DNA of 64,000 nt. It comes from Candidatus Poribacteria bacterium. Lineage in GTDB: Bacteria; Poribacteria; WGA-4E; PCPOR2b. Location of the stretch: positions 3,328,001-3,392,000 of the forward strand of contig OZ242351.1 in assembly GCA_965208675.1 (NCBI GenBank), in the 5' to 3' direction. Made by a program: the position numbers and the translations under genes. Positions 1 through 64,000 of the stretch are shown piece after piece; position 1 is the stretch's first letter; the number at the start of each line of letters is the position of its first letter. Below the pieces are notes generated by a model that saw only the letters and a list, made by a program, of their open reading frames with translations, was not told where the DNA came from and made no database searches.

Positions 1-306
1 TTTCGGCCGCTTTGGGAAGAGAAGATAGATATAGGCAATGAACTGCTTACCGTACTTCACGAATACAAAGCAGATTATGCTGAAATTTTAAGTCAACCGG
101 TGGATTCGTTGGATGAACTAATGGAAGTGAAAATGCAACTTCATGAAATGAATAATGATCTTGGACAAATGACAACATTCTTTGAAGATGATGAAATTGT
201 ATCAATCATGAATCTTGTGTATGGTGGATATCCCGATGAAGTCCAAGCGTTTCTGAATCGGGTTGCCGACTTCGAGCGTGAATTGGAAGCTTTACACGAT
301 AATTAG
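1..306 (+). CDS. Hypothetical protein, 3' part (gene begins before the window)
   Basis: Frame 1 is open from base 1 (FRPLWEEKIDIGNELL...) through the listed ORF 100..306; acidic, helical composition. Confidence 0.6.
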   Translation, partial: FRPLWEEKIDIGNELLTVLHEYKADYAEILSQPVDSLDELMEVKMQLHEMNNDLGQMTTFFEDDEIVSIMNLVYGGYPDEVQAFLNRVADFERELEALHDN

Positions 307-314
307 TAATCTCT

Positions 315-2144
315 TTGAGGTGTATTACGATGTCGAAGAATTTTAGAGGTTTTTCCCGTCCCCACTCGAATCTAGCGATGAGTCCTAAAAAATTCCAGAA
401 GCCCAAATTCATTATCTTAGGCGGATTGCTGATTGCCGTAGTGTGTCTACCACGCATAATGGGTCTCACATACCACTGGTCTTCTGACGAAACAACATGG
501 TTGAATCGCTCTCATAGTTTTGCGACGGCGTTACAACAGCGTGACTTCGCCGATACGTCCCAATCTTATCACCCCGGCGTGACAACGATGTGGATAGGAG
601 CTTTGGCTATCTGGCGTGATTACGGCAAAACGTTGTCGATTGCTCCCAACTTAGTAACCCAGAGTTTTCTGTCTCCTGAACTGCTAGCTCGGGCTCGCTT
701 ATTGGTAGCACTCATAACAGCCTTGACAATTTTACTTGCGGGACTGCTGCTGCAACGGTTGCTAGGCAACACCATTGCGCTGGTAGGAATTCTGTTCCTG
801 GCCCTGGATCCCTTCTTTCTTGCGGAAAGCCGGCGACTGCATAATGATGCCCTAGCCACCGGTTTTCTAATGCTTACGCTGTTCTGGTGGTTCTGCTATC
901 TTGAAGACGAGCACCCTCGGCGGCGTGACCTCATCTTGTCAGGCATTAGCTTCGGACTGGCATGTCTCTCCAAAAGCCTCGCAGGTGCATTCCTGTTCTT
1001 TCTACCACTATTGCTGATGTGGTATGTCAAACAATGCGCCTTGTCCGCGTTGCGCGTGCTATGGGGAGCTTTATTGTGGGTGGCTATTGCACTGCTAACT
1101 GTCCTTAGCTTGTGGCCATATCTGTGGACGTGGCAATTCGGACACATACCCATGTTTCCTCTGCTATTATCAGGTGCCATTGCCTTAGCCATTTTAGCAT
1201 CACGACAGCACGGGAAAAGTTCAACAGTGAACTGGTCTCTACCTGCGAAAGGAATAGCTATTTTGGCTGGTTTGGGGCTGTTGGTAGTAGGTTCATTTGC
1301 ACTTAATGCATCATCAACGGTGTTAGGACACATGTACAAGGCGTTAACGACACCGCATGAAATTCCTCAACTGTTTTTGGGACGAATCGGTCATGCGCAG
1401 AGTGGACTTTACTATCCGGTTTATTGGTTTGTCTTGGGTGCGCCGCTGACCGTACCATTGATTGTCTTCGCCGGTTGGCAATTATGGCGTCAGCGCCGGG
1501 AACATCCAAAAACATACCGCGTAGGCGTGGCGCTCTTGCTGTTTGGGGTGTTCTATCTGTTGGGACTGACGCTGGTGGCGAAAAAGATCCCTCGCTATCT
1601 TGTCATCAGCTTTCCCCCATGGGACGTGTTAGCAGCCATTGGCACCGTTTCGTTGATACGACTGCTGCGAAATTTCGTCAAGAAACCGATTTTCACTTAC
1701 GCCATGGTGACTTTTACCCTTTTTTTTCAAGCCGCACCCGTCTTGAGCCTACACCCCAACTACCGTGCGTATTACCATCCGTTAATCCCCGCATCATGGA
1801 TTGTGAAAAATATCTCTCAAGGGGGTGGTATGGGATTAGATTTCGCTGCCCAATACCTCAACGGCAAACCCAACGCGGAACAGTTGACTACCTACGTGAC
1901 GCCGCTTGGTGGTTTTCTGGAGTATTATTTTAATGGGCATACCCGCCCAATTGATACCCAAACCACCTTGCTTCAATCCGATTACGTGGTCGTATACATC
2001 CGCGACCAACAGATTGGGTGGGTCCCACAAACCGAACTTTTTCAGAAATTATCCTTAGAGCATGTCGTTCGTGTTAACGGTGTTGAATATGCATGGATCT
2101 ACAGAGCTAATGAATCAATTCACGTCACTGGAGTAAGTCAATGA
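315..2144 (+). CDS. ArnT/PMT-like (GT-C, GT39/GT83-type) membrane glycosyltransferase; true start may be 330 or 378
   Basis: Many TM segments; N-terminal 'SSDETTW' and 'YHPGVTTMW', 'ESRRLHND' and 'LACLSKS' motifs typical of PMT_2-type GTs. Confidence 0.75.
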   Translation: MRCITMSKNFRGFSRPHSNLAMSPKKFQKPKFIILGGLLIAVVCLPRIMGLTYHWSSDETTWLNRSHSFATALQQRDFADTSQSYHPGVTTMWIGALAIWRDYGKTLSIAPNLVTQSFLSPELLARARLLVALITALTILLAGLLLQRLLGNTIALVGILFLALDPFFLAESRRLHNDALATGFLMLTLFWWFCYLEDEHPRRRDLILSGISFGLACLSKSLAGAFLFFLPLLLMWYVKQCALSALRVLWGALLWVAIALLTVLSLWPYLWTWQFGHIPMFPLLLSGAIALAILASRQHGKSSTVNWSLPAKGIAILAGLGLLVVGSFALNASSTVLGHMYKALTTPHEIPQLFLGRIGHAQSGLYYPVYWFVLGAPLTVPLIVFAGWQLWRQRREHPKTYRVGVALLLFGVFYLLGLTLVAKKIPRYLVISFPPWDVLAAIGTVSLIRLLRNFVKKPIFTYAMVTFTLFFQAAPVLSLHPNYRAYYHPLIPASWIVKNISQGGGMGLDFAAQYLNGKPNAEQLTTYVTPLGGFLEYYFNGHTRPIDTQTTLLQSDYVVVYIRDQQIGWVPQTELFQKLSLEHVVRVNGVEYAWIYRANESIHVTGVSQ

Positions 2145-2286
2145 TACTTCAGCCAATCAAATTTTCGCTTATCTTTTAACGTGTGAATATTGTTGACTAG
2201 GTGACGGTTGTCGCGACTTAATCTGATGATGTTGAGTTTCGATACAAAATGATTTGAATACATGCAGGTGTGTCAGGTAAACCCAA

Positions 2287-3309
2287 GTGAAAACACTCCC
2301 GAAAATCTCCATTATCGCGCCCGTCTTTAACGAATCCGCAACCCTTAAGCCGCTCTACCATCAGATTCGAGATGTCATGAAGATAATTGGTTTTCCGTAC
2401 GAAATAATCTTCGTGGACGATGGCAGCACGGATGGTTCGTTCGGCATAATGGAGGAGATTCATCACCTCCATCAAGAATCGGCGCCTACGGCGGCAGCAA
2501 CCCCGAGGCCTTCGGAATTTGATGACACCCCAGTTGCCGCGACGGCTTCCAATATTATTGTCATTCAGTTTCGGCGCAACATGGGCAAGGCGTTAGCTTT
2601 GGCAGCGGGGTTTGCGCGCGCAAAGGGAGATGTTGTCATCACGATTGACGCCGATTTGCAAGACGACCCTAGCGAAATTCCAAACTTGTTGGCGAAAATC
2701 GAGGATGGCTACGATGTTGTATCCGGTTGGAAAATCGATCGTCAGGATTCGTGGTCTAAAGTGCTGCTTTCCCGAATCTTTAATCGAGTGGTCTGTTGGT
2801 GCACGCGTCTGAATCTTCACGACATCAACTGTGGGTTCAAAGCCTATAAATGCGAGGTGATTCAGGAGCTCTTGGTGTACGGAGATCGTCACCGATACCT
2901 GCCGATTTTAGCTCACCAAAACGGTTTTCGAGTCACGGAAGTTCCCGTGAAGCATCAGCCTCGCCAAAACGGCAAATCGAAATATGGCTTTGAACGCATC
3001 CCCCGCGGCTTTTTGGATTTGTTGACTATCCTGTTTCTCAATCAATACTTGAAACGCCCGCTCCACTTCTTTGGGGTACTGGGTTTCTTATGCGTCATCA
3101 GCGGCACAGGAATTAACATTTACCTTGCCGTATTGTGGTTTGTTCATGGGGGCATCGGATTTCGTCCCCTGCTCATGTTGGGCATTCTGCTAATGATTTT
3201 GGGGATGCAATTTTTCTCAATCGGCTTTTTGGGCGAGATGCTAACCAACTCCTTTGAGCGTCTAGATTGCCGCCACCCTATCAAAAGGGTGTTAGAAGGA
3301 CTGAAATAG
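2287..3309 (+). CDS. GT2 polyprenol-phosphate glycosyltransferase (ArnC/DPM1-like)
   Basis: 'ISIIAPVFNE', 'VDDGSTD', 'DADLQDDP', 'HDINCGFKAY', two C-terminal TM helices. Confidence 0.9.
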   Translation: MKTLPKISIIAPVFNESATLKPLYHQIRDVMKIIGFPYEIIFVDDGSTDGSFGIMEEIHHLHQESAPTAAATPRPSEFDDTPVAATASNIIVIQFRRNMGKALALAAGFARAKGDVVITIDADLQDDPSEIPNLLAKIEDGYDVVSGWKIDRQDSWSKVLLSRIFNRVVCWCTRLNLHDINCGFKAYKCEVIQELLVYGDRHRYLPILAHQNGFRVTEVPVKHQPRQNGKSKYGFERIPRGFLDLLTILFLNQYLKRPLHFFGVLGFLCVISGTGINIYLAVLWFVHGGIGFRPLLMLGILLMILGMQFFSIGFLGEMLTNSFERLDCRHPIKRVLEGLK

Positions 3310-3318
3310 GGTGAAAAT

Positions 3319-4293
3319 GTGATCTCCATCATTATCCCGACTTATAATCGAAAAGATGAACTGGGAGACTTACTCACCTCGCTCAGACAGCAGGAGTGTT
3401 CTAGTTCCATTGAGATTATCGTTGTCGATGATGGCTCGGCGGATGGGACACGCGAACTACTAAAAAACCTAGCCGAAGACTGGAAGGGGAGGTTGCGGTT
3501 TCTTAAGCAAAATCGTGCTGGTCCGGGAGCTGCGCGGAATCTGGGAATTAATCACGCTCACGGCGATATTTTAGTCTTCGTTGATTCAGATTGTATTGCG
3601 CCTCGCGGGTGGCTGAACAATCTGACCTCGGTTTTCGACAACCCGAAAGTTGGGGCGGCCGGCGGCCCTGAGATGGCGCCAGTCGATGATTGTTTGCTTC
3701 GAAAGTGCCAGAGTTACGTGATGACGGCTTTTCTCACTACCGGCGGACTGCGGGGTGGAAAGGGAAAGAAACTTGGAGTTTATTATCCGCGGAGTTTCAA
3801 TATGGCTGTCCGAAAGCGCGCCGTCGAAGCGGTTGGGGGGTTTCCCAATCGGTTCTATGGAGAGGACATTCTCGTCGGTTTCAAAGTGGAACACATGGGT
3901 TACACGCTCAAGTATGTTCCGGACGCAGAAGTTTATCATCGCCGACGAGGGACACTGAGCCAATACTTCAGGCAACTGTACCGAATGGGAAAGGCGAGAA
4001 TCGAAATGGCTTATCTGCATAAGTCCTTGTTGGAACCGGTATACACGGTGCCTGCGCTTGTGCTCCTGCTTTGCATCATACTGGGCTGCGGCGCTATTTT
4101 CTCTGAAACGCTTTTTAAGATTGCTTTTGGGTGCATGATAATGGCCTTGCTGTTTCTGACTACCATCGGTATCCACAGCACAATCCGTCTGAAAACGCTC
4201 AAGGCTTTTGGGATTGTGCCCTTTCTGTTTATCATACAACAGACAGCATATGGGTTTGGAACTATCGTCGCTGCATTAAGGAGACAAGCATGA
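3319..4293 (+). CDS. GT2 family glycosyltransferase
   Basis: 'ISIIIPTYNR', 'VVDDGS', 'GPGAARNLG', 'FVDSD', 'GED', C-terminal TM helices. Confidence 0.9.
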   Translation: MISIIIPTYNRKDELGDLLTSLRQQECSSSIEIIVVDDGSADGTRELLKNLAEDWKGRLRFLKQNRAGPGAARNLGINHAHGDILVFVDSDCIAPRGWLNNLTSVFDNPKVGAAGGPEMAPVDDCLLRKCQSYVMTAFLTTGGLRGGKGKKLGVYYPRSFNMAVRKRAVEAVGGFPNRFYGEDILVGFKVEHMGYTLKYVPDAEVYHRRRGTLSQYFRQLYRMGKARIEMAYLHKSLLEPVYTVPALVLLLCIILGCGAIFSETLFKIAFGCMIMALLFLTTIGIHSTIRLKTLKAFGIVPFLFIIQQTAYGFGTIVAALRRQA

Positions 4294-5222
4294 AGGACCA
4301 CGCTTTTCCAGCGGGAAACATGAAAAGCCCTGATAGGTTGGAGGGTGGAACCCGCCTTGGCACCCATTTCGATAGAAAACTGAACACTGGCGATCCGCTT
4401 GTAAGCGTCATTACGATCTGCCTCAACGCCGAGAAGACCATTGAGCAAACCATCCAATCGGTCATTAACCAGACCTACAATAGCATCGAATATCTTATTA
4501 TCGACGGTGGCTCAACGGATAGCACCTTGGATATAATTAGAAAATACGATAACCAGATAGACTATTGGGTGAGTGAACCCGACGGTGGGACTTCTGATGC
4601 CATAAACAAGGGAATACAGTTGAGTTGCGGCGCGCTTATTGGCATCTTATGTGCCGATGACTTCTATGAACAAGATGCGGTGGAAACTATAATCGGAAAT
4701 TATTCTGCCGCTCCACCGAAAATCTATCACGGGGATATGACGCGGATTGATGTCGATACAGGCGAAAAAACCTTCCTACTAAAGCCGCCCGAAAACCCAA
4801 GAAAGTTATTCCAGGGCTGTTCGGTAAATGTACTCGCCGCTTTTGTAGATCGGCGAATTTACGAAACACATGGTCTGTTTAACAACGACTATAAAATTGC
4901 AAACGACCACGAATTTTTGCTGCGTGCATTTTCAGCGGGTGTGGAGTTCAAATACATCCCAAGGAATATTACCTTCATGCGTGAAGGTGGGCGGAGTCAT
5001 GAGCATTATATCCGGGCATGTCGGGAATCTTTTAACGTGTCCGTCAAGTACGGTTACCCTGTACCAAAGGCGTTCTTTGTATTTCTCATTACCGTGCTGA
5101 AAAAGGCAGTCGAACGTGGAATTGCGAAGTGGTGTCCCTTCTTGCTAAAACCGTACTGTAGTTTTAAGTTCTTGTCACTAAAGAGTAGCACGTGGCATGA
5201 TGGTCAACAGGAAGATTTTTGA
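4290..5222 (+). CDS. GT2 family glycosyltransferase (WcaE/WfgS-like)
   Basis: 'VSVITICLNAEKTIEQTIQSV', 'IDGGSTD', 'SEPDGG..DAINKG'; ATG at 4290 overlaps the upstream stop (ATGA). Confidence 0.88.
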   Translation: MKDHAFPAGNMKSPDRLEGGTRLGTHFDRKLNTGDPLVSVITICLNAEKTIEQTIQSVINQTYNSIEYLIIDGGSTDSTLDIIRKYDNQIDYWVSEPDGGTSDAINKGIQLSCGALIGILCADDFYEQDAVETIIGNYSAAPPKIYHGDMTRIDVDTGEKTFLLKPPENPRKLFQGCSVNVLAAFVDRRIYETHGLFNNDYKIANDHEFLLRAFSAGVEFKYIPRNITFMREGGRSHEHYIRACRESFNVSVKYGYPVPKAFFVFLITVLKKAVERGIAKWCPFLLKPYCSFKFLSLKSSTWHDGQQEDF

Positions 5223-5279
5223 AAGGTCTCTACCTTATTACTGAAAAAACCACAGTTTATTATTGAGAGATGGAACGCG

Positions 5280-6227
5280 ATGAGTTTTTGGCAGGATAAG
5301 CGAATTTTAGTAACAGGAGGCGCAGGATTTCTGGGTTCTCACGTCGTTGAGAAGCTAGATCAGCGCGGCGTTGCCTCCGACGCGATTGTTGTGCCTCGAC
5401 GGGCGACTCAAGATTTGCGTCGCTGGGATGTTTGCCTAGCGGTGACTGCAGGCACGGATGTTGTGCTTCACGTCGCGGGACATGTGGGCGGGATTGGATA
5501 CAATATTGCGTACCCCGCTGAGTTGTTCTATGACAATTTGATGATGGGTGTCCAACTGATGGACGCCGCACGGCGCAATGGGGTGCAAAAGTTTGTCACG
5601 GTTGGCGCTGCATGCGAATATCCCAAGCACACCCCCGTGCCATTTCTCGAAGCAGATTTGTGGAACGGCTATCCCGATGAGACCAACGCCCCTTATGCGA
5701 TTGCCAAGAAAGCGCTGTTGGTAGGCGGACAAGCCTATCGTCAACAATACGACCTCAACACAATCTATCTTATACCCGTCAATCTCTACGGTCCTCGAGA
5801 CAACTTTGACACAGAAGGGTCACACGTGGTTCCGGCGTTCATCCGGAAGTCACTGGAAGCGAAAGAGAGACGAGATGAACAAATGGTGGTCTGGGGCGAC
5901 GGCTCCGCGAGGCGGGAATTTTTGTACGTCGAAGATGCAGCAGAGGGGATTGTGTTGGCTACTGAGCATTACAACGGGAGCAATCCGGTAAACTTGGGGG
6001 GTACCATTGAAATCAGCATCAAGGAACTACTTGGGATTGTCACGCGTCTCACCGGTTTTGAGGGAAAGGTTGTATGGGATACCACAAAGCCTAACGGTCA
6101 ACCGCGCCGCAAGTTGGATACAAGCCGCGCGAAACGGGAGTTTGGGTTTCAGGCACAGACCTCGTTTGAAGAAGGGTTACAGCGGACAATCGATTGGTAT
6201 ATTAATCATAAGGACTTACGCAGTTGA
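5280..6227 (+). CDS. fcl: GDP-L-fucose synthase family epimerase/reductase (Fcl/WcaG/ColC-like)
   Basis: 'VTGGAGFLG', 'VGGIGYN', 'YAIAK', 'PVNLYGPRDNF', 'SHVVPA', 'WGDGS..REFLYVED', 'KPNGQPRR'. Confidence 0.88.
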   Translation: MSFWQDKRILVTGGAGFLGSHVVEKLDQRGVASDAIVVPRRATQDLRRWDVCLAVTAGTDVVLHVAGHVGGIGYNIAYPAELFYDNLMMGVQLMDAARRNGVQKFVTVGAACEYPKHTPVPFLEADLWNGYPDETNAPYAIAKKALLVGGQAYRQQYDLNTIYLIPVNLYGPRDNFDTEGSHVVPAFIRKSLEAKERRDEQMVVWGDGSARREFLYVEDAAEGIVLATEHYNGSNPVNLGGTIEISIKELLGIVTRLTGFEGKVVWDTTKPNGQPRRKLDTSRAKREFGFQAQTSFEEGLQRTIDWYINHKDLRS

Positions 6228-6357
6228 ACGTCCAAAGGTTCGTAGTAGGGCAATTTATTGCCCGTTTCTACATAAAACAATATGTCAGGTCAAGGAAGTG
6301 AACGACCTGCCGGACGCGCAATAAATTGCGCTACTACAAGCTGATCTGCGTAAGTCC
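6212..6357. repeat. Nested inverted-repeat element (REPIN/MITE-like)
   Basis: Outer arms GGACTTACGCAG (6212) and CTGCGTAAGTCC (6346-6357); inner arms GTAGTAGGGCAATTTATTGCCC and GCGCAATAAATTGCGCTACTAC. Confidence 0.75.
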
Positions 6358-6443
6358 GAAATTATTTTGAAATTTCACAATCTTGAAGTCTTTAGAAATT
6401 CTGGCCCGCTTACATTTTTGGACATTGAACAGGAAGGTGATAA

Positions 6444-7379
6444 ATGACACACGTTCTGGTAACTGGCGGAGCCGGCTACATCGGCGCGATTCTTTGCGAG
6501 CACCTTCTATCTGAAGGCTTCAGCGTGACTGTCCTCGACAACTTGGTGTACCGTCAGGGCAGCCTCTTCCACCTCTGCGCCCATCCAGCCTTTGATTTCG
6601 TCAAGGGCGATGCCCGCGATGAAGAACTCATACGCCATCTTGTGAAGGATGTTGATGTGCTCATTCCACTTACAGCGGTCGTCGGTGCTCCTGCCTGCGA
6701 CCGCGATCCATGGCTGGCAAAATCGGTGAATCTGGAATCGGTACGGTTGCTTAATCGACTGAGATCACCGCAGCAGTTGGTTATCTTTCCTACAACGAAC
6801 AGCGGTTACGGGGCGCAGTCCGGGGAGACATATTGTACAGAAGACACACCGCTGCAGCCGATCTCGTTCTACGGTCAGACGAAGGCGCAGGCGGAGGCGG
6901 AGATACTAGATAGCCCGAACAGCATAACCTTGCGTCTCGCAACGGTGTTCGGTATGTCGCCCCGTATGCGTCTAGACTTGCTGGTGAACCATTTCGTCTA
7001 TGCAGCGGTCTCTGACGGATATATCGTCATCTTTGAGAAGGATTTCAAGCGCAACTACCTCCACGTCCGCGACGCGGCGGATTGTTTCGTTTACTGCATT
7101 GAGAATGCGGGGCGGATGAATGGCCGCCCTTACAACGTCGGATTGGACGATGCTAATCTTTCAAAGATGGAACTGGCGTTGAAGATTAAGGAACACGTAC
7201 CCAATTTCTACCTACACTTCTCCGAAATTGGCAGCGACCCGGACAAGCGCAACTACATCGTTTCCAATCAGCGGTTGCGGGAAGCTGGATTTGAGGCGAA
7301 GCGTTCACTGGACGATGGGATAAAAGAGTTGCTGAAAGGGTATCGAATGTTGGGACGGGCGCCATTCAAGAATGCCTGA
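6444..7379 (+). CDS. NAD-dependent nucleotide-sugar epimerase/dehydratase (extended SDR)
   Basis: 'VTGGAGYIG', YxxxK ('YGQTK'), 'RLATVFGMSPRMRLDLLVN'. Confidence 0.9.
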   Translation: MTHVLVTGGAGYIGAILCEHLLSEGFSVTVLDNLVYRQGSLFHLCAHPAFDFVKGDARDEELIRHLVKDVDVLIPLTAVVGAPACDRDPWLAKSVNLESVRLLNRLRSPQQLVIFPTTNSGYGAQSGETYCTEDTPLQPISFYGQTKAQAEAEILDSPNSITLRLATVFGMSPRMRLDLLVNHFVYAAVSDGYIVIFEKDFKRNYLHVRDAADCFVYCIENAGRMNGRPYNVGLDDANLSKMELALKIKEHVPNFYLHFSEIGSDPDKRNYIVSNQRLREAGFEAKRSLDDGIKELLKGYRMLGRAPFKNA

Positions 7380-7482
7380 GAGGGAGAGATTCCCCCCTTA
7401 TCAGGCTTACTATTACCCACAAGTCCAGAAATTCGCACGGAGCCACGCTGTGGGAGGGAGATCCTTCTCCCGATTATCGAGA

Positions 7483-7617
7483 ATCAAGCGACCGAATAGG
7501 GAGCGCGATAGTTTTAAATGCCTCTCCCACAGTAAGGACGCCTTGTTGGTTCTATCATAATCATTCCCCTCCTTACCAAGGAGGATCAACTGACCGAATA
7601 GGGAAGGCGATAGTTTT
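7483..7617 (+). repeat. Two copies of the dispersed ~32-bp repeat (GATCAACCGACCGAATAGGGAGGGCGATAGT consensus)
   Basis: ATCAAGCGACCGAATAGGGAGCGCGATAGTTTT at 7483 and GATCAACTGACCGAATAGGGAAGGCGATAGTTTT at 7584. Confidence 0.8.
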
Positions 7618-7635
7618 TATAATTCTTCCTAGTTC

Positions 7636-7674
7636 TTGTAGGTTGGATTGAGCATCCTCTCGAAACCCAACCTT
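7636..7674 (+). repeat. GTAG-type REP palindrome
   Basis: TTGTAGGTTGGATTGAGC...GAAACCCAACC; same family as the REP arms at 56902 and 61222. Confidence 0.6.
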
Positions 7675-7727
7675 CGCGGATTCTTAAGAATGTCTAAAAG
7701 AAACGAGAATTAAGGGACGGACAGCAA

Positions 7728-8801
7728 ATGATTATCAGCAGAACCCCATTTCGCATCTCTTTTTTCGGCGGTGGGACGGACTATCCGGCATGGTACCTGC
7801 AACACGGCGGGGCGGTGCTCGCCACCACAATTGACAAATACTGTTATCTGACGTGTCGATACCTCCCTCCGTTCTTCGAGCACCGTATCCGAATCGTTTA
7901 CTCCCAGATAGAGAGATGCCAGATTTTGGACGAGATTCGCCACCCCGCTGTTCGTGAAGACTTGCGGCATGTAAATCTTAATCGCGGGGTGGAGATTCAT
8001 CATGATGGAGACCTGCCCGCGCGAAGCGGGATGGGGTCGAGTTCCGCGTTCACGGTTGGGCTTTTGTACGCGCTATATGCCCTCAAGGGTCAGATGCCAA
8101 ACAAGATGCAACTGGCGAAAGAGAGCATCTACATAGAACAGGAACAACTCAAAGAAGCGGTTGGCTCTCAGGATCAGGTGCTCGCTGCTTACGGAGGATT
8201 CAACCACATCTCTTTTTATCAAAATGGTGATTTTTCTATCGTGCCAATGACTGTCCCTCCGGAGCGTATACGGGAATTAAATTCCCATCTGATGCTGTTT
8301 TACACCGGCATCAAGCGGACGGCTTCGGATATCGCCCACAGCTACGATATGGCGGGGAAACGGAAGCAGCTTCGCATTATGATGGATTTGGTCGAGGAAG
8401 GGCTTTTAATTCTGAACAGCGGGTCGGACATTACCGCCTTTGGGAGATTACTCCACGAAGCCTGGCGCGCCAAACGTACGTTGAGTCCGAAGGTCTCCAA
8501 TTCCTGCGTGGATGAGATTTACAATCGGGCACTGACGGCGGGCGCTATCGGCGGGAAGCTGACGGGCGCTGGCGGCGGTGGTTTCATGCTGCTTTTTGTG
8601 CCGCCCGACAGACAAGAAAAAGTGAAGGCGTCGTTCAATACGCTCATTCATGTCCCATTTCAGTTTGAAACTTCGGGCAGCCAAATCATTTTTTACGATC
8701 CCGAAGTAGACTATCGTGCGGAAGAAGAGTCACGAAAAACCCAGCCTGTGCAGGCGTTCTATGAAAACCCGTTACTCCATACAGTGGACACTAACATGTG
8801 A
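7728..8801 (+). CDS. GHMP sugar kinase, D-glycero-D-manno-heptose-7-phosphate kinase (HddA)-like
   Basis: 'RTPFRISFFGGGTD', 'LPARSGMGSSS', 'GSQDQ', 'GGKLTGAGGGGF'. Confidence 0.85.
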   Translation: MIISRTPFRISFFGGGTDYPAWYLQHGGAVLATTIDKYCYLTCRYLPPFFEHRIRIVYSQIERCQILDEIRHPAVREDLRHVNLNRGVEIHHDGDLPARSGMGSSSAFTVGLLYALYALKGQMPNKMQLAKESIYIEQEQLKEAVGSQDQVLAAYGGFNHISFYQNGDFSIVPMTVPPERIRELNSHLMLFYTGIKRTASDIAHSYDMAGKRKQLRIMMDLVEEGLLILNSGSDITAFGRLLHEAWRAKRTLSPKVSNSCVDEIYNRALTAGAIGGKLTGAGGGGFMLLFVPPDRQEKVKASFNTLIHVPFQFETSGSQIIFYDPEVDYRAEEESRKTQPVQAFYENPLLHTVDTNM

Positions 8802-9781
8802 GTTGCATTGTTACGTTTACCTCAAAAGGGAAGTTATTGATGCACGATAAGTTCTATAGAGCTTTATACCGCATCCGACGAACGGAAGAAGAGATAGCCA
8901 AGGTTTACCCCACCGACAATATCAAGAGTCCCGTTCACCTTTCAATCGGTCAAGAGGCGATATCTGTCGGGGTTTGCGAGGCGCTGCAACCGAGCGACGT
9001 TGTTTTCGGCACTTACAGGAGCCATGCGCTCTACTTGGCGAAGAGCGGCGATTTAAAAAAAATGATTGCCGAATTGTACGGCAAGGTTACGGGCTGTACT
9101 AGGGGGAAAGGGGGTTCGATGCACCTAATTGACACCGCCGCCGGGGTCATGGGCACCTCCGCCGTTGTGGGAACGACCATCCCGCTGGCAGTCGGCTACG
9201 CCTATGCCTTGAAGTTGAATGGAAAAAACGCTATAGTGGTCAGCTTTTTGGGTGATGGCGCGGTCGAAGAAGGGGTTTTCCATGAGAGTCTGAATTTTGC
9301 AGCCCTCAAGAGCGTACCTATCCTTTTTATCTGCGAAAACAACGGCTACGCCATCCAGTCGCATCAATCCAAACGCCAGTCGATGGATAACATCTGCGAG
9401 CGTGCGCGCGTTCATGGGATGCCAGCGGAGCGAATTGAAGATAATGACATCTTCAAGATATACGAACGAGTGAAGCGCGCAAGCAATGAGATACGAAATG
9501 GGAGGCAAGGTCCCAGATTCTTCGAGTGTTTGACATATCGGTGGAGGGAACACGTGGGTCCCAATGAAGACTTCGATGCAGGCTACCGTTCCAAAAGCGA
9601 GGCGCGGCCCTGGTTTGAAAGTGACCCGCTCAAAACCATCGGCGCCAGATTGAATCCCGTGCGGCGCGGACAAATTGAAGCGGATGTGGAAGCGGAAATC
9701 AATGAAGCATTTGAGTTTGCTGAAGACAGTCCGTTTCCCGATGAAGACGAACTCTACACCGATGTGTTCACGGAGGTTTAG
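8798..9781 (+). CDS. TPP-dependent dehydrogenase E1 alpha-like subunit (alternative start 8840)
   Basis: 'HLSIGQEA', 'YRSH', 'GKGGSMH', TPP motif 'GDGA...ENN', 'TYRWREHVG'. Confidence 0.9.
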   Translation: MSCIVTFTSKGKLLMHDKFYRALYRIRRTEEEIAKVYPTDNIKSPVHLSIGQEAISVGVCEALQPSDVVFGTYRSHALYLAKSGDLKKMIAELYGKVTGCTRGKGGSMHLIDTAAGVMGTSAVVGTTIPLAVGYAYALKLNGKNAIVVSFLGDGAVEEGVFHESLNFAALKSVPILFICENNGYAIQSHQSKRQSMDNICERARVHGMPAERIEDNDIFKIYERVKRASNEIRNGRQGPRFFECLTYRWREHVGPNEDFDAGYRSKSEARPWFESDPLKTIGARLNPVRRGQIEADVEAEINEAFEFAEDSPFPDEDELYTDVFTEV

Positions 9782-9782
9782 C

Positions 9783-10850
9783 ATGGCGCGTATGTTGACC
9801 TATGCGGAAGCAGTTCTTGAGGCGACTGAAAACGAGATGGCGCGAGATGCGTCGGTCATGGTGTTGGGCATCGGTGTCGACGATTTCAAGGGGATTTACG
9901 GTACTACAACGGGGTTGGTTGAGAAATTCGGAAATGACCGCGTTGTAGATACGCCGATTTCCGAGGACGCTATGACGGGGGTTGCCATCGGCGCCGCGCT
10001 CGCCGGATTGCGTCCGATTCACGTTCATATCCGCATGGACTTTCTGCTTTTAGCCATGAATCAACTGGTGAACATCGCCGCCAAGAGCCGGTATATGTAC
10101 GGCGGCGAAGTCTGCGTGCCCATCGTAGTTCGTGCCATTATTGGTAGAAGTTGGGGACAGGGGGCGCAGCACTCACAAGGGCTTCACTCATTCTTTATGC
10201 ACGTACCGGGGATGAAAGTGGTTGCCCCCAGCACGCCTTACGACGCAAAAGGTTGCTTGATTCAGAGTATCCGGGACGATAATCCGGTGGTGTTTGTCGA
10301 ACACCGCCTGATACACTATCAGAGGGGTCATGTGCCGGAATCTGACTACACTGTGCCCTTCGGTCAAGCGAGGGTGCTGGCGGAAGGGCGTGACATTACA
10401 CTCGTCGGTATTTCACATATGGCTGCAGAGTGCTTAGGCGCGAAGCGATACCTCCATGACATTGGTCTCCGCGCTGAAGTCATAGACCCGGTGTCTTTAA
10501 GTCCTCTGGACATAGGTACGATCGCCGCCTCTGTTGAAAAAACAGGAAGACTCCTCGTTGTTGACACCGCCTGGACCTCTTGCGGTGCCAGCGCGGAAAT
10601 TATGGCGCAGGTCACAGAACATCTAGGCAACGCGAGAATGGAATGCCGCCGGATGGGGTTTGCGCCTGTGACCTGTCCTACCACAAAAAATCTGGAGAAC
10701 TGCTTTTACCCGGATGCAAAAAAGATAGCAACTGTGGCGTACCGTATGGTTCATGGAGACGGCGTTCCTACGGCTGTAGATAGACAGCTCGATTTTTCAA
10801 TACCACCCGAGGTATCGCCAGAGTCCGTCGATTTCAGGGGACCTTTCTAA
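9783..10850 (+). CDS. TPP-dependent dehydrogenase E1 beta/transketolase C-terminal-like subunit
   Basis: 'DTPISE', 'GLRPI', 'GAQHSQ', 'PSTPYDAKG', 'SVEKTGRLLVVD'; ATG at 9783 directly follows the alpha-subunit stop. Confidence 0.9.
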   Translation: MARMLTYAEAVLEATENEMARDASVMVLGIGVDDFKGIYGTTTGLVEKFGNDRVVDTPISEDAMTGVAIGAALAGLRPIHVHIRMDFLLLAMNQLVNIAAKSRYMYGGEVCVPIVVRAIIGRSWGQGAQHSQGLHSFFMHVPGMKVVAPSTPYDAKGCLIQSIRDDNPVVFVEHRLIHYQRGHVPESDYTVPFGQARVLAEGRDITLVGISHMAAECLGAKRYLHDIGLRAEVIDPVSLSPLDIGTIAASVEKTGRLLVVDTAWTSCGASAEIMAQVTEHLGNARMECRRMGFAPVTCPTTKNLENCFYPDAKKIATVAYRMVHGDGVPTAVDRQLDFSIPPEVSPESVDFRGPF

Positions 10851-12031
10851 TGGGAGGACAATACCGGCTTGCGGAACAGACCATTGACGAGGAAGACCTC
10901 CAGGACCTCATCGCGTGGATAAAGACCAACCCATGGTTGACTCAGGGTGAACTGGTACACGAATTCGAGCGTCAATGGGCAGAGTGGCTTTATACCAATT
11001 ACGCGACCTTTGTCAATTCCGGTTCTTCAGCCAATCTTCTGATGTACGACGCCCTCTTGTTGTCCGAGAAGTTGGCCAACCAAAAGATTGTCCTCCCAGC
11101 CGTCAGTTGGTCAACTTCCGTTGCGCCCGCGATTCAACTCGGTTTTGAACCGATTTTATGCGAAGCGGATTGGAACACCTTTGGGCTGGATTTGGACTGT
11201 CTAGAAAGACTATTGAAAGTACACAATCCGGGAGCGGTTCTCATTGTTCACACACTCGGTGTGCCGAACGAGATGGAACCGCTTCTCGCGCTCAAAAATC
11301 GGTACGGGTTTATCCTGATGGAGGACGCTTGCGCCGCAATTGGATCTTACTATGACAACCAACCTGTTGGAACATTCGGGGAGATTAGTACATTTTCTTT
11401 CTATTACGGCCACCACCTTTCTACGATAGAGGGCGGCATGATTTGCACAAACGACGAAACACTCCACGACATTTTGGTTCAGATTCGGAGCCACGGTTGG
11501 GCTAAGGATCTCCCTCCTGAGAAAGCGGAGAAGAGAGCCCGTGAGAACAATGTCATTGCGTTCAATCGCCCTTTCACTTTCTACTATCCGGGCTACAACC
11601 TGCGGTCAACGGATCTGAACGCGCGAATCGGATTGTCCCAAATGAATAAGATTGATTACGTCGTGAAGCGGCGAATCGAAAATCACAACATCTACCAGTC
11701 TCGGTTCCAAAATGCTACAGATTTTCATTGCCAGCGAAATGACCGTGCGACCATCTGCAGTATTGCTTTTGCCGCCTTGGCTCGATCGCAGGCGCATCGG
11801 GAGAGAATTGCAAAAGCCCTTAGAGAAAACCATATTGAGACGCGGCCGCTAGGTGGAGGTAACATGTCACGCCAGCCCTTTTGGGCGAATAGGTATGAAT
11901 GCACCGCTTTTCCAGTTGCCGACCGAATTCACTCGACCGCCTTTCAACTCCCGAATCATCCCAGGCTCAGCCGAGAAGATGTCAACTATATCTGTGATAC
12001 TGTGCTTTCCATCCGGGATTCTGATTTGTGA
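10850..12031 (+). CDS. PLP-dependent DegT/DnrJ-family enzyme, ColD-type (4-keto-6-deoxysugar 3-dehydratase-like)
   Basis: 'VNSGSSANL', 'EDAC'; 'FSFYYGHHLSTIEGG' has His where aminotransferases have the Schiff-base Lys, as in ColD/E1 dehydratases. Confidence 0.8.
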   Translation: MGGQYRLAEQTIDEEDLQDLIAWIKTNPWLTQGELVHEFERQWAEWLYTNYATFVNSGSSANLLMYDALLLSEKLANQKIVLPAVSWSTSVAPAIQLGFEPILCEADWNTFGLDLDCLERLLKVHNPGAVLIVHTLGVPNEMEPLLALKNRYGFILMEDACAAIGSYYDNQPVGTFGEISTFSFYYGHHLSTIEGGMICTNDETLHDILVQIRSHGWAKDLPPEKAEKRARENNVIAFNRPFTFYYPGYNLRSTDLNARIGLSQMNKIDYVVKRRIENHNIYQSRFQNATDFHCQRNDRATICSIAFAALARSQAHRERIAKALRENHIETRPLGGGNMSRQPFWANRYECTAFPVADRIHSTAFQLPNHPRLSREDVNYICDTVLSIRDSDL

Positions 12032-12305
12032 ATCGGTGAGCAGAGTGGGATTACTCTGGCACTAAACCCACAGAGAGTATCCCGTATCTATGTATGCATA
12101 GGCACGTCATAACAGTGCTGACTACTGCGGTTCAACTGTAATTTCCGGGGCCTCGACGATTGTCTGCACTGATGATTATCAGGGTGTTAAACCCAGGTAT
12201 GCTCACTGATACAATCGTGTACGATGCAAGAAAGGCGCGAACTCACCGATTTTAAATTGTCCAAATTAGTATAACCAAGACCTGCAGTGATGTCACTTTG
12301 CAAAG

Positions 12306-13829
12306 GTGGCTGACGGCATGACTCAAACACTCAAACTACATGGGCGCTTGTTGGTGAGAAATACCAGCCTCAACTTTGGGGCGAAGGTGCTGCCCTTGGT
12401 TGTGATGGGGATCACGGTTCCGTATGTGATTGACGGTTTGGGTGTGGCGCGCTACGGGATTTTCACGCTTATCTGGGCTGTCATAGGCTATTTCAGTGTC
12501 CTTGATCTGGGTTTGGGGAAAGCAACTGCAAAGAAGGTAGCGGAAGCGCTGGGTAGAGGGGAAAGCGCTTCGATTCCCGCTATCGCTTGGACGGCTGTCG
12601 TCCTTACACTGGGTTTAGGGTTAATTGCAAGCTTCTCCCTTATGGCATTCACGTCGCTTCTGGTAAACAATGTCTTTCAGGTGGATGCCAACTTGAGCGA
12701 AGAGACCCAGCAGGTCTTCTACCTTGCTGCGGTCGGTCTGCTCATCGCATTGGTCAAATCTGCGCTTACCGGGGTGTTGGAGGCGCATCAGCGGTTCGAT
12801 TTAATCAACATGGTGGGCGTACCTTCAAGCCTGCTGTCCGCGGTTATTCCACCCTTTGTGCTTTATGCGGATGGCGGATTGCCTGCTATCGTTATTCTAC
12901 TCGTCATCAAAAACGGTTTCGAGTTATTCGTTTTGTCCTTCCTCTGGTTGAAGGTGTTGCCGTCCGGAGACCGCTTCTTTGCGCTAGATATGAAAATGAG
13001 CCCCGCCCTTTTTTCGTTTGGAGGGTGGTTGACACTGCACAACGTCGCAAGTTATGTTCTACAATACGTTGAGCGGTTCCTAATTGGCGCGCTCGTGACA
13101 GTAACAGCGGTCACCTATTACAGTGTTCCTTTCACCCTCATCAGTGCGTTGACGGTTCTTCCTTCGAGCCTGATGCCTGTCCTCTTTCCCGCTTTTAGCG
13201 TCCTTCACCATTCAGATGTTACGAAATTAGAGAATCTCTTCCGGCGGGCGCTGAAATACCTCGTCGTGCTGATGGGGCTGGCGGCATTGTTTCTGATGAT
13301 ATTTTCGGAGGAAATCTTGGTGTTGTGGATAGGCGAGGATGGTATAAGAAGCGTCTATGTGCTTCAGTTCCTCGCCGCGGGATACGTGCTCTCGGTTGTT
13401 TCATGGTATTTCAGCACGTTCCTGCAAGGGACGGGTTATATTAAATCGGTGACCGCAATTGGGCTGGCGTTCTTGGCTTTTCAGGTTCCATTCTCATGGG
13501 CGTTCATAACAGGGTGGGGAATTGAGGGCGCGGCTTTGGCATTCACATTTAGTCGGGCGCTAGTAGTTTTGGTATTCTACTGTACCGCTCGAAGGTTTAA
13601 TCTGATTCGTCCTTTGCGGGTTTCCATCGGCAAAATGGCAAAACTCACTTGCGGGTTTTTGATTATCATTTCAGCAACGCTGTTGCTCAAAACAGTTGTA
13701 GGTATTCTACCTTGGTCTATCATTTTGAGCGCCCCTGTATTCATTGGAAGCACCTTCCTGTTTGGCTGGTATGCCATTCTCACCCATGAGGAAAAAAGCA
13801 TGGTGTTACAGACGGTAAAGCGAGTCTAA
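12306..13829 (+). CDS. wzx: Wzx-type polysaccharide flippase (MOP superfamily); alternative start 12318
   Basis: About 12-14 TM segments; 'RNTSLN', 'LG...YG', 'DLGLG', 'FSFGGW', 'LFPAFS'; closes the glycan cluster. Confidence 0.85.
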   Translation: MADGMTQTLKLHGRLLVRNTSLNFGAKVLPLVVMGITVPYVIDGLGVARYGIFTLIWAVIGYFSVLDLGLGKATAKKVAEALGRGESASIPAIAWTAVVLTLGLGLIASFSLMAFTSLLVNNVFQVDANLSEETQQVFYLAAVGLLIALVKSALTGVLEAHQRFDLINMVGVPSSLLSAVIPPFVLYADGGLPAIVILLVIKNGFELFVLSFLWLKVLPSGDRFFALDMKMSPALFSFGGWLTLHNVASYVLQYVERFLIGALVTVTAVTYYSVPFTLISALTVLPSSLMPVLFPAFSVLHHSDVTKLENLFRRALKYLVVLMGLAALFLMIFSEEILVLWIGEDGIRSVYVLQFLAAGYVLSVVSWYFSTFLQGTGYIKSVTAIGLAFLAFQVPFSWAFITGWGIEGAALAFTFSRALVVLVFYCTARRFNLIRPLRVSIGKMAKLTCGFLIIISATLLLKTVVGILPWSIILSAPVFIGSTFLFGWYAILTHEEKSMVLQTVKRV

Positions 13830-13962
13830 CGCAATACCATTTTAGTTGCGGAACTGGAAACCTTAACGTAACTGGATTGAACGGGGGAAGGGGCACACGT
13901 TTTCTCGGCAATGCGCATTCGCCTGCAATCAACTCGCTTAGCATCGTATAGCGTTAGGAGAC

Positions 13963-15867
13963 ATGACCATGATGATTATAGCGAAATGCCATCAGCAAAC
14001 CAATACATGTGATGCGAATCGTTACTTGTCGGCACGAGTTGAGGTCGTCACACATTTTGTTATTTTGTTGCTCCTGATGAATTTCATTGTTTTTCCGGCA
14101 AATGCCCAAAATCTACAAGAGCAGATTGTGTTTGTGTCTGAATTGGGAGACATTCAACAAATACATCTCAGCATGCCCGGAGGCGGTCAAATTCAAAAAC
14201 TTACTTTACAACATAAACGCTATGCCACACCATCATTGTCGTTTGATGGAGAACGGGTTGCGTTTGCATCGGCAGACCGTAGAAGTCGAAACTATGACAT
14301 TTTTGTTATGGATATACAATCTCGAGAGCAGCGTCGCGTGACATTTGCGGGAAGCTTAGACATTCATCCTTCTTGGGCGCCTGATGGAAGTCGGATTGTG
14401 TTCGCTTCAGATGCAGGAGGAGTTTTCAATCTCTACACCGTGGATGAGAATGGGGAAAACCGCACCCGCCTGACGAATAGTTCGGGTGACGATATCCATC
14501 CTGACTGGTCTCCGGACGGGAGCAAAATAGCGTTCGCGTCGGATCAGGCAAGCGCAGTTCATCAGGCTTACTGGCTGAATCCTAGAACAGGACACCAAAA
14601 GCAATTGACTCAAATCAGTTTTGGAATTGATTACCCGCGATGGTCGCCTGATGGGGCAAAAATAGCATTCTTTTCGGCAGTTCGCGACAGGGAACGATGG
14701 CCAGTCGGCAACAGGCAAATTTGGCAAGTCAGCGCCGATGGAACCGGCTTAAAGAGTCTAATTACAGACGGCGACTACAATGATGAGCCAGTCATTTCTC
14801 ATGACTTAAAGTGTATTGCCTTTAAATCTACGAGAGACGATAACACGGACATTTATATCTTCAATCGGGATTCCCGAAAAATTCTGCGTCTAACTCGCCA
14901 CCCATCTTACGATTCGCGGCCGAGTTGGTCGCCGGACGGTAAACATCTAGTGTTCGTTTCTCGCAGATCTGACAACGCTGACATTTATAAGATTAACGCC
15001 GATGGCGGCGGGCTTGTGAATCTGACTCGCAGCGATGCCGATGAATCTATGCCGGTTTGGTCTCCGAAGGGGGACACAATCTGTTTCGTGCGAAATGTAG
15101 ATGGAAGGCGGGAGATTCGTGTGATGGACAGTAATGGGAAGCGTCAAATGCGGCTGGATAATAGCCCATTCTACAGCTCACCGCCGACATGGTTGCCGCG
15201 AGGAGATAAGATTGCCTTTGTGAGTAAACCCGTTCAGCTTGGTAGGGATTATCGTATCTATACAATGGATACGGATGGGCAGAATAAGCGACTGTTGTTT
15301 AGGACAGTAGATGGCGAAGTTCGAAAAATCAGTTGGTCTGCGGATGGCAAGCAAATGCTGTTTGTCCATTACGCCAATGGGGTTCACGAAATTCGTATGC
15401 TTGATGTGATTACACGAAAGGTTAGCACAATAAATTTGAATTTGAAGGTGGTTGCGCCTGACAACGCGGCTTGGGCGCCTTTAGGCAGGACGATTGTGTT
15501 TTCAGCTTTACCAATAAATCGACTACGGTCCGCCTTACGATATGGCATTCTCTTGATTGACGCCGACAGCGATAAAACTCAAGAACCAGAACCCGTATGG
15601 GATACCTTCAGTCCCGACCCGATTCGATTACCCGACAGAAGAGCATGTTTTTCGTGGTCGCCGGATGGGCAAAACTTGCTTTTTGGTCGCGGAGATTCTG
15701 AGAACCTCTACCAAACTGGATTAAGCGGGGCAGGCGTCACACGTTTTCGCAGAGATGCCCATTCACCGGATTGGAAAACCCCTCGCGTCTGGCGGAGTGT
15801 AACACCCAAGAACAAGCTGCATACAACTTGGGGAGAAGTCAAAGAAATAAACCGTGCCCAGGATTAA
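13963..15867 (+). CDS. Secreted TolB-like PD40/beta-propeller protein with conserved C-terminal tail
   Basis: Signal-like hydrophobic stretch ending ANA; many 'P.WSPDG..IAF.S' repeats; tail VTPKNKLHTTWGEVK. Confidence 0.85.
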   Translation: MTMMIIAKCHQQTNTCDANRYLSARVEVVTHFVILLLLMNFIVFPANAQNLQEQIVFVSELGDIQQIHLSMPGGGQIQKLTLQHKRYATPSLSFDGERVAFASADRRSRNYDIFVMDIQSREQRRVTFAGSLDIHPSWAPDGSRIVFASDAGGVFNLYTVDENGENRTRLTNSSGDDIHPDWSPDGSKIAFASDQASAVHQAYWLNPRTGHQKQLTQISFGIDYPRWSPDGAKIAFFSAVRDRERWPVGNRQIWQVSADGTGLKSLITDGDYNDEPVISHDLKCIAFKSTRDDNTDIYIFNRDSRKILRLTRHPSYDSRPSWSPDGKHLVFVSRRSDNADIYKINADGGGLVNLTRSDADESMPVWSPKGDTICFVRNVDGRREIRVMDSNGKRQMRLDNSPFYSSPPTWLPRGDKIAFVSKPVQLGRDYRIYTMDTDGQNKRLLFRTVDGEVRKISWSADGKQMLFVHYANGVHEIRMLDVITRKVSTINLNLKVVAPDNAAWAPLGRTIVFSALPINRLRSALRYGILLIDADSDKTQEPEPVWDTFSPDPIRLPDRRACFSWSPDGQNLLFGRGDSENLYQTGLSGAGVTRFRRDAHSPDWKTPRVWRSVTPKNKLHTTWGEVKEINRAQD

Positions 15868-15956
15868 CCCTTGGCGATATCTTCAGCGACACTGATTCTA
15901 GTCGGAAAGTCAACAATTGCAATCAACTCGCTTAGTATCGTATAGCGTTAGGAGAT

Positions 15957-17897
15957 ATGACCATGATGATTATAACGAAATGCCATCAACGAACCAATAC
16001 ATGTGATGCGAATCGTTACTTGTCGGCACGAATTGAGTTCGTTCCACATTTTTTTGTATTATTGCTCATGATGAATTTCAGTGTTTTTTCCTCAGATGCC
16101 CAAAATCAACAAGAGCAAATTGTGTTTGTGGCTGAGGTCGCAGACCTTGAACAAATACACCTAAGAAAGGCTGGAGGCGGTCGAGTTAAAACTAATAAGC
16201 TCACATTACAAGAGCCAACAGGAAGCTATTTAACACCATCACTATCGTTTGATGGAGAACAGGTTGCATTTGCCTCTCGACTTGGACGAAACTATGATAT
16301 CTATGTTATGGAGCTACAGTCTCGTAAGCAGCGCCGCGTGACGTTTGCGCCAAGTCGGGACCTTTATCCGTCTTGGGCGCCCGATGGAAGTCGGATTGCC
16401 TTTGCTTCGGACAAAGAGGGAGTTTTCAATCTCTATACCATCGAAAAAAATGGAGAAAACCGCACCCGTCTGACAAATAGTTCGGGCGACGACATCCAGC
16501 CTGACTGGTCTCCGGACGGGAGCAAAATAGCGTTCGCATCTGATCAGGCGAGCGCGGTGCATCAAGTTTACTGGATGCATGTCCGAACAGGGCACCAACA
16601 GCAACTGACACAAAGGACTTTTCATATCCGGTACCCGAGATGGTCACCTGATGGGACAAGGGTGGCATTCTATTCGGGAGTGTCTGCTTGGGTGCCGCCA
16701 CTCGGCAAAAGGCAAATTTGGCAGGTCAGCGCGGATGGAACCGGTTTAAAAAGCCTAATCACTGACGGCGACTACAATGATGACCCGGTTGTTTCTCATG
16801 ACTTAAAGCGTATTGCTTTTACATCAACGAGAGACGGTAACACGGACATTTATACCTACGATAGGGATTCGATGCAAATTCACCGCATAACGCATGACCC
16901 GTCTGACGATTATCAGCCGAGTTGGTCTCCGGACGGCAAACACCTTGTTTTTGTTTCTGACAGAACGGGCAACCCTGATATTTACAAGATGAACGCCGAT
17001 GGCGGCGGGATTGTTAGGTTGACTCGAAGCGATGCCGATGAAACTATGCCGGCTTGGTCTCCAAGAGGCGACATGATTTGTTTCGTGCGAAAGGTAGGAG
17101 ATGATTTAGTTGGAAGACGGGAGATTCGTGTGATGGCCAGCAACGGCAACGGTCAAATGCGGCTGGATTATATACCGCATTCAAACAGATTTCCGGCATG
17201 GTCGCCGAAAGCGGATAAGATTGCCTTTGTGAATAGGCCCGAACGGCTCTCTAGGGTTGTTCGCATCTATACAGTTGATATAGATGGACAGAATAAACGA
17301 TTGTTATTTGAGACATTAGATGGTGCAATCAGAAAAATCAGTTGGTCTCCGAATGGCAGGCAAATCGCGTTTGTCTATCACTCTTCACGTGATGGGATTC
17401 TTCAAGAAATCCGCATACTTAATGTGCATACACGAAAGGTCAACACAATTGAAATTGAATTGAAGGTGGTCGATAATTTTAAGGTAGTTGAGTTTCAAAA
17501 TGCTGCTTGGGCACCAATAGGCAGGACGATAGTGTTTTCAGGTATGCCATTACGTCCAGTGTCCACCGTACCCCCTTTCCGCTATGGCATTTTCTTGGCG
17601 GACGCCGATGGCGATAAGACTCAAGAACCAGAACCCTTATGGGATACCTTCATCCCCAAGAAGCAATACCCATACAAAAAAGAACGTTTTTCGTGGTCTC
17701 CGGATGGGGATAGCATCCTATTTAGCCGAGGAGATGGAAACATTTACTTAACAAAGTTGGGTGGTGGAGGGATTACACGTTACTTTAACAATGCGCATTC
17801 ACCGGATTGGAAGACGCCTCGTGTCTGGCGGAGCGTAACTCCCAAGAACAAGCTGCAAACAACTTGGGGTGAAGTCAAAGAAATAATCCGTAACTAA
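15957..17897 (+). CDS. Secreted TolB-like PD40/beta-propeller protein, tandem paralog of 13963..15867
   Basis: Colinear with the upstream gene including its 5' leader; PD40 repeats; tail VTPKNKLQTTWGEVK. Confidence 0.85.
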   Translation: MTMMIITKCHQRTNTCDANRYLSARIEFVPHFFVLLLMMNFSVFSSDAQNQQEQIVFVAEVADLEQIHLRKAGGGRVKTNKLTLQEPTGSYLTPSLSFDGEQVAFASRLGRNYDIYVMELQSRKQRRVTFAPSRDLYPSWAPDGSRIAFASDKEGVFNLYTIEKNGENRTRLTNSSGDDIQPDWSPDGSKIAFASDQASAVHQVYWMHVRTGHQQQLTQRTFHIRYPRWSPDGTRVAFYSGVSAWVPPLGKRQIWQVSADGTGLKSLITDGDYNDDPVVSHDLKRIAFTSTRDGNTDIYTYDRDSMQIHRITHDPSDDYQPSWSPDGKHLVFVSDRTGNPDIYKMNADGGGIVRLTRSDADETMPAWSPRGDMICFVRKVGDDLVGRREIRVMASNGNGQMRLDYIPHSNRFPAWSPKADKIAFVNRPERLSRVVRIYTVDIDGQNKRLLFETLDGAIRKISWSPNGRQIAFVYHSSRDGILQEIRILNVHTRKVNTIEIELKVVDNFKVVEFQNAAWAPIGRTIVFSGMPLRPVSTVPPFRYGIFLADADGDKTQEPEPLWDTFIPKKQYPYKKERFSWSPDGDSILFSRGDGNIYLTKLGGGGITRYFNNAHSPDWKTPRVWRSVTPKNKLQTTWGEVKEIIRN

Positions 17898-17966
17898 CCT
17901 TATTTTTCTGAGATTTCGTTCGTAAAGATATAGCTTCTCTTGGCACTTTCGAATGAGGTAAAGATT

Positions 17967-18299
17967 ATGCGAAAAAAACGGCTTCCCTTGGTGATACTAC
18001 TAAGCATAGCAGTTTCATTTTTGCTCTACTTCTTCATATCCAATTGGTTGGAAGAACCAGAAATCCAGATAGTATACGTGCTGCCGGATGAACCTATCAA
18101 GGCTGTCGCTAAACGGCGGTCCCGGTATTATGCTGCTCATGCTCAAACCACAGGGCAAGGCGAACGACATGAGTCGATGGAAGTACAGCATGAACTACCT
18201 GATGAAATGGAACGCGATAACCGAGAATTCAACACATCGCTACTTCTTTCCTTCTTGACAACCTCGCGGCAATCGGTTACAATTACCTTCCTAAAATAA
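17967..18299 (+). CDS. Hypothetical protein with N-terminal membrane anchor (possibly truncated)
   Basis: MRKKR followed by a hydrophobic helix; GAGG upstream. Confidence 0.5.
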   Translation: MRKKRLPLVILLSIAVSFLLYFFISNWLEEPEIQIVYVLPDEPIKAVAKRRSRYYAAHAQTTGQGERHESMEVQHELPDEMERDNREFNTSLLLSFLTTSRQSVTITFLK

Positions 18300-18433
18300 G
18301 CACCTCCGTGTCCGGAAAAATGGGGTCTCTTCATATATCGAAACGATTGCATAGGTGCATAGCGCTGACGTTTGAGGCGTAAGAAATATTGGGGCGTGTT
18401 GACATTTATGTAAAGCTGCCTGTAATCGTAAGG

Positions 18434-18490
18434 GATCAACCGAGTGAATAGCGAGGGATCAAGCGACTGAATAGGGAGTGCGATAGTTTT
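18434..18490 (+). repeat. Tandem partial plus full copy of the dispersed ~32-bp repeat
   Basis: GATCAACCGAGTGAATAGCGAGG followed by GATCAAGCGACTGAATAGGGAGTGCGATAGTTTT. Confidence 0.75.
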
Positions 18491-18722
18491 ACTTATAGTG
18501 TTTATCAGGCAACCTCGCCCATTGACCAACGCGGGCAGGGAACTCTCAACCATACAGGTTGAGTGGGTTGTACATCAAGAATCATATCTTGAAAAAATAA
18601 CAGGAGTGTTGCACCATAGTCTTGGCTCAAAAAAGCCGGCATGTTGCACTACATTCTAGAGTAACACCGAATTTGGTCAAACAACCTACAGCAGCCCGAA
18701 AGCGTGTCTGATTGTAAACAAA

Positions 18723-18746
18723 GGGTTGGGGGACCCAACCCCTACG
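18723..18746 (-). repeat. GTAG-type REP hairpin
   Basis: GGGTTGGGGGGACCCAACCCCTAC: GGGTTGGG/CCCAACCC stem ending in CTAC (GTAG on the minus strand). Confidence 0.55.
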
Positions 18747-18824
18747 AAAGGTCATGTGTCTGTGCACCTCTCTCGATTGTCCGGTTGTGATGAAATGTCA
18801 AGGAGAACCTAGTAACTTGGAAAC

Positions 18825-19583
18825 ATGAGAACACCAATCGTTGCGGGTAACTGGAAACTCTACAAGACAATCAGTGAGGCTGTAGAGTTTGGTATTGAGT
18901 TGCGGGAATTAGCCGCGGATGTTACCGGTGTTGAGATTGTTATCGCTCCTCCCTTTACAGCCCTCTCGGCGGTTGCAAATGTGCTAGCAGGCAGCAATAT
19001 CCGTCTTGCAGCGCAGGATGTGTTCTGGGAAGAAAAAGGTGCATTTACCGGCGAAGTTTCTCCAGGAATGCTCAAGGATGCCGGTTGTGACTATGTAATC
19101 ATCGGTCATTCTGAGCGGCGGGGATATTTCGGCGAAACGGATGTAAGCGTCAATCGCAAGGCAAAAGCGGCGCACATTCACGGCTTAAGACCGATTCTCT
19201 GTGTGGGCGAGAAACTTGAAGATCGGGACGCCGGAAATACCCAATCGGTCGTTGAAGCACAGGTCGTGAAGGGAATTTCCGGGTTCTCCGAATCCGAAGT
19301 GCTGTCTACCGTGATCGCCTATGAACCCGTGTGGGCGATTGGCACGGGCATAACCGCAAGATCGGATCAGGCACAGGAAGTTCACGGTTTTATCAGATCG
19401 TTGTTGTCGAGAATCTACTCGACTGATGCGGCAAAGCAGGTGTGCCTCCAATATGGCGGCAGTGTCAACGCAGGCAACACTGCCGAGTTGATGGCGCAAC
19501 CGGATGTGGATGGCGTCTTGGTTGGCGGAGCAAGCTTGGAAGTTGAGTCATTTGCACAGATCGTAAGAGCAGCACACGGATAA
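18825..19583 (+). CDS. tpiA: Triosephosphate isomerase
   Basis: 'AGNWK', 'GAFTGEVS', 'IGHSERR', 'AYEPVWAIGTG', 'YGGSV', 'LVGGASL'. Confidence 0.98.
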   Translation: MRTPIVAGNWKLYKTISEAVEFGIELRELAADVTGVEIVIAPPFTALSAVANVLAGSNIRLAAQDVFWEEKGAFTGEVSPGMLKDAGCDYVIIGHSERRGYFGETDVSVNRKAKAAHIHGLRPILCVGEKLEDRDAGNTQSVVEAQVVKGISGFSESEVLSTVIAYEPVWAIGTGITARSDQAQEVHGFIRSLLSRIYSTDAAKQVCLQYGGSVNAGNTAELMAQPDVDGVLVGGASLEVESFAQIVRAAHG

Positions 19584-19601
19584 AGTAAAGCGAGGATTAT
19601 C

Positions 19602-20000
19602 ATGGGAATTTTTATCGGTTTTGTAATGGTACTATTTGTGCCCGTATGTATTTTGTTGGTAGTCATCATATTGTTGCAAGATAGTAAAGGTGAGGGGCTG
19701 TCATCTAGCGCATTTGGAGCCTCTGAAGTACAATCGATTTTGGGCGGTCGAGGGGCTGCGACCTTTCTCTCCAAACTTACAACCTGGCTCGCTGTTGGAT
19801 TCATGGTGATGTCGCTCTTTTTAATGCGTTTCTACGGTGATATTAATAGCGGCGCCTTGACCCCGATTGAGACGGAAGAGGCGCAGTCGGAAAGCGCTGT
19901 GTCCACTGATGATGATGAAGGCAATCAAGCAGAAACAGATGAAGTTATTGACGCTGCTGAAACCGGCGGCACCGGCGACGCTGAATCCGATAGTCAATAG
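19602..20000 (+). CDS. secG: Preprotein translocase subunit SecG with acidic C-terminal tail
   Basis: 'ILLQDSKGEGLSS.AFG', 'FLSKLT', two TM helices; canonical tpiA-secG synteny. Confidence 0.92.
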   Translation: MGIFIGFVMVLFVPVCILLVVIILLQDSKGEGLSSSAFGASEVQSILGGRGAATFLSKLTTWLAVGFMVMSLFLMRFYGDINSGALTPIETEEAQSESAVSTDDDEGNQAETDEVIDAAETGGTGDAESDSQ

Positions 20001-20058
20001 TCCTTATTGTCAATCGTTACTCGTTTCCCCTTGAGTTTTTAACCCTGTTAAACCGCCA

Positions 20059-20475
20059 ATGTCCGAGCAAGGAGTTCCTCAAGAGAGTTGGACTGTCCAC
20101 CCGCTCTGCGACAGTTGGAAGCGCTCTGCACTCTTGTTCCTTTTCCTCACCGCTATTTTCATTACCGTCTATTTTTTCTGGCGGTCTGTGTGGGTTACGC
20201 TTTTTTCGGCGATACTTCTAATTGGATCGCTGTACCGGTATTTCGTGCCATTCCGTTATGAACTCTTCGCGGATGGATTAGTTGTTACGTCATTGTTTTA
20301 CCGCGTTGCAAAACCGTGGTCAGACTTCCATAGCTTCTATGTCGATCGCAACGGCGTATTGCTTAGCCCATTCGCCAAACCCTCCCGCCTTGAGAATTTC
20401 CGAGGCCTATATGTCCGTTTTGGTTCCAACCGTCTCGAAGTGATTGATTTCATCAAACGAAAAATTTCATCATGA
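20059..20475 (+). CDS. Conserved hypothetical membrane protein (2 TM plus PH-like soluble part)
   Basis: Two TM helices then 'W..F.SFYVDRNGVLLSPF..PSRLENFRG'. Confidence 0.7.
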   Translation: MSEQGVPQESWTVHPLCDSWKRSALLFLFLTAIFITVYFFWRSVWVTLFSAILLIGSLYRYFVPFRYELFADGLVVTSLFYRVAKPWSDFHSFYVDRNGVLLSPFAKPSRLENFRGLYVRFGSNRLEVIDFIKRKISS

Positions 20476-20757
20476 AGTTGTAGGTGGACGCGACCCATGA
20501 CATCAATCGCCGAGACTGATGAAAGATTGCGGCCGGATAGGTGCTTTTCGGTAGTTAATCAGTTACTGATATGTCCGAGTCCGCGATTTTGTATTTGATT
20601 AAAAAATCTAGTTGTGCTATACTAAAAACCCTGATTGAACCAAGCAATCCACAATAAATCCACCAGCAGTGATGGGATTAACCGAATGAATGATGAGGGC
20701 GATAGTATTCCAAGTCGCCAAAGTTTTGAAGTTCCCGCTAAGGAGGTAAAATCTCTA

Positions 20758-21549
20758 ATGAAGAGTTCGAACGACTCTGTAAAAATGAATATTGTTGCAT
20801 TGCTCATATTTACCTTATTCGTTGCCGGCTGTATGGGAGGAACCGCGTTAAAACACGAAGCGCCGGTTCTCCCTCCTGAGAATCTACCCGAAGATATCGT
20901 GCTTGACGCAGAAAACCCTGACTTTTTCAAAATCGCTGCCAAAGGCCCAATACTTTCAATGACGCAGAAGGATATTACCGTTTCACTTTCCTATTGGCGA
21001 AACGCCGATCTTAATTTTAGATACAATCGCGGGAGTTCAGTCTCACCTTTTTTTGAAACAGAAGGACTTAAACAAGGCGATAAGACAGATGTCTTTTATG
21101 TGAAAATCGAAAACAACAGTCCCCAGAAAGTAATCTTCAAGGTACAGGGAAGACGGGCTAGAGATGTGGGGGGATCGACGGCGATATGTGAAATAGCCGA
21201 TAAGAGAGAGAATCGTTTCCCAGTGCTGAGTTACGCAGATTTGGAGCAACGTCTCAGATACATGTCAAAGGTCGGCGGGATGTATGTCAAGAATGGACTC
21301 GCGATAGCCAAGCAAATCTTACTAGAACTTCAGATTCCAGACGATGTAATACTACCGGGAGAAAGCGCCGAAGGTTTCCTTCCATTTCAAGAGCTGAAAC
21401 TAAACACCAGAGAGTTAGAAGTAATCATCCCGTTGGAGAAAGCGCCGCCGGAAGGTACAGCAGGGCGTTATCAAAACGTAGTGTTCAGATTCCCCTTTGA
21501 ACACTCCGAATCGATTAGACACGCTCAACCTCCCACCACCAGATACTGA
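20758..21549 (+). CDS. Hypothetical lipoprotein
   Basis: AAGGAGG RBS upstream of ATG 20758; signal peptide with lipobox VAG-C. Confidence 0.7.
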   Translation: MKSSNDSVKMNIVALLIFTLFVAGCMGGTALKHEAPVLPPENLPEDIVLDAENPDFFKIAAKGPILSMTQKDITVSLSYWRNADLNFRYNRGSSVSPFFETEGLKQGDKTDVFYVKIENNSPQKVIFKVQGRRARDVGGSTAICEIADKRENRFPVLSYADLEQRLRYMSKVGGMYVKNGLAIAKQILLELQIPDDVILPGESAEGFLPFQELKLNTRELEVIIPLEKAPPEGTAGRYQNVVFRFPFEHSESIRHAQPPTTRY

Positions 21550-22167
21550 TGGCAGCAGCGTAGTGTCTGAAGTAGTTCATCTTCAATGTCGGTAGGCTTA
21601 ATTTAATCGCCTCTTTCTCATTGCGAGTTGATTTCCATTTTGGCGGGACAGCCGTGTTTGGCTAGATTTACAACCATTGATGAAGTGCGTTTTTACAAAA
21701 TGGCGTGCTATCTTCGCTTGGACGCTGAAGTCATGTAAATGTCAAGTGCGACTAACCCCCATCTCTATCTCTTTTTTGCTCGCAGCTTTAGGTATTTTCC
21801 ATTTGTCAATTTAACATTAATAGTTCGGCTTTCATGGCTGAAAGCAGCCTAGATTTCAAAAGTAGTCTCCCGCTTGGTTTAATATCCCTCCAGTATCTTG
21901 CCGTTAACTCTTTCAATGGCGCTGTCCTCGGCAGCTAATGCCATTTCTCCAAGATGCCAGTGCATAAAAAGCGGAATCAAGCAAGAATTTCCTGCAATGC
22001 TCGCCGCTTTAACACCAACCCATCACCTTCGCTGCCAACACCGTACGCTTACGTGCGCTCGTAACCATAGTCCATCGCTCAAACACACAATTCAAAATTC
22101 CGACAGCCGCCTCGCCAAAGCCGAAATGCGGGCTATGCAATAGGGGGTCTCTCTTGCGTGAACGGCG

Positions 22168-23919
22168 TCAAACCTTGAAGATTTCTCCTAGACGGTTGCC
22201 GAGAAATCGTCCGGCGGCGATGAGGCATGCAGTCAATATAAACATCCCAACTACACCCATTGCACTGGCGACATAGGCTCCCCCTACCGGACGTTGCGAG
22301 AGATTCCAGATGGCTTTGGTAATTGGGTTGAATTGGTCTCGCATTGACAATATTAAGCTGTCGGCGACTTCCAACATTGAGAATGAGAACACCAGAATAG
22401 ACCCAGCGATGATATTGGCTGCCACTAGCGGAAGCGTAATCTTGTAGAGTGAACGTGCTGGACTTGCGCCTAGATTCTGCGAGGCTTCCTCGAATGTAAC
22501 GCTGGTTTGCTGGAGTCCGGCATAAATCGAGCGAAGCATATACGGTAACCGCCGCACAGCGTAGCTAATGATTAGCAGTGCAATAGGGTTTTGGCGAGGG
22601 TCTAATTTTGACACAATTTGATCCGGTAGATGGCGGAGTAGCAGTGTCGTATTCGCGAAGCTTCCGACATAACCAAATGCAAGCGCCACGCCGGGGAGCG
22701 CTAAGGGTAACATCGCGATAGCATCAATTGAATTTTTGAAAGGAATGCGTTTTCGGGTGAGCAAATACGATATCAGAATGCCAAAGATGAGCGCCAGTAA
22801 GGTACTGAACGTGCTGTAAAGTAAGCTGTTCTTAATGCTAGGAAGGGTATCATTGTGAGTGAACACGGTTTCATAATGTTTCGGTGTGTAGCTTTGCGGG
22901 AAAACACTGAAATTCCATTGACTTGCATCGGGGGTTAGAGAGGTCAACACCACGCTGATGTGCGGGAGGAATGCTATGAGAAAAATTCCCCCCACCACTA
23001 TATAAATCACGAGGCGCATCCGCTTGCTGGCTTGAACTTCACGAGTGCTGACATGACCGCGTCCCAACATTGCATACTGTTTGTTGCCTGTATACCGTTT
23101 GGATACATAGAATGCGATTGCAGTTAGCAAAATAACCAAAACAACGAGTGCGTATCCCATCGGGTTAACGTTTGCGTCTGTGACTTGCCGGAAAATTTGT
23201 ACCGCAATAACTTCGTTATAGTTCAAAATTAACGGTGTGCCCAAATCAGTGAACGCCCAGATGAAAACAAGAATAGCGCCGGCGAAATAGCCGGGCAGCA
23301 TAAGCGGGAATGTAATCGTCCAAAGCACTTTGAGGCGCGAAGCACCCATGTTTTCGGCTGCTTCCTCCAGACTGCGATCTACATTGGATAGGGCAGCGAC
23401 AACGTTTAAGTACATGATTGGATAGAGGTGCAGAGTTGCTAGCAGCACTACCCCCCAAAAACCGCTGCCGAACCAGTCAATTGGTTCGGCAAATTCAATG
23501 AGTCCAATCTTCATGAGGAACATATTCACGCTGCCATACAACCCAAAAAACTTCTGCATGCCAATCGCGCCGACGAAGGGCGGCATTATTATCGGAATCA
23601 GGATGATGCCCTGCAGGGTACTCCGTCCGGGGAAGCGATAACGCGTCAAGAAATAGGCGAGGGGAAGGCTAACGAATGTTGCAGCAATTGTTACGGCGAT
23701 TCCAATCTTAAAGCTGTTAGTTACTAGTTCACGTGCGTTTCCATCCGTAACAATTAGCTTAAAATACGATAGGCTGAATCTTCCATCGATCCAAAAAGAT
23801 TCTTTGAATATGTAAAGAAGGGGATATATCAGGAATATGGTGAAGAAAAGGACAATTGGTAGGAGCAGGACGAAAACAGAGCGATCAAGCGAACGAATAG
23901 TGAGTGCGATAGTCTTCAC
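22168..23919 (-). CDS. ABC transporter permease, FbpB/ThiP (Fe3+-type) with two fused BPD_transp domains
   Basis: Two EAA loops ('LEEAAENMGAS', 'FEEASQNLGAS'); 'PPFVGA'; many TM segments. Confidence 0.9.
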   Translation of the reverse strand: MKTIALTIRSLDRSVFVLLLPIVLFFTIFLIYPLLYIFKESFWIDGRFSLSYFKLIVTDGNARELVTNSFKIGIAVTIAATFVSLPLAYFLTRYRFPGRSTLQGIILIPIIMPPFVGAIGMQKFFGLYGSVNMFLMKIGLIEFAEPIDWFGSGFWGVVLLATLHLYPIMYLNVVAALSNVDRSLEEAAENMGASRLKVLWTITFPLMLPGYFAGAILVFIWAFTDLGTPLILNYNEVIAVQIFRQVTDANVNPMGYALVVLVILLTAIAFYVSKRYTGNKQYAMLGRGHVSTREVQASKRMRLVIYIVVGGIFLIAFLPHISVVLTSLTPDASQWNFSVFPQSYTPKHYETVFTHNDTLPSIKNSLLYSTFSTLLALIFGILISYLLTRKRIPFKNSIDAIAMLPLALPGVALAFGYVGSFANTTLLLRHLPDQIVSKLDPRQNPIALLIISYAVRRLPYMLRSIYAGLQQTSVTFEEASQNLGASPARSLYKITLPLVAANIIAGSILVFSFSMLEVADSLILSMRDQFNPITKAIWNLSQRPVGGAYVASAMGVVGMFILTACLIAAGRFLGNRLGEIFKV

Positions 23920-24224
23920 TAGTTTTGGGGATTACACCCCTTTTTGATCGGATTTAAGGTGATGTATAATTTTTGGTTGCCGTGACTATAAACAAATTTT
24001 GTTTGTAAGATTGTAGGTTAGCTTGAACAATCAACTGAGCGAATAGCAAAGACGGTAGTCTTATCATATTAAGAGGACATCGGTTTTACGTGGGCGGCTG
24101 ATGCCAAGTCGGTAACAGCGTCAATAATTTTAGAAAATTAAGCCGCCCATAAGATTTAAACCTCGCCACTCGAATGAGTTAGATGCAAATTGGGGAAACG
24201 CGCTGGCAATATAGCGGCTGTTCT

Positions 24225-25943
24225 CTATCTGGGCACAACAGCGAGTTCCCGATTTAAATTATACATTAGCGGTCGGCGGTCAAAATCGTCTACGAAGTCG
24301 TACAGTCCGTAAAGAATCGATCCGTCATTTTGAATCGTTTTGTCTTGAAGCGAGTCATATGCGAGGTTTTTTAGATACTCGTTTTTTTCGCCAATCCTTT
24401 GCGCGACAAGATTACGCCGCGTAGTAAAACGTACAGCTTTCTCCAGCTGCGTTGGAACGGGTGCTGAGATGTTCAGTGTGTCAGCGTTTTTGCTAATGCG
24501 ATACGTCTTCTTATTTTCGTGATTGACTATCAGCCACTAGCTGCCCTTGTCTTCAATCGAGATTTTGGCATTCTTGGGTAGGGGGAGGCTATTGTTTTGG
24601 AATTCTTGCCGCAGATTAACCGAAATTTTTCGTTTATCCAATTCAGTTTGGAACTCTATCCCAATACTAGCGAGCGGCTTTTGACGCAGTTGGAGAAACC
24701 TCTTCATCAAATACCAACGCTTAGGCCCGCCGTTATAGAAGGTGTAGTCTGTCCAGTACGACGGATTGAGATTTCGATCTAGGTTTAATTCGGTTTTGAG
24801 GAGAGCAGCATTGTCGCCGTAAAATTTCATACATTCATCATATAAGTCATACATCTCATCCCGTTTGAGGTGATAAGCAGCTAGAAAAGCGCTGATATGG
24901 GGCCTTTTAAGCAAATTGATATAATATCTGCCCGCAGGGTTTTTCGTGGGGTTGAAAGTGCCTTTTAGCTCTGCTTCGAGTCGAGTCAAATAGTTCGTCC
25001 ATGTCAGCGGTTCACCCGTCTCTACGTCTTTACCAAGGTTAAGAAATTCCAGAAAGGGGCTATATACCGGGGAGCCCGGATTCATAATGTCGCGGATTAA
25101 CCCGGGTAAAACCGCCAAGTTATTTTGTGCAATCCCAATATCATCGTTATTTACTCGGGCGTCATTGCGGCCTACTGCGATTTCATCGAAGTTCGATTCA
25201 ATCTCAAAAATTTTCAAAAGCCGCAGTGGATCCACGCCAGCTACTTGCCCAGCCACAAGCGCAAACGGGAAATAACGCCTGCCTTCAAACAGAACGTGCC
25301 GCAACGTCATCGGTGAATAGCCGGGAACCTTGAGACCCTTCTGATAGATTAGTTCATCTGTCGTAATTCCGTAGACCCTTCGCTCAGTCTCAAGATCGAA
25401 ATTTTTATAAATCCAATAAGCTTGTTCAATCGCCGCTGCAATTCGGTTCTCAAAGGTCAGTTGATAAGTCGAACGCAATGTTTCATCGTAAACGACGACT
25501 GATTGCCCATGCCAATCTCTTTGAGCATATCCTGACACTGCGAGTTCAATCAACTTCTGTTGTAGATCCATGCCGGGCTGCGTAAGCTGATTTAGTACGT
25601 CATCTATTGCCGCGTCCTGAATTGTCTTTTGATTGGTCAACGTAACAGCAAGCGTCTGGTTATTTTTTAGATAATGCCAAACTGTGTCATGGTCCTTTAC
25701 AATACGATACCCAAGGAAAACACCTAGTGCAGAGATACCTAGAGCGGTTAATATGGACGCGATTATCAAAATTATTCGGGAAGTTTTTTTAGCTATTGCG
25801 AAAAGGGAAGTTTTCGGTACAAACGGCGGAATCAATTTATGCAGGCAATCACCCATTTTTTTCTCATCCAAAACGAGCGGTTCAATTTGTGAAGGACCCG
25901 ACTTTCGCCGATTACGATTCCATTTTCGCTGTGGTGTTGTCAT
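24225..25943 (-). pseudogene. Membrane-anchored lytic-transglycosylase-like protein interrupted by an in-frame TAG at 24537-24539
   Basis: N-terminal TM; SLT-like 'IFEIESNF..IA', 'GIAQ', 'YNGGP'; frame stays open for 103 codons after the TAG until the TAG at 24225-24227. Confidence 0.55.
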
Positions 25944-26048
25944 AGTATTCTAAACTAAACGGTGAGTGTCTCGAATGGGGCCCTGAATAGTGTTAATCTG
26001 CTGATTCACGTTCAAACAATTCAATGTTCGAGGTTTTAAAAATTTTCG

Positions 26049-28202
26049 TCACACATTGCTCATGAAGAAATATTCCAGCTGTTCGATGGGGGTTTCCAAC
26101 CGAGCCGGCATCAGCTCGCTGACAAGCGATCGAAGTTGCTTTTCCCCGCCCGGAATTGTATGCAACTGCAAGTTTTGCATATTGAGGTAGTGCTGAAGTT
26201 GTTGGATAAGAAATGTCTGCAACCCGTTCCCTGATTCGTGCAGTTGGGATGGAAGCAGTGCCGGGACACAAATGCCGCTGATAAAGGTCTCAATGAGTTG
26301 GGTATACTCATCAAGTTGTTGCGCAATCTGACGGTATTCCTGAGCGGCATTTTCGCGTATCTGCTTGTTAAAATCTGCCACATCGCGCCGTACAAGTTGG
26401 ACGTACTCTTCGTTCCACTCATTTTCAATGTATTGCCTATTGTTGGTGCAAATTCCTTTTAATTCCCCGGTAATTTGCATGAGGCGATTCGAAGTTGTGT
26501 TCTTTATAGTCTTATCAATTTCAGCCGCTAGTTGGGCGAGTGTCCCGATGAATTCTAGTTCAAAAGCCCTGATATCGCCCGTTGGTTCGTCTTTCATCAA
26601 TTCCACAAGCAGATTGGAAATATCATGTAACGCACGGGACTGCTTCAGATGAAGCAGCACAAGTATGTAGCTTGACTTTCCCAAGCTCAATGCAACATCG
26701 TAGGAAGAAAAGGAAGTCTGGTTTTGAATGTCGTGAACTTCTTTTTGGGATTTGAGCAATTGTTCATAATAACTCTCTTGCTCGCCTTGAATAGCGGAGT
26801 AAGTGCCGGTGTTTGGGACTTCAAACACTCTCTTTGTAAGAATTTCACGTTTGTCATTGATTTCGCGGTGCCGCTGCATTTCATCCGCATCTTCTAAGGC
26901 TTTGGCTAACGATTCGATAGTTGGGTGAAGCCGATCTATTTGTGCGCGAATCGGCGGATAGGCATCATAGCGCGCATCCGTTGTGATGTTTCGAATATTC
27001 CCGAGTACCTCGCCGAGTCTTTCTTCATACGCCTGATCTTCAAGCGGTGAATATATTGCTTCCTCCGCGTTCATGTCCTCCTCGGCCAGGAACATGTGCA
27101 TGAATCGATAAAAATGCTCAAGTTGATTATCTTGCAGCAAACTCGCCTCTACGTAGAAGCAGAGTTTATCTTTGATAATTGTGCAGCTATCAATCACTGA
27201 GGCGCGGTCCAGGCTCAATGCTGCCAAGCTAAGGTAAAAGAGATCTTCCTCAAGTTCGGCGAAGTGCTTTTCAAAAGCCAAAGCTATTTTTTCGTAAGCT
27301 TCATCAGAAATTGATTGATGCCGGTTTTGGTTGCCATCCGAACGATGAAAATCGCTAGCTTGTTGGCGGGTCTTCGTAATAATCAAAGGCGGATTGTCAT
27401 CCGCTGCGCGGCTAGAAGGTCTACGCATCGACGATTCCTGATTATAAATATTAAGAGCAGCTTGATAGTGGCGCAGCAATTCGCCGTTACCGAGTTCAAT
27501 CAGCAGCGACTCGATTGTGTTTTTCGGATCGAGGGCAATTCCCTCCTGCGCAAGCAATCTGTTAGATAAAGCAGCAAACCCTTCGCCGCCCAAATTCCGG
27601 AATGGGCGCAGCAGAAATGCGCGTCCATCTTCAATGTAGATCTTTTGCTTGCCCAGTGGAAAGCGGTTCTTGATGTGACCTCTTTCGTTATCGAACCAGA
27701 TTTCCATGGGGAAAGCATTGTTGTAGACCTGAAAATTGATGGTGCCTTCCAGTAACCGATCGAACAAATCTCGGCGGATGTGCTCAAGGTCATTAACATC
27801 AATAAGAATCATCGAAGCGTTATCGTTCGTATGCAGATTTGCATCAATGATTTTGTCGTTTGGAACCAAATAACGCCGTTCGAAAAAATGAATGCCCGTA
27901 ACATTATCGTTCGTAATGGCAAGCCTTGGTATATCATACTCATCATAATAATAATATGATTTCCAACTAAGCGCACGCCGTCTCATCTTCTCAAACAACT
28001 GGAAAGAGAGACGTTGTTTGACTTTTCTTTCACGCTTCGGCACGGATTCTGCCTGATACGGAACAAGTGCACCCTTTGTATCAGGAACCTGTAAACTGAG
28101 TTGTGGCAGCGATGAAGTTTTTTTCTTACTTGGTAGGCGGGTTAGCGCTTTATCAAGATATTCATTCCAATCGATCATCTTCATCTCCTTATACAACATC
28201 AT
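26049..28202 (-). CDS. Large hypothetical protein with coiled-coil-rich C-terminal half
   Basis: 717-aa ORF; AAGGAG RBS before the MKMID start region; no recognisable motif. Confidence 0.75.
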   Translation of the reverse strand: MMLYKEMKMIDWNEYLDKALTRLPSKKKTSSLPQLSLQVPDTKGALVPYQAESVPKRERKVKQRLSFQLFEKMRRRALSWKSYYYYDEYDIPRLAITNDNVTGIHFFERRYLVPNDKIIDANLHTNDNASMILIDVNDLEHIRRDLFDRLLEGTINFQVYNNAFPMEIWFDNERGHIKNRFPLGKQKIYIEDGRAFLLRPFRNLGGEGFAALSNRLLAQEGIALDPKNTIESLLIELGNGELLRHYQAALNIYNQESSMRRPSSRAADDNPPLIITKTRQQASDFHRSDGNQNRHQSISDEAYEKIALAFEKHFAELEEDLFYLSLAALSLDRASVIDSCTIIKDKLCFYVEASLLQDNQLEHFYRFMHMFLAEEDMNAEEAIYSPLEDQAYEERLGEVLGNIRNITTDARYDAYPPIRAQIDRLHPTIESLAKALEDADEMQRHREINDKREILTKRVFEVPNTGTYSAIQGEQESYYEQLLKSQKEVHDIQNQTSFSSYDVALSLGKSSYILVLLHLKQSRALHDISNLLVELMKDEPTGDIRAFELEFIGTLAQLAAEIDKTIKNTTSNRLMQITGELKGICTNNRQYIENEWNEEYVQLVRRDVADFNKQIRENAAQEYRQIAQQLDEYTQLIETFISGICVPALLPSQLHESGNGLQTFLIQQLQHYLNMQNLQLHTIPGGEKQLRSLVSELMPARLETPIEQLEYFFMSNV

Positions 28203-28325
28203 GTGGGCATTGATGTTGATAATTTGGCATGTGATGCTGAATCTATAGGGAGTTGGCGCCTAGAAGTAGAGCGTACGTGAGAAATTACTGAAAGAGCTTT
28301 TGACAATTAGCCACTCAAAATGTGG

Positions 28326-28354
28326 TTTCAATTTATGGCAAAATGGTGTATAAT
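28326..28354 (+). promoter_or_regulatory. Putative sigma70 promoter for 28570
   Basis: TTTCAA-17 bp-TATAAT. Confidence 0.4.
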
Positions 28355-28569
28355 GCTAGATTGAGGGTTGCTTAATGGCGTATAACGTAAGGGGAAACCC
28401 GACCTTAAAATTTCAAGATTTGGCGTCGTAGGACAAATCAATTCGGCAAGTATGATGATTTATTATTGAGTTTGCTGCACTCGTCAATTTCCAAGTATTT
28501 TCGCCGAATAGATTAAAATAGCATGCCGGTGGCTGTTCAAACACCTTACATATTGTAGCATAGCTCCAC

Positions 28570-29556
28570 ATGGAAGAAAAGAAAAATAAATCCATCGTCG
28601 GTCGTTACCAGCAATTAGTAATGAGTTACGATCCATCTGTAGTAACATTGCCTTCGGAGGAAGATTTGAAGAAGGCACTGTTACTGTTAGATTTGTTGGC
28701 TGGGGACTTCGAAAAATCCATCGGCTTTCTGAATCAATTGGAACACTTTGCTTCCGCGCCTCTCGATTTCAAGACATTTCAAAGGAAGATGACGGATCTC
28801 ATAGAAGGTACCAGAGAAATTACTGAGCGAGCACTCGATAATTACCACTACCTTACAGGCAATCTCAAGGACATTTATACTATTTTTACACAAACCGTTG
28901 AATCGGAAAATGCCATCGGTGAAACTCATGAAAGTATAAATGCGCGGTTTAGATTTTGGATGCACTCAGTTCGGACTGAAAATGCAGGCGAAGGGGAAAT
29001 CTCAAAAGAAATACGAGCCTTTTCTGAATTTATCCAGTTGCTGTCAAATGAACAATCGGGGTATGCCTATTTTTTATCTCCCCTTGGGGGAACGCACGTA
29101 CTCATCTGCCAGAGTGCCCCTCTTGAAAGTAGTTCAGAGCAGTTTGAGCTCCATTTTTCCACCTACGTGGAAGCGCCGGGCGCTCCTTTTAAAAATTTAA
29201 AACGGGCATGGAACAAAATGTGCAGCGCCGCCAATAAGAGGGTTTACCATCTTTTCCGCGACTCACCCCCAAGCCCTACGATTGGAACATTCAAAGAGCG
29301 ATTGTCGGTTTCCATCCCGCCCTATACACCGCATCGCTACAATCACGCGGAGCAACTTACCAAGATTATCTATGACTTCATCAACGTTTACGGCGTTGAC
29401 GCACGACGTCATGTCCACCTGTTGAGCCACGATGATAAATTTGCCGTTTTCACGACCGATAGTCCAATACGGTTCGATGGACGATTTGTTGACCTAGCGG
29501 ATGTTGATACTGCTAGCGAATTACTTGGAGGCGACTACCGCGTTATTATTGAATAA
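28570..29556 (+). CDS. Hypothetical protein
   Basis: 328-aa ORF divergent from 26049..28202; no recognisable motif. Confidence 0.7.
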   Translation: MEEKKNKSIVGRYQQLVMSYDPSVVTLPSEEDLKKALLLLDLLAGDFEKSIGFLNQLEHFASAPLDFKTFQRKMTDLIEGTREITERALDNYHYLTGNLKDIYTIFTQTVESENAIGETHESINARFRFWMHSVRTENAGEGEISKEIRAFSEFIQLLSNEQSGYAYFLSPLGGTHVLICQSAPLESSSEQFELHFSTYVEAPGAPFKNLKRAWNKMCSAANKRVYHLFRDSPPSPTIGTFKERLSVSIPPYTPHRYNHAEQLTKIIYDFINVYGVDARRHVHLLSHDDKFAVFTTDSPIRFDGRFVDLADVDTASELLGGDYRVIIE

Positions 29557-30003
29557 ATCGCAAGGCGTGGATATTCATCTCCAACACAAATTGGTGCTAA
29601 CCGCCAGTTTTTCAGTATTAGCGATAATCCTCCAGTATTTTACTACTCAAATAAAACCCCAAGACATTGGAGACATCGAAAATACGCTACTTGCAGCTAC
29701 ATTACCCAGCCTTTAAAAGCAATTACCTAGCATGTAACGAAATCCAAGCGGCGTTTCTTCCCAAGTACAAATCGTACCATCGCGGAGTCGCAAGAACAGG
29801 AGGCTTCCAGCGTTCAATGGTCTTGACACAGGATGGATATCCGTGTAAAATAACAACAACCTTTTTTGATTCTCCTTAGAGACTTGTCTTCGTCGAAGGG
29901 CAAGCCATACAAATTTGCAAATGCACGGCTGATAACTAACCAATCATTGTTAAAAATATGCACAGCAGCAGGTTTAAACACCGTAAGAGGGAGGTGACAA
30001 TCT

Positions 30004-31023
30004 GTGCAAACTCGAAAAATCAACTCAACGGTTGTGTTCATTGGTGTGCTGTTTTTGTCCAGCGCCGCTGTGTTAATGATTGCTCAAGCGCAAGCCCCTA
30101 TACGTTCAACCATTGCCGTTGCTACTTCGGGAGCGGATGGATTCGGAATCTTTATCGTGGATCCGAAGAGACCCCATGGCGGTGCAGAGCAACTCCTTGA
30201 AATTGAAGGAGACCCCATTCCCGGTGGATTGGAATGGTCCCCGGACGGCACCAAGATAGCTTTCCATACCCAAGTTGGACAGAATATAGATGTTTTCATT
30301 GTCAATGGACACGGGGATGGGCTCAAAAAACTGACCGACCATGAAGCCGAAGATAGCTGGCCCGCATGGCACCCGAGCGGTCAAAAGCTGGCATTCACGA
30401 CCAATCGCGACGGCAACCTGGAGATTTACACAATGACATCTTCCGGGGTAGTTATCGAAAACCTAACAAACGATCCCGCGCCAGACAAAAATCCCGCGTG
30501 GTCCCCAAATGGTCGTAGTATAGCTTTCGCTTCCAAGCGCGGCCGTACTATCTCTGATGTCTGGATAATGGATTCCGCAGGAGCAAACCCGCAGAATCTG
30601 ACCAATCACAAGGGAGAAGATATTGAACCCTCGTGGTCGTGGGACGGACATAAGATTGCCTTCACGACCCGCCGGTTTGGATCCGGGCGCGCCATGACAA
30701 TGGCCCCTGATGGCGGCAACCTGCTCAAGATTTCGGGACCGGACGTTGAGCGAAGAGATCCCGAGTTTTCACCGGATGGTAAAGAAATCGCTACTGTGTG
30801 GTTCGGCGGCGGCCAGACACGTCTGGATATATATTCAAGTGACGGCAAGCACGCGGATGCCGACCAACATGGGCCGCCGGTGTGGGATATCATAGATCTC
30901 GGGTTCCCGAGTGCAGGGCCGGCTTGGTTTGACCCCGACTTTGTGGTGCCATTCTCCGTTGCTCCTACGGACAAACGCCCTTTGAGCTGGGGTTGGCTTA
31001 AGAGCGCAGGAATAGAGAAATAA
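30004..31023 (+). CDS. Secreted TolB-like PD40 propeller protein (paralog 1 of 3)
   Basis: GGAGG RBS; signal peptide (AQA); 'WSPDGTKIAF', 'RDGNLEIY'; tail VAPTDKRPLSWGWLK. Confidence 0.87.
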   Translation: MQTRKINSTVVFIGVLFLSSAAVLMIAQAQAPIRSTIAVATSGADGFGIFIVDPKRPHGGAEQLLEIEGDPIPGGLEWSPDGTKIAFHTQVGQNIDVFIVNGHGDGLKKLTDHEAEDSWPAWHPSGQKLAFTTNRDGNLEIYTMTSSGVVIENLTNDPAPDKNPAWSPNGRSIAFASKRGRTISDVWIMDSAGANPQNLTNHKGEDIEPSWSWDGHKIAFTTRRFGSGRAMTMAPDGGNLLKISGPDVERRDPEFSPDGKEIATVWFGGGQTRLDIYSSDGKHADADQHGPPVWDIIDLGFPSAGPAWFDPDFVVPFSVAPTDKRPLSWGWLKSAGIEK

Positions 31024-31145
31024 TCTCTTTTAGTGAGGAATATTTCAACAGCAATTAATTGCGTGCGAAGAGATGCCAAAACATCTTGGACCAATATTGA
31101 CGCTCCTGCATTGAATTGGTGTAAATCATCTTGGGAGGTTGACTT

Positions 31146-32168
31146 ATGCAAGTGCGGAAAGTAGATTTGAAATGCTTGATTGCTATGGGTGTGCTTTTCT
31201 TGAGCGGCTTCACCGCATTGATGATTGCTCAAGCACAAGCCCCCCATCGTTCAACCATTGCGATTGCCACATCTGGAGTGGAAGGATTCGGAATTTTTCT
31301 GCTCGATCCTCAGAAACCAGCAGCTGCTGCAGAACATCTCCTTGAAGTTAAAGGAGACCCCATCCCCGGTGGACTGGAGTGGTCGCCGGATGGTAATAAG
31401 ATTGCTTTCCATACCCAAATTGGTCAGAATATAGAAATCTTCGTGGTCGATGGTGATGGGAACGGTCTCAGACAGCTCACCGACCATGAGGCGGAAGATA
31501 GTTGGCCCGCTTGGCATCCGAGCGGCCAAAAGCTGGCATTCACGAGTAGCCGGGATGGCAACCTGGAAATCTACACCATGACAATGGGTGGAGAAATTAT
31601 CGCTAACCTAACGAACGATCCGGCTCCAGATAAAAATCCCGCTTGGTCGCCGAATGGCCGCAATATTGCTTTTACTACCAAGCGTGGGCGGACGCTGGCA
31701 GATATCTGGCTGATGGACTCTGCGGGAGGCAACCTAAAAAATCTGACCAACCACAAGGGCGAGGACCTTACCCCCTCGTGGTCGTGGGACGGCGAGAAGA
31801 TTGCTTTTACGACGCGGCGGTTTGGCGCCGGCCGTACGATGCGGATGGACGCCGATGGCGAGAATCTGTTGAAGATTTCCGCGCGTCAAGTGCCGCGGTT
31901 AGACCCTGAGTTTTCCCCGGATGGAAAAGAAATAGCGAACGTATGGTTTGGAGGCGGCCAGACACGCCTCCATATATGGCCAAGCGACGGCGGGCTTGCC
32001 GACGCCGACGAACACGCCGCGCCGGTGTGGAAAGAAATAGCACTCGGTTTTCCAAGTGCTGGCCCCGCCTGGTTTGACCCTGATTTTGTCGTACCGTTCT
32101 CTGTCGCCTCTACGGACAAACGCCCTTTGAGTTGGGGCTGGCTTAAGAAAGCCGGAGCCGAGAAGTAG
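31146..32168 (+). CDS. Secreted TolB-like PD40 propeller protein (paralog 2 of 3)
   Basis: Colinear with 30004; tail VASTDKRPLSWGWLK. Confidence 0.87.
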   Translation: MQVRKVDLKCLIAMGVLFLSGFTALMIAQAQAPHRSTIAIATSGVEGFGIFLLDPQKPAAAAEHLLEVKGDPIPGGLEWSPDGNKIAFHTQIGQNIEIFVVDGDGNGLRQLTDHEAEDSWPAWHPSGQKLAFTSSRDGNLEIYTMTMGGEIIANLTNDPAPDKNPAWSPNGRNIAFTTKRGRTLADIWLMDSAGGNLKNLTNHKGEDLTPSWSWDGEKIAFTTRRFGAGRTMRMDADGENLLKISARQVPRLDPEFSPDGKEIANVWFGGGQTRLHIWPSDGGLADADEHAAPVWKEIALGFPSAGPAWFDPDFVVPFSVASTDKRPLSWGWLKKAGAEK

Positions 32169-32289
32169 CGGGTGATAGACGAAGATTCATTCTTAACAAT
32201 TTACGAAGAGACATCGAAACACGGCGGCTATCCGTTAACTTTCAATGCATTCAATCCTGATTTGCAATTAGCAAAAGGAGGTAGAAATT

Positions 32290-33315
32290 ATGCAACACTC
32301 GATAACTACTTTGCGTCTAAGCATATTCACGGGTGTATTTCTTGTGAGTTGCTTTGCGCCAATCTTTAGCGTACACGCACAAGCGCCCACCGGCCCAACT
32401 ATTGCAGTTGCCAGTTTAGGGGACGGAGGGACGCTCTGGCTAATGGATACGGACGGAAATCAACAGAAAGCAATTCACGACATTGAGGGAGATCCGGTAG
32501 TCTTGGGGCTGTCGTGGTCCCCCGACGGCAATAAGATTGCGTTCTTTTCTGAAAAGAAGAAGGATGTAGATAGCGATGTGTATGTGGTGGACGCCGACGG
32601 AAAGGGGTTGAGGAATCTCACGGACCGTCAAGGGTTTGATGGCTGGCCCACATGGCATCCCAGCGGTCAAAGACTCGCCTTCACTTCCGATCGAGACGGC
32701 AATCTTGAAATTTACACCATGTCGGCTCAAGGAGTCGTCGGCGGCAACCTCACGAACGATGCTGTTCCCGACCAAATGCCCGCTTGGTCGCCGGATGGCC
32801 GTAAGATTGCCTTCGCCTCAAAGCGGGGGAAGACGCTAGGTGACATCTGGGTGATGGACACTAGCGGCGGCAACCTCCAGAATTTGACGGATCATAGGGG
32901 CCAGGACATTGAACCCCGATTTTCATTGGACTCCAAAAAAATTGCTTGGACAACACGGCGGTTCGGAGAAGGAGTCATCATGACCATGGACGCCGATGGA
33001 CAGAACAAGTTACAAATCACGCCCAACCCCGAGAACGAAAAGCGCGATCCGGCATTTTCGTCTGACGGAAAAAAAATTATCTACATTAGATTCGGCGGCG
33101 GTACGGCAAATGTCCAGCGGCGGTCGGTTAAACAGTTTGCAAAGGGAGAAGCAAACCTCTGCGCAGGGGATTGCTTTGAACTTCCGGCGATTGGTTTCCC
33201 GACACGTTCACCGGTATGGTTCGACCCGGATTTTGTAGTTGAGTGGGCGGTTTCTCCGGCTGATAATCGTCCATTGACTTGGGGTTGGATAAAACGGTTG
33301 GGACAGAGCAGATAA
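32290..33315 (+). CDS. Secreted TolB-like PD40 propeller protein (paralog 3 of 3)
   Basis: AAGGAGG RBS; PD40 repeats; tail VSPADNRPLTWGWIK. Confidence 0.87.
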   Translation: MQHSITTLRLSIFTGVFLVSCFAPIFSVHAQAPTGPTIAVASLGDGGTLWLMDTDGNQQKAIHDIEGDPVVLGLSWSPDGNKIAFFSEKKKDVDSDVYVVDADGKGLRNLTDRQGFDGWPTWHPSGQRLAFTSDRDGNLEIYTMSAQGVVGGNLTNDAVPDQMPAWSPDGRKIAFASKRGKTLGDIWVMDTSGGNLQNLTDHRGQDIEPRFSLDSKKIAWTTRRFGEGVIMTMDADGQNKLQITPNPENEKRDPAFSSDGKKIIYIRFGGGTANVQRRSVKQFAKGEANLCAGDCFELPAIGFPTRSPVWFDPDFVVEWAVSPADNRPLTWGWIKRLGQSR

Positions 33316-33347
33316 TCCCTGGCGCAGACTCCGTCCACCAGCTAACG

Positions 33348-33797
33348 ATGAATCAATACAGGCATACCCAGATAGGTTATCTCCTTATCATCATGTATGG
33401 CGGGGTGGTAGTCCTCATAGGTTATTTTAATGTTTTGACGAGTTTTAGTAACCCGTTTGCCTTAGTCGCACTTATAGTTTTGCTTGCTATTCTGAAGTTT
33501 TTCTCTAGCTTGACCGTCACGGTCGATGCCCAGGTGATTAAGGTTCAATTTGGGGTCGGTGTTTATCGTAAAATTATTCCGCTAAAAGAGATTGAGTCTT
33601 ACGCTGTAGTCAAGAATCCTTGGTATTACGGTTGGGGAATAAGATACACGCCTCGGGGTTGGCTATTCAATGTGTCGGGGTTCTCGGCAGTCGAACTGCA
33701 ATTGAATAATGGGAAGAGATATCGGATCGGGACGGATGAACCGGATAATCTTGCGATTGCACTTTCGGATGCCCTGAATGATGCTCGCATTCGTTAA
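33348..33797 (+). CDS. Small membrane protein with PH-like domain
   Basis: Two TM helices, then 'YGWGIR', 'NVSG..AVEL', 'IGTDEP'. Confidence 0.72.
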   Translation: MNQYRHTQIGYLLIIMYGGVVVLIGYFNVLTSFSNPFALVALIVLLAILKFFSSLTVTVDAQVIKVQFGVGVYRKIIPLKEIESYAVVKNPWYYGWGIRYTPRGWLFNVSGFSAVELQLNNGKRYRIGTDEPDNLAIALSDALNDARIR

Positions 33798-34605
33798 CGC
33801 GGCGCAGTGGAGGAAAACAGTGTTTTATCGCATTGTACTATGCGTTTCGATTGCGTTTATCAGCGTAGTTACCTTCGCTAGTATCTTCGTAACACCAGGG
33901 TATGCAGAAATTGACCCAGACACCATTGTAGGATTGTGGTTGTTAGACGAGGATAAAGGCAGGGAAGTTAAAGATAGTTCTGGCAATGAACTTCACGGGT
34001 CGTTCACCGGGTCTCCCAAGTGGAGGGAAGGAAAATTCGGCCGGGCTTTGGAACTCCCAGGTGGAGGCGACACTGTCAAAATTGAAGGATTAGCACAGGA
34101 CTTTCCCGCCGAAGAAGTGACAATCACATCGTGGGTGAAAGCAGAGGGGCTCAAGAATCAAGACCTATTTAGTCTCGAACCACTTGACCCTAGCCGTGTC
34201 ACAGTCCACTTTCCCAGGGATAATCAACTTCACTGGCAGTTCAGCACGATATGGATGCATCCACCAATTCCCCTTGGTCAGGAGGTTGAAGGTAAATGGC
34301 AACACTGGGCTTTCATCCATAGTATTGCGGAAAACGTAATGCTTGCCTATCAGGATGGTGAGGTGGTCGGAGAATCACTGAATTCCAAAGCGTATGCTCC
34401 CCGGGCCGGAGATTTTCACATAGGCGGTAGGCTAGGTTCTTCCTTTAAAGGTTTCGTTGACGAAGTTGGAATCTTTGAGGCTGTCCTCAGTCAAGATGAT
34501 ATACAAAGCATCATGGAAAACGGCCTGGAGACGCAAGTCTTTGCAGTTACGCCAACAGGCAAAGTTGCGGTTTCATGGGGTAAAGTCAAGGCACGAAGAG
34601 AATGA
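33778..34605 (+). CDS. Secreted LamG/concanavalin A-like domain protein (paralog 1 of 3)
   Basis: 'GLWLLDE..G....DSSGN..HG', 'GKFG.AL', 'WQHWAF', 'F.G.VDEV.IF...LS'; tail VTPTGKVAVSWGKVK. Confidence 0.87.
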   Translation: MMLAFVNAAQWRKTVFYRIVLCVSIAFISVVTFASIFVTPGYAEIDPDTIVGLWLLDEDKGREVKDSSGNELHGSFTGSPKWREGKFGRALELPGGGDTVKIEGLAQDFPAEEVTITSWVKAEGLKNQDLFSLEPLDPSRVTVHFPRDNQLHWQFSTIWMHPPIPLGQEVEGKWQHWAFIHSIAENVMLAYQDGEVVGESLNSKAYAPRAGDFHIGGRLGSSFKGFVDEVGIFEAVLSQDDIQSIMENGLETQVFAVTPTGKVAVSWGKVKARRE

Positions 34606-34734
34606 ATTTGAATTTGCTATCGACAGTGGTTGGTTTCAGTAGGTGCGTTGCTTGCTGTCGATGGATAACATATGACAGCACAGTTGCAATAAAATTTTGA
34701 AACACATCAAAATTACCAATTAGGAGGAAATACA

Positions 34735-35532
34735 ATGTTTATTCGTAATGCAACCCAATTTTCGATTGTATTTATGAGTTTAGTAGCCATCGGTTGGGTT
34801 TTCACACCATCCGGTCATGCGGAGATTGACCCAGATACCATTGTAGGGATGTGGCTGCTCGACGAGGATAAGGGCAAAGAAGCCAAAGATGGTTCAGGCA
34901 ATGAACGTCATGGAACTTTCACCGGATCCCCCAAATGGAGAGAAGGCAAGTTCGGCCGGAGCGTGGAGTTTTCCGGTGGAGGCGATACTGTAAGAATAGA
35001 TGGATTGGGGCAGGAATTTCCCACGGAGGAAGTAACAATTACGTCGTGGGTGAAGGTAGAGGGTTTCAACAATCAAGACCTTTTTAGCCTTGAGCCGCTT
35101 GAGGTCGGTAACAGGGGCCGCGTCACAGTCCACATGCCGTGGGACGGCGGTGTTCACTGGCAGTTTGGTTCGCCATTTACGGGGATTAATCCAGTTGCGC
35201 TCGACAAAGGCGTGGAAGGCAAATGGCAGCACTGGACGTTCGTCCATAGTGTTGCAGATAACGTGTTCCTTGTTTATCAGGACGGCAAGGAAGTGCAAAG
35301 GAACGTGAATTCGCAGGCGTTTGTTCAAGGAGCCGCAGATTTTCACATAGGCGGTAGACTGGGGTCCTCATTTGAGGGTTTCGTCGATGAGTTCGCAATA
35401 TTTGAGGCTGTCCTTAGCCCGGCTGACATAAATAGCATCATGGAAAACGGTCTTGAAGCTCGCGTCTTTGCGGTTTCTCCAGCTAGCAAACTTTCGACCT
35501 CCTGGGGTCGAATTAAAGAACTGAGAGAGTAA
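34735..35532 (+). CDS. Secreted LamG domain protein (paralog 2 of 3)
   Basis: AGGAGG RBS; same LamG motifs; tail VSPASKLSTSWGRIK. Confidence 0.88.
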   Translation: MFIRNATQFSIVFMSLVAIGWVFTPSGHAEIDPDTIVGMWLLDEDKGKEAKDGSGNERHGTFTGSPKWREGKFGRSVEFSGGGDTVRIDGLGQEFPTEEVTITSWVKVEGFNNQDLFSLEPLEVGNRGRVTVHMPWDGGVHWQFGSPFTGINPVALDKGVEGKWQHWTFVHSVADNVFLVYQDGKEVQRNVNSQAFVQGAADFHIGGRLGSSFEGFVDEFAIFEAVLSPADINSIMENGLEARVFAVSPASKLSTSWGRIKELRE

Positions 35533-35609
35533 CCCCGGACGTGCTGCCGCAAGCGAATTTTCATTTCTTTGTATTCACATTTGTCCTACAGTCCATGTGC
35601 GACTGGACT

Positions 35610-35636
35610 CTTGCGAAGGTTTTAAACCTTCGCAAG
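35610..35636. repeat. Perfect-stem palindrome (REP-like or terminator)
   Basis: CTTGCGAAGGTTT-T-AAACCTTCGCAAG. Confidence 0.6.
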
Positions 35637-35742
35637 AACTAACCTGGTTATCGTAAAATCCTGGCACCCATATTTACACCCTTCGCGGGACGAGCCGAGT
35701 GACCATAGACAGCGAAATAAGAATCTTTGGAAATCGGCCATA

Positions 35743-35856
35743 GTGCAAACACAGGATTGCGAAGCGACGCTGACGGATGCGCAGATCGTAGCGTTCTGAA
35801 AAAACGGGTTCTTAATTTGTGAAGGCGTTGTTTCGGATGAAATCAATCGGCAAATC
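35743..35856 (+). pseudogene. 5' remnant of a PhyH-family gene
   Basis: Translates VQTQDCEATLTDAQIVAF*KNGFLICEGVVSDEINRQI, matching the N-terminus of 36893 (MPTHDCEATLTDTQVMEFCKNGFLMFEGVVPDEINQRV); Cys codon replaced by TGA at 35797. Confidence 0.8.
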
Positions 35857-35876
35857 ATTCATCGGGGGCAGAAACG

Positions 35877-36662
35877 ATGTTTTTTCGTGTTGTAACTAGG
35901 TTTGTGGTTGCATGTATGAGTTTACTAGCCTTTGACTGGATCTTCGCACCATCAGTGTATGCAGAGATCGACCCGGATACCATAAGAGGGTTATGGCTTC
36001 TTGACGAAGGTAAGGGGAAGGAGGCCAAGGACAGCTCAGTCAATGAACTTCACGGGACGTTCACGGGAACCCCCAAATGGAGAGATGGCAAGTTCGGCAA
36101 GAGTTTGGAGTTTCCAGGGGGAGGCGATACGGTCAAGATTGAGGGATTTGCCAAGGACTTTCCCGCGGAAGAAGTGACAATCACGTCGTGGGTGAAGTTA
36201 GAGGGGTTCAATAATCAAGACCTTTTTAGTATGGAACCGCTTGACCCTAGTCGCGTCACAGTCCACTTCCCATGGGATAACGCTGTCCACTGGCAGTTTG
36301 GCATTAACAATGGTATTAATCCAATTCCAATCGGCGACGAGATAAAAGGCAAATGGCAGCATTGGGCTTTCATCCATAGCGTTGCGGATAACGTAATGCT
36401 AGTCTACCAGGATGGAAAGGAAGTACGACGCGTGGGGGTCTCCAAGGAGTATGTTCCGCGGGCCGGAAGTTTTCACATTGGCGGTAGACTGGGTTCTTCT
36501 TTTGAAGGATTCGTTGACGAAGTTGGACTATTTGAAGCTGTTCTCAGCCAAGCTGACATAAAGAGAATCATGGACAATGGACTTGAGGGGGGTGTATTTG
36601 CTGTTTTACCAACTAGCAAACTTGCGACCTCCTGGGGCAAAATTAAGATGCGGAGGGAGTGA
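35877..36662 (+). CDS. Secreted LamG domain protein (paralog 3 of 3)
   Basis: Same LamG motifs; tail VLPTSKLATSWGKIK. Confidence 0.88.
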   Translation: MFFRVVTRFVVACMSLLAFDWIFAPSVYAEIDPDTIRGLWLLDEGKGKEAKDSSVNELHGTFTGTPKWRDGKFGKSLEFPGGGDTVKIEGFAKDFPAEEVTITSWVKLEGFNNQDLFSMEPLDPSRVTVHFPWDNAVHWQFGINNGINPIPIGDEIKGKWQHWAFIHSVADNVMLVYQDGKEVRRVGVSKEYVPRAGSFHIGGRLGSSFEGFVDEVGLFEAVLSQADIKRIMDNGLEGGVFAVLPTSKLATSWGKIKMRRE

Positions 36663-36892
36663 TCCAAACCCTCCTTCCTTGGAATTCTCCCATCTTGTGT
36701 TGGGTATTCTATCAGAGTTTCATTTTATCCATACGGTACCAAACCCTAGCGGAGGTTTCAAGACTTAGTAAGGTTAAATCTTTCCTAACCTACCATCAGG
36801 CCTAAACACTTTCTCAATCCAAAAGGAACCTTTTTTGGGATTAGTTCAGTAATCAGTAGCGGAAAAGAAAAGGACAAATGAGGTCTACCTAA

Positions 36893-37675
36893 ATGCCAAC
36901 ACACGATTGCGAAGCAACGCTGACCGATACGCAAGTCATGGAATTCTGCAAGAACGGCTTCTTAATGTTTGAAGGCGTTGTGCCGGATGAAATTAATCAG
37001 CGAGTCTGTCAATATTCCGATGAACATGAGGCCCAGGTGCCTGCAGGTGAAGATTGGTACATTGAGAACGTAACGCTAAATCCACAAGTGACCGGAGCGA
37101 TACGTTCCGTTTTGGGCAAGAATTTCCGTTATAATCTCTTCGCGGGGAATCATCGAGTCCAGTGTCCTACCCGGGCAACCGGCGGATGGCATAACGATGG
37201 AGGGTCTGTATACAAACCTCATCTTGACTCCCTACAGGTGTTCTACTATCCGCAGCATACCCCAGTCGAACTCGGGCCGACCGAAGTTGTTCCCGGTTCC
37301 CACTTTCTAGTTCATTTACAGCGCTGGATGGGACACTATACGGGCATCAAAGGAGCAGTTTCTACTGCAGCGCCCGCGGGCTCGATTTTTCTCACTATCT
37401 ATTCTATCTGGCATCGGCGGAGTACTTCCACCGCGAGCGGCATCCGTAATCTGATTAAATATTGGTATATACGTACGTCGCCGCCGGAGCGCGACTGGGT
37501 TATCGAACCGGATTTTGACCTCGTACGCCCCTATCATTTCCCGCCGGGACAATCCTTTCACAGGGAACATCACCACACAGTCAATGACGCCGCTGAGATT
37601 TTTTATTGGTTGTGCGGAAAACACGACGACTATCGCGGGCACACCAACAATTTGCCCGTCTATTTCTCTAGATAG
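36893..37675 (+). CDS. PhyH-family Fe(II)/2-oxoglutarate dioxygenase (1 of 4)
   Basis: 'F.KNGFL..EGVVP', HxD in 'WHND', 'GPTEVVPGSH', distal His in 'IWHRR'. Confidence 0.85.
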   Translation: MPTHDCEATLTDTQVMEFCKNGFLMFEGVVPDEINQRVCQYSDEHEAQVPAGEDWYIENVTLNPQVTGAIRSVLGKNFRYNLFAGNHRVQCPTRATGGWHNDGGSVYKPHLDSLQVFYYPQHTPVELGPTEVVPGSHFLVHLQRWMGHYTGIKGAVSTAAPAGSIFLTIYSIWHRRSTSTASGIRNLIKYWYIRTSPPERDWVIEPDFDLVRPYHFPPGQSFHREHHHTVNDAAEIFYWLCGKHDDYRGHTNNLPVYFSR

Positions 37676-37689
37676 CGAGGGAAAATACT

Positions 37690-38481
37690 GTGAGCAGGCA
37701 TGACTGCAAACCAACGCTGACCGATACACAAGTTCTTGAGTTTTGCAGGAATGGGTTCTTAATGTTCGAAGGCGTTGTGCCGGATGAAGTTAATCAACGG
37801 GTCTTTGACTATTGCGACAAAAACGACGGCCGCGTACCGGCAGGCGAGGATTGGTATATTGAGAATGTGACGCTTAACCCGCAAGCGGCGGGGGCGATAC
37901 GGTCTCTTCTCGGAAAAAACTTCCGTTGGTCTGGGGCGGGCAACCATCGCATCCAATGTCCGCTTGAAGAAGTACACCAACAGTCGAACGGTTTGTGGCA
38001 TAACGACGGCGGTTCGGTGTACACTCCGGAGCTAGACTGTCTACAGGTGTTCTATTATCCGCAGGATACTCCGGTCGAGCTAGGTCCGACAGAGGTGGTA
38101 CCCAGTTCGCATTTTCTCCGGAGTTACCATTTCTGGATGGGGCATTATGGCAGGATTCGGAACGCAGTTTCCACCGCAGCTCCGGCTGGTTCGATTTTTC
38201 TCACCATCTACCGTATTTGGCATCGGCGCACCCCATCCACAGCTACCGGAGTTCGCAACCTAATTAAGTATTCGTACATTCGAACCGTGCCGCCGGAGAG
38301 AGATTGGATTATTGAACCGGAGTTCGATCTAGCACATTCCTATCACGCGCCTGCTGGACCTCAGTTCCATCGGGAATACCACCGCACAATCAATGACGCT
38401 GCCGAGATTTATTTTTGGCTGTGCGGAAAACACGATCAATATCGCGGCACGCGCAATAATTTGCCTATCTATTACTCTTGA
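37690..38481 (+). CDS. PhyH-family dioxygenase (2 of 4)
   Basis: 'WHNDGG', 'GPTEVVPSSH', 'IWHRR'. Confidence 0.85.
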   Translation: MSRHDCKPTLTDTQVLEFCRNGFLMFEGVVPDEVNQRVFDYCDKNDGRVPAGEDWYIENVTLNPQAAGAIRSLLGKNFRWSGAGNHRIQCPLEEVHQQSNGLWHNDGGSVYTPELDCLQVFYYPQDTPVELGPTEVVPSSHFLRSYHFWMGHYGRIRNAVSTAAPAGSIFLTIYRIWHRRTPSTATGVRNLIKYSYIRTVPPERDWIIEPEFDLAHSYHAPAGPQFHREYHRTINDAAEIYFWLCGKHDQYRGTRNNLPIYYS

Positions 38482-38581
38482 TGCCGTGGTGTCGAGTAAT
38501 GACGATTGTAGCAGAAGTATTCAGCCAAAAATCAGCTGTGATGCGGGTACGGTAGAAGAGAATTTCTGGGGTAATTTATCG

Positions 38582-39367
38582 ATGAAAACTTATAACTGTG
38601 AACCTACGCTTACAGACACCCAGATACTGGAAATCTGTAGAGACGGCTTCAAAATGCTCAAGGGTGTTGTGCCGGAAGCGATAAATAAGCAAGCGTTCGA
38701 GTTTCTGGATTTACACCCGCACGGCACACCCGTTGAAATCCTCGAGGAGGATTGGTTTGTCGAGAACGTAATACTCAATGCGCAGGCAGTAGGTATTGTG
38801 CGGTCGCTTCTGGGGAAAAACTTTGCGCTTCCCACCCGGATGGCCAATCATCGCGCTGAGCGTCCCGGACCAGCGCAACATTGGCACCGGGATGGTGGAT
38901 CGGTATACAGTCCCGAAATGGACAGTTTACAGGTGTTCTATTATCCACAGGACACACCGCTAGAGTTGGGGCCAACACAGGTGGTGCCCGGTTCACACCT
39001 GCTCTTCTCTTTGCAGAGCTATATGAGTCACTATGGCGGTATTCGAGTTGCACATCCAACCGTAGCCCCTGCTGGCTCAATTTTCATCACGATATATTCG
39101 ATTTGGCACCGCCGCGGCCCATCCACTGCGCACGGTACGCGCAATCTGCTGAAATATTGGTACCGTCGAACTGTACCGCCCGAGCGCGACTGGATTATTG
39201 AACCGGAGTTCAATCTGAAGCAGGCATATCATTTCCCCCACGGCTTAACCTTCAATCGAGAAGGCCACAAGACTATTAATGACGCCGCGGAAATCTATTT
39301 TTGGTTGTGCGGTAAGCACGACCAATTTCGCGCGCGCACTAACAATTTGCCCGCCTATTTCTCATGA
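38582..39367 (+). CDS. PhyH-family dioxygenase (3 of 4)
   Basis: Start placed at ATG 38582 by alignment with the paralogs; 'WHRDGG', 'GPTQVVPGSH', 'IWHRR'. Confidence 0.85.
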   Translation: MKTYNCEPTLTDTQILEICRDGFKMLKGVVPEAINKQAFEFLDLHPHGTPVEILEEDWFVENVILNAQAVGIVRSLLGKNFALPTRMANHRAERPGPAQHWHRDGGSVYSPEMDSLQVFYYPQDTPLELGPTQVVPGSHLLFSLQSYMSHYGGIRVAHPTVAPAGSIFITIYSIWHRRGPSTAHGTRNLLKYWYRRTVPPERDWIIEPEFNLKQAYHFPHGLTFNREGHKTINDAAEIYFWLCGKHDQFRARTNNLPAYFS

Positions 39368-39383
39368 GAGGGGAGGAGTGGCA

Positions 39384-40226
39384 TTGGAAGCATATGATTT
39401 TGAGCCGACACTGACCGATACACAAGTGGTCGAGTTCTGTAAGCAGGGCTACCTGATGCTGGAAGGTGTCGTTTCGGAGGAAATTAACCAACGCGTGTGT
39501 GAAAGTGTGGTGGGCGGATTTGAAGATGGGCGGCTGCTTCAGGAGGACTGGTTTCTTAACGATGTGATTCTCAATCCTCAAGCCGCTGGAGCGGTGCGGT
39601 CGCTGCTCGGAAAGGAATTTTCTACTCCGGTTGGGTTGCACAATCATCGGGTTGAATGTCCTGCGCCGTCTCAACATTGGCATCGGGACGGCGGATCGCG
39701 TCACGAACCGGGACTCAATCATTTGCAGGTTTTTTATTATCCGAAGGATACTCCTGTGGAGCTTGGGCCGACAGAGGTACTTCCCTCCTCCCATTTTTTG
39801 TTCTGCTTCCAAAGCTGGATGGGGCACTACGGCAACATAAAGGGCGCAATTAAAACAGCCGCGCCGGCGGGGTCAATTTTCCTCACGGCATATCCGATAT
39901 GGCATCGGCGGCCCGTGTCAACCGGGCATGGCGTTCGCGATATGTTAAAATACCTTTATTGGCGAACCGTTCCACCCGAGCGGGATTGGGTTATCGAACC
40001 CGATTTCGAACCAGCCGCAGCAACCTATAGCCGGAAAGGTGCAGCTTCCCACCCACCTCGGCAGCAGTTTGACGATTGGTATGATGCCGCCGAGATGTTT
40101 TTTTGGTTATGTGGGAAATCTAGCGAGTTGACCACTATATTGGGTGGTGAAGGCTGGCCGGCAGGATACCCTCCGCCGCGTCCTGATGCGCAGATTTATC
40201 CGCCCAAGGGATTCCGCCGATTTTAG
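39384..40226 (+). CDS. PhyH-family dioxygenase (4 of 4); start GTG 39378 or TTG 39384
   Basis: GGAGG RBS; 'WHRDGG', 'GPTEVLPSSH', 'IWHRR'. Confidence 0.85.
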   Translation: MEAYDFEPTLTDTQVVEFCKQGYLMLEGVVSEEINQRVCESVVGGFEDGRLLQEDWFLNDVILNPQAAGAVRSLLGKEFSTPVGLHNHRVECPAPSQHWHRDGGSRHEPGLNHLQVFYYPKDTPVELGPTEVLPSSHFLFCFQSWMGHYGNIKGAIKTAAPAGSIFLTAYPIWHRRPVSTGHGVRDMLKYLYWRTVPPERDWVIEPDFEPAAATYSRKGAASHPPRQQFDDWYDAAEMFFWLCGKSSELTTILGGEGWPAGYPPPRPDAQIYPPKGFRRF

Positions 40227-40237
40227 GAAATTAAAAC

Positions 40238-42205
40238 TCATTTGGCGGTTCTCATCGAGACACCGTGGTTAACCGTGTCAATACGAGCCATGGCGTAAGG
40301 AAGCAAGTTGAGTTCGAGATCTCCATCTGCGGTTCGCAAGCGTTTGCCCAGTTCGGTGAGAAAAGTTTCGGGAGAAACCATCGCCTTTTGAGCGTTAGTC
40401 TCGTTAATTTCGCGCAGTTTGACAGTTGGCGCCAAATTGTGCACCGTGACCCGCTGTGTTTCAGGAGTGAAATTTGCGAGTAGAATTCGCGTCGTTCCAT
40501 TCTTGCGGAGTGCGATGCCATCCATTCTCAAAGTGTCGCTTGATGTTGTTGGTAAAACCCTAGATCCGGCAAACTCTCCCACATCTGCGAACACATGGTA
40601 CGCAGGAAAAACCCAGCCGGGGCCGGATGAAAAATTATCTGGCAACAGTGAACCATCTTCTGTCTCCATCACCCCGCGCCATCCAGTGGTTTCGTAGTAT
40701 GTCACGCTAATCACCCCGCTCTCTGAAAGATACTTGAGGCTTCCCACAGTCCAGCCTGCGCCAAACAGTGACATCTGCCGAACATCCACCGGCGCCGGCA
40801 ATTCGCCGGGCGGAAGTTCAGGTTCAGGTCCGGTAGCATCCGAGTTGAATCGAGCTTTTAGCGTGACCGGCGTGGCGGCGATAGGTAGTCCGCCAACAAA
40901 CTGACGAGCGCTTTCTACGGTCGAGGCTTGTGCTTCGAGTGTTTCCACCAATGAGGCGTTGTCAAAGGCGTGCGCTTGCGGATTGATTGAATAACATACC
41001 AAATCCAGTGCGGACACGGTCGGTCGCCCGCGGTTTAGTTCGGTGAAGAACGCATTTGTGCCCGCGCCAATCATCGCGTCTGCGGCGTAACGTCTGAGGG
41101 ATTTTCTGGCGAGTCTCACCCATTTTTCCGATGTAGATTCTTCCGAAATATGGAAGATTAACCATCTGCAGATGGCCGGTTTGACTGTTTCGAGCACCGC
41201 TTCCAATTGGCCGAGTTCGCGCGCGGCCGCGTCTGAAAGCGTAAGCGCAATTTCCAGCGGTACGTTGAGCGGCTTCGCCTCACGATTAGCCCGCCGCAGC
41301 ACCGAATCGTAATTGGGGTGGGTAAGATTGACATCTACGCGCAGATGCGAAAGGTTTAACTTTTTGAGCCGCTCCAATTCCTTCTGAGTTAGCGGCTTGC
41401 CGTGATGCGCAACGCCAAGCCCGATACGTGGGAGGGGGACATCGGAATCGCTGCTGATGGAGAAGGTAAGCCCTGTATCACGATAGCGTACGGTGCTGCG
41501 GCTATTCCTTAGAGATAGCGTGATTGATTGAGAGATTTTCGTCCCCGCCTCGATTTCGACGGGATAGGGAATGCGCAGCGGCGTGCTATAAGTTTTGTAG
41601 GAGGCGTCTGTCCAATTCCGTTGATCCTCCATCTCGAAGATGTCGCCGTCGAACCGAACCTCTGCGTGGAGATTGGGTACAACTTCATGCGAGATTGCTC
41701 GTACGTCCATGAACGGTTGATGCGGCGAAACGTATTTGGGAAACTCTCCTAGTTCAACCGTACCGTTTACTTTCTCAACACGGCACGGCAAACCCGCACA
41801 CTCACTCATCGGGTGCAGCACACAGATTCCTATTCGGTTCCGCAGGAAGGTCGAGCGCGCCTGACCGTCCATGATGAAGGTGATTGATCCCTGCGCATCT
41901 CCGACGATAGTGCCTTTCCAGAAGAAGTCAATGCCGCCTCGCCTGTTTTCCATGTCGTAGGTAATGTGGAACGCCTCGTTGGTGCGCTCAATCTGGAGGT
42001 TCGTGAGAGCCGATGGCAGCGTGTTCCAGTTATGGTCTCGAACGGCTGCATACACTCGGCGCAGGATTTCGGTATTGCCTAGTCGAATGTAGCGCAAATC
42101 ACCTGCCTCAAAGATTAGCGATAGTGGTCCGGCGCGTAGTGCTGTCCGATCGGGCAGAGGCTCATCTTTTCCGTAATATATTGTACGAGGCGGCAATTGG
42201 TTCAT
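40238..42205 (-). CDS. D-apionate lactonase (ApnL)-like protein
   Basis: 'LRAGPLS..FEAGDLRYI', 'AVRD.NW', 'FEMEDQRNWTDASYKTY', 'GTNAFFTELNR', which I recall as features of the ApnL family; substrate not established. Confidence 0.6.
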   Translation of the reverse strand: MNQLPPRTIYYGKDEPLPDRTALRAGPLSLIFEAGDLRYIRLGNTEILRRVYAAVRDHNWNTLPSALTNLQIERTNEAFHITYDMENRRGGIDFFWKGTIVGDAQGSITFIMDGQARSTFLRNRIGICVLHPMSECAGLPCRVEKVNGTVELGEFPKYVSPHQPFMDVRAISHEVVPNLHAEVRFDGDIFEMEDQRNWTDASYKTYSTPLRIPYPVEIEAGTKISQSITLSLRNSRSTVRYRDTGLTFSISSDSDVPLPRIGLGVAHHGKPLTQKELERLKKLNLSHLRVDVNLTHPNYDSVLRRANREAKPLNVPLEIALTLSDAAARELGQLEAVLETVKPAICRWLIFHISEESTSEKWVRLARKSLRRYAADAMIGAGTNAFFTELNRGRPTVSALDLVCYSINPQAHAFDNASLVETLEAQASTVESARQFVGGLPIAATPVTLKARFNSDATGPEPELPPGELPAPVDVRQMSLFGAGWTVGSLKYLSESGVISVTYYETTGWRGVMETEDGSLLPDNFSSGPGWVFPAYHVFADVGEFAGSRVLPTTSSDTLRMDGIALRKNGTTRILLANFTPETQRVTVHNLAPTVKLREINETNAQKAMVSPETFLTELGKRLRTADGDLELNLLPYAMARIDTVNHGVSMRTAK

Positions 42206-43296
42206 TGTGACTCTGTTGTTCTCGCTGCATAGCGGCGAAACTTTTCTTGTAAGCGAGGGTGGTCGAGGACTTCACGGTTTACTACGCTGCGCGGAATTCG
42301 CCCCTTTGTGACATCCAAAATACTTAGGCACGCATCGCGCCCCATACTCTGGAAGCACTCGTCTGTCCAGCAGATGGAGTGCGGCGTGACAATGACGTTA
42401 TCCAAAGTCAGGATGGGATGATTTTTGTCTATCGGCTCCTCCTCAAACACATCCAGCCCAGCGCCACGTATACGCCTTGTCCGAAGTGCGTCGGTAAGTG
42501 CGTCCTGATCTATGATGGGTCCGCGGGCAGCATTGATTATGTACGCTGATTTTTTCATCAGTGCAAGCCGTTCTGCATTGATGAGGTGCCGGGTCTCCGG
42601 CGTAAGAGCACAGCAGATGCAAACGAAGTCCGCCGTTTGCAGCAAAGTTTCTAGATTCGTCAGTTCCACACCCGCCCCCGCTGCTTCTGCCGTTTGCACG
42701 TATGGGTCGTATGCCAGGTGGCGCATCCCGAACGGCTGAGCTAAGGCGAATACCTCACGCCCAACATTGCCCAAGCCTACTACACCGAGTGCACGTCCGG
42801 TTAGCCCCATTCCCATAGCATCAATCCGCTCTATCCAGCGTCCGGAACGAGTCAGACGGTCTTTGATGAGCAGCTTATGGCTAAGCGCCAAGATAAAAGC
42901 CATGATGGACGATGCCAGTGGGCGCCGTACGCCATCAGGGGTGATAGTCAGCATCACTCCATTTCGTGTACAAGCTTCCACATCCACAGTGTCGTATCCC
43001 ACGCCAAACCGCGCTACAATCGCCAGTCGGCTGACTCCATGAAAAGTATCAGCAGTGACTCGCCGCCCGAGCAATAACAACCCGTCATAATCCTGCACAT
43101 GGTCTGGCCGCAAGGTCTGCGCGTCCTCCGGCAAAAGTTCAAATGCCACGCCTATCGCGTTATTCAGCAGATTCAGACCCATGTTGTCAAAGCTGAACGT
43201 GCCATCTGGTTTAACAAAGTCTCGGGTGATTCCCACGCGAAATATGTGGCGCATTGGTTGCATTCTCCTTGCACGGAGTGGTTCCCCATTATTCAA
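42202..43296 (-). CDS. D-isomer-specific 2-hydroxyacid dehydrogenase (SerA-like)
   Basis: 'RFGVGYDTVD', 'GLGNVG', 'INAARGPII', 'GLDVFEEEP', 'TPH'. Confidence 0.92.
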   Translation of the reverse strand: MNNGEPLRARRMQPMRHIFRVGITRDFVKPDGTFSFDNMGLNLLNNAIGVAFELLPEDAQTLRPDHVQDYDGLLLLGRRVTADTFHGVSRLAIVARFGVGYDTVDVEACTRNGVMLTITPDGVRRPLASSIMAFILALSHKLLIKDRLTRSGRWIERIDAMGMGLTGRALGVVGLGNVGREVFALAQPFGMRHLAYDPYVQTAEAAGAGVELTNLETLLQTADFVCICCALTPETRHLINAERLALMKKSAYIINAARGPIIDQDALTDALRTRRIRGAGLDVFEEEPIDKNHPILTLDNVIVTPHSICWTDECFQSMGRDACLSILDVTKGRIPRSVVNREVLDHPRLQEKFRRYAARTTESQ

Positions 43297-43589
43297 CCTG
43301 AAACACCAAGTATAGCAGAGATTAAACTGGTGGTCAAACGGATTAAATTGTCAAAACCTAGTTCGGCTAGTGCGATGAAAAAGTATAACTTGGTTAAGTA
43401 AGCATCTTTATCAACTCGCTCAATATTTGGGCAGTCGCCTGATGAAATTTTCAGCATGAATCTCCCAGGAAAGTGGGGTGAAGCGCCAAAATTCAATCCT
43501 GCTTCGACACCGCCGCCCATGCGAGGCACCTTGTACGGACATAACATAAACGTAGTAGATGCTTGCAGGGTATATCAGTTATTTCATCA

Positions 43590-43605
43590 TGGCATATTTA
43601 TTGCG
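43590..43605 (+). promoter_or_regulatory. Sigma54 (-24/-12) promoter for amtB-glnK
   Basis: TGGCATATTTATTGCG has exact GG-N10-GC spacing and lies upstream of a nitrogen-regulated operon. Confidence 0.7.
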
Positions 43606-43835
43606 TAATTGCCCATGATAGCACAGTCCGTAGATCTTGCGGGAGCGGGGAGGGTTGGTTAAAAACTCGGCTTAACCTATAAATTTAAGCACTAGGAAAC
43701 GTCTTACGTTTGTAAATTCACGATTTGAGGGTGACCATCAGGCACCTCATATTCATATGTAGTTCGCCGCTGTCAAAGCGAAGGATCGTACAAAAAAATA
43801 AAAATCTTGCTTAAAATGAAAGGGGAAACTCCAAA

Positions 43836-45140
43836 ATGAAAAAGTTGCTGATGAGCTGTTCCCGGGTATGGGTTGCCGTTCTGGTTTTCACACTCCTTCT
43901 AAGTGTGAACGCTTTTGCGTTGAACGGTAAGGTGGATGGCGAAGAGATTGACAGTTCAAAGTATATTGCCGACACACTCTGGGTATTGATCGCTGCATTT
44001 CTGGTTTTCTTTATGCAGGCGGGTTTTGCGATGGTCGAAGCCGGATTCACCCGTGCAAAGAATGCTGTCAATATCTTGATGAAAAATTTAATAGATTTCT
44101 CAATGGGCTCGATTGCTTATTGGGCAATCGGATTCGCGATTATGTTCGGCGCTGGCGGATGGTTCATGGGATTTAGCGGATGGTTTGTCCCATCAGAAAC
44201 CGATGCTTTCAGTTCTCTAGAATGGTCGTCTGTTCCGACGCACGCGGCATGGCTGTTTCAACTGGTTTTCGCCGCAACCGCAGCAACCATCGTCTCCGGT
44301 GCGATGGCGGAGCGCACCAAATTCAGGAGCTATTTGGTTTATAGTGTTTTCATCACCGGTATTATCTACCCCATTGTTGGGCATTGGATTTGGGGCGGCG
44401 GCTGGCTCGCCTTAATGGGAGCCATCGTATTGGGAGCGCGTACCGGCAAATTCAATGGTAACGGCAGACCGCGCGTGATTGCAGGGCACAACCTCCCGCT
44501 GGCGGCACTGGGTGTGTTTATTTTGTGGCTGGGTTGGTTCGGATTTAATCCTGGGAGCCAAATGGCGGCGGACGCGAGCGCTATCGCCTTGATCGCGGTT
44601 ACCACAAACATAGCGGCAGCAGCCGGTGCAATCGCTAGCATGATTACCGCTTGGGTACGGCTTGGAAAACCCGATGCCGGTATGGCGCTCAACGGTGCCT
44701 TGGCGGGACTAGTTGCCATTACTGCCCCATGTGCGTTTGTCGAACCGTGGGCAGCAGTGGTAATTGGTGCAATCGCAGGGGTTGTTGTCGTATTCTCAGT
44801 CCTGCTGTTGGAAAGCCTAAAGGTTGATGACCCCGTTGGTGCAATCTCCGTTCACGGTACTTGCGGTGCATTGGGAACGATATTACTTGGTGTGTTCCAC
44901 AACGAACAAGGACTTCTGTACGCGGTAGACAAGGGCGCAGCCTTCAAATTCCTCGGGGTTCAAGCCCTCGGAGTTATCGCTGTTCTTGTGTGGTGCGTGA
45001 TTACAGGATATATCTTGTTTTCCACCATCAAAGTGGTCGTTGGTTTACGCGTTAGCCAAGAAGAAGAGATGGAAGGTCTGGATTTACGTGAACACGGTGC
45101 AAGTGCCTACCCGGACTTTTCGGTATCGTCCATGCGTTAG
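43836..45140 (+). CDS. amtB: Ammonium transporter with an apparent in-frame deletion of the DFAG..VVH segment
   Basis: 'FFMQAGFAMVEAG', 'FQLVFAATAATIVSGAMAER', 'LWLGWFGFNPGS', 'NGALAGLVAITA', 'DDPVGAISVHG'. Confidence 0.93.
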   Translation: MKKLLMSCSRVWVAVLVFTLLLSVNAFALNGKVDGEEIDSSKYIADTLWVLIAAFLVFFMQAGFAMVEAGFTRAKNAVNILMKNLIDFSMGSIAYWAIGFAIMFGAGGWFMGFSGWFVPSETDAFSSLEWSSVPTHAAWLFQLVFAATAATIVSGAMAERTKFRSYLVYSVFITGIIYPIVGHWIWGGGWLALMGAIVLGARTGKFNGNGRPRVIAGHNLPLAALGVFILWLGWFGFNPGSQMAADASAIALIAVTTNIAAAAGAIASMITAWVRLGKPDAGMALNGALAGLVAITAPCAFVEPWAAVVIGAIAGVVVVFSVLLLESLKVDDPVGAISVHGTCGALGTILLGVFHNEQGLLYAVDKGAAFKFLGVQALGVIAVLVWCVITGYILFSTIKVVVGLRVSQEEEMEGLDLREHGASAYPDFSVSSMR

Positions 45141-45217
45141 CAAAAACATGAATCGTATTGAGGGAATAGGATTATGGCTTGTCATCAATCCTTAAACCTA
45201 GTCCCCTCAATACTTGA

Positions 45218-45592
<375 letters not shown>

Positions 45593-45677
45593 CCTGAATT
45601 TGTTAAATTTTCACATCGCGTTGGTCACAAACAGCACCATAACGTCATAACCAATTCAAGTTTCGACGCAGACAAGT

Positions 45678-45728
45678 AAAAACGTCCATTTGCGGGAGAA
45701 TTATTTTCGCCGATGGACGTTTTTTTTT
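45678..45728. terminator. Bidirectional intrinsic terminator between glnK and the M16 protease gene
   Basis: AAAAACGTCCAT...ATGGACGT followed by a T8 run. Confidence 0.75.
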
Positions 45729-45803
45729 GCAACTGAAAGCGTGGACGCAATAACTCCGCGCCGCGCTTAAAATCGACGCCACGATTGCGGTTGATTGGTG
45801 GTG

Positions 45804-48719
45804 TTAATTGACGAAGATGTCCTCTAGCTTGATTTCAACCACTTTTCCGATAGTTGTCAACTGCTCAATATCCATCTTGTTCTGGTCGCCCACGATAGAA
45901 ATGAGCTTGTGTCGGTTTCGTAAGTGTTCTTTATGAAATTCGAGCATCAGGTCAATCTTGGATTCTTGAATTTGTTCAAATCGCCATTTTCGCGGATCAA
46001 TTGGCACCTCTAGTCGTTCCCATGAACGGACGGCTCCGATAACGTCGCGGAAGCCGAGTTTAGCAGTGCGATAGCGGTTCAGTATGGAGTGGCGCGCCTC
46101 ATCGAAACGTTCCGGCGATTGAGGAAGGTTGTCAATGAGATCAATGAATGCCTTCACAGCTACGGGCGTTTTATCCGCTTGGCAGGCAATATATCCCCAC
46201 ATTGTATTTTGATCGCCTTTGCGGCGGCCGGTTGCGTATCGGGCATGTGTTGCATAAGCGAGCGCGCGGGCTTCGCGCAATTCCTGGAAGACAACCCCCG
46301 CCATCCCGCCGGCAAAGTAGGCGTTGTAAAGTTGGAGTGCTGGATTTTCAGCTTCGTTGTAGTCGTCGCCGCCAAACTCGATATCCACCTGCGACTGCGC
46401 CATCTCTTTTTGAAAGATGAAGATTTCGGTCTTTTCTGGGAGACGGGCTTTAAGAAAATGGTAGGGCGGGGGCGTTTGTAGCGCGCCCCTTATGGAATGG
46501 TGCTTTTTTAGGGCGCTCATCACTTCATCCAGTGATAACGAACCCACATAACTAATGGTGTGTTCGTAGTTCAGGAGATTTTTAATCTCATTGTGAAGTT
46601 CATCTACTGTCAGTCTCTGCACGGCTACACTAGGGAGCATACGCAAATAGCGAGAGTCTTCTCCATAACGATTGTAATGCAGTAGGGCGCGGCGTATGGC
46701 GCGGTGGTTTTTCTTGGCATCTTCACGGTTAATCAAAATAATTCTGATGAGCTCTTCCAAGGTCGTTGCATCAGCGGTTGGATGTTTTAAAAGGTCTAGT
46801 AACTTTTCGAGAGATGCACCGAAATTCTCGTCGAGCCCTGAAATGGTGATTGTCGTTTCGTGGTCGTCAACGTCAATGCTGAAGTCGGTTCCCAGTTTGT
46901 ACCGTTCTTTTTTCAAATCTTCGGCGCTGTACGCTGAAGCGCCAGATTTGTCGAGTAGTTGCGCGGCGATGCTCAACTTGTTATTGTGTCGGCTGCCGAG
47001 GTCAACGGAAATCGTGAAGGAAAACAGGTCGTTGACCGGATTCTGAGCGTAATAGAGTTTGACACCGTCCTGATAGTTCGTGATTTGATAGTCCTTATAC
47101 GAAACAAAGACTGGTTCAATTTCTTTAACCGGCATTGCTAAGATTTGTTTGGCAAAAGCGGACTGTCTAGTAGGATCAATCTCAATGGTGTCGATTTGCG
47201 GTTTTTCGATAGCTGGCACTTCGTGCTGTTCGTCCACACGATAGCCCGCGACATAGCCGCCGCCAAAATATCGGTTGGCAACCGCGGCGAGTTCCTGTTT
47301 TGTTAGTTCTTCCATGCGTGCGATTTCACCGACGGCGTCATCCCAATCCTGAAAAGCCAGAAAAGCATCTCGCATCATCGCGGCCCTTGAACGGTTCGAC
47401 TCCAATTGCGCCTTCTGATGTTTCTTAAAGTCGGTCACAATTGCTGGCACCAACCACGCTTCAAACTCGCCCTTTTTGATTAATTCAATCTGCTCAAGCA
47501 GCAATTTTTCAACCGTTTCGAGAGACTGCCCCTCTTTCGGAATGCCCCACAGATATTGCGCACCATCGTCGTTATCCATGCTAGGATACGAACCCGCTTG
47601 CCGCACTCTCTGCGCCTGATTTAGGTTTAGGTTTATCAAGCCGGCGGTCGCATTATCCAAAATCATGTCAATTAGTTTCAGGGCTTCCGCGTCAGCGTGG
47701 TTGCGGCTCGCTGTCCGGAAGGCTATCAGGACATACTCTTCACCCTCGTACTTTACGGTTACGCGCTCGGCACCCTTCAGCGGCGTTTCTTTCCATTCGT
47801 TCGCTTCAGGCAGCTTTTTTGGCTGCCAACGCGAAAAATGTTCGTCAATCATTCGGATAGTTTCCTCGGCATTGATGTCTCCGGAGATGTGAATTGCCAT
47901 GTTATTGGGCACATAATAGGTATGGTAGAATTCGTACATCTTCTTTAGAGATGGATTCTTCAGGTGTTCGGCGGAGCCGAGGGTTGTCTGTTGCCCGTAA
48001 GGGTGATTTTTATAGAGCAATCGCTTGACGGCTTCGCTAATGATACGGCGTTTATTGTCCATTGACCGGTTCTTTTCCTCATAGACCGTTTCCAACTCGG
48101 TCTGAAAGAGGCGAAAGACCGGTCTAACAAAGCGATCGGATTCAATCATCATCCACTGATGCAGCCGGTTTGCAGGCAGGTCTACCGAATACACGGTCTC
48201 CTCCACCCATGTATGTGCATTGACGCGCCGCCCGCCCATCGCTTTGTACAGCTTGTCAAGTTCGTTGGGGATGCCGTATTGCGCCGCGAGTTGAGATGCC
48301 TGATTAATTTCAGCGTAAATTTCCAAGCGCTTCTCCGAATCAGTTTCTTGGAAATGCGCTTCGTAGAGATCGGTAATTCTGTCTAGATGCAGTTTCTCTT
48401 TTTCGTAGTCGAGCGTGCCAAAATTTCGGGTGCCTTTAAAGAGCATGTGCTCCAGATAGTGGGCGATACCGGTCGCTTCTGCCGGGTCTTGTTTGCTCCC
48501 GGCACGCACAGAAATCTCTGCGTAGAAGCGCGGCTCCTCACTGTTTTCAGTAAGATAAACTGTTAAACCGTTATCCAATTGGTAAATCTGGACCGCCATC
48601 AAATCCGCGGGGTTCGGTTCATTAATGCGCCTATATCCCGCCCAGCTCGTGGATACGGTCAAGCTCAAAATTAAAGCTGAAACAATTATTTTGTACAAAC
48701 CCTGTTTATTGTTATACAT
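45804..48719 (-). CDS. Secreted M16 family zinc peptidase (PqqL/insulinase-like)
   Basis: Signal peptide; 'TGIAHYLEHMLFKGT' (HxxEH); 'LDNGLTVYL'; 'VFQELREARALAY'. Confidence 0.92.
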   Translation of the reverse strand: MYNNKQGLYKIIVSALILSLTVSTSWAGYRRINEPNPADLMAVQIYQLDNGLTVYLTENSEEPRFYAEISVRAGSKQDPAEATGIAHYLEHMLFKGTRNFGTLDYEKEKLHLDRITDLYEAHFQETDSEKRLEIYAEINQASQLAAQYGIPNELDKLYKAMGGRRVNAHTWVEETVYSVDLPANRLHQWMMIESDRFVRPVFRLFQTELETVYEEKNRSMDNKRRIISEAVKRLLYKNHPYGQQTTLGSAEHLKNPSLKKMYEFYHTYYVPNNMAIHISGDINAEETIRMIDEHFSRWQPKKLPEANEWKETPLKGAERVTVKYEGEEYVLIAFRTASRNHADAEALKLIDMILDNATAGLINLNLNQAQRVRQAGSYPSMDNDDGAQYLWGIPKEGQSLETVEKLLLEQIELIKKGEFEAWLVPAIVTDFKKHQKAQLESNRSRAAMMRDAFLAFQDWDDAVGEIARMEELTKQELAAVANRYFGGGYVAGYRVDEQHEVPAIEKPQIDTIEIDPTRQSAFAKQILAMPVKEIEPVFVSYKDYQITNYQDGVKLYYAQNPVNDLFSFTISVDLGSRHNNKLSIAAQLLDKSGASAYSAEDLKKERYKLGTDFSIDVDDHETTITISGLDENFGASLEKLLDLLKHPTADATTLEELIRIILINREDAKKNHRAIRRALLHYNRYGEDSRYLRMLPSVAVQRLTVDELHNEIKNLLNYEHTISYVGSLSLDEVMSALKKHHSIRGALQTPPPYHFLKARLPEKTEIFIFQKEMAQSQVDIEFGGDDYNEAENPALQLYNAYFAGGMAGVVFQELREARALAYATHARYATGRRKGDQNTMWGYIACQADKTPVAVKAFIDLIDNLPQSPERFDEARHSILNRYRTAKLGFRDVIGAVRSWERLEVPIDPRKWRFEQIQESKIDLMLEFHKEHLRNRHKLISIVGDQNKMDIEQLTTIGKVVEIKLEDIFVN

Positions 48720-48783
48720 GTTATGAGTTTCCTTCGTCAGGTTTTAAGAAAATCTACACATTGAGTTCTAGCTCTCGACTGTC

Positions 48784-49872
48784 TTAATAAACCCCCACGA
48801 CAACTGTCTCCTGAAGGTCCGAAAGCAAGCGGAGGTTTCGCACGCCGCCCCACGGATATTGATCGATGGGTTCAGACCGTTCGGCTTCGTCTCTTTCCAA
48901 AAAGCGCGGCATAAAAAACTCTCGAGTTAACGTCGTCAACATGACCCGTCCGGTTTCCCCATAATCGACGGGTTCTTCGGGGTTGTCGCGGTTGACCAAT
49001 TCAATCACAGCGCGCGGTTGTGGAGGATAGTAGATAATCGCATAGTTGTCAGCAGGGTCAAACGGTTTGCAGCACGCCAATCCCATCAGTGTGTTCCCGT
49101 AAGTCGGGACGAAATCAATCCCCGGCACCAACTCTTCACGGGCAAAGCGGTGAAACTGGGCATCCATTTCCGTCCCGCCGCAAAATATACCCTTGATTCC
49201 AATCTTTCGCAACGAAATCTTCTCGCATAGCGCTTCAAGGAGTTTGGGAGTCGTAAATAGGCATTGGATATTTTCATGGGCTCTCAAGATATTCAGAGCT
49301 TGATTGATGACATGGTCTTTGTAGGCGTCTAATTCTTGGTACTTCCCGTACTTAATCAACCTATTCACCCATCGCGGGTCCAGATCCACCATAAAACAGA
49401 TGCCGCCGCGGAGTTGAGCCAAATACTCAACAGCAAGGCGCAGCCGTCTCGGCCCGGAAGGCCCCAGCATCAACCAATCGCTCCCTCGTGGAAAACTCCC
49501 ATCGGAAAGGGTTTCACTGAAGATTTCGTAATCAATCTGAAAATCTCGGATGTTGATACGCGATTTAGGGACGCCAGTGGAACCGCCCGTTTCAAAAACG
49601 TACACCGGTTCCTTCGCATACGCTTTTGGAACCCATCGCCGTACTGGCCCGCCGCGCAGCCATTCGTCTTGAAAATGCCCCAGAATCTTTAAGTCATCAT
49701 AACCGCCGATTTCTGTGCGCGGGTCAATATCAAGATTGCGCGCAAATTCTAGCCAAAATGGAGCGCCGGTCTCCGGACTGAAATGCCATTGCACAATTTC
49801 TCGAACGTGGACGTCCAGTTGCCGGCGTGCCGTTGCGATTTTTTGAGATAGAGAAGCCTTTAAGTTTTCCAT
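48784..49872 (-). CDS. Short ANL-superfamily adenylating enzyme (EhpF/PaaK-like)
   Basis: P-loop-like 'ETGGSTGVPK', 'GGTE', 'YGNT', 'GETGRVMLTTL...FMPRFLERD'. Confidence 0.65.
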   Translation of the reverse strand: MENLKASLSQKIATARRQLDVHVREIVQWHFSPETGAPFWLEFARNLDIDPRTEIGGYDDLKILGHFQDEWLRGGPVRRWVPKAYAKEPVYVFETGGSTGVPKSRINIRDFQIDYEIFSETLSDGSFPRGSDWLMLGPSGPRRLRLAVEYLAQLRGGICFMVDLDPRWVNRLIKYGKYQELDAYKDHVINQALNILRAHENIQCLFTTPKLLEALCEKISLRKIGIKGIFCGGTEMDAQFHRFAREELVPGIDFVPTYGNTLMGLACCKPFDPADNYAIIYYPPQPRAVIELVNRDNPEEPVDYGETGRVMLTTLTREFFMPRFLERDEAERSEPIDQYPWGGVRNLRLLSDLQETVVVGVY

Positions 49873-49998
49873 GCCTATCCTTTCTCATATCAATCAACAC
49901 AAGGAGAGATTATATCGATTAGGCAATTAAACCACCTTGCTGGAAAACGCGGAAAATATCATCTCATCCTTGGTTATTTCGACGCTTGGAAGTTTCTA

Positions 49999-50028
49999 TT
50001 GACACTCCATTGATTCGTGTGCTAAACT
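49999..50028 (+). promoter_or_regulatory. Sigma70 promoter for the 50162 operon
   Basis: TTGACA-18 bp-TAAACT with extended -10 TG. Confidence 0.6.
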
Positions 50029-50161
50029 TGAAAATTGCCTGCGGACGGTCAGTTCCTTGTCGAAGCGTGTCGGTTGATGCGCGATCCCTTTAGCCGTTAT
50101 CACGTGTGGGATTCAGCCAGCGCTCATATCCCCTCTTTGCCGCAGGCTTGAAGGCACTAGA

Positions 50162-50812
50162 ATGCAAAATGAGTTAAAACTATCTGAAGATGAACTTCCA
50201 CTCTTTCCGCTGCACGTTGTGTTGTTTCCCGGTGCTATACTTCCCCTTCACATTTTTGAGCAGAGGTACCGATTGATGATTCAATTCTGCTTGGATAACG
50301 AACGTCCGTTCGGGGTTGTTCTCATCAAGGAAGGGCAGGAAGTTGGAGACCCTGCGGAACCCTTTCTCGTTGGCACATCGGTGGAAATTGTCGAAGTGGA
50401 TCGGCTGCAAGACGGTCGAATGAACCTAATAACCCTTGGAAAGTACCGCTTCGAAGTCTTGGATATTACACAATATGAGCCGTATTTGGTCGGAAAAGTC
50501 AGCGTACCAGATATCGCGGATGTTGAGGCAGACGAAGAACAACAATCGCTTGCGGCGAAAGCCAGCAATCTGTACCAAGACTATGAATCCCTGTTGGAGA
50601 AACTGATACCGGGCTGGGAGAAACCGCAAGACATTCCGTCATCACCGTCCCCATTGTCATACCAGATTGGTGCAAGACTTCAAATCCCTTTGGAAGAAAC
50701 ACAGCAGTTGCTGGAAACGCTGCCAATCGATGAGCTTTTAACTCGCGAAATTGAGATTCTTGAACGAGAGAACCGACAATTAAAAATCAGAATAATTGCT
50801 CAAAGCAACTAA
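50162..50812 (+). CDS. Stand-alone LON peptidase substrate-binding (N-terminal) domain protein
   Basis: 'LPLFPL.VVLFPG..LPLHIFEQRY..M', 'FGVVLI', 'DGR'. Confidence 0.9.
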   Translation: MQNELKLSEDELPLFPLHVVLFPGAILPLHIFEQRYRLMIQFCLDNERPFGVVLIKEGQEVGDPAEPFLVGTSVEIVEVDRLQDGRMNLITLGKYRFEVLDITQYEPYLVGKVSVPDIADVEADEEQQSLAAKASNLYQDYESLLEKLIPGWEKPQDIPSSPSPLSYQIGARLQIPLEETQQLLETLPIDELLTREIEILERENRQLKIRIIAQSN

Positions 50813-50908
50813 AGCCGTATCTCCATCCGAATTATTGCTTGCCCCGGTGTTGAATTCCGGGAGTTCGCTGACCGGGAGATATGCCAATTCAGAGTAGAAG
50901 ATAAACCC

Positions 50909-51553
50909 ATGCACCGCCTCTTAAGTTCAAACGAAACCATCGACACAACTACTGTTCAAATCAACGCGCGGCACTTTTTTTATGTCAGCAACATGTTGTC
51001 CCTTGCGAGAATTGGGCTTATCCCGCTCATCGTTTACAGCATCATCCGCCACCAACATTTGATGACGCTGGTGATAGGGGGTCTGGCTATCATCACTGAT
51101 CTGCTCGACGGCTACCTAGCCCGGCGCCTGAACCAACAGTCGGACCTCGGAAAAATTCTGGACCCGATCGCCGACAAATTGGTAATCGGTGTGGTGATTC
51201 TCGCTCTGGTTCTATCGGATCGTAAATTCCCGCTGTGGGCGTTTGCGATTGTCATCATCCGCGACTGTCTAATCGTTATTGGAAACATGATTGTGTTCCG
51301 TCGCAGGAGAATCATAACGAGATCCAATCGTTGGGGCAAATGCACGAGTTTCGTGCTTTCAACAGCTCTGATGCTTTACGTTTTTAATGAATATATTCCC
51401 AATCCAATTCCGTTCTATGTGCTAACCATCGGATTGGTGTTAGCGTTGATTTCAGCGTGGAGCTACGGCAAACGCTGGTTGTATCTTATGCAGTTAAGTA
51501 ATTCCCCTCAGCCAGTGGAAACGATTAACCCCAACAAGTCCCCCTCCGCTTAG
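50909..51553 (+). CDS. pgsA: CDP-alcohol phosphatidyltransferase (PgsA-like)
   Basis: 'TDLLDGYLARRLNQQSDLGKILDPIADK' signature. Confidence 0.88.
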   Translation: MHRLLSSNETIDTTTVQINARHFFYVSNMLSLARIGLIPLIVYSIIRHQHLMTLVIGGLAIITDLLDGYLARRLNQQSDLGKILDPIADKLVIGVVILALVLSDRKFPLWAFAIVIIRDCLIVIGNMIVFRRRRIITRSNRWGKCTSFVLSTALMLYVFNEYIPNPIPFYVLTIGLVLALISAWSYGKRWLYLMQLSNSPQPVETINPNKSPSA

Positions 51554-51575
51554 CGGTAAAAGGAAGAATCGTCGA

Positions 51576-52058
51576 ATGCCAACTACAGTCACTGTGGCTG
51601 AGATTGCGGATTTGATTGGTGTCGAAGACACCATTATCAGGAGAACTATCGAACGGCGCGACGACGATCTTCAACCCTATTTACATGAAGACCCTGAATA
51701 CAACGCCCAAAACCAATCCGATACAGATGCACCGGTTTCCGAGGTGCCAACACCTCTGCTGGATTTAGAAGGGCTGCCGCTTCTAATTACCAAACTTTCC
51801 TTTAATATTCCCACATTGGACATTATCGAAAACCTTGCCTGCCAAGTGTTGCACCTCACAGTCCTGCGAGAGGAAAAGACAGACCTCACGAGTAAAAACC
51901 GAGAACTGCAAGGTCAAAATGCAAAACTTCAAGCGCGTATCAATGATTTACAGCATCAGGTCTCGGAACTGCAAGGGGAATTAACCCGGCAAGCGGAGAT
52001 GCAATCTCGTAGTTGGATTCAGAAACTTTTCAGACGCCCCAATTCTGAGGGTTCTTGA
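51576..52058 (+). CDS. Hypothetical protein with possible N-terminal HTH-like segment and C-terminal coiled coil
   Basis: 'TVAEIADLIGV..TIIRR'; heptad-rich tail ending 'SWIQKLF'. Confidence 0.65.
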   Translation: MPTTVTVAEIADLIGVEDTIIRRTIERRDDDLQPYLHEDPEYNAQNQSDTDAPVSEVPTPLLDLEGLPLLITKLSFNIPTLDIIENLACQVLHLTVLREEKTDLTSKNRELQGQNAKLQARINDLQHQVSELQGELTRQAEMQSRSWIQKLFRRPNSEGS

Positions 52059-52159
52059 AGTTTTCTCGTGTCGTCCAAGCGGCTTTTCCCCGTACCCGTA
52101 TGGTCCAATTATAGCATAGTTCACTCAGCTTATCCATACTATTGGAATCCTCGCCGTAG

Positions 52160-52867
52160 ATGAAGAATCGCAATCAAATCGTCGCACTTGCAGCGGTAAT
52201 ATTGGGTTTGGTATTTCTCTATCAGCCGCGTTATATTCTGCTCAAGGGGATTGCGTTGCTGCTTTTAACCCTGGCTGCAATCTTGTCAGCGACCTCCTTT
52301 TCCAAAAAACGAATTGTCGAAGGCATCGCTGCAATTGGCCTTGGCACCGGATTCATATTCCTTTATCTGCCGGTATCAAAGGACACGCCCATCGTTTCGA
52401 CCCTACACGGGTCGGCGTTTCATCTCCTGTTTGCCAGCGCTATCGCGTTTGGTATGACAACCCGCCTGAAAAAAGCAGCGGCAATCGCCGCTGCAGCTAT
52501 CGCCGTCATTGGACTGGTGTTCCTTTATCAACCTTACGTATTTCTGTTCACGCTGGACATGCCGGAGGAATTCTATTCGCTCAGACAGTTGGAAGATGTG
52601 ATTCGTAACGAAGGTCACCAACTGAAAGAACGTCTTTTCCATCTCGCTCTCCTTCACAAGGATTCCGCTCTTCATTTGATGCTGGCAGGCATGATTATAG
52701 TTGCGGTTGTTTCCCCGCGGAAGGTGTTAATCGAACGCATGTCGCTTGGCGGGATTACACTCGGGTTGGTCTTTCTCTGTCAGCCGTTTTGGATCCTACT
52801 CTACCAAACAGGCTTCCAAATTCTATTGGGCGGGTTAACGGCATTCATCGTCGTCGCGCACCGGTAG
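52160..52867 (+). CDS. Hypothetical membrane protein with internal repeats
   Basis: Repeated 'GLVFL(Y/C)QP' helices. Confidence 0.7.
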   Translation: MKNRNQIVALAAVILGLVFLYQPRYILLKGIALLLLTLAAILSATSFSKKRIVEGIAAIGLGTGFIFLYLPVSKDTPIVSTLHGSAFHLLFASAIAFGMTTRLKKAAAIAAAAIAVIGLVFLYQPYVFLFTLDMPEEFYSLRQLEDVIRNEGHQLKERLFHLALLHKDSALHLMLAGMIIVAVVSPRKVLIERMSLGGITLGLVFLCQPFWILLYQTGFQILLGGLTAFIVVAHR

Positions 52868-53199
52868 GATTAGCGAACAAGCGGTCATTATCACGCCTAC
52901 TCGGGGCATTCCACAGTTCAATGACGGGTGCCCTCTCAAAACGGGAAGCGTGACGAATATTGCCTACGACCTCCCCCGCAGTCCCCCTTGCCAAAAAGCC
53001 GCTTGTTGACAAAGGGCCGACGACACTTGCAGTTTCCAATGCCGCGGCAAATCCAATCGCTAAACACATGTCTCGCGACACCCTCGCAATGAGGCATTCA
53101 AAATTCATGGTAGGGTATCGCTCAGTCCAACGGAACCAACACAGCGGATACGGTGTCTTGTCAGAATTTATTCTAACTCAATCTCTGAAGGAATTAGCA

Positions 53200-53406
53200 A
53201 TGAAAGTTAAGCGGTCTACTGGCATAAAAAGAATTACAATCTTCTGCACATTAATGTTTCCTATCCTTTTTTTGATATTGAATGCGTCATTGGCAAGAAA
53301 TCCTGATGCTAGCTGGGGGTTCACAATCCCGTTGGTAATTCTGCCATTATTCGTGTACAAGGTGGGATATTGGATAGCGGACGGATTTCGACGGGACAAA
53401 GAGTAA
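53200..53406 (+). CDS. Small membrane protein
   Basis: AAGGA RBS, ATG 53200, two TM helices. Confidence 0.5.
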   Translation: MKVKRSTGIKRITIFCTLMFPILFLILNASLARNPDASWGFTIPLVILPLFVYKVGYWIADGFRRDKE

Positions 53407-53478
53407 ACGCCTTTGTTGCCTGTGAAATGATATGCAGCAGCGGTGTTGATGCCTTAAGACTCAAATTTAATTCTCTGG

Positions 53479-54135
53479 CTAGCGCAGTTGCATTATTGCA
53501 TCACACGCTCTCTTTGAATCGTTTCCGTTAAAATCGGGCGCTTGTTCAGAATTGAGTGCCCCATTGTCTTCTAAAGCGGCGGGTTTCCAGGGTTTCCAAG
53601 TGCCCTTTGGTCCATCAAATTTAAGTACCTCTTTCATTCTATCGGCTTCAAATGCGCAATAAAATGAATTAGAATGAACGGCAATCATTGGATAATCTTC
53701 ATACCTGTAGCCATTGGTTTTTAGCCAAAGCCCAAATACGACCGACCGATGATTGCCATCTTCCACTCGGAACGAACAATCAGGATTACGTTTCTTTTCG
53801 CAGCCTAGTTCACAGTTGCGGATTAAAATTCTAGGCATCATGCCGTAATCAAAATCGTACCCCAAGGCAACTAGCCGTTTAAACCACGTTCTAACACCAT
53901 TAACCCTATCTGCCTCGGGCATTATATTGTTCAAAATTTCCCCAGGATTTGAATATGTCCGATTGTCGTTCTTTTCAAAAACACTGTCAATAACTTTGGA
54001 TATCTTCATTCCGCACCACTCATCATCATACTCAAATCGATCTTCAGGATTAGATGAACGCGGATAGAAAAACATCAAATTCCAAAAATCCTTCTCTTCC
54101 AAAGCAAATTTGGTAATAATGTATTCCTGATTCAA
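53479..54135 (-). CDS. Hypothetical protein with a ParB/Srx-like DGNHR motif
   Basis: GGAGG RBS; 'FRVEDGNHRSV'. Confidence 0.6.
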   Translation of the reverse strand: MNQEYIITKFALEEKDFWNLMFFYPRSSNPEDRFEYDDEWCGMKISKVIDSVFEKNDNRTYSNPGEILNNIMPEADRVNGVRTWFKRLVALGYDFDYGMMPRILIRNCELGCEKKRNPDCSFRVEDGNHRSVVFGLWLKTNGYRYEDYPMIAVHSNSFYCAFEADRMKEVLKFDGPKGTWKPWKPAALEDNGALNSEQAPDFNGNDSKRACDAIMQLR

Positions 54136-54341
54136 GATTGGCCTCCTATGTTTTGCAATACTAATGCAAAAGTTTCATGGCAACAATATACACCTAATGC
54201 CATCAAAAAATAGATTAAAGCCACGAAAAAATATAGAGTCTCGAATACCCAATCGGCGTTCCGCAGTTTCTTGTCGAGGATGTAACTTAGGATTTTTCTC
54301 CTTGTAACAATACCCACAATTACTGTTTGAGACACTGCCAT
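54132..54341 (-). CDS. Small membrane protein, shortened paralog of 55755..56084
   Basis: 'IVGIVTRRKILSYILDKKLRNADWVFETL' aligns with 'IIGFVTKRKPLSYILDKKPRKIEWAFETL'. Confidence 0.5.
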   Translation of the reverse strand: MAVSQTVIVGIVTRRKILSYILDKKLRNADWVFETLYFFVALIYFLMALGVYCCHETFALVLQNIGGQS

Positions 54342-54368
54342 TGCAATCCGTGTGGTAATGTAGCGTTG

Positions 54369-54812
54369 TCAATGGGTTGTTGCAGGGGCTACCGTGTCTC
54401 GAATGTGCCTTCCGAGGCGTTGATAGTAAATAAATTTAATTGTGGCACCAAATAAAACATCGTACAAATCTCCCAGATTTGGCATTACAACAATATACAC
54501 AATCACTACTGGAATTAATGCGATAGCAAATCGAATGGATACTACCCAGCCTAAAATGAGATATTTTTTTATTAGGTTGAATCCCTCTTTTCCGCCGTTC
54601 TGCCGATACACGTAGTACGTACCGCCGATTGCGATTATAACGGTTAGGCACAGCGATAGGAAGCCATACCCATTCGATAATCTATCTGCTTCAGAGTAGG
54701 AGCCAAGAGCGAAAAGAACGGCGTAAATTATCAAATAGGGCAGTGCTTCCCTGTCACTAAGAGAATTGGTCCTCAACTTGTGTTTCAGTGGATGGTAGAA
54801 GACAAAATACAT
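54369..54812 (-). CDS. Hypothetical membrane protein
   Basis: GAGG RBS; about 4 TM helices; 'NGGKEG..LIKKY..LGWV'. Confidence 0.7.
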   Translation of the reverse strand: MYFVFYHPLKHKLRTNSLSDREALPYLIIYAVLFALGSYSEADRLSNGYGFLSLCLTVIIAIGGTYYVYRQNGGKEGFNLIKKYLILGWVVSIRFAIALIPVVIVYIVVMPNLGDLYDVLFGATIKFIYYQRLGRHIRDTVAPATTH

Positions 54813-54906
54813 TACCTCAACATACCTCCTTCCTTATTTCAAGAATTAAAGTATTGTTGCAACAGAGAGCAGTCGAACGAAAGAGCCGCGGGGTGCGTTT
54901 TCGCGG

Positions 54907-55305
54907 TTAACTATTTAGTTTTCGGCGTAATGCCGGTCCAAGTAAAATCACCGTCGCGGATCCTACAAATAATCCATTGACTCCACTCAAGATTGTAGAG
55001 TTGAGGTCAGGCGAAACGGTCAAAATTCCAAAGATAAAACCGAACACTCCGCCAAGCAGGAATCCAATCGTATACAACACTTGTGCGGCTCTATTATGTC
55101 CATCGTTTAGTCTGTATGTCCATAGGATTCCGAGAAACCCGCCGTACACTGCCCCGATGGTTGCCAGGACAGGGATGGCACTACCCGGAACTTTGTCGCT
55201 CGACGGAATGATTAATGGGAGCGCCCACAATAACAGCGGCGTTAAAACGGCGCCGCCAAATATGCAAGTGAGGAGCTTGAGGAATATTAATCTACGAAGT
55301 TTCAT
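54907..55305 (-). CDS. Small Gly-rich 4-TM membrane protein
   Basis: AAGGAGG RBS; paralog of 55333 ('ILPS.D.V...IP.L...GAVYG'). Confidence 0.72.
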   Translation of the reverse strand: MKLRRLIFLKLLTCIFGGAVLTPLLLWALPLIIPSSDKVPGSAIPVLATIGAVYGGFLGILWTYRLNDGHNRAAQVLYTIGFLLGGVFGFIFGILTVSPDLNSTILSGVNGLFVGSATVILLGPALRRKLNS

Positions 55306-55332
55306 TTTGACAAATCCTCCTTTTTGCGGGAT

Positions 55333-55710
55333 TTACTTTTTTCTTTTTCGCCAAAAAAATAGTAGAATGGGGATGCTAATAAAGATAGCTGCTCCGCTAC
55401 TAGCAAATGCAGAGTTGTGGTCAATCGAAATTCCGTAGATAAAGCCGTAAAATCCACCCAGCATGAAACCGATGCCGGAAAAGACCATCGCTATTCTGTT
55501 CTGTTCAATCTTGTGCCTGTATGCCCGCAATATGCCGATAACTATACCGTAAACCGCACCCATACCAGTAAGGGCGGGTATTTCGGCAACCCTCACGTTA
55601 TCGGTTGATGGTAGGATAACGGTGCATACCCACGTGAACAACGTTAGGAACGCCGCACCTCCCGCCGCGCAGACGAGGATATTGAGAACTGCTTGTGCGC
55701 GAAATGTCAT
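55333..55710 (-). CDS. Small Gly-rich 4-TM membrane protein
   Basis: GGAGG RBS; paralog of 54907. Confidence 0.72.
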   Translation of the reverse strand: MTFRAQAVLNILVCAAGGAAFLTLFTWVCTVILPSTDNVRVAEIPALTGMGAVYGIVIGILRAYRHKIEQNRIAMVFSGIGFMLGGFYGFIYGISIDHNSAFASSGAAIFISIPILLFFWRKRKK

Positions 55711-55754
55711 AACGAATTTTCCTCCATTGCTCTATTCCATCGTGTCATGATTCG

Positions 55755-56084
55755 TCACCTGTTTTTGTAGTTCGCGTATATGAGCAGACAGAAGTACGCC
55801 ACACTCATTATCAATTGCGCTGAAATAAAGACAAAAATAAGCTGATACGGACGCGATTGACTCACATCGGGAACCATTAGTTTCCAGTAAAACAACAGCG
55901 AAACACCGATTAAAGCCAAGAGAATACGTAGAGTCTCGAATGCCCATTCGATCTTCCGCGGTTTCTTGTCGAGTATGTAACTTAGGGGTTTTCGCTTTGT
56001 TACAAAGCCTATAATTAGATAGATACAAGAGAAGATGAGTGCGGTTGCACCGAAAGCGGCGAATACTAGTAGTATCATGACCAA
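55755..56084 (-). CDS. Small membrane protein
   Basis: AAGGAGG RBS; about 3 TM helices. Confidence 0.65.
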   Translation of the reverse strand: MVMILLVFAAFGATALIFSCIYLIIGFVTKRKPLSYILDKKPRKIEWAFETLRILLALIGVSLLFYWKLMVPDVSQSRPYQLIFVFISAQLIMSVAYFCLLIYANYKNR

Positions 56085-56177
56085 AGCCTCCTTATAGTGC
56101 TGGCAACCTCGTTACCGTGGTGGGGCGATTGAGAAACGTAGGCATGCCGGTATCGTGTAGTCATGAAGGGGTGTCCT

Positions 56178-56525
56178 TCACTTTGAGCGGAATGCGCCGA
56201 TGGCCACGAGCGCCGGTACTGTACCGATATACGCACCCAATATAAGGGCTAACCCTAACAGGTTGTCGTTTCCCACGATAGCCGTAAATACACCTCCCAA
56301 TACAGAACCAGTCACAGGAAAGGCGATAAGGACTTGCCGCGCCGTTTTGTGATTGATTGCCCAAGATATACCGCAACACGCGCCGGCAAGCAGGCACAAG
56401 TTTACTATTCCATAGCTGATTGGGTGTAAGGCTACGTATAACACTCCGCCCGTGAGTGCGCCTCCGACGGCGCAGGTGAGAATTTTGACAAAAACAGGAA
56501 ATGGAATCAGGTGGCGTCTTGGCAT
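56178..56525 (-). CDS. Small Gly-rich 4-TM membrane protein
   Basis: AAGGAGG RBS; 'KILTCAVGGA' resembles 'KLLTCIFGGA' of 54907. Confidence 0.68.
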   Translation of the reverse strand: MPRRHLIPFPVFVKILTCAVGGALTGGVLYVALHPISYGIVNLCLLAGACCGISWAINHKTARQVLIAFPVTGSVLGGVFTAIVGNDNLLGLALILGAYIGTVPALVAIGAFRSK

Positions 56526-56901
56526 TCGAAAGAACCTCCTTTATTTGCGGGTTAGTACCTGTTGGCGGGGGTAGTTCTGCACGCCTAGCTATGGCTTGGC
56601 AATCCGCAAAATAAGATGCCAGCCTACACCCAGCGGCGAGGATGAAAAAGCAAGACGTTGGCGGCCTGTCCGCTATGTGTAAAATTTAGCACACATTTTA
56701 ACGAGCGTCAAGGATTTCTGCCTAACTTTTAATTCCTTGGGCGGCGGAAAACACTGTCGCCGTCGCTATTCGCCCAGTTGACCAATTTTCAGGGGAGAGT
56801 TTGTTGGAGGGAAATTTGGCTTCGCTTTGGGTTCGTTTCGCAAAATGACGGGAATAAGGCTAGCGGTTTTCGGGGCATTTGCAGATTACAAGTTTATCAG
56901 C

Positions 56902-57267
56902 TTTTGTAGGTTGGGTAGAGCGGGTACACCGAAACATGCCCATTATAACCAATCGATTTGTAGGCTAACTTTGTGCAAGATATGTGGGCCGCAGCGAAGC
57001 CCAACGATCAACCGACCGAATACGGAGGGCGATAGTCTTCGTATTTCATAACCTCCGCCACTCCAAAACACATTCCACCTCCCCAATTACCAAACACCCC
57101 CCTTTTTTATTCGAATCAGCCTAGTGGCGGCATCTGTCAACAGGTTACCCGAACGTTCCAAAAACGATGGGTTTTGGAAAAGACTAAAGGAAAACTATCG
57201 CCCTCCCTCTTCGGTCGGTTGATCCTTCGCTATTCGCTCAGTTGATTGCTCTACCCAACCTACAAAA
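56902..57267. mobile_element. REPIN/MITE-like element, copy A
   Basis: Terminal inverted arms TTTTGTAGGTTGGGTAGAGC and GCTCTACCCAACCTACAAAA; about 270 bp highly similar to copy B; contains two inverted copies of the 32-bp repeat. Confidence 0.8.
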
Positions 57268-57360
57268 ACCCGTCCAAACAGGGTTCTAGATTCTATTCGG
57301 TGGGTAAACCGCATGCATCGTCCTCGCGCATCGGTAGGAATTTCTGGATTGCCCATGTTT

Positions 57361-57912
57361 TTAGGATGGGGTGTGCGCCCAAGTGCGGAGTTGGCGATGA
57401 TCATCCGGCGGGGCGCCGTTTTGAAGCCAATCTAGGGGTTCTTCTTCTGTACGGTCTGGATTCACCCAAACAATGTGTTGGATTTCGCCAACACGTTGAG
57501 TAGCGCGGGCAAAACAGCCCCGGACAGTTTCATCAAGAGAGATAATGGTTTGGTCAGTTACTAGCGCTGCTTCGAGGAGGTGGAAATCCTTCCACATCGC
57601 TTTGACCTCATTTTCACGGGATGTTGAAGTTTCGATTTTATTGCACAACGCTTGGTTCAAAGCCGATCCGACATAATGAAATCTCTTTCTAGCAACCATC
57701 GATTTCAGCCATGTGCGTGCAAACACCGATCGAATCCTATTCCATTCCGCCGAAAGTTCGGGGGTCATGACAATGTGATGCCGGCATTCGGTCCGAAACG
57801 ATTCAAGAAATTCGGTGCAGTTGATTGATACCGAAGCCGTTGCCTCCTCTCCGCCGGCAGCCCGTCCAACCGAGACATTCACAACAAGCCGCTTGAAATT
57901 CGTTGGCCGCAT
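57361..57912 (-). CDS. PIN-like hypothetical protein coupled to the AAA ATPase
   Basis: 'LVVNVSV' at the N-terminus and 'KDFHLLEAALVTDQTIISLDE' resemble PIN acidic motifs; start lies 1 bp after the ATPase stop. Confidence 0.55.
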   Translation of the reverse strand: MRPTNFKRLVVNVSVGRAAGGEEATASVSINCTEFLESFRTECRHHIVMTPELSAEWNRIRSVFARTWLKSMVARKRFHYVGSALNQALCNKIETSTSRENEVKAMWKDFHLLEAALVTDQTIISLDETVRGCFARATQRVGEIQHIVWVNPDRTEEEPLDWLQNGAPPDDHRQLRTWAHTPS

Positions 57913-57913
57913 A

Positions 57914-59218
57914 TCATGCTCTTTCAGCCAAACGCAATTGGGCTGCGTTTAGATAACGGCTCTGTGCCTTCAGATCGACATCGTCAAAGTCCTCGGGCCA
58001 GTCCCCGTAAGCCCCCGCCTCGTCGAGATCTGCACAGTTGATTTCGGTGGCGCCGTTTTCGCGCCGTGTGAACCAATGTAGTTTCACCAAATTCGGAGAA
58101 AGGTCTCCTTCGGCAACGAACGTTTGAACCGCCAAAAGCAGCAGCGAACTGTGCGTTTCCGCAACGACGCGAACGCCGCGTTTCGCCGCATCTGCCAGTA
58201 TTTGCGCCAACTTGACTTGTGCACGCGGGTGGAGGTGCATCTCCGGCTGTTCCAGATAGACCAACTGCCCCGGTTCCGCAACAATCAGCGCTACTAATAT
58301 AGGCAACACTTGGGACACACCGCATCCCACATCGGCGATGCTGACCATGTCCGTTTGAGCGGTGCCGCGGTGAGGAAGGCGACCGACTTGCAGTTCGATG
58401 CGGGCGTCCCCGATTTTTTTTGTACCCACCCTGCCGGTAAGCCCAAGCGTGTGAAGAGCATTGGCTAACGTATCCAAGTGTTCATCTGTTGTCTCCTGCC
58501 AACTGTGAATAATACTCGCTACGTAATTCTCAAATGTGCCGAGATATCGTGGACCGGTGCTGGTTAGTTTGTAGAGGCGTTCTGGATTGCCACGTAGTCC
58601 GGGGAGGTGAATACAGTTGACAATGTTAAACGCGAGGTCATGGGTAAAGTCTACCACCTTATGACGATCTTGAGATTCCAAATGCAAAAAACATCGAGAG
58701 CGCCCTACGACATCAAGATCTTCACGCAAATCTTTGGGCATCGAATCTTCTTCAGCCAGCATTTTGATTTTTTCAACCGACATCTCAGGATACAGGGTAA
58801 TGGACTTGAAGGACACCTCCAACGGTTGGTCAGTCTCTAATTTTCTTTCTCTAATCATTTCGGAAAGTTCAATTCCACTTGCCCCTTTTCTGAAAGTCGT
58901 TCTCACCGAAATAGACTCATCACTCTCAATCCGAAGCCGAAAATACTCCGCCCCTTTTTCACCGATTAACTTTGACAAGAATTGCGCCGCCGACGTAAAC
59001 TGCGCATTTGGGCCATCAATCAACAACGGTCCCGGATCATACGGCGCTTCCAGTGTCTGCTTCAGCATCAATAGCGGTTGCATGATGCTCGATTTGCCGG
59101 AGCTATTCGCACCGGCAAGAAGCGTCAGCGGACGGATGTCAATTGCGCACTCGTTCGCGAGTGACTTGAAGCCGCTCACAGTTATCTTGGTAATGCCTTC
59201 GATCGTTTCCTTCGACAT
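57914..59218 (-). CDS. ABC-type AAA ATPase (AAA_15/AAA_21 with DUF3696-like C-terminus)
   Basis: 'GFKS', Walker A 'GANSSGKSS', 'DVGCGVSQVLP', 'EQPEMHLHP..Q', 'ETHS', 'G....WPEDF.D'. Confidence 0.88.
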   Translation of the reverse strand: MSKETIEGITKITVSGFKSLANECAIDIRPLTLLAGANSSGKSSIMQPLLMLKQTLEAPYDPGPLLIDGPNAQFTSAAQFLSKLIGEKGAEYFRLRIESDESISVRTTFRKGASGIELSEMIRERKLETDQPLEVSFKSITLYPEMSVEKIKMLAEEDSMPKDLREDLDVVGRSRCFLHLESQDRHKVVDFTHDLAFNIVNCIHLPGLRGNPERLYKLTSTGPRYLGTFENYVASIIHSWQETTDEHLDTLANALHTLGLTGRVGTKKIGDARIELQVGRLPHRGTAQTDMVSIADVGCGVSQVLPILVALIVAEPGQLVYLEQPEMHLHPRAQVKLAQILADAAKRGVRVVAETHSSLLLLAVQTFVAEGDLSPNLVKLHWFTRRENGATEINCADLDEAGAYGDWPEDFDDVDLKAQSRYLNAAQLRLAERA

Positions 59219-59287
59219 GAGTGAAACGCTCCTTTTCCTCTGGTAAAAATGAGACAACCATCAGGCCGCATCGTGGTAGCTTATCAC

Positions 59288-60559
59288 TTACGGTTGCGGA
59301 GAATTTGATACTGGACTGATTTGTTCTGACAGGTTTGCAGCGAGGACGTTTTCGAACGATACGTTCATGTTTGTCTCCAACTCTTTCGCAGCCGTTCGGT
59401 CTAATCTGAGGTTTTTAAGTGATTCTAGCAGTAACCACGTCTCGCCATGGTTATTATCCGTGTCGGCATAATTGGGATTCAGTTTTATGGCTTTATTATA
59501 GTCTTTAACGGCGCGGTCAACCTCACCTTTGACATCGTAGGCGATACTGCGATTGTAATAGGCATCTGCATAATCTGAATTAAGCCGTATCGCTTTGTCA
59601 AAGTCAGCGATGGCACGGTCAACCTCGCCTTTGCGGCCGTAAACCAGGCCACGGCAGCAATATGCGTCGGCGTGATTCGGCTTTAACTGTATGGCTTTAT
59701 TATAGTCTGTGATGGCGAGTTCATACTCGCCTTTATCATCTTGAATGACGCCCCGATTATGATATGCGTCGGCGTCATTTGGGTTCAAATGTATAACCTT
59801 ATTGTAGTCTTCGATGGCAAGTTCATACTCGCCTCTGTGTCGATGAGTCAAGCCTCGATTGTAATGGGCATCGGCATAATTGGGATCCAGTTGTATGGCT
59901 TTGTTGAAGTCTTTGATGGCAAGGTTATATTCGCTCATTTTATCGTAAACATTGCCCCGGTTGTTATACGCTTTAGCGTCATTCGGTTCCATTTGAATTG
60001 CTCGGTTATAGTCTACAATGCTGTGGTTGTACTCGCCTATGTCAAGGTACGCAGCCCCGCGGTTGAAATAGGCCTCCGGGAATTCCGCATTAAGTTCGAT
60101 TGCTCTGTTAAAGTCGCAAATAGCCCGGTCGTAATCTCCATTGTCCATGTAGAAAACGCCCCGGCTGTAATAGGGGTAGGCGTTATTTGGATTTAATTCT
60201 ATGGCTTTGTTAAAGTCGGTGATGAAATTATCATAATCGCCTTTTTGATGGTAAACCAAACCACGAAAGTAATAGACGTCCGAACATGGGTTCAGTTCCA
60301 TTACAGCGTTAGTTTCCTCAAGGGCTAGATCGTATTCTTCAAGTAAGTAATACATTAAACCGCTCAATGAACGTACTTTGTAAATAAGGTCTTTGTTCTC
60401 ACCCTGCGCTTTGGCGATGCTTTGAAGTGCTAACAAAAATGCGACGGAGTCACCGTCTTTTTGGTATTCCTCTATAGAAACTTCGAGATAGACGATTGCC
60501 TCCTCGCGGTCGGCAAGCCTTTCGACTAGGTAATCGCGGTAGTTTCTCATTCGCCTCAT
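59288..60559 (-). CDS. Fusion of an addiction-module antidote N-terminal domain with about 9 TPR repeats
   Basis: 'YRDYLVERLADREEAIVYLEVSIEEYQKDGDSVAFLLALQSIAKAQG' followed by 34-aa 'AY.NRG..Y...G.Y..AI.D.N.AI.L.P' repeats; ATGA overlap with the toxin gene. Confidence 0.85.
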   Translation of the reverse strand: MRRMRNYRDYLVERLADREEAIVYLEVSIEEYQKDGDSVAFLLALQSIAKAQGENKDLIYKVRSLSGLMYYLLEEYDLALEETNAVMELNPCSDVYYFRGLVYHQKGDYDNFITDFNKAIELNPNNAYPYYSRGVFYMDNGDYDRAICDFNRAIELNAEFPEAYFNRGAAYLDIGEYNHSIVDYNRAIQMEPNDAKAYNNRGNVYDKMSEYNLAIKDFNKAIQLDPNYADAHYNRGLTHRHRGEYELAIEDYNKVIHLNPNDADAYHNRGVIQDDKGEYELAITDYNKAIQLKPNHADAYCCRGLVYGRKGEVDRAIADFDKAIRLNSDYADAYYNRSIAYDVKGEVDRAVKDYNKAIKLNPNYADTDNNHGETWLLLESLKNLRLDRTAAKELETNMNVSFENVLAANLSEQISPVSNSPQP

Positions 60560-60894
60560 TTCGACTGCTCCTTGTATTCCCGCCAATAGGCTTTTGCCCG
60601 TTTTATGTCTCGAACTTGTGAAGATTTGTCGCCTCCGTAAAGTAGCAGCACAAGGGTATTTCCAATTTGTCCGAAATAGACGCGGTAGCCAGGACCAAAT
60701 CGGTAACAGAGTTCAAATACACCACCACCAACTGATTCGCAGTTACTAAAATTGCCAGATTCGATGCGGTCTATTCCGGCTTGAATTCGAGTTCGCGTTT
60801 TTAAATCGGGAATTGATTCAAACCATTGGGTATAGGGCTCTTGACCATTAGGTGTACGGTAGATTTCTAGTTCTCTTGGCTGTACAACGGGCAT
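60556..60894 (-). CDS. RelE/ParE-superfamily addiction module killer toxin (HI1419-like)
   Basis: 'P...W...L.D...R.RI', 'GNF....SVGGGVFEL...FGPGYRVYF', 'LL.GGDKSSQ.RDI..AK.YW'. Confidence 0.92.
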   Translation of the reverse strand: MPVVQPRELEIYRTPNGQEPYTQWFESIPDLKTRTRIQAGIDRIESGNFSNCESVGGGVFELCYRFGPGYRVYFGQIGNTLVLLLYGGDKSSQVRDIKRAKAYWREYKEQSK

Positions 60895-61221
60895 TTACGA
60901 TATCAAAGCTACGTGTAAAGACTAAACAGAACATCGGCACGAGACACTCAATTTGGAGAATTTTCAATAGGGATATGAATTAGTCCGCCTGTAATTGCGA
61001 TTTGTACATTATACCACACGAAAATCGGGCGTGCAAATGGTCGAAAACGCGCTGATTAGCAGTTTCCACGAATTCTGCGCACTAATTCGTTCTGTTTCCT
61101 CTGTTGAATAGGGTGCTTGATTGGAAATCACGGTTTGGGTTCGATTTGGCTTCGTTTCGCAATAATTGGTGATTAGGCTAACGGTTTCCGATGCTTCTGC
61201 AACGCCGCAAATTTATTTGGC

Positions 61222-61591
61222 TTTTGTAGGTTGGGTAGAGCGGGTACACCAAAACATACCCATTATAACCAATCGATCTGTAGGTTAACCTTGTGCAAGA
61301 TCCGCTGGACGCAGCGAAACCCAACGATCAACCGACCGAATAGGGAGGGCGATAGTCTTCGTATTTCATAACCTCCGCCATTCCAAACACAATCCTCCAC
61401 CCCAATTACCAAACAACCCCCTTTTTTTATTCGGATCGGCCTGGTAGTGGCATCTGTCAACCGGTCACCCGAACGCTCCAAAAGCGTTGGGTTTCGCTAC
61501 ACCATAACCATTCGCCAAACAACTTCTATATAAGAATCGCGTACAAATTACTGCGTCTGTTCATCATACCCGCTCTACCCAACCTACAAAA
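61222..61591. mobile_element. REPIN/MITE-like element, copy B
   Basis: Arms TTTTGTAGGTTGGGTAGAGCGGGTA and TACCCGCTCTACCCAACCTACAAAA; inner arms GCGAAACCCAACG and CGTTGGGTTTCGC; direct repeat of copy A, 4320 bp away. Confidence 0.82.
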
Positions 61592-61734
61592 ACTTTCATA
61601 TTTCGGTTGTGAAGGGGTTCGATTTCGGTTCTGAGAGGTGTGGGCAGTGACCCCAATTGAAAATCACGTTCGCGATTTGATAACCCGCTTCAGGCAGGAT
61701 TGCAAGGTAGGTTTTATGGACTCGCAAAACCGTC

Positions 61735-61764
61735 TTGACAACAGAAGTGAGTATGTACGATAAT
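61735..61764 (+). promoter_or_regulatory. Putative sigma70 promoter
   Basis: TTGACA-18 bp-GATAAT upstream of 61844. Confidence 0.45.
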
Positions 61765-61843
61765 GCTCTTTTTCACACACAACCGAATTTGACCGTTGGG
61801 CGGTGATAGATATGCAGGGCAAACTAGGCTTTAATCACTATCT

Positions 61844-62308
61844 ATGAATGGAGAAACGATGAGGTATTATTTTATAAACACTGATGTGAAAACGTTGGGT
61901 TATAGTCCACATGCGACGTGGGTTAAACACAATTACGCCTTCACCGCCGGAGATTATGAAAAATACGGCGAACGACGGCTGGGAAATTTGGAAACGGGCG
62001 ATGTTCTGTTTATGTATGTAAACAATGTCGGTGTAGTTGCGGTGGGTGAAGTTACGGCGCCGTGGGCGGGCGGAAGCTACAGCGGTGCGGATCGGTTGGT
62101 ATATCGCCGATGCAAGGCTGAATTGAAAGAATACAGAATCCACGTTGACTGGTATCTTCCGACCGTCAACAATCCGATTAGTATTGAAGAATTGAAGCAA
62201 CAGGACGGCGGCTGGACGCCGTCGCAAACACTCCATCACATAACGAATGCAGCCTTTGCTGCGAATCTTCACGAAGAAATACGTCGAAGGTCATCAAGAG
62301 GGTGGTAA
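61844..62308 (+). CDS. Hypothetical EVE/PUA-like domain protein
   Basis: 'RYYFINT', 'L..GDVLFMY....GVVAVGEV', 'IHVDW' pattern typical of EVE/PUA-like folds. Confidence 0.6.
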   Translation: MNGETMRYYFINTDVKTLGYSPHATWVKHNYAFTAGDYEKYGERRLGNLETGDVLFMYVNNVGVVAVGEVTAPWAGGSYSGADRLVYRRCKAELKEYRIHVDWYLPTVNNPISIEELKQQDGGWTPSQTLHHITNAAFAANLHEEIRRRSSRGW

Positions 62309-62494
62309 GGCGGACTTCACTCAGAACAAAGAATGAAGATGCGAAAAAATTGGCAATTGTAGGCATGAAACGATTTACGTGATGTTGTGTGGCACGTTTG
62401 CAAGTGAGTATGCTGTGGTCCCAAATCAGATGGTCATTAGGATGCGGTTGCATTTGGCACGTCATTCGCCTATGACGACAAGGAGCACATTGCC

Positions 62495-62899
62495 TTGGCA
62501 AGAATTGAAAAACTGACAAATTTTGCTAGAGAACACTTGGATCCTTGCGAGGAAATTCTTGCTGTGGTGAAGGGAACCTATGCGGGAAAAATGTGCGGAA
62601 GAGCTATCGCCAGGTCCGGTATATTGTTGGCTACAGATATGAACGTGGTCTTGTACGGCAAGAGGTGGACGGGTTTTGACTTGGAATTTTTCCCTTACGA
62701 CACCATATCGTCAATCGAAATCCGCAAGGGCTTTGGATCGATATATCGCGTGTCTTTTCGTGTATATTTTGACATAATATATGTGAGCAACATTCGTGCC
62801 GACAGTTGGTCTGACCATGGGGATGTAACGCATTTTGTTGAAATCGTAAAGCGCATGATTATGGGGGATAGCCCCGTAAAGAGCCCAATCGGATTCTGA
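62495..62899 (+). CDS. Bacterial PH domain (bPH_3/YokE-like) protein
   Basis: AGGAG RBS; 'L...EEILAVVKG', 'GILLATD..V', 'FPYDTISSIE..KG'. Confidence 0.72.
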   Translation: MARIEKLTNFAREHLDPCEEILAVVKGTYAGKMCGRAIARSGILLATDMNVVLYGKRWTGFDLEFFPYDTISSIEIRKGFGSIYRVSFRVYFDIIYVSNIRADSWSDHGDVTHFVEIVKRMIMGDSPVKSPIGF

Positions 62900-63060
62900 A
62901 CAGGATTAGTTTGAACGATGTAGAACACTCGCACAGCTGAAATCGGAAAGAAAAAATACTGGCGGAGAGTACGAATTATTTGAAAAGAAACTATTGACTA
63001 TGTAAGGCATGAAGGCATTAAAAGAAGCTTTTGTCTTTAAACCATAATGGAGGATTTCAG

Positions 63061-63669
63061 ATGTTTAGCGCACAACATTGGCAGATTAAGTTGGTTTATG
63101 TCGGGTTCGGCGGGTTTTTGATGCTTATCGGAATGCTCTTTTCGCCGGTTACGGCGCTTAGAGACAAAAAATTCGGGGATATTGAATGCACTAGCTTAAC
63201 CGTCGTTGATGCCGACGGGGCGGAAGGGTTGTTGCTCAATGTCTCTGAATATGGCGGGCGAATCTTCGTAGGCGGGAATGATGGGACGTCGGCGGTGTTT
63301 CTTTCCATCAACGAAGATGGTGGGAATGTCGTTGCCCAAGGGAAAGATGGAAAATCCGGCGTATTTCTTGATGGAATGGTTAAGAGCGGCGGTGGCGGGT
63401 CTGTTTCTGTACTGAACAGCGACGGGAAACCGGGAGTTGCTCTTGCCGGTATGGATAAGAGCGGCAGCGGCGGGTGGGTTACTGTGCAGGGCAAAGATGG
63501 GAGAGCAGTGGTGATGCTCAGCACAAATGACCATGGTGGGCTTGTCTCTTCCCATAGCAAAGATCGGCAATCGTCGGTAGCGCTTGGCATCAATGAGCAT
63601 GGAGCATATGGAAAGGCTAAGGGTCGTGACGCGGAGTTCGTGTGGGACAAGAACGGGTATCGACAGTGA
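63061..63669 (+). CDS. Membrane-anchored or secreted protein with ~23-aa Gly-rich beta repeats
   Basis: GGAGG RBS; hydrophobic N-terminus; 'FGDIECTSLTVVD'; repeats 'GG.V.V.GKDGK..V.L'. Confidence 0.75.
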   Translation: MFSAQHWQIKLVYVGFGGFLMLIGMLFSPVTALRDKKFGDIECTSLTVVDADGAEGLLLNVSEYGGRIFVGGNDGTSAVFLSINEDGGNVVAQGKDGKSGVFLDGMVKSGGGGSVSVLNSDGKPGVALAGMDKSGSGGWVTVQGKDGRAVVMLSTNDHGGLVSSHSKDRQSSVALGINEHGAYGKAKGRDAEFVWDKNGYRQ

Positions 63670-63744
63670 AGAGCAGTGGAGAGTTGCTAGTTGCCAGTGG
63701 TCAGAGAAAACTGTCCACAATTTCTAATTCAAGGAGGAATTGAA

Positions 63745-64000
63745 ATGAATACCAAACACCATTTGGTTATAAGCGGCATTATTGGCGGGGTCATCGGCAG
63801 TTTGTTCACCGCGATGTTGGTTTCACCGGTTACGGCGGATAGGGATAAGTTCGGTGAAATTGAGTGCACTAGTTTAAAGGTTGTTGATGCGGAAGGGAGC
63901 ACATTGGCGCTAGTTTCGGGCGGCGAGCGCGGCGGCGTGGTGCAGGTCTTTGATAAGGAGAGTCAGGCGGTCGTGAATCTAAATGTCGAAGCCGTCGGGA
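63745..64000 (+). CDS. Paralog of 63061..63669, runs off the window end
   Basis: AAGGAGG RBS; MNTKHHLVISGIIGG...SPVTADRDKFGEIECTSLKVVDAEG. Confidence 0.75.
   Translation, partial: MNTKHHLVISGIIGGVIGSLFTAMLVSPVTADRDKFGEIECTSLKVVDAEGSTLALVSGGERGGVVQVFDKESQAVVNLNVEAVG

Follow-up and report, generated by a model that had tools for sequence, protein, structure and literature searches.

A four-gene locus of Poribacteria with an NsnB-like ABC ATPase, a predicted PIN-fold protein and a RelE/TPR-antitoxin pair

The genome studied here is that of a sponge symbiont belonging to the Poribacteria. Within the window, by which we mean the whole 64,000-nucleotide stretch of DNA that was analyzed, four genes lie on the minus strand between two hairpin-forming repeats of ~370–460 bp, located 4320 bp apart. 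This arrangement raises the question whether the genes form one undescribed, repeat-bounded cassette, as proposed in the initial annotation, or whether its halves are separable. We give about even odds (probability roughly 0.5) to the reading that a two-gene module of ABC ATPase and PIN protein, of the HEC-03/Menshen-NsnB kind, has been elaborated at this locus in a lineage-specific way.

Layout of the locus and identity of its products

The ORF coordinates (Table 1) bear out the annotated arrangement of four co-oriented, tightly spaced genes. An internal ATG of the TPR gene at 60559 creates an ATGA overlap with the RelE stop. The conserved start of the ATPase, MSKETIEG, corresponds to the ATG at 59218, and 69 nt separate the TPR stop from this start; the PIN gene begins 1 nt past the ATPase stop. 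The TPR and ATPase ORFs share a common reading frame with two stops between them. Short-read contigs of run X1 reproduced positions 57217–60442 without differences, hence these stops are not peculiar to this assembly. An Rfam search of positions 52000–64000 returned nothing at E up to 0.1. The identities assigned to the four products (RelE/ParE toxin, antidote N-terminus with TPR array, AAA_15/AAA_21 ATPase and PIN fold) all hold.

Table 1. Positions of genes, domains and putative signals, counted from the first letter of the window.
Feature	Position	Strand	Remarks
RelE/ParE-family toxin gene	60556..60894	-	112 aa; NCBIfam TIGR02683 match
Antitoxin-N-domain/TPR-array/tail protein	59288..60586	-	432 aa from TTG 60586; 423 aa from ATG 60559
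Antitoxin-like N-terminal domain	60401..60586	-	about residues 1–62 of TPR protein
TPR array	59462..60379	-	about nine 34-residue repeats; 102-nt DNA periodicity
NsnB-like ABC ATPase	57914..59257	-	447 aa from TTG; probable start ATG 59218, 434 aa
Stand-alone predicted PIN-fold protein	57361..57912	-	183 aa; model and structure comparison
Left repeat composite	56815..57272	.	hairpin element 56899–57270
Right repeat composite	61134..61596	.	hairpin element 61219–61594
Promoter-like site 5' of RelE gene	61008..61037	-	TTTGCA-18-TATAAT with TG, 10/12 matches; consensus match only
Terminator-like hairpin and T-run 3' of PIN gene	57269..57282	-	consensus match only

The RelE-like protein passes the NCBIfam model TIGR02683 (upstrm_HI1419; E 2e-31, 108.3 bits, cut-off 62.85). 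Its gene is single-copy in this genome, and the family is amplified phylum-wide, with matches in 141 of 176 genomes and up to 12 per genome. The product of the second gene contains eight or more TPR matches (Pfam TPR_1, E 3.4e-82). Its N-terminal ~62 residues are 49% identical (pairwise E 3e-30) to a canonical antitoxin of 113 aa, encoded at locus L102, which passes PF21716 (dnstrm_HI1420). The TPR protein itself aligns with positions 9–47 only of the 90 in this model (16.1 bits, below the cut-off of 27), and its similarity to canonical antitoxins stops where their HTH starts. The protein keeps the N-terminal half of a cognate HI1420-type antitoxin, and about nine TPRs and a tail replace the HTH; autoregulation through DNA binding is therefore presumably lost. 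Downstream of the RelE gene, no full-length HI1420-type antitoxin (N-terminal domain and HTH) was found. Among the RelE–antitoxin pairs sampled away from the ATPase (13 + 4 pairs), TPR antitoxins were found at 0 of 17, all antitoxins being short (113–160 aa). A search with residues 1–66 of the TPR protein among proteins of 232–741 aa found one in 28 candidates, the word-based search being insensitive for so short a region. TPR-S is absent among the 23 Pfam families listed for the TPR protein of the window. A sibling carrying an HTH_37 head (locus L012) matches TPR-S (PF20308) at 35.5 bits (cut-off 27.6), and PF20308 is listed for several antitoxin–TPR–ATPase fusions. A sensor role of the TPR protein is suggested only by this family label of its relatives.

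The ATPase matches AAA_15 (E 6.7e-22) and AAA_21 (7.2e-22) of Pfam; DUF3696, the tail of NsnB-type ATPases, stays below its cut-off (E 0.0079, 16.8 bits, cut-off 22). In PADLOC the closest models are NsnB (2.7e-53), HEC-03B (1.9e-37) and PDC-M55A (6.9e-37), which makes the defence-type reading of the annotation a reasonable one. The NsnB match spans residues 22–427 of the ATPase and profile positions 2–334 of 345. NsnB outscores HEC-03B, the match to which is partial and falls into two stretches, the best covering residues 263–426. In 41 orthologues the Walker A sequence GxNSSGKSS, a GxGxSQ motif, Walker B followed by EQPE, and ETHS are invariant. Among PDB sequences the ATPase profile gave just two matches, both over short stretches, to an OLD-family nuclease (1.4e-5) and to an AAA ATPase (0.0022).

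For the 183-aa protein no family model exists in Pfam, NCBIfam or PADLOC, and at E ≤0.001 the family comprises 2142 cluster representatives. With a diverse alignment, an AF2 model of pLDDT 95.7 was obtained (49 with a shallow alignment). Structure comparison of this model by VIA-align placed VapC21 at Z 10.2 and PIN-type domains in 35 of the 36 top rows. Foldseek found no PDB match at E ≤0.001, its best rows being a HARP RNase P (3.6e-3) and a VapC (5.2e-3). The protein thus models as a PIN fold. Residues D12, E56, D109 and D127 are conserved across the wider family. In the allele of the window, Asn replaces the first catalytic Asp (N12), a change shared with 30 of 76 full-length orthologues, and the protein may be a weak or inactive nuclease. 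The idea that the N12 variant tracks the presence of the TA-TPR genes was rejected, most TA-TPR loci having D at this position. A complex prediction of the ATPase (447 aa) with the PIN protein (183 aa), made at 1:1 only, gave scores of 0.08 and 0.02 (mark 0.32), which speak neither for nor against binding.

Repeats flanking the four genes

Segments 56900–57174 and 61220–61494 are direct copies, and BLASTN extended the match to 56815–57174 and 61134–61494 (85% identity over 364 nt). Within the genome this similarity is beyond chance (E 3.9e-100). Both repeats end in terminal inverted repeats of 20–25 nt, the inner arm being 38 nt, and folding of the single strands yields long hairpins (z -8.9 for the left and -5.9 for the right repeat, relative to shuffled sequences). 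The annotated pair of direct inverted-repeat elements around the genes is confirmed. The label REPIN fits in so far as the elements are hairpin-forming inverted pairs, but the doublet is not the many-copy unit: only an 81-nt unit is dispersed, with 145 matches genome-wide, 23 of them of at least 60 nt. Of the full composite, as of its central 149 nt, the genome has just two copies. The repeats are composites of the dispersed 81-nt unit, not classical REPINs. Four Y1-transposase matches (PF01797) were found in the genome, three above the cut-off, and none of them has an 81-nt unit closer than 3 kb.

It is highly improbable that the genes constitute a cassette mobilized or excised by recombination between these repeats. 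Each composite is the other's only full-length copy, the central 149 nt being confined to the two, and the homology to genome G034 spans exactly 57274–61165, between the composites. However, G034 possesses all four genes without the left repeat, and G035 has only the ATPase and PIN genes. Both genomes lack a 4.4-kb segment that carries the left repeat at its right end, and a joint of 52871 to 57341 in run X5 likewise bridges this segment. A shorter cluster of 81-nt units occupies the position of the right repeat in G034. In G033, the region 53441–62598 is missing, with breakpoints outside both repeats and a truncated neighbouring bPH gene. Moreover, contigs of the sequencing runs contained no reliable repeat-to-repeat joint, all joint sides being ≤40 nt and inside the repeat itself, and the repeat unit is absent from the surroundings of the Y1-transposase matches. 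Mobilization or deletion through the repeats, which the annotation had considered, is thus unsupported. In this hypervariable island the repeats are intergenic elements of a dispersed kind, not the ends of a mobile unit. In repeat-rich symbiont genomes, flanking repeats need not mark such ends.

The ATPase–PIN pair and the TPR scaffold upstream of it

In 78 of 80 related loci the PIN gene follows directly on the ATPase gene; one of the two exceptions begins within the gene, the other is a second, broken copy. All six loci from outside the Poribacteria (cyanobacteria, Armatimonadales and others) likewise keep the pairing, and all six lack an NsnA-like neighbour. In 73 of the 80 loci no RelE or TPR-head match occurs within 7 kb of the pair, and no upstream neighbour is conserved across all 80. 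The pairing of ATPase and PIN protein is tight and widely conserved, and all that lies upstream can be separated from it. Judged by sequence, this pair is likely an anti-phage system.

The PIN gene is present in 96 of 176 Poribacteria genomes, mostly at one syntenic site, as well as in cyanobacteria. Searches of 72,556 plasmid and 50,697 phage records found no match to it. Because of this absence and the conserved site, the pair is unlike a highly mobile defence system. Inspection of N-termini by eye showed Der-GTPase-like, aminotransferase-like and endonuclease-V-like genes around the pair across two families, and the Oscillatoria pair adjoins a gene with a ribosomal protein S2-like N-terminus. 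Variable genes also gather at the locus, namely an MmeI-like methylase, a Schlafen/AlbA_2 protein and small TA-sized ORFs.

These data bear on the possibility that ATPase and PIN protein are a vertically inherited housekeeping or regulatory RNase module, acting in ATP-gated RNA processing or chromosomal addiction, next to an unrelated TA pair. We consider this unlikely. The conserved chromosomal neighbourhood and the S2-like gene (both named by eye), the absence from plasmid and phage collections and the identity of 47–93% among Poribacterial copies would fit such a module. In contrast, the PIN gene is patchy within genera (14/20, 30/40 and 44/65 genomes), and G033, the closest relative, lacks the pair. 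Broken copies exist; two divergent allele classes occupy one site; and the nearest profile matches are all defence ATPases.

The annotation had placed both pairs in one cassette, and they do co-occur in other genomes. Of 19 same-family genomes with the ATPase–PIN pair, 13 have antitoxin-head or TPR sequence immediately upstream of the ATPase, a count taken over related genomes and not over independent observations. In five of the 19 the 7 kb around the pair contain no RelE or TPR-head match, and in the sixth the contig is too short to tell. Two loci encode antitoxin head, TPRs and ATPase as a single ORF (L013, 936 aa; L112, 862 aa). Among 62 long database proteins (cluster representatives), 17 are fusions of TPRs with AAA_15/AAA_21, 61–91% identical to the ATPase of the window over 94–98% of its length. 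Head, junction and ATPase motifs were inspected in sequence in six of the 17. All six start with an HI1420-type head, two different junction types occur, and the ATPase motifs are intact in five, the sixth (P0305) being disrupted near the C-terminus. Two non-homologous heads are found on one scaffold of TPRs and tail, HI1420-N with RelE and HTH_37 with a Gp49 toxin. In the Poribacteria family of the window, the TPR scaffold is located directly upstream of the ATPase with either of two toxin-matched heads, and an in-frame fusion of scaffold and ATPase occurs in many relatives.

Neither half needs the other, because each also occurs alone: TA-TPR genes without the pair are found in G030 (three TPR-tail genes at two loci) and on a contig of G042. 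Of the one-cassette view, a coupling of the halves gains support from the recurrent fusions, but an obligate unit is not supported. Where TPR and ATPase persist, toxin genes can be lost or broken (G052, G055), and decaying loci retain a RelE remnant (L013), a broken ATPase with the PIN gene missing (G051) or antitoxin-head fragments (G044, G046, G038). The adjacency is confined to one family and could hence stem from a single ancestral insertion.

It is possible, if somewhat doubtful, that the halves are merely independent neighbours, an autonomous ATPase–PIN pair and an autonomous, unusual TA pair in an intergenic hotspot of one family, the fusions being deletion by-products in a decaying island and no sign of interaction. 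The separate occurrence of each half, the varied genes collected at the locus (methylase, Schlafen/AlbA_2, TA-sized ORFs), the strong amplification of this RelE type in the phylum and the visible decay at L013, G051, G044, G046 and G038 argue for this. Against it, fusions recur in 17 database clusters and two loci, with two junction types and intact motifs in five of six inspected. Furthermore, none of the 17 other RelE loci sampled has a TPR antitoxin, and two different TA heads sit at the same position of the same scaffold.

Under the favoured reading of an elaborated ATPase–PIN module, an ATPase oligomer would hold and gate the PIN RNase, in line with the NsnB–NsnC prediction and the HEC-03 genetics as far as the published accounts cited below describe them. 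The TPR protein would dock on, or be fused to, the ATPase N-terminus, and its antitoxin head would sequester the RelE-type mRNA interferase. A single sensing event, whether at the TPR array or at inserts of the ATPase, might then release or activate two RNases, and the resulting stop of translation would amount to abortive infection. The parts list would be that of Menshen (ABC ATPase, PIN-like domain and BECR-fold RNase), with the RNase tethered non-covalently and not fused to the PIN domain. Tentatively, the locus may be a "split Menshen", in which a TPR scaffold with swappable heads tethers a RelE/Gp49 interferase to the PIN-holding NsnB-like ATPase, coupling one ATP-gated sensor to two RNases. 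If so, exchange of toxin and antitoxin head on a constant scaffold would diversify the effector, and a type II TA pair would be wired in a new way into an ABC-ATPase immune complex.

Comparison with known systems

No antitoxin–TPR–ATPase system was described in the titles and abstract openings searched, a scope outside which subscription journals fall, so that this is weak evidence of its being unpublished. PARIS (AriAB), Septu (PtuAB) and Gabija (GajAB) share the logic of an AAA_15/AAA_21 ABC ATPase with a nuclease effector. Their effectors come from different families (Toprim, HNH and similar, as far as stated in PMC12065111), and in PADLOC the ATPase of the window matches AriA and GajA much more weakly than NsnB. 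HI1419/HI1420 TA pairs resemble the upstream half in a toxin passing TIGR02683, an antitoxin gene overlapping the toxin stop and a homologous antitoxin N-terminus; they differ in the HTH half (profile positions about 48–90), which TPRs and tail replace here. Among TPR-sensor conflict proteins (TPR-S, PF20308) and HTH-TPR regulators, it is the L012 sibling that finds a match, whereas the protein of the window does not.

HEC-03, the Hma-embedded candidate 3 of Payne et al., consists of an ABC ATPase and a PIN protein; according to the preprint (bioRxiv 10.1101/2024.01.29.577857), defence requires both genes, and the system is toxic when induced. "Undescribed", as the annotation had it, is hence too strong for the ATPase–PIN half. 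As in the preprint's account of HEC-03, two adjacent genes encode an ABC ATPase and a VapC-like PIN protein without an antitoxin-like PIN partner, and the ATPase matches HEC-03B (1.9e-37). Unlike HEC-03, the ATPase scores higher on NsnB and matches HEC-03B only in part. The HEC-03A model finds no match in the PIN protein of the window at E up to 1, and among 72 family members it matches only two, with E no better than 0.0047. In addition, an antitoxin-TPR/RelE pair lies upstream, of which the available part of the description (bioRxiv 10.1101/2024.01.29.577857) makes no mention.

Menshen (NsnA–NsnB–NsnC; Li et al., NAR 2025, PMC12065111) is close in other respects. NsnB is the best PADLOC match of the ATPase; the acidic pair after Walker B is changed, to E-Q here and to E-N as reported for NsnB, and both have the GxG signature. 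A PIN-like partner is encoded immediately downstream of the ATPase, the predicted NsnB–NsnC stoichiometry being 4:2, and BECR-fold RNases (RelE, Gp49) are the associated toxins. However, the window lacks an NsnA (ParB-DUF262 and ParBDB), which in Menshen is encoded upstream of the ATPase: the upstream gene encodes the TPR protein, without an NsnA match in PADLOC, and PF03235 matches fall at four other sites of the genome, all outside the window. The PIN protein stands alone at 183 aa without a C-terminal effector domain and has no match to the NsnC model (one of 72 relatives matches, E 0.0028). Its family keeps the D-E-D-D residues, which the inPIN domains of NsnC are reported to lack (PMC12065111). 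A canonical Menshen is located elsewhere in the same genome, and its NsnB is only 27% identical to the ATPase of the window. The BECR RNase is here a separate protein that would be held non-covalently by the antitoxin head of the TPR scaffold.

By this comparison, Poribacteria and cyanobacteria join the range of the HEC-03/Menshen group of ABC-ATPase defences, and a large PIN family without a Pfam model gains a predicted fold, a partner and a context. Replacement of the HTH by TPRs in an antitoxin, together with fusion to the ATPase, provides the testable hypothesis that a TA pair was recruited as an effector arm of an ATPase immune complex, and may suggest why Menshen effectors are so often RelE-like RNases.

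Locus layout and the ATPase-PIN pair

Four ORFs, all on the minus strand, extend from 60894 to 57361. The initial annotation had described four co-oriented genes with an ATGA overlap and gaps of about 70 bp and 1 bp, and this layout was recovered. The ATGA overlap is formed by an internal ATG of the TPR ORF at 60559, the conserved ATPase start (59218) lies 69 nt behind the TPR stop, and a single nucleotide separates the ATPase stop from the start of the PIN gene. Its assignment of the genes (toxin, antidote-TPR, AAA ATPase and PIN-like protein) proved correct by profile and structure matches. The genome is a single contig of 4.89 Mb, and short-read contigs of sequencing run X1 matched 57217-60442 without any difference. 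Relatives of the window in public records are all entered as Candidatus Poribacteria; the runs holding related sequence are labeled as sponge metagenomes.

Coordinates of the features of the locus and of the loci compared with it
Feature	Position	Strand	Description
RelE-like gene	60556-60894	minus	112-aa ORF
TPR protein gene	59288-60586	minus	432-aa ORF
ATPase gene	57914-59257	minus	447-aa ORF
PIN-fold gene	57361-57912	minus	183-aa ORF
Flanking direct repeats	56815-57174 and 61134-61494		4320 bp apart; 85% identity over 364 nt
Segment ending in the left repeat	52870-57272		4.4 kb; left repeat forms its right end; flanked by 66-bp direct repeats
66-bp direct repeats	52803-52869 and 57273-57339		~82% identical
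Replacement in congener G033	L091:2869-4375		corresponds to window 53441-62598
Canonical three-gene Menshen	L094:1438-4980 (~2.020-2.0235 Mb)		outside the window; PADLOC

In Pfam, the ATPase matched AAA_15 and AAA_21; the DUF3696 match of its tail stayed below threshold. Among the PADLOC defence profiles NsnB ranked top (2.7e-53, near full length), followed by HEC-03B (1.9e-37) and PDC-M55A (6.9e-37). Four motifs do not vary among 41 orthologues: Walker A, the GxGxSQ signature, Walker B with E-Q-P-E after it, and ETHS. For NsnB, section 12 of PMC12065111 describes a D-E pair changed to E-N and an SGG changed to GxG. Judged by its sequence, the ATPase is NsnB-like. A third NsnB-like paralogue in the same genome (L095, ~669.8-671.0 kb) matches at 55% identity in residues 22-72 and at 43% in residues 305-424, and has no adjoining gene of the window's PIN family.

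The protein encoded by the last gene gave no Pfam match above threshold and none in NCBIfam or PADLOC; its one sub-threshold Pfam hit was EcoEI_R_C (E 0.0064). It has 330 close homologues, and a profile search at E 0.001 or better collected 2142 cluster representatives, named "hypothetical protein" by their sources, with Poribacteria and Nostocales cyanobacteria as hosts. An AlphaFold2 model built from a diverse alignment reached a pLDDT of 95.7. In a structural search against representatives VapC21 ranked first (Z 10.2, 129 residues aligned, rmsd 3.1), and 35 of the 36 top rows were PIN-type domains, such as VapC, FitB, Nmd4, Nob1, SMG5/6 and HARP; Foldseek agreed, weakly. The model thus assigns the protein to the PIN fold, in an unannotated family. 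Across the wider family D12, E56, D109 and D127 are conserved, and on the predicted secondary structure they sit at what we take to be the acidic sites of the PIN topology. The first of these positions is Asn in the window allele and in 30 of 76 full-length orthologues, and Asp in the other 46. Orthologues at loci L011-L089 fall into two allele classes, ~50% identical, which occupy one syntenic site across genera and differ at this residue, Asn (30) versus Asp (46).

The ATPase gene lies immediately upstream of the PIN gene in 78 of the 80 loci retrieved by PIN family. Of the two remaining loci, one starts within the gene; a broken second copy accounts for the other. The pair is kept in all six non-Poribacterial loci, none of which has a DUF262/NsnA-like neighbor. 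The PIN gene was found in 96/176 Poribacteria genomes (76/133 of high-quality ones), concentrated in two families (18/28 and 75/112 genomes), and most pair loci share one neighborhood. Within genera its distribution is patchy, and fragments with stop codons occur. Searches of plasmid and phage collections with the PIN gene gave no match. The ATPase-PIN pair is the conserved unit of the locus.

The toxin-antitoxin genes and their possible link to the ATPase

The window toxin passed the TIGR02683 cut-off. Over residues 1-~62 the TPR protein shares 49% identity (E 3e-30) with a canonical Poribacterial antitoxin of 113 aa. That antitoxin passes the Pfam model dnstrm_HI1420; the TPR protein covers only positions 9-47 of 90 in that profile. 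Its similarity to canonical antitoxins ends exactly where their HTH starts; behind this head come about nine TPRs and then a tail of ~55 residues. These matches identify the two upstream genes as a probable toxin-antitoxin pair with a rebuilt antitoxin. RelE of the window type occurs in 141/176 genomes of the phylum, with at most 12 matches each. We sampled 12 RelE loci (13 pairs) in other families and four in the window's family; the antitoxins at all of these loci lack TPRs and measure 113-160 aa. The N-terminal half of the canonical antitoxin (L102:2316-2657) weakly matches TPR_12 (0.023) and TPR_19 (0.032), a hint that the antitoxin head may itself be a TPR-like helical hairpin able to extend a TPR solenoid.

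Each half of the locus is also found without the other. No RelE or TPR-head match lies within 7 kb at 73 of the 80 pair loci. Among congeners, G035 carries only the ATPase-PIN pair and G033 none of the four genes, and toxin-antitoxin-TPR genes without the pair occur in genome G030 and on a contig of G042. Within the window's family, antitoxin-head or TPR sequence lies directly upstream of the ATPase in 13 of 19 pair-bearing genomes. Here one scaffold of TPRs and tail carries two unrelated heads, HI1420-N with RelE and HTH_37 with a Gp49-family toxin.

Head, TPRs and ATPase form a single ORF at two loci, L013 (936 aa) and L112 (862 aa). A database search for longer ATPase relatives (at least 784 aa, E 1e-20 or better) returned 62 proteins, 17 of which combine TPR families with AAA_15/AAA_21; identity of these 17 to the window ATPase is 61-91% across 94-98% of its length. 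All six fusions inspected from these 17 begin with an HI1420-type head. Two junction types were seen: P0289 and P0290 keep most of the tail, and the tail is shortened in P0292, P0296, P0303 and P0305, as in L013 and L112. In the window the TPR and ATPase ORFs share one reading frame, with two stops between them. Recurrent fusion is the main evidence that the toxin-antitoxin-TPR and ATPase-PIN halves may be functionally coupled. We put the probability of coupling at about one half, because the relatives are not independent and each half also stands alone.

Other extended ATPases were seen. In two genomes, ATPase ORFs (L023:5179-6999 and L047:5197-6999) carry a ~175-residue N-terminal extension, neither TPR nor antitoxin-like; it represents a further type of fusion or else an upstream gene in frame. 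Forty-five long proteins (P0306-P0350), some of them named from Actinomycetota, contain AAA_15/AAA_21 ATPase domains. DUF3696 is present in most of them, as is an N6 DNA methylase domain (PF02384), so that fusions of NsnB-like ATPases to methyltransferases also exist.

Flanking repeats and a hypervariable island

The two direct repeats, reported earlier as lying 4320 bp apart, were found. Each has terminal inverted repeats, and both are predicted to form long hairpins (z -8.9 and -5.9). They are composites of an 81-nt unit. BLASTN gave 145 genomic matches to this unit, in 99 clusters; 103 are at least 40 nt long and 23 at least 60 nt. The central 149 nt of the composites occur in these two copies only. 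None of the four Y1-transposase matches in the genome has an 81-nt unit within 3 kb.

Mobilization of the four genes by these REPIN-like elements had been proposed, and the congeners speak against it. In G034 the four genes are joined straight to the sequence left of 52870; the left repeat is missing and repeat units stand on the RelE side only. The 4.4-kb segment that ends in the left repeat is absent from G034 and G035 and is bridged by a joint in run X5. With the repeat (R) placed directly before the second 66-bp copy (A'), the order is one that an ancient tandem duplication of an "A-cargo-R" unit could have left. Genes in the segment specify a 218-aa protein (53479-54135) and, at 54369-56525, five small proteins that by eye resemble paralogous membrane proteins. 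In G033, the closest congener (94% DNA identity), 1.5 kb with a 205-aa ORF replaces 9.2 kb of the window, which leaves only 91 aa of the neighboring bPH-domain gene (window 62495-62899). The two flanking repeats do not delimit a mobile cassette; given the congener differences, the region is a hypervariable island.

Repeat units also lie near both junctions of the G033 replacement. A single 986-nt contig of the sponge-metagenome run X6 (depth 4.75) joins 53356-53923 to 61383-61594 with ~205 nt between. On this evidence a relative may be missing the four genes, the membrane-protein genes and the left repeat, along with most of the right repeat.

Proposed mechanism and comparison with known systems

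The predicted NsnB4-NsnC2 assembly (PMC12065111, section 19) serves as our model for the ATPase-PIN arrangement. By analogy, C-terminal ATPase tails would clamp the PIN-like domain, and the PIN RNase would be restrained by the ATPase oligomer until a phage cue alters its nucleotide state; the HEC-03 genetics lead in the same direction. In the window lineage the coupling model would place the C-terminal end of the TPR protein near the N-terminus of the ATPase, and the head of the TPR protein would hold RelE, adding a second RNase arm. The window PIN protein is a putative RNase only, given the Asn at its first catalytic position.

As a defence cassette the four genes are plausible in the window lineage, but the core of the supposedly undescribed system, an ABC ATPase with a PIN protein, is of a kind already known. 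Its closest published architecture is HEC-03, an ABC ATPase with a VapC-like PIN; the preprint reports that defence requires both genes and that induction is toxic (bioRxiv 10.1101/2024.01.29.577857). The window PIN protein matched neither the HEC-03 nor the NsnC PIN profile, and marginal matches among 72 relatives numbered two for HEC-03 and one for NsnC. A canonical Menshen resides in the same genome (PADLOC: NsnA 5.7e-142, NsnB 9.1e-111, NsnC 8.5e-53), which therefore holds both Menshen and an NsnA-less ATPase-PIN pair. Because the NsnB of this Menshen shares only 27% identity with the window ATPase, we regard the pair as a distinct, NsnA-less relative. Menshen NsnC effectors are mostly BECR/RelE-like RNases, as section 18 of PMC12065111 describes. 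The parts of Menshen match those of the window locus, whereas the wiring differs.

Follow-up and report, generated by a model that had tools for sequence, protein, structure and literature searches.

An antitoxin in which an array of TPRs stands in place of the HTH is a real, lineage-wide variant of a known toxin-antitoxin (TA) system in Poribacteria. Type II antitoxins usually combine a toxin-neutralising part with a DNA-binding part that autoregulates the operon. The pair described here lies in the window, the whole 64,000-nt stretch of a Candidatus Poribacteria contig (OZ242351.1) that was analysed (Table 1). The favoured reading, which we hold to be probable but by no means assured, is that a type II TA pair of the HI1419/HI1420 family has kept its antidote head, lost the HTH at residue 53, carries a TPR body and tail instead, and works in the manner proposed below.

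Table 1. Features of the TA locus and its surroundings, with positions counted from the first letter of the window
Feature	Position	Strand	Basis or remark
Toxin gene, RelE/ParE superfamily, HI1419 type	60556..60894	-	112 aa; TIGR02683
Antitoxin gene	59288..60559	-	423 aa from the ATG overlapping the toxin stop
HI1420-type antidote N-module, antitoxin residues 1-53, predicted toxin-binding part	60401..60559	-	PF21716, profile links
Nine TPR hairpins in one superhelix, antitoxin residues 56-360	59480..60394	-	Pfam TPR_1, AF2
Low-confidence C-terminal tail, antitoxin residues 369-423	59291..59455	-	AF2 pLDDT <50
Coupling signals within the toxin 3' end	60556..60573	-	ATGA 60556-60559, AAGGAG 60568-60573
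Promoter-like site, TTTGCA, 18 nt, TG-TATAAT	61008..61037	-	Consensus scan, 10/12 + extended TG
NsnB-like ABC ATPase (AAA_15/AAA_21, weak DUF3696)	57914..59218	-	PADLOC, Pfam
183-aa protein, possibly PIN-like	57361..57912	-	Adjoins the ATPase on its 3' side
Dispersed repeat, upstream flank, 25-nt terminal inverted repeats	61134..61594		Direct repeat
Dispersed repeat, downstream flank	56815..57270		Direct repeat of 61134..61594

Against NCBIfam TIGR02683 (upstrm_HI1419; cut-off 62.85) the toxin reaches 108.3 bits, its residues 17-107 covering profile positions 5-95 of 95, and it matches Pfam Gp49 only at E 0.081. No other match to TIGR02683 occurs in the whole 4.89-Mb genome. Sixteen orthologues of the toxin can be aligned free of stops, with 34 columns invariant, a GGDKSSQ.RDI block among them, and dN/dS is 0.11 in a single pair (window versus L006). 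The antitoxin follows on the same strand, its ATG (60559-60557) overlapping the toxin TGA (60558-60556) as ATGA, and AAGGAG lies 8 nt 5' of that ATG, at 60573-60568. Translational coupling of antitoxin to toxin can be inferred from this stop/start geometry; together with the TIGR02683 score, it agrees with the preliminary description, which had the antitoxin coupled to an HI1419-like RelE toxin. The coordinates given there took in an upstream TTG and so 432 aa; from the ATG the protein has 423. The geometry is shared by related loci: among 32 antidote-module ORFs from 25 loci, ATGA is present at the antitoxin start in 30, a full-length toxin abuts the start in 16, and a toxin fragment does so in 3 more.

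A candidate promoter lies about 114 nt 5' of the toxin ATG in a stretch conserved between the window and L006; it is a consensus match only. A promoter or operator common to the TPR-type loci was not found, the window and L006 being unlike L008, L012, L015 and L010b, which is a weak negative. The 190 nt 5' of the pair (60880-61070) hold no inverted repeat of at least 8 nt, and Pfam detects neither an HTH nor any other DNA-binding family in the antitoxin; these two negatives fit a loss of direct autoregulation, as read from the sequence.

The antidote identity of the antitoxin's N-terminus is carried by profile links. Residues 1-91 match Pfam PF21716 (dnstrm_HI1420) weakly (E 0.014, 15.7 bits, cut-off 27), with residues 13-55 aligned on profile positions 9-47 of 90, and no NCBIfam antidote family matches the window protein, so that membership of the family is reached through profile transitivity. 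Profile A1, an alignment of the antidote module, was searched against 1.84 billion representatives and finds 762 protein clusters at E<=1e-3 and 131 at E<=1e-10. When the A1 query and its 144 top matches are scanned (n=145), 55 carry PF21716 (at E<=1e-3), 12 HTH_3 and 12 TPR_2. Seven of ten canonical-length matches checked singly exceed the PF21716 cut-off (P0131 with 63.1 bits, P0134 with 65.2 bits). In close relatives of the HTH type, which share 61-66% identity in the module, the PF21716 match runs almost from end to end: L023 over positions 10-88 of 90 (24.9 bits, with HTH_3 in addition) and L022 over positions 9-86 of 90. A PF21716 scan of the window's own genome returns nothing above cut-off, and the paralogue there (L002:1282-1674), an orphan of the HTH type, has no Pfam or NCBIfam match.

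In alignment A7, TPR and HTH forms co-align as far as 'AQG' (residue 53) and then diverge, with TPRs from residue 56 in the window protein. The preliminary description had claimed about 50 residues of HI1420-type antidote, followed by a switch at the point where the family continues into its HTH, and had quoted a string (..QKDGDSVAFLLALQSIAKAQG..) that corresponds to antitoxin residues 33-53; profile A1 and alignment A7 bear out both claims. The module, with helices at residues 7-14, 18-35 and 38-51, has a dN/dS of 0.25 (one pair, window versus L006). Besides HTH and TPR arrays, the antidote head is joined elsewhere to HsdS, to DUF4268 and to a beta-CASP gene; it is a portable module.

The body of the antitoxin matches Pfam TPR_1 with 268 bits in 8 stretches, and its AF2 model has nine helical hairpins (18 helices; residues 56-360) at pLDDT 90-99, close to the nine or so TPRs that had been claimed. 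In the full-length model (pLDDT 86.7), three N-terminal helices lead into a continuous TPR solenoid. Foldseek ranks designed consensus TPR proteins first (39% identity) and the TPR domain of O-GlcNAc transferase (OGT) next, with TM 0.77-0.85 on the target; the array looks like a regular, consensus-like superhelix, which is uninformative on any specific ligand. At the DNA level its period is 102 nt, with copies 61-75% alike, and repeat number ranges from 8 to about 16 across orthologues. Purifying selection acts on the array, as judged from one pair (window versus L006): its dN/dS of 0.30 resembles that of the genes nearby and is well below 1. The tail, roughly 55 residues and probably flexible, is partly conserved: it is alignable in seven full-length orthologues (columns 575-637), tblastn matches it in L006, L015 and L018, and its dN/dS is 0.50 (the same single pair).

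Structure prediction places the head on the toxin. A modelled complex of the toxin with antitoxin residues 1-100 reaches ipSAE 0.85 (runs 0.84, 0.85, 0.85; best of three controls 0.00). Of 80 solved complexes, 58 attain this mark, as do 2 of 110 mismatched pairs; the counts apply only roughly here, since own alignments were used for the model. Contact agreement between runs is at least 87% and partner pLDDT at least 83. Although residues 1-100 were supplied, confident antitoxin contacts are confined to residues 2-44 (predicted interface: 2-8, 10-11, 19-20, 23-24, 27-28, 31, 35, 37, 39-41, 43-44). The N-module is thus the predicted toxin-binding part, in keeping with the preliminary description, which had called its helices toxin-neutralising. 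RelE-fold toxin/antitoxin complexes have already been solved, so a high model score could reflect likeness; a PDB sequence search with the toxin and head profiles gives chance-level rows only.

The fusion itself could in principle be an artefact of assembly or annotation, two genes misjoined near 60400, a reading to which we give practically no weight. What speaks for it is that, in runs X1 and X2, which are probably those of the source, no single Logan short-read contig bridges 60416-60442: one contig ends at 60442 and the next begins at 60416, a break that falls within the N-module close to the junction (60401 being the end of residue 53). Over the 27 nt that both contigs cover there are 0 differences, however, and the break coincides with a 40-nt stretch common to another contig, that is, a branch in the graph. 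Coverage near 60400 comes with a contig of another study, record 19 of run X5 (1478 nt, 78 differences), which spans 59882-61000 and bridges the junction. Other assemblies, many of which are single-contig chromosomes, supply 25 loci, and the TPR-type ones among these have the same in-frame junction. Chance or misassembly is excluded by this recurrence together with the contig of another study.

The architecture of antidote N-terminus plus TPRs is found elsewhere in Poribacteria, with about 17 strong fusion matches in 15 genomes of one family, plus one genome of a second family. The antidote head as such has about 930 matches in 149 genomes. A fusion unique to this genome was also considered and is ruled out by these matches. 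A scan of metagenome contigs adds 2 distant loci only, and a TPR-bearing type II antitoxin, or the HI1419/HI1420 family in Poribacteria, was not found in the accessible literature, which lies mostly outside subscription journals. Locus L123 holds a second, independent antitoxin-TPR fusion, in which a Gp49 toxin that lacks its N-terminus stands beside an HTH_37-type antitoxin with 13 TPRs.

Toxin and array tend to be kept together. In each of the seven TPR-type loci whose toxin is intact, the antitoxin is long (at least 389 aa, or fused) and has at least 8 repeats, whereas 7 of the 10 without an intact toxin have antitoxins cut to at most 201 aa (17 loci, Fisher p 0.0098, a value that overstates the case since the loci are kin). 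Left out of this count are L030 (a 40-aa HTH-lineage fragment), the HTH-type loci L022-L029, and L019-L021, a 168-aa subtype with one TPR; if the last three are counted as short, p is 0.07. A long TPR protein persists without an intact toxin at L018 (577 aa), L016 (fused) and L123 (429 aa), which hints at a toxin-independent role. Shorter database proteins that carry the head (n=71) are mostly 65-201 aa long, and some of their tails look out-of-frame; short forms of 121-137 aa are common.

The pair sits at an insertion hotspot 5' of a conserved gene pair, an NsnB-like ATPase and a 183-aa protein. The flanking dispersed repeats are 85% identical, lie 4320 nt apart and have 82 matches in the genome. 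The ATPase matches the PADLOC NsnB model with 179.9 bits over 22-427, Pfam AAA_15 with 79.1 bits and AAA_21 with about 79 bits, and DUF3696 under cut-off (E 0.0079); 141 of 176 phylum genomes contain a match at E<=1e-20. The 183-aa gene directly follows the ATPase gene in 57 of 60 loci. Its product has no Pfam, NCBIfam or PADLOC family, a poor AF2 model (pLDDT 42.7) and chance-level rows only in a PDB sequence search with its profile; a PIN-like motif pattern and a match to an Atlas PIN cluster (score 0.91) are a lead only. The neighbourhood also holds defence-type genes. The ATPase and 183-aa context, the portability of the head and the decay of many copies had escaped the preliminary description.

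Linkage between the TA pair and the ATPase is lineage-bound. At 12 TPR-type loci (the window, L006-L009, L010b, L011-L014, L016 and L018) the ATPase lies just 3' of the antitoxin gene, and at L015 the ATPase copy (L061) lies about 3.4 kb downstream; all linked loci belong to one family, f1, so that plain vertical inheritance at the hotspot may account for the linkage. Of 60 loci sampled throughout the phylum, 48 have the ATPase and its 183-aa partner without any TA-TPR, with housekeeping or unrelated genes upstream. A requirement of the ATPase pair for the TA pair is rejected on that count.

Under the favoured reading, one message would yield toxin and antitoxin through the overlap of antitoxin start and toxin stop, transcribed from the sigma-70-like promoter. 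The N-module would wrap around the toxin and keep it inactive, the binding being modelled and the inactivation expected from the family. The TPR body would bind no DNA and is presumed to fill in for the lost HTH in its non-neutralising roles, namely a stable fold and protein-protein contacts, and the antitoxin has probably lost the ability to repress its own operon directly. The variant would have arisen inside one Poribacteria family and been inherited there at the hotspot upstream of the ATPase pair, decaying in many genomes through toxin deletion and truncation of the array.

The alternatives differ in what they ask of the repeats. The preliminary description had supposed a sensor, with release of the toxin on binding of a ligand or phage protein and not through proteolysis. 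Spelt out further, the TPR groove, perhaps occupied by the tail in cis, would bind a protein or peptide of phage or host origin, and this would alter the N-terminal three-helix module and free the toxin, leading to abortive infection. TPR arrays bind proteins and peptides, and such a role would suit an array that is under apparent purifying selection and long wherever the toxin is intact, as well as a repeat number of 8 to about 16, which is expected of a fast-changing recognition part. The independent fusion at L123, the defence-type genes nearby and a weak Pfam match to TPR-S (sensor; E 0.011, under cut-off) point the same way. The array is nevertheless near designed consensus TPR and gives no sign of a specialised pocket, its dN/dS reveals no overall diversifying selection (one pair), and TPR genes are abundant in the phylum, many TPR genes being a known feature of sponge symbionts, so that fusions may be frequent for mutational reasons. 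We consider the sensor unlikely, if the least so of the alternatives. Close behind it, and rather doubtful in its turn, comes the view that the protein is a by-product of evolution. A deletion would have fused the head with a TPR gene, leaving a head that goes on neutralising the toxin, repeats without a specific task and a locus on course to be lost. The loss of intact toxin at 10 of 17 TPR-type loci, with seven antitoxins cut short, fits this, as do the many short head proteins and the joining of the head to several unrelated domains; the array's dN/dS, like that of its neighbours, the retention of at least 8 repeats at all seven intact-toxin loci and the partial conservation of the tail argue against it.

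Two further readings draw in the neighbouring genes, and both seem improbable to us, the first more so. It holds that the four genes form one system in which the TPR antitoxin docks on the ATPase and the RelE-type toxin is the effector arm of a Menshen-like ATPase and PIN-like module that lacks NsnA. The ATPase ATG lies on the same strand, 69 nt past the antitoxin stop, the order recurs at the linked loci, and at L009 (862 aa) and L016 (927 aa) N-module, TPR array and ATPase share one open frame; Menshen NsnC effectors include Gp49 types, NsnB binds the PIN-like part (accessible part of PMC12065111), and the 183-aa neighbour has its PIN-like lead. The two fusions may, however, be one event, since junction residues are common to both, and the ATPase copy L078 carries an unrelated N-terminal extension. 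A terminator-like hairpin lies between antitoxin and ATPase genes, the TPR-type pair at L123 has no ATPase match within 11 kb, most ATPase pairs do without TA-TPR, and vertical inheritance within f1 suffices for the linkage. NsnA is also missing: the genome has four DUF262 (PF03235) genes, none in the window and the nearest more than 1.3 Mb from the cassette. The second reading, a little less improbable, makes the head a 'toxin leash' that is plugged onto TPR, HsdS, DUF4268 or TPR plus ATPase; here the TPR body and tail would sense a trigger or dock the ATPase, releasing the toxin as effector of a Menshen-like defence module without NsnA. If this were true, a type II TA system would have been rewired from transcriptional autoregulation to protein-level signalling.

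The favoured reading of a TPR-bearing HI1420-type antitoxin matters in several ways. The DNA-binding half of an antitoxin has been swapped for protein-binding repeats that appear to be conserved under purifying selection across a bacterial family. If a partner does bind to the repeats, the pair would stand as a natural example of TA control by protein recognition and not by promoter feedback and proteolysis; if the repeats only scaffold, it adds modestly to the range of known antitoxin architectures. The mobility of the head among HTH, TPR arrays, HsdS and DUF4268 bears on how new systems are assembled in defence islands.

The window pair resembles known HI1419/HI1420 pairs in a toxin above the TIGR02683 cut-off, in toxin-first order, in the overlap of antidote start and toxin stop, and in a stretch of about 53 antitoxin residues homologous to family-model positions 9-47 of 90. 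Unlike them, its antitoxin has no Cro/C1-type HTH half but a superhelix of nine TPRs and a tail, and it is 423 aa long against about 100 and falls under the Pfam cut-off. Vibrio cholerae HigBA2, as described in the accessible part of the source, follows the same modular logic, with a RelE-superfamily toxin encoded first and an antitoxin made of an N-terminal neutralising segment and a separate C-terminal domain (PMC5416850). The VcHigA2 C-terminal HTH dimerises and binds DNA and its N-segment is disordered until bound (PMC5416850), whereas the window N-module is modelled as three helices continuous with the TPR solenoid, with no DNA-binding domain; the likeness is one of layout, with no PDB sequence match.

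Menshen, as far as the accessible part of its description goes, combines NsnA, a ParB-DUF262 protein encoded 5' of NsnB, with NsnB, laid out as AAA_15 plus DUF3696, and NsnC, encoded directly 3' of NsnB, in which a BECR nuclease (some are of the Gp49 type) is attached to an inactive-PIN domain; this PIN-like part is what NsnB binds (PMC12065111). Supplementary Table S1 of that source tabulates 1997 Menshen loci (PMC12065111). The window ATPase matches NsnB over its whole length and shares its layout (DUF3696 under cut-off), a small, possibly PIN-like protein follows the ATPase, and a gene for a Gp49/RelE-superfamily nuclease lies in the cassette. The cassette differs in having no nearby NsnA, in an ATPase pair that mostly stands without TA, and in a 183-aa protein too small for the added effector domain of NsnC.

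The Foldseek matches listed (ranks 1-50) include no chain of Rap, NprR or PlcR, and neither sequence nor fold gives a sign of kinship between Rap/RNPP regulators and the window antitoxin. In Rap proteins, binding of a peptide in the TPR groove releases the partner. By their layout, a short N-terminal helical module holding the partner and then a TPR array, the Rap/RNPP regulators would be the nearest known working model for a sensor. CapRel-type antitoxins carry sensor domains. None of the Panacea/DUF4065 or CapRel-type systems is known to use a TPR array. In the Panacea/DUF4065 network, neutralising elements are portable and combined with varied accessory domains, and the term 'TPR' occurs 0 times in the accessible part of that source (PMC10440598), in which respect the network is unlike the window antitoxin. 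Like the window pair, both the Panacea/DUF4065 and the CapRel-type systems combine portable neutralising elements with accessory or sensing domains.

The NCBIfam model TIGR02683 ('type II toxin-antitoxin system RelE/ParE family toxin, upstrm_HI1419') matches the toxin at 108.3 bits, against a cut-off of 62.85; Pfam Gp49 leaves only a trace (E 0.081). The window lies in a single-contig genome of 4.89 Mb, in which no other TIGR02683 match was found. Its stop codon overlaps the antitoxin ATG, with AAGGAG 8 nt 5' of the latter. Counted from this ATG the antitoxin has 423 residues; the ORF finder's TTG start, used in the preliminary description, lengthens it by 9 residues.

The antitoxin had been described as some 50 residues of cognate antidote sequence with TPRs in place of the HTH, an arrangement confirmed by profile relatives and an alignment breakpoint. 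Against Pfam, the whole antitoxin yields eight TPR stretches and no other family. Residues 1-91 alone reach 15.7 bits against PF21716 (dnstrm_HI1420), below the cut-off of 27, aligning residues 13-55 to positions 9-47 of the 90 in the model, the half before the HTH; an NCBIfam search of the antitoxin found no antidote match. Because this direct match is weak when taken by itself, relatives were used to test the homology of the head (residues 1-53). In a word-indexed search, residues 1-66 recovered one protein of comparable length and 71 that are shorter, with head identities of 68-87% and TPR families in most; the few with a named source are 'Candidatus Poribacteria'. A profile built from ten heads matched 762 of 1.84 billion cluster representatives at E<=1e-3 and 131 at E<=1e-10, mostly of 60-200 aa. 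Among 145 sequences scanned with Pfam (the query and the 144 top matches), PF21716 occurs in 55 (best E 2e-18), HTH_3 in 12 and TPR_2 in 12. Seven of ten canonical-length matches checked singly exceed the PF21716 cut-off over positions 9-89; example scores are 63.1 bits for the database protein P0131 and 65.2 bits for P0134. Closer, HTH-bearing relatives at two fetched loci (L023:3556-3996 and L022:4001-4453) are 61-66% identical to the window's head and match PF21716 nearly end to end, the former also matching HTH_3. All forms align together through 'AQG' (residue 53) and then part, HTH forms continuing into a GG..LA..T.L.R..LYKALS pattern and TPR forms into the first TPR.

The AF2 model of the antitoxin (25-row alignment; pLDDT 86.7) predicts three N-terminal helices (residues 7-14, 18-35 and 38-51) and 18 helices arranged as nine TPR hairpins (residues 56-360, pLDDT 90-99). 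A capping helix follows, and the tail (369-423) stays below pLDDT 50. In the PDB, Foldseek ranks designed consensus TPR proteins (39% identity) and the TPR superhelix of O-GlcNAc transferase highest, so the modelled array is regular and consensus-like. Modelling of the complex, proposed in the preliminary description, took residues 1-100 of the antitoxin together with the toxin (16-row alignment) and gave an ipSAE of 0.85 (runs 0.84, 0.85 and 0.85; best of three controls 0.00). Of 80 solved complexes 58 reach this value, as do 2 of 110 mismatched pairs; the counts are rough because custom alignments were used. At least 87% of contacts are common to the runs, partner pLDDT is at least 83, and every confident antitoxin contact falls within residues 2-44. 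The model supports binding of the toxin by the head. Structures of RelE-fold toxin/antitoxin complexes have been solved, and likeness to them might contribute to the prediction; a search of the PDB found no sequence relative of the toxin or of the head.

The fusion recurs. A scan of one genome per species recovered 25 loci containing 32 antidote-head ORFs, the MAGs being labelled Poribacteria or Latescibacterota; the start is ATGA in 30 of the 32, and a full-length toxin match abuts it in 16, with a toxin fragment in three further cases. The forms comprise HTH types (about 106-108 aa and 147-166 aa), TPR types (70-617 aa), one TPR with a different helical tail (168 aa; L019-L021) and one HsdS fusion (L025:4696-6162). 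At two loci, head, TPR array and downstream ATPase share one open frame (L009:4001-6586, 862 aa; L016:4001-6781, 927 aa), and the junction residues common to both suggest that these may reflect a single event. Of the 176 genomes in the phylum set, 149 match the head profile, as many as 18 times in one genome, which is an unusual degree of expansion for a single TA family. About 17 strong TPR-type matches (at least about 118 bits), in 15 genomes of the Poribacteria family f1 and one of f2, answer the earlier question of whether the architecture exists in other genomes. Coverage at the junction near 60400 had also been marked for checking. Short-read contigs from the public runs X1 and X2, the probable source, break there, one ending at 60442 and the next beginning at 60416; the 27-nt overlap between them is free of differences and coincides with a stretch that another contig shares. 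A 1478-nt contig from X5, a run from another study labelled sponge metagenome, spans 59882-61000 with 78 differences and so bridges the junction. Given the X5 contig, the clean overlap and the recurrence of the junction in other genomes, an artefactual fusion is exceedingly improbable.

Heads and pairs of this kind also occur in other settings. Collectively, L025:4696-6162 and the database proteins P0106, P0171, P0178 and P0121 join the antidote head to HsdS (Methylase_S) or DUF4268, and in one case the head is part of an ORF and comes after a metallo-beta-lactamase/beta-CASP nuclease. Latescibacterota-labelled MAGs (L025-L027) carry two or three HI1419/HI1420-type pairs in tandem. The window's own genome holds an orphan paralogue (L002:1282-1674; G000:C1, about 1704250-1704646) of 130 aa with a 44% identical head, an HTH-type continuation by alignment and no Pfam match, directly after a DUF4007 gene and without a toxin gene. 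A second kind of antitoxin-TPR fusion (L123:2526-4784) opens with a Gp49 toxin (PF05973, 83.5 bits); the antitoxin directly after it (frame open from 2892, GTG at 2895) has an HTH_37-type N-terminus and retains its HTH ahead of 13 TPRs.

Features of the window, with dN/dS against the same-genus orthologue L006 (one pair only)
Feature	Position	Strand	dN/dS	Basis or remark
Dispersed-repeat copy	56815-57270			direct; brackets four-gene cassette
183-aa gene	57361-57912	-	0.29	
NsnB-like ATPase gene	57914-59218	-	0.22	
Antitoxin gene	59288-60559	-		
Antitoxin head			0.25	
TPR array			0.30	
Antitoxin tail			0.50	
Toxin TGA / antitoxin ATG	60558-60556 / 60559-60557	-		overlapping; read from sequence
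Toxin gene, 112 aa	60556-60894	-	0.11	ORF and NCBIfam TIGR02683
Putative sigma-70-like site	61037-61008	-		consensus scan
Dispersed-repeat copy	61134-61594			direct; brackets four-gene cassette

Toxin and long antitoxin tend to be retained together. All seven of the 17 TPR-type loci with an intact toxin (the window, L006, L008, L009, L010b, L012 and L015) have a long antitoxin (at least 389 aa, or fused), and seven of the ten without one (L007, L010a, L011, L013, L014, L017 and L083) have an antitoxin of at most 201 aa (Fisher p 0.0098, or 0.07 with L019-L021 counted as short; kinship among loci means that p overstates the case). At L011, L014 and L017 (about 3860-4000) the toxin gene is deleted except for its last ~13 codons, which precede the antitoxin start, and the deletion joint seems common to the three genomes. 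These codons directly follow a long gene whose C-terminus, ..NYDIKYRMG, presumably recalls restriction-modification methyltransferases. A possible toxin-independent role is hinted at chiefly by the three long antitoxins without an intact toxin (L016, L018 and L123).

The window pair is probably a type II TA system that works or did so until recently. Its head would bind and block the toxin, binding being modelled and inhibition drawn from the family, and the TPR body would take the HTH's place as the folded, partner-contacting part. Direct autorepression by the antitoxin would be lost. Pfam found no DNA-binding domain in it, a search of 60880-61070 found no operator-like inverted repeat of 8 nt or more, and a putative sigma-70-like site precedes the toxin gene. 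Three alternatives are compatible with this core reading. Sensing of a ligand by the TPR array, with release of the toxin, is rather unlikely, and a functionless by-product fusion heading for loss is slightly less likely again.

The third alternative, that the TPR antitoxin docks onto the NsnB-like ATPase within a four-gene system, draws on a suggestive resemblance to the Menshen system, to which the two in-frame ATPase fusions add weight. The ATPase gene begins 69 nt past the antitoxin stop, and its product matches AAA_15, AAA_21, PADLOC NsnB (179.9 bits over its whole length) and, weakly, DUF3696; the 183-aa protein belongs to no named family and is possibly PIN-like. Among the 176 phylum genomes, 141 have ATPase matches at E<=1e-20, and the 183-aa gene directly follows in 57 of 60 fetched loci (L061-L120). 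Against docking, only 11 of the 60 have an antidote head upstream, every one of them from family f1, and five have a full-length toxin there; at a twelfth, L061 (the L015 copy), TPR and tail matches lie ~3.4 kb upstream and the head just beyond the fetched stretch. The remaining 48 lack the TA-TPR pair, their upstream genes being housekeeping or unrelated in the twelve examined. The ATPase and 183-aa genes thus form a conserved two-gene module, with the TA-TPR pair as an accessory inserted at a variable spot upstream, and docking is left at low odds. The module is often preceded by genes for Der GTPase, 2-hydroxyacid dehydrogenase and permease. At the TPR-type copy L123, no ATPase match lies within 11 kb. 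The repeats flanking the cassette, 85% identical over about 360 nt and 4320 nt apart, each carry terminal inverted repeats of 25 nt, separated by about 320 nt. The element is MITE-like, and the genome has 82 places that match pieces of it.

No account of a type II antitoxin bearing TPRs turned up in the literature searched. The HI1419/HI1420 family, the toxin and TPR arrays are already known, and antitoxin modularity is an established theme. Menshen comprises NsnA (ParB-DUF262), NsnB (ABC ATPase plus DUF3696) and NsnC, an inactive PIN joined to a nuclease often of the RelE superfamily, Gp49 included (PMC12065111). The window cassette resembles this in its NsnB-like ATPase, RelE-type nuclease and small, possibly PIN-like protein, but its nuclease is a free-standing toxin and no NsnA was found at the cassette, the genome's four DUF262 genes all lying >1.3 Mb away. 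The ATPase and 183-aa pair resembles a Menshen-like module that lacks its sensor. The TA pair itself is laid out like VcHigBA2, whose antitoxin neutralises the toxin with an N-terminal segment and dimerises and binds DNA through a separate C-terminal HTH domain (PMC5416850).
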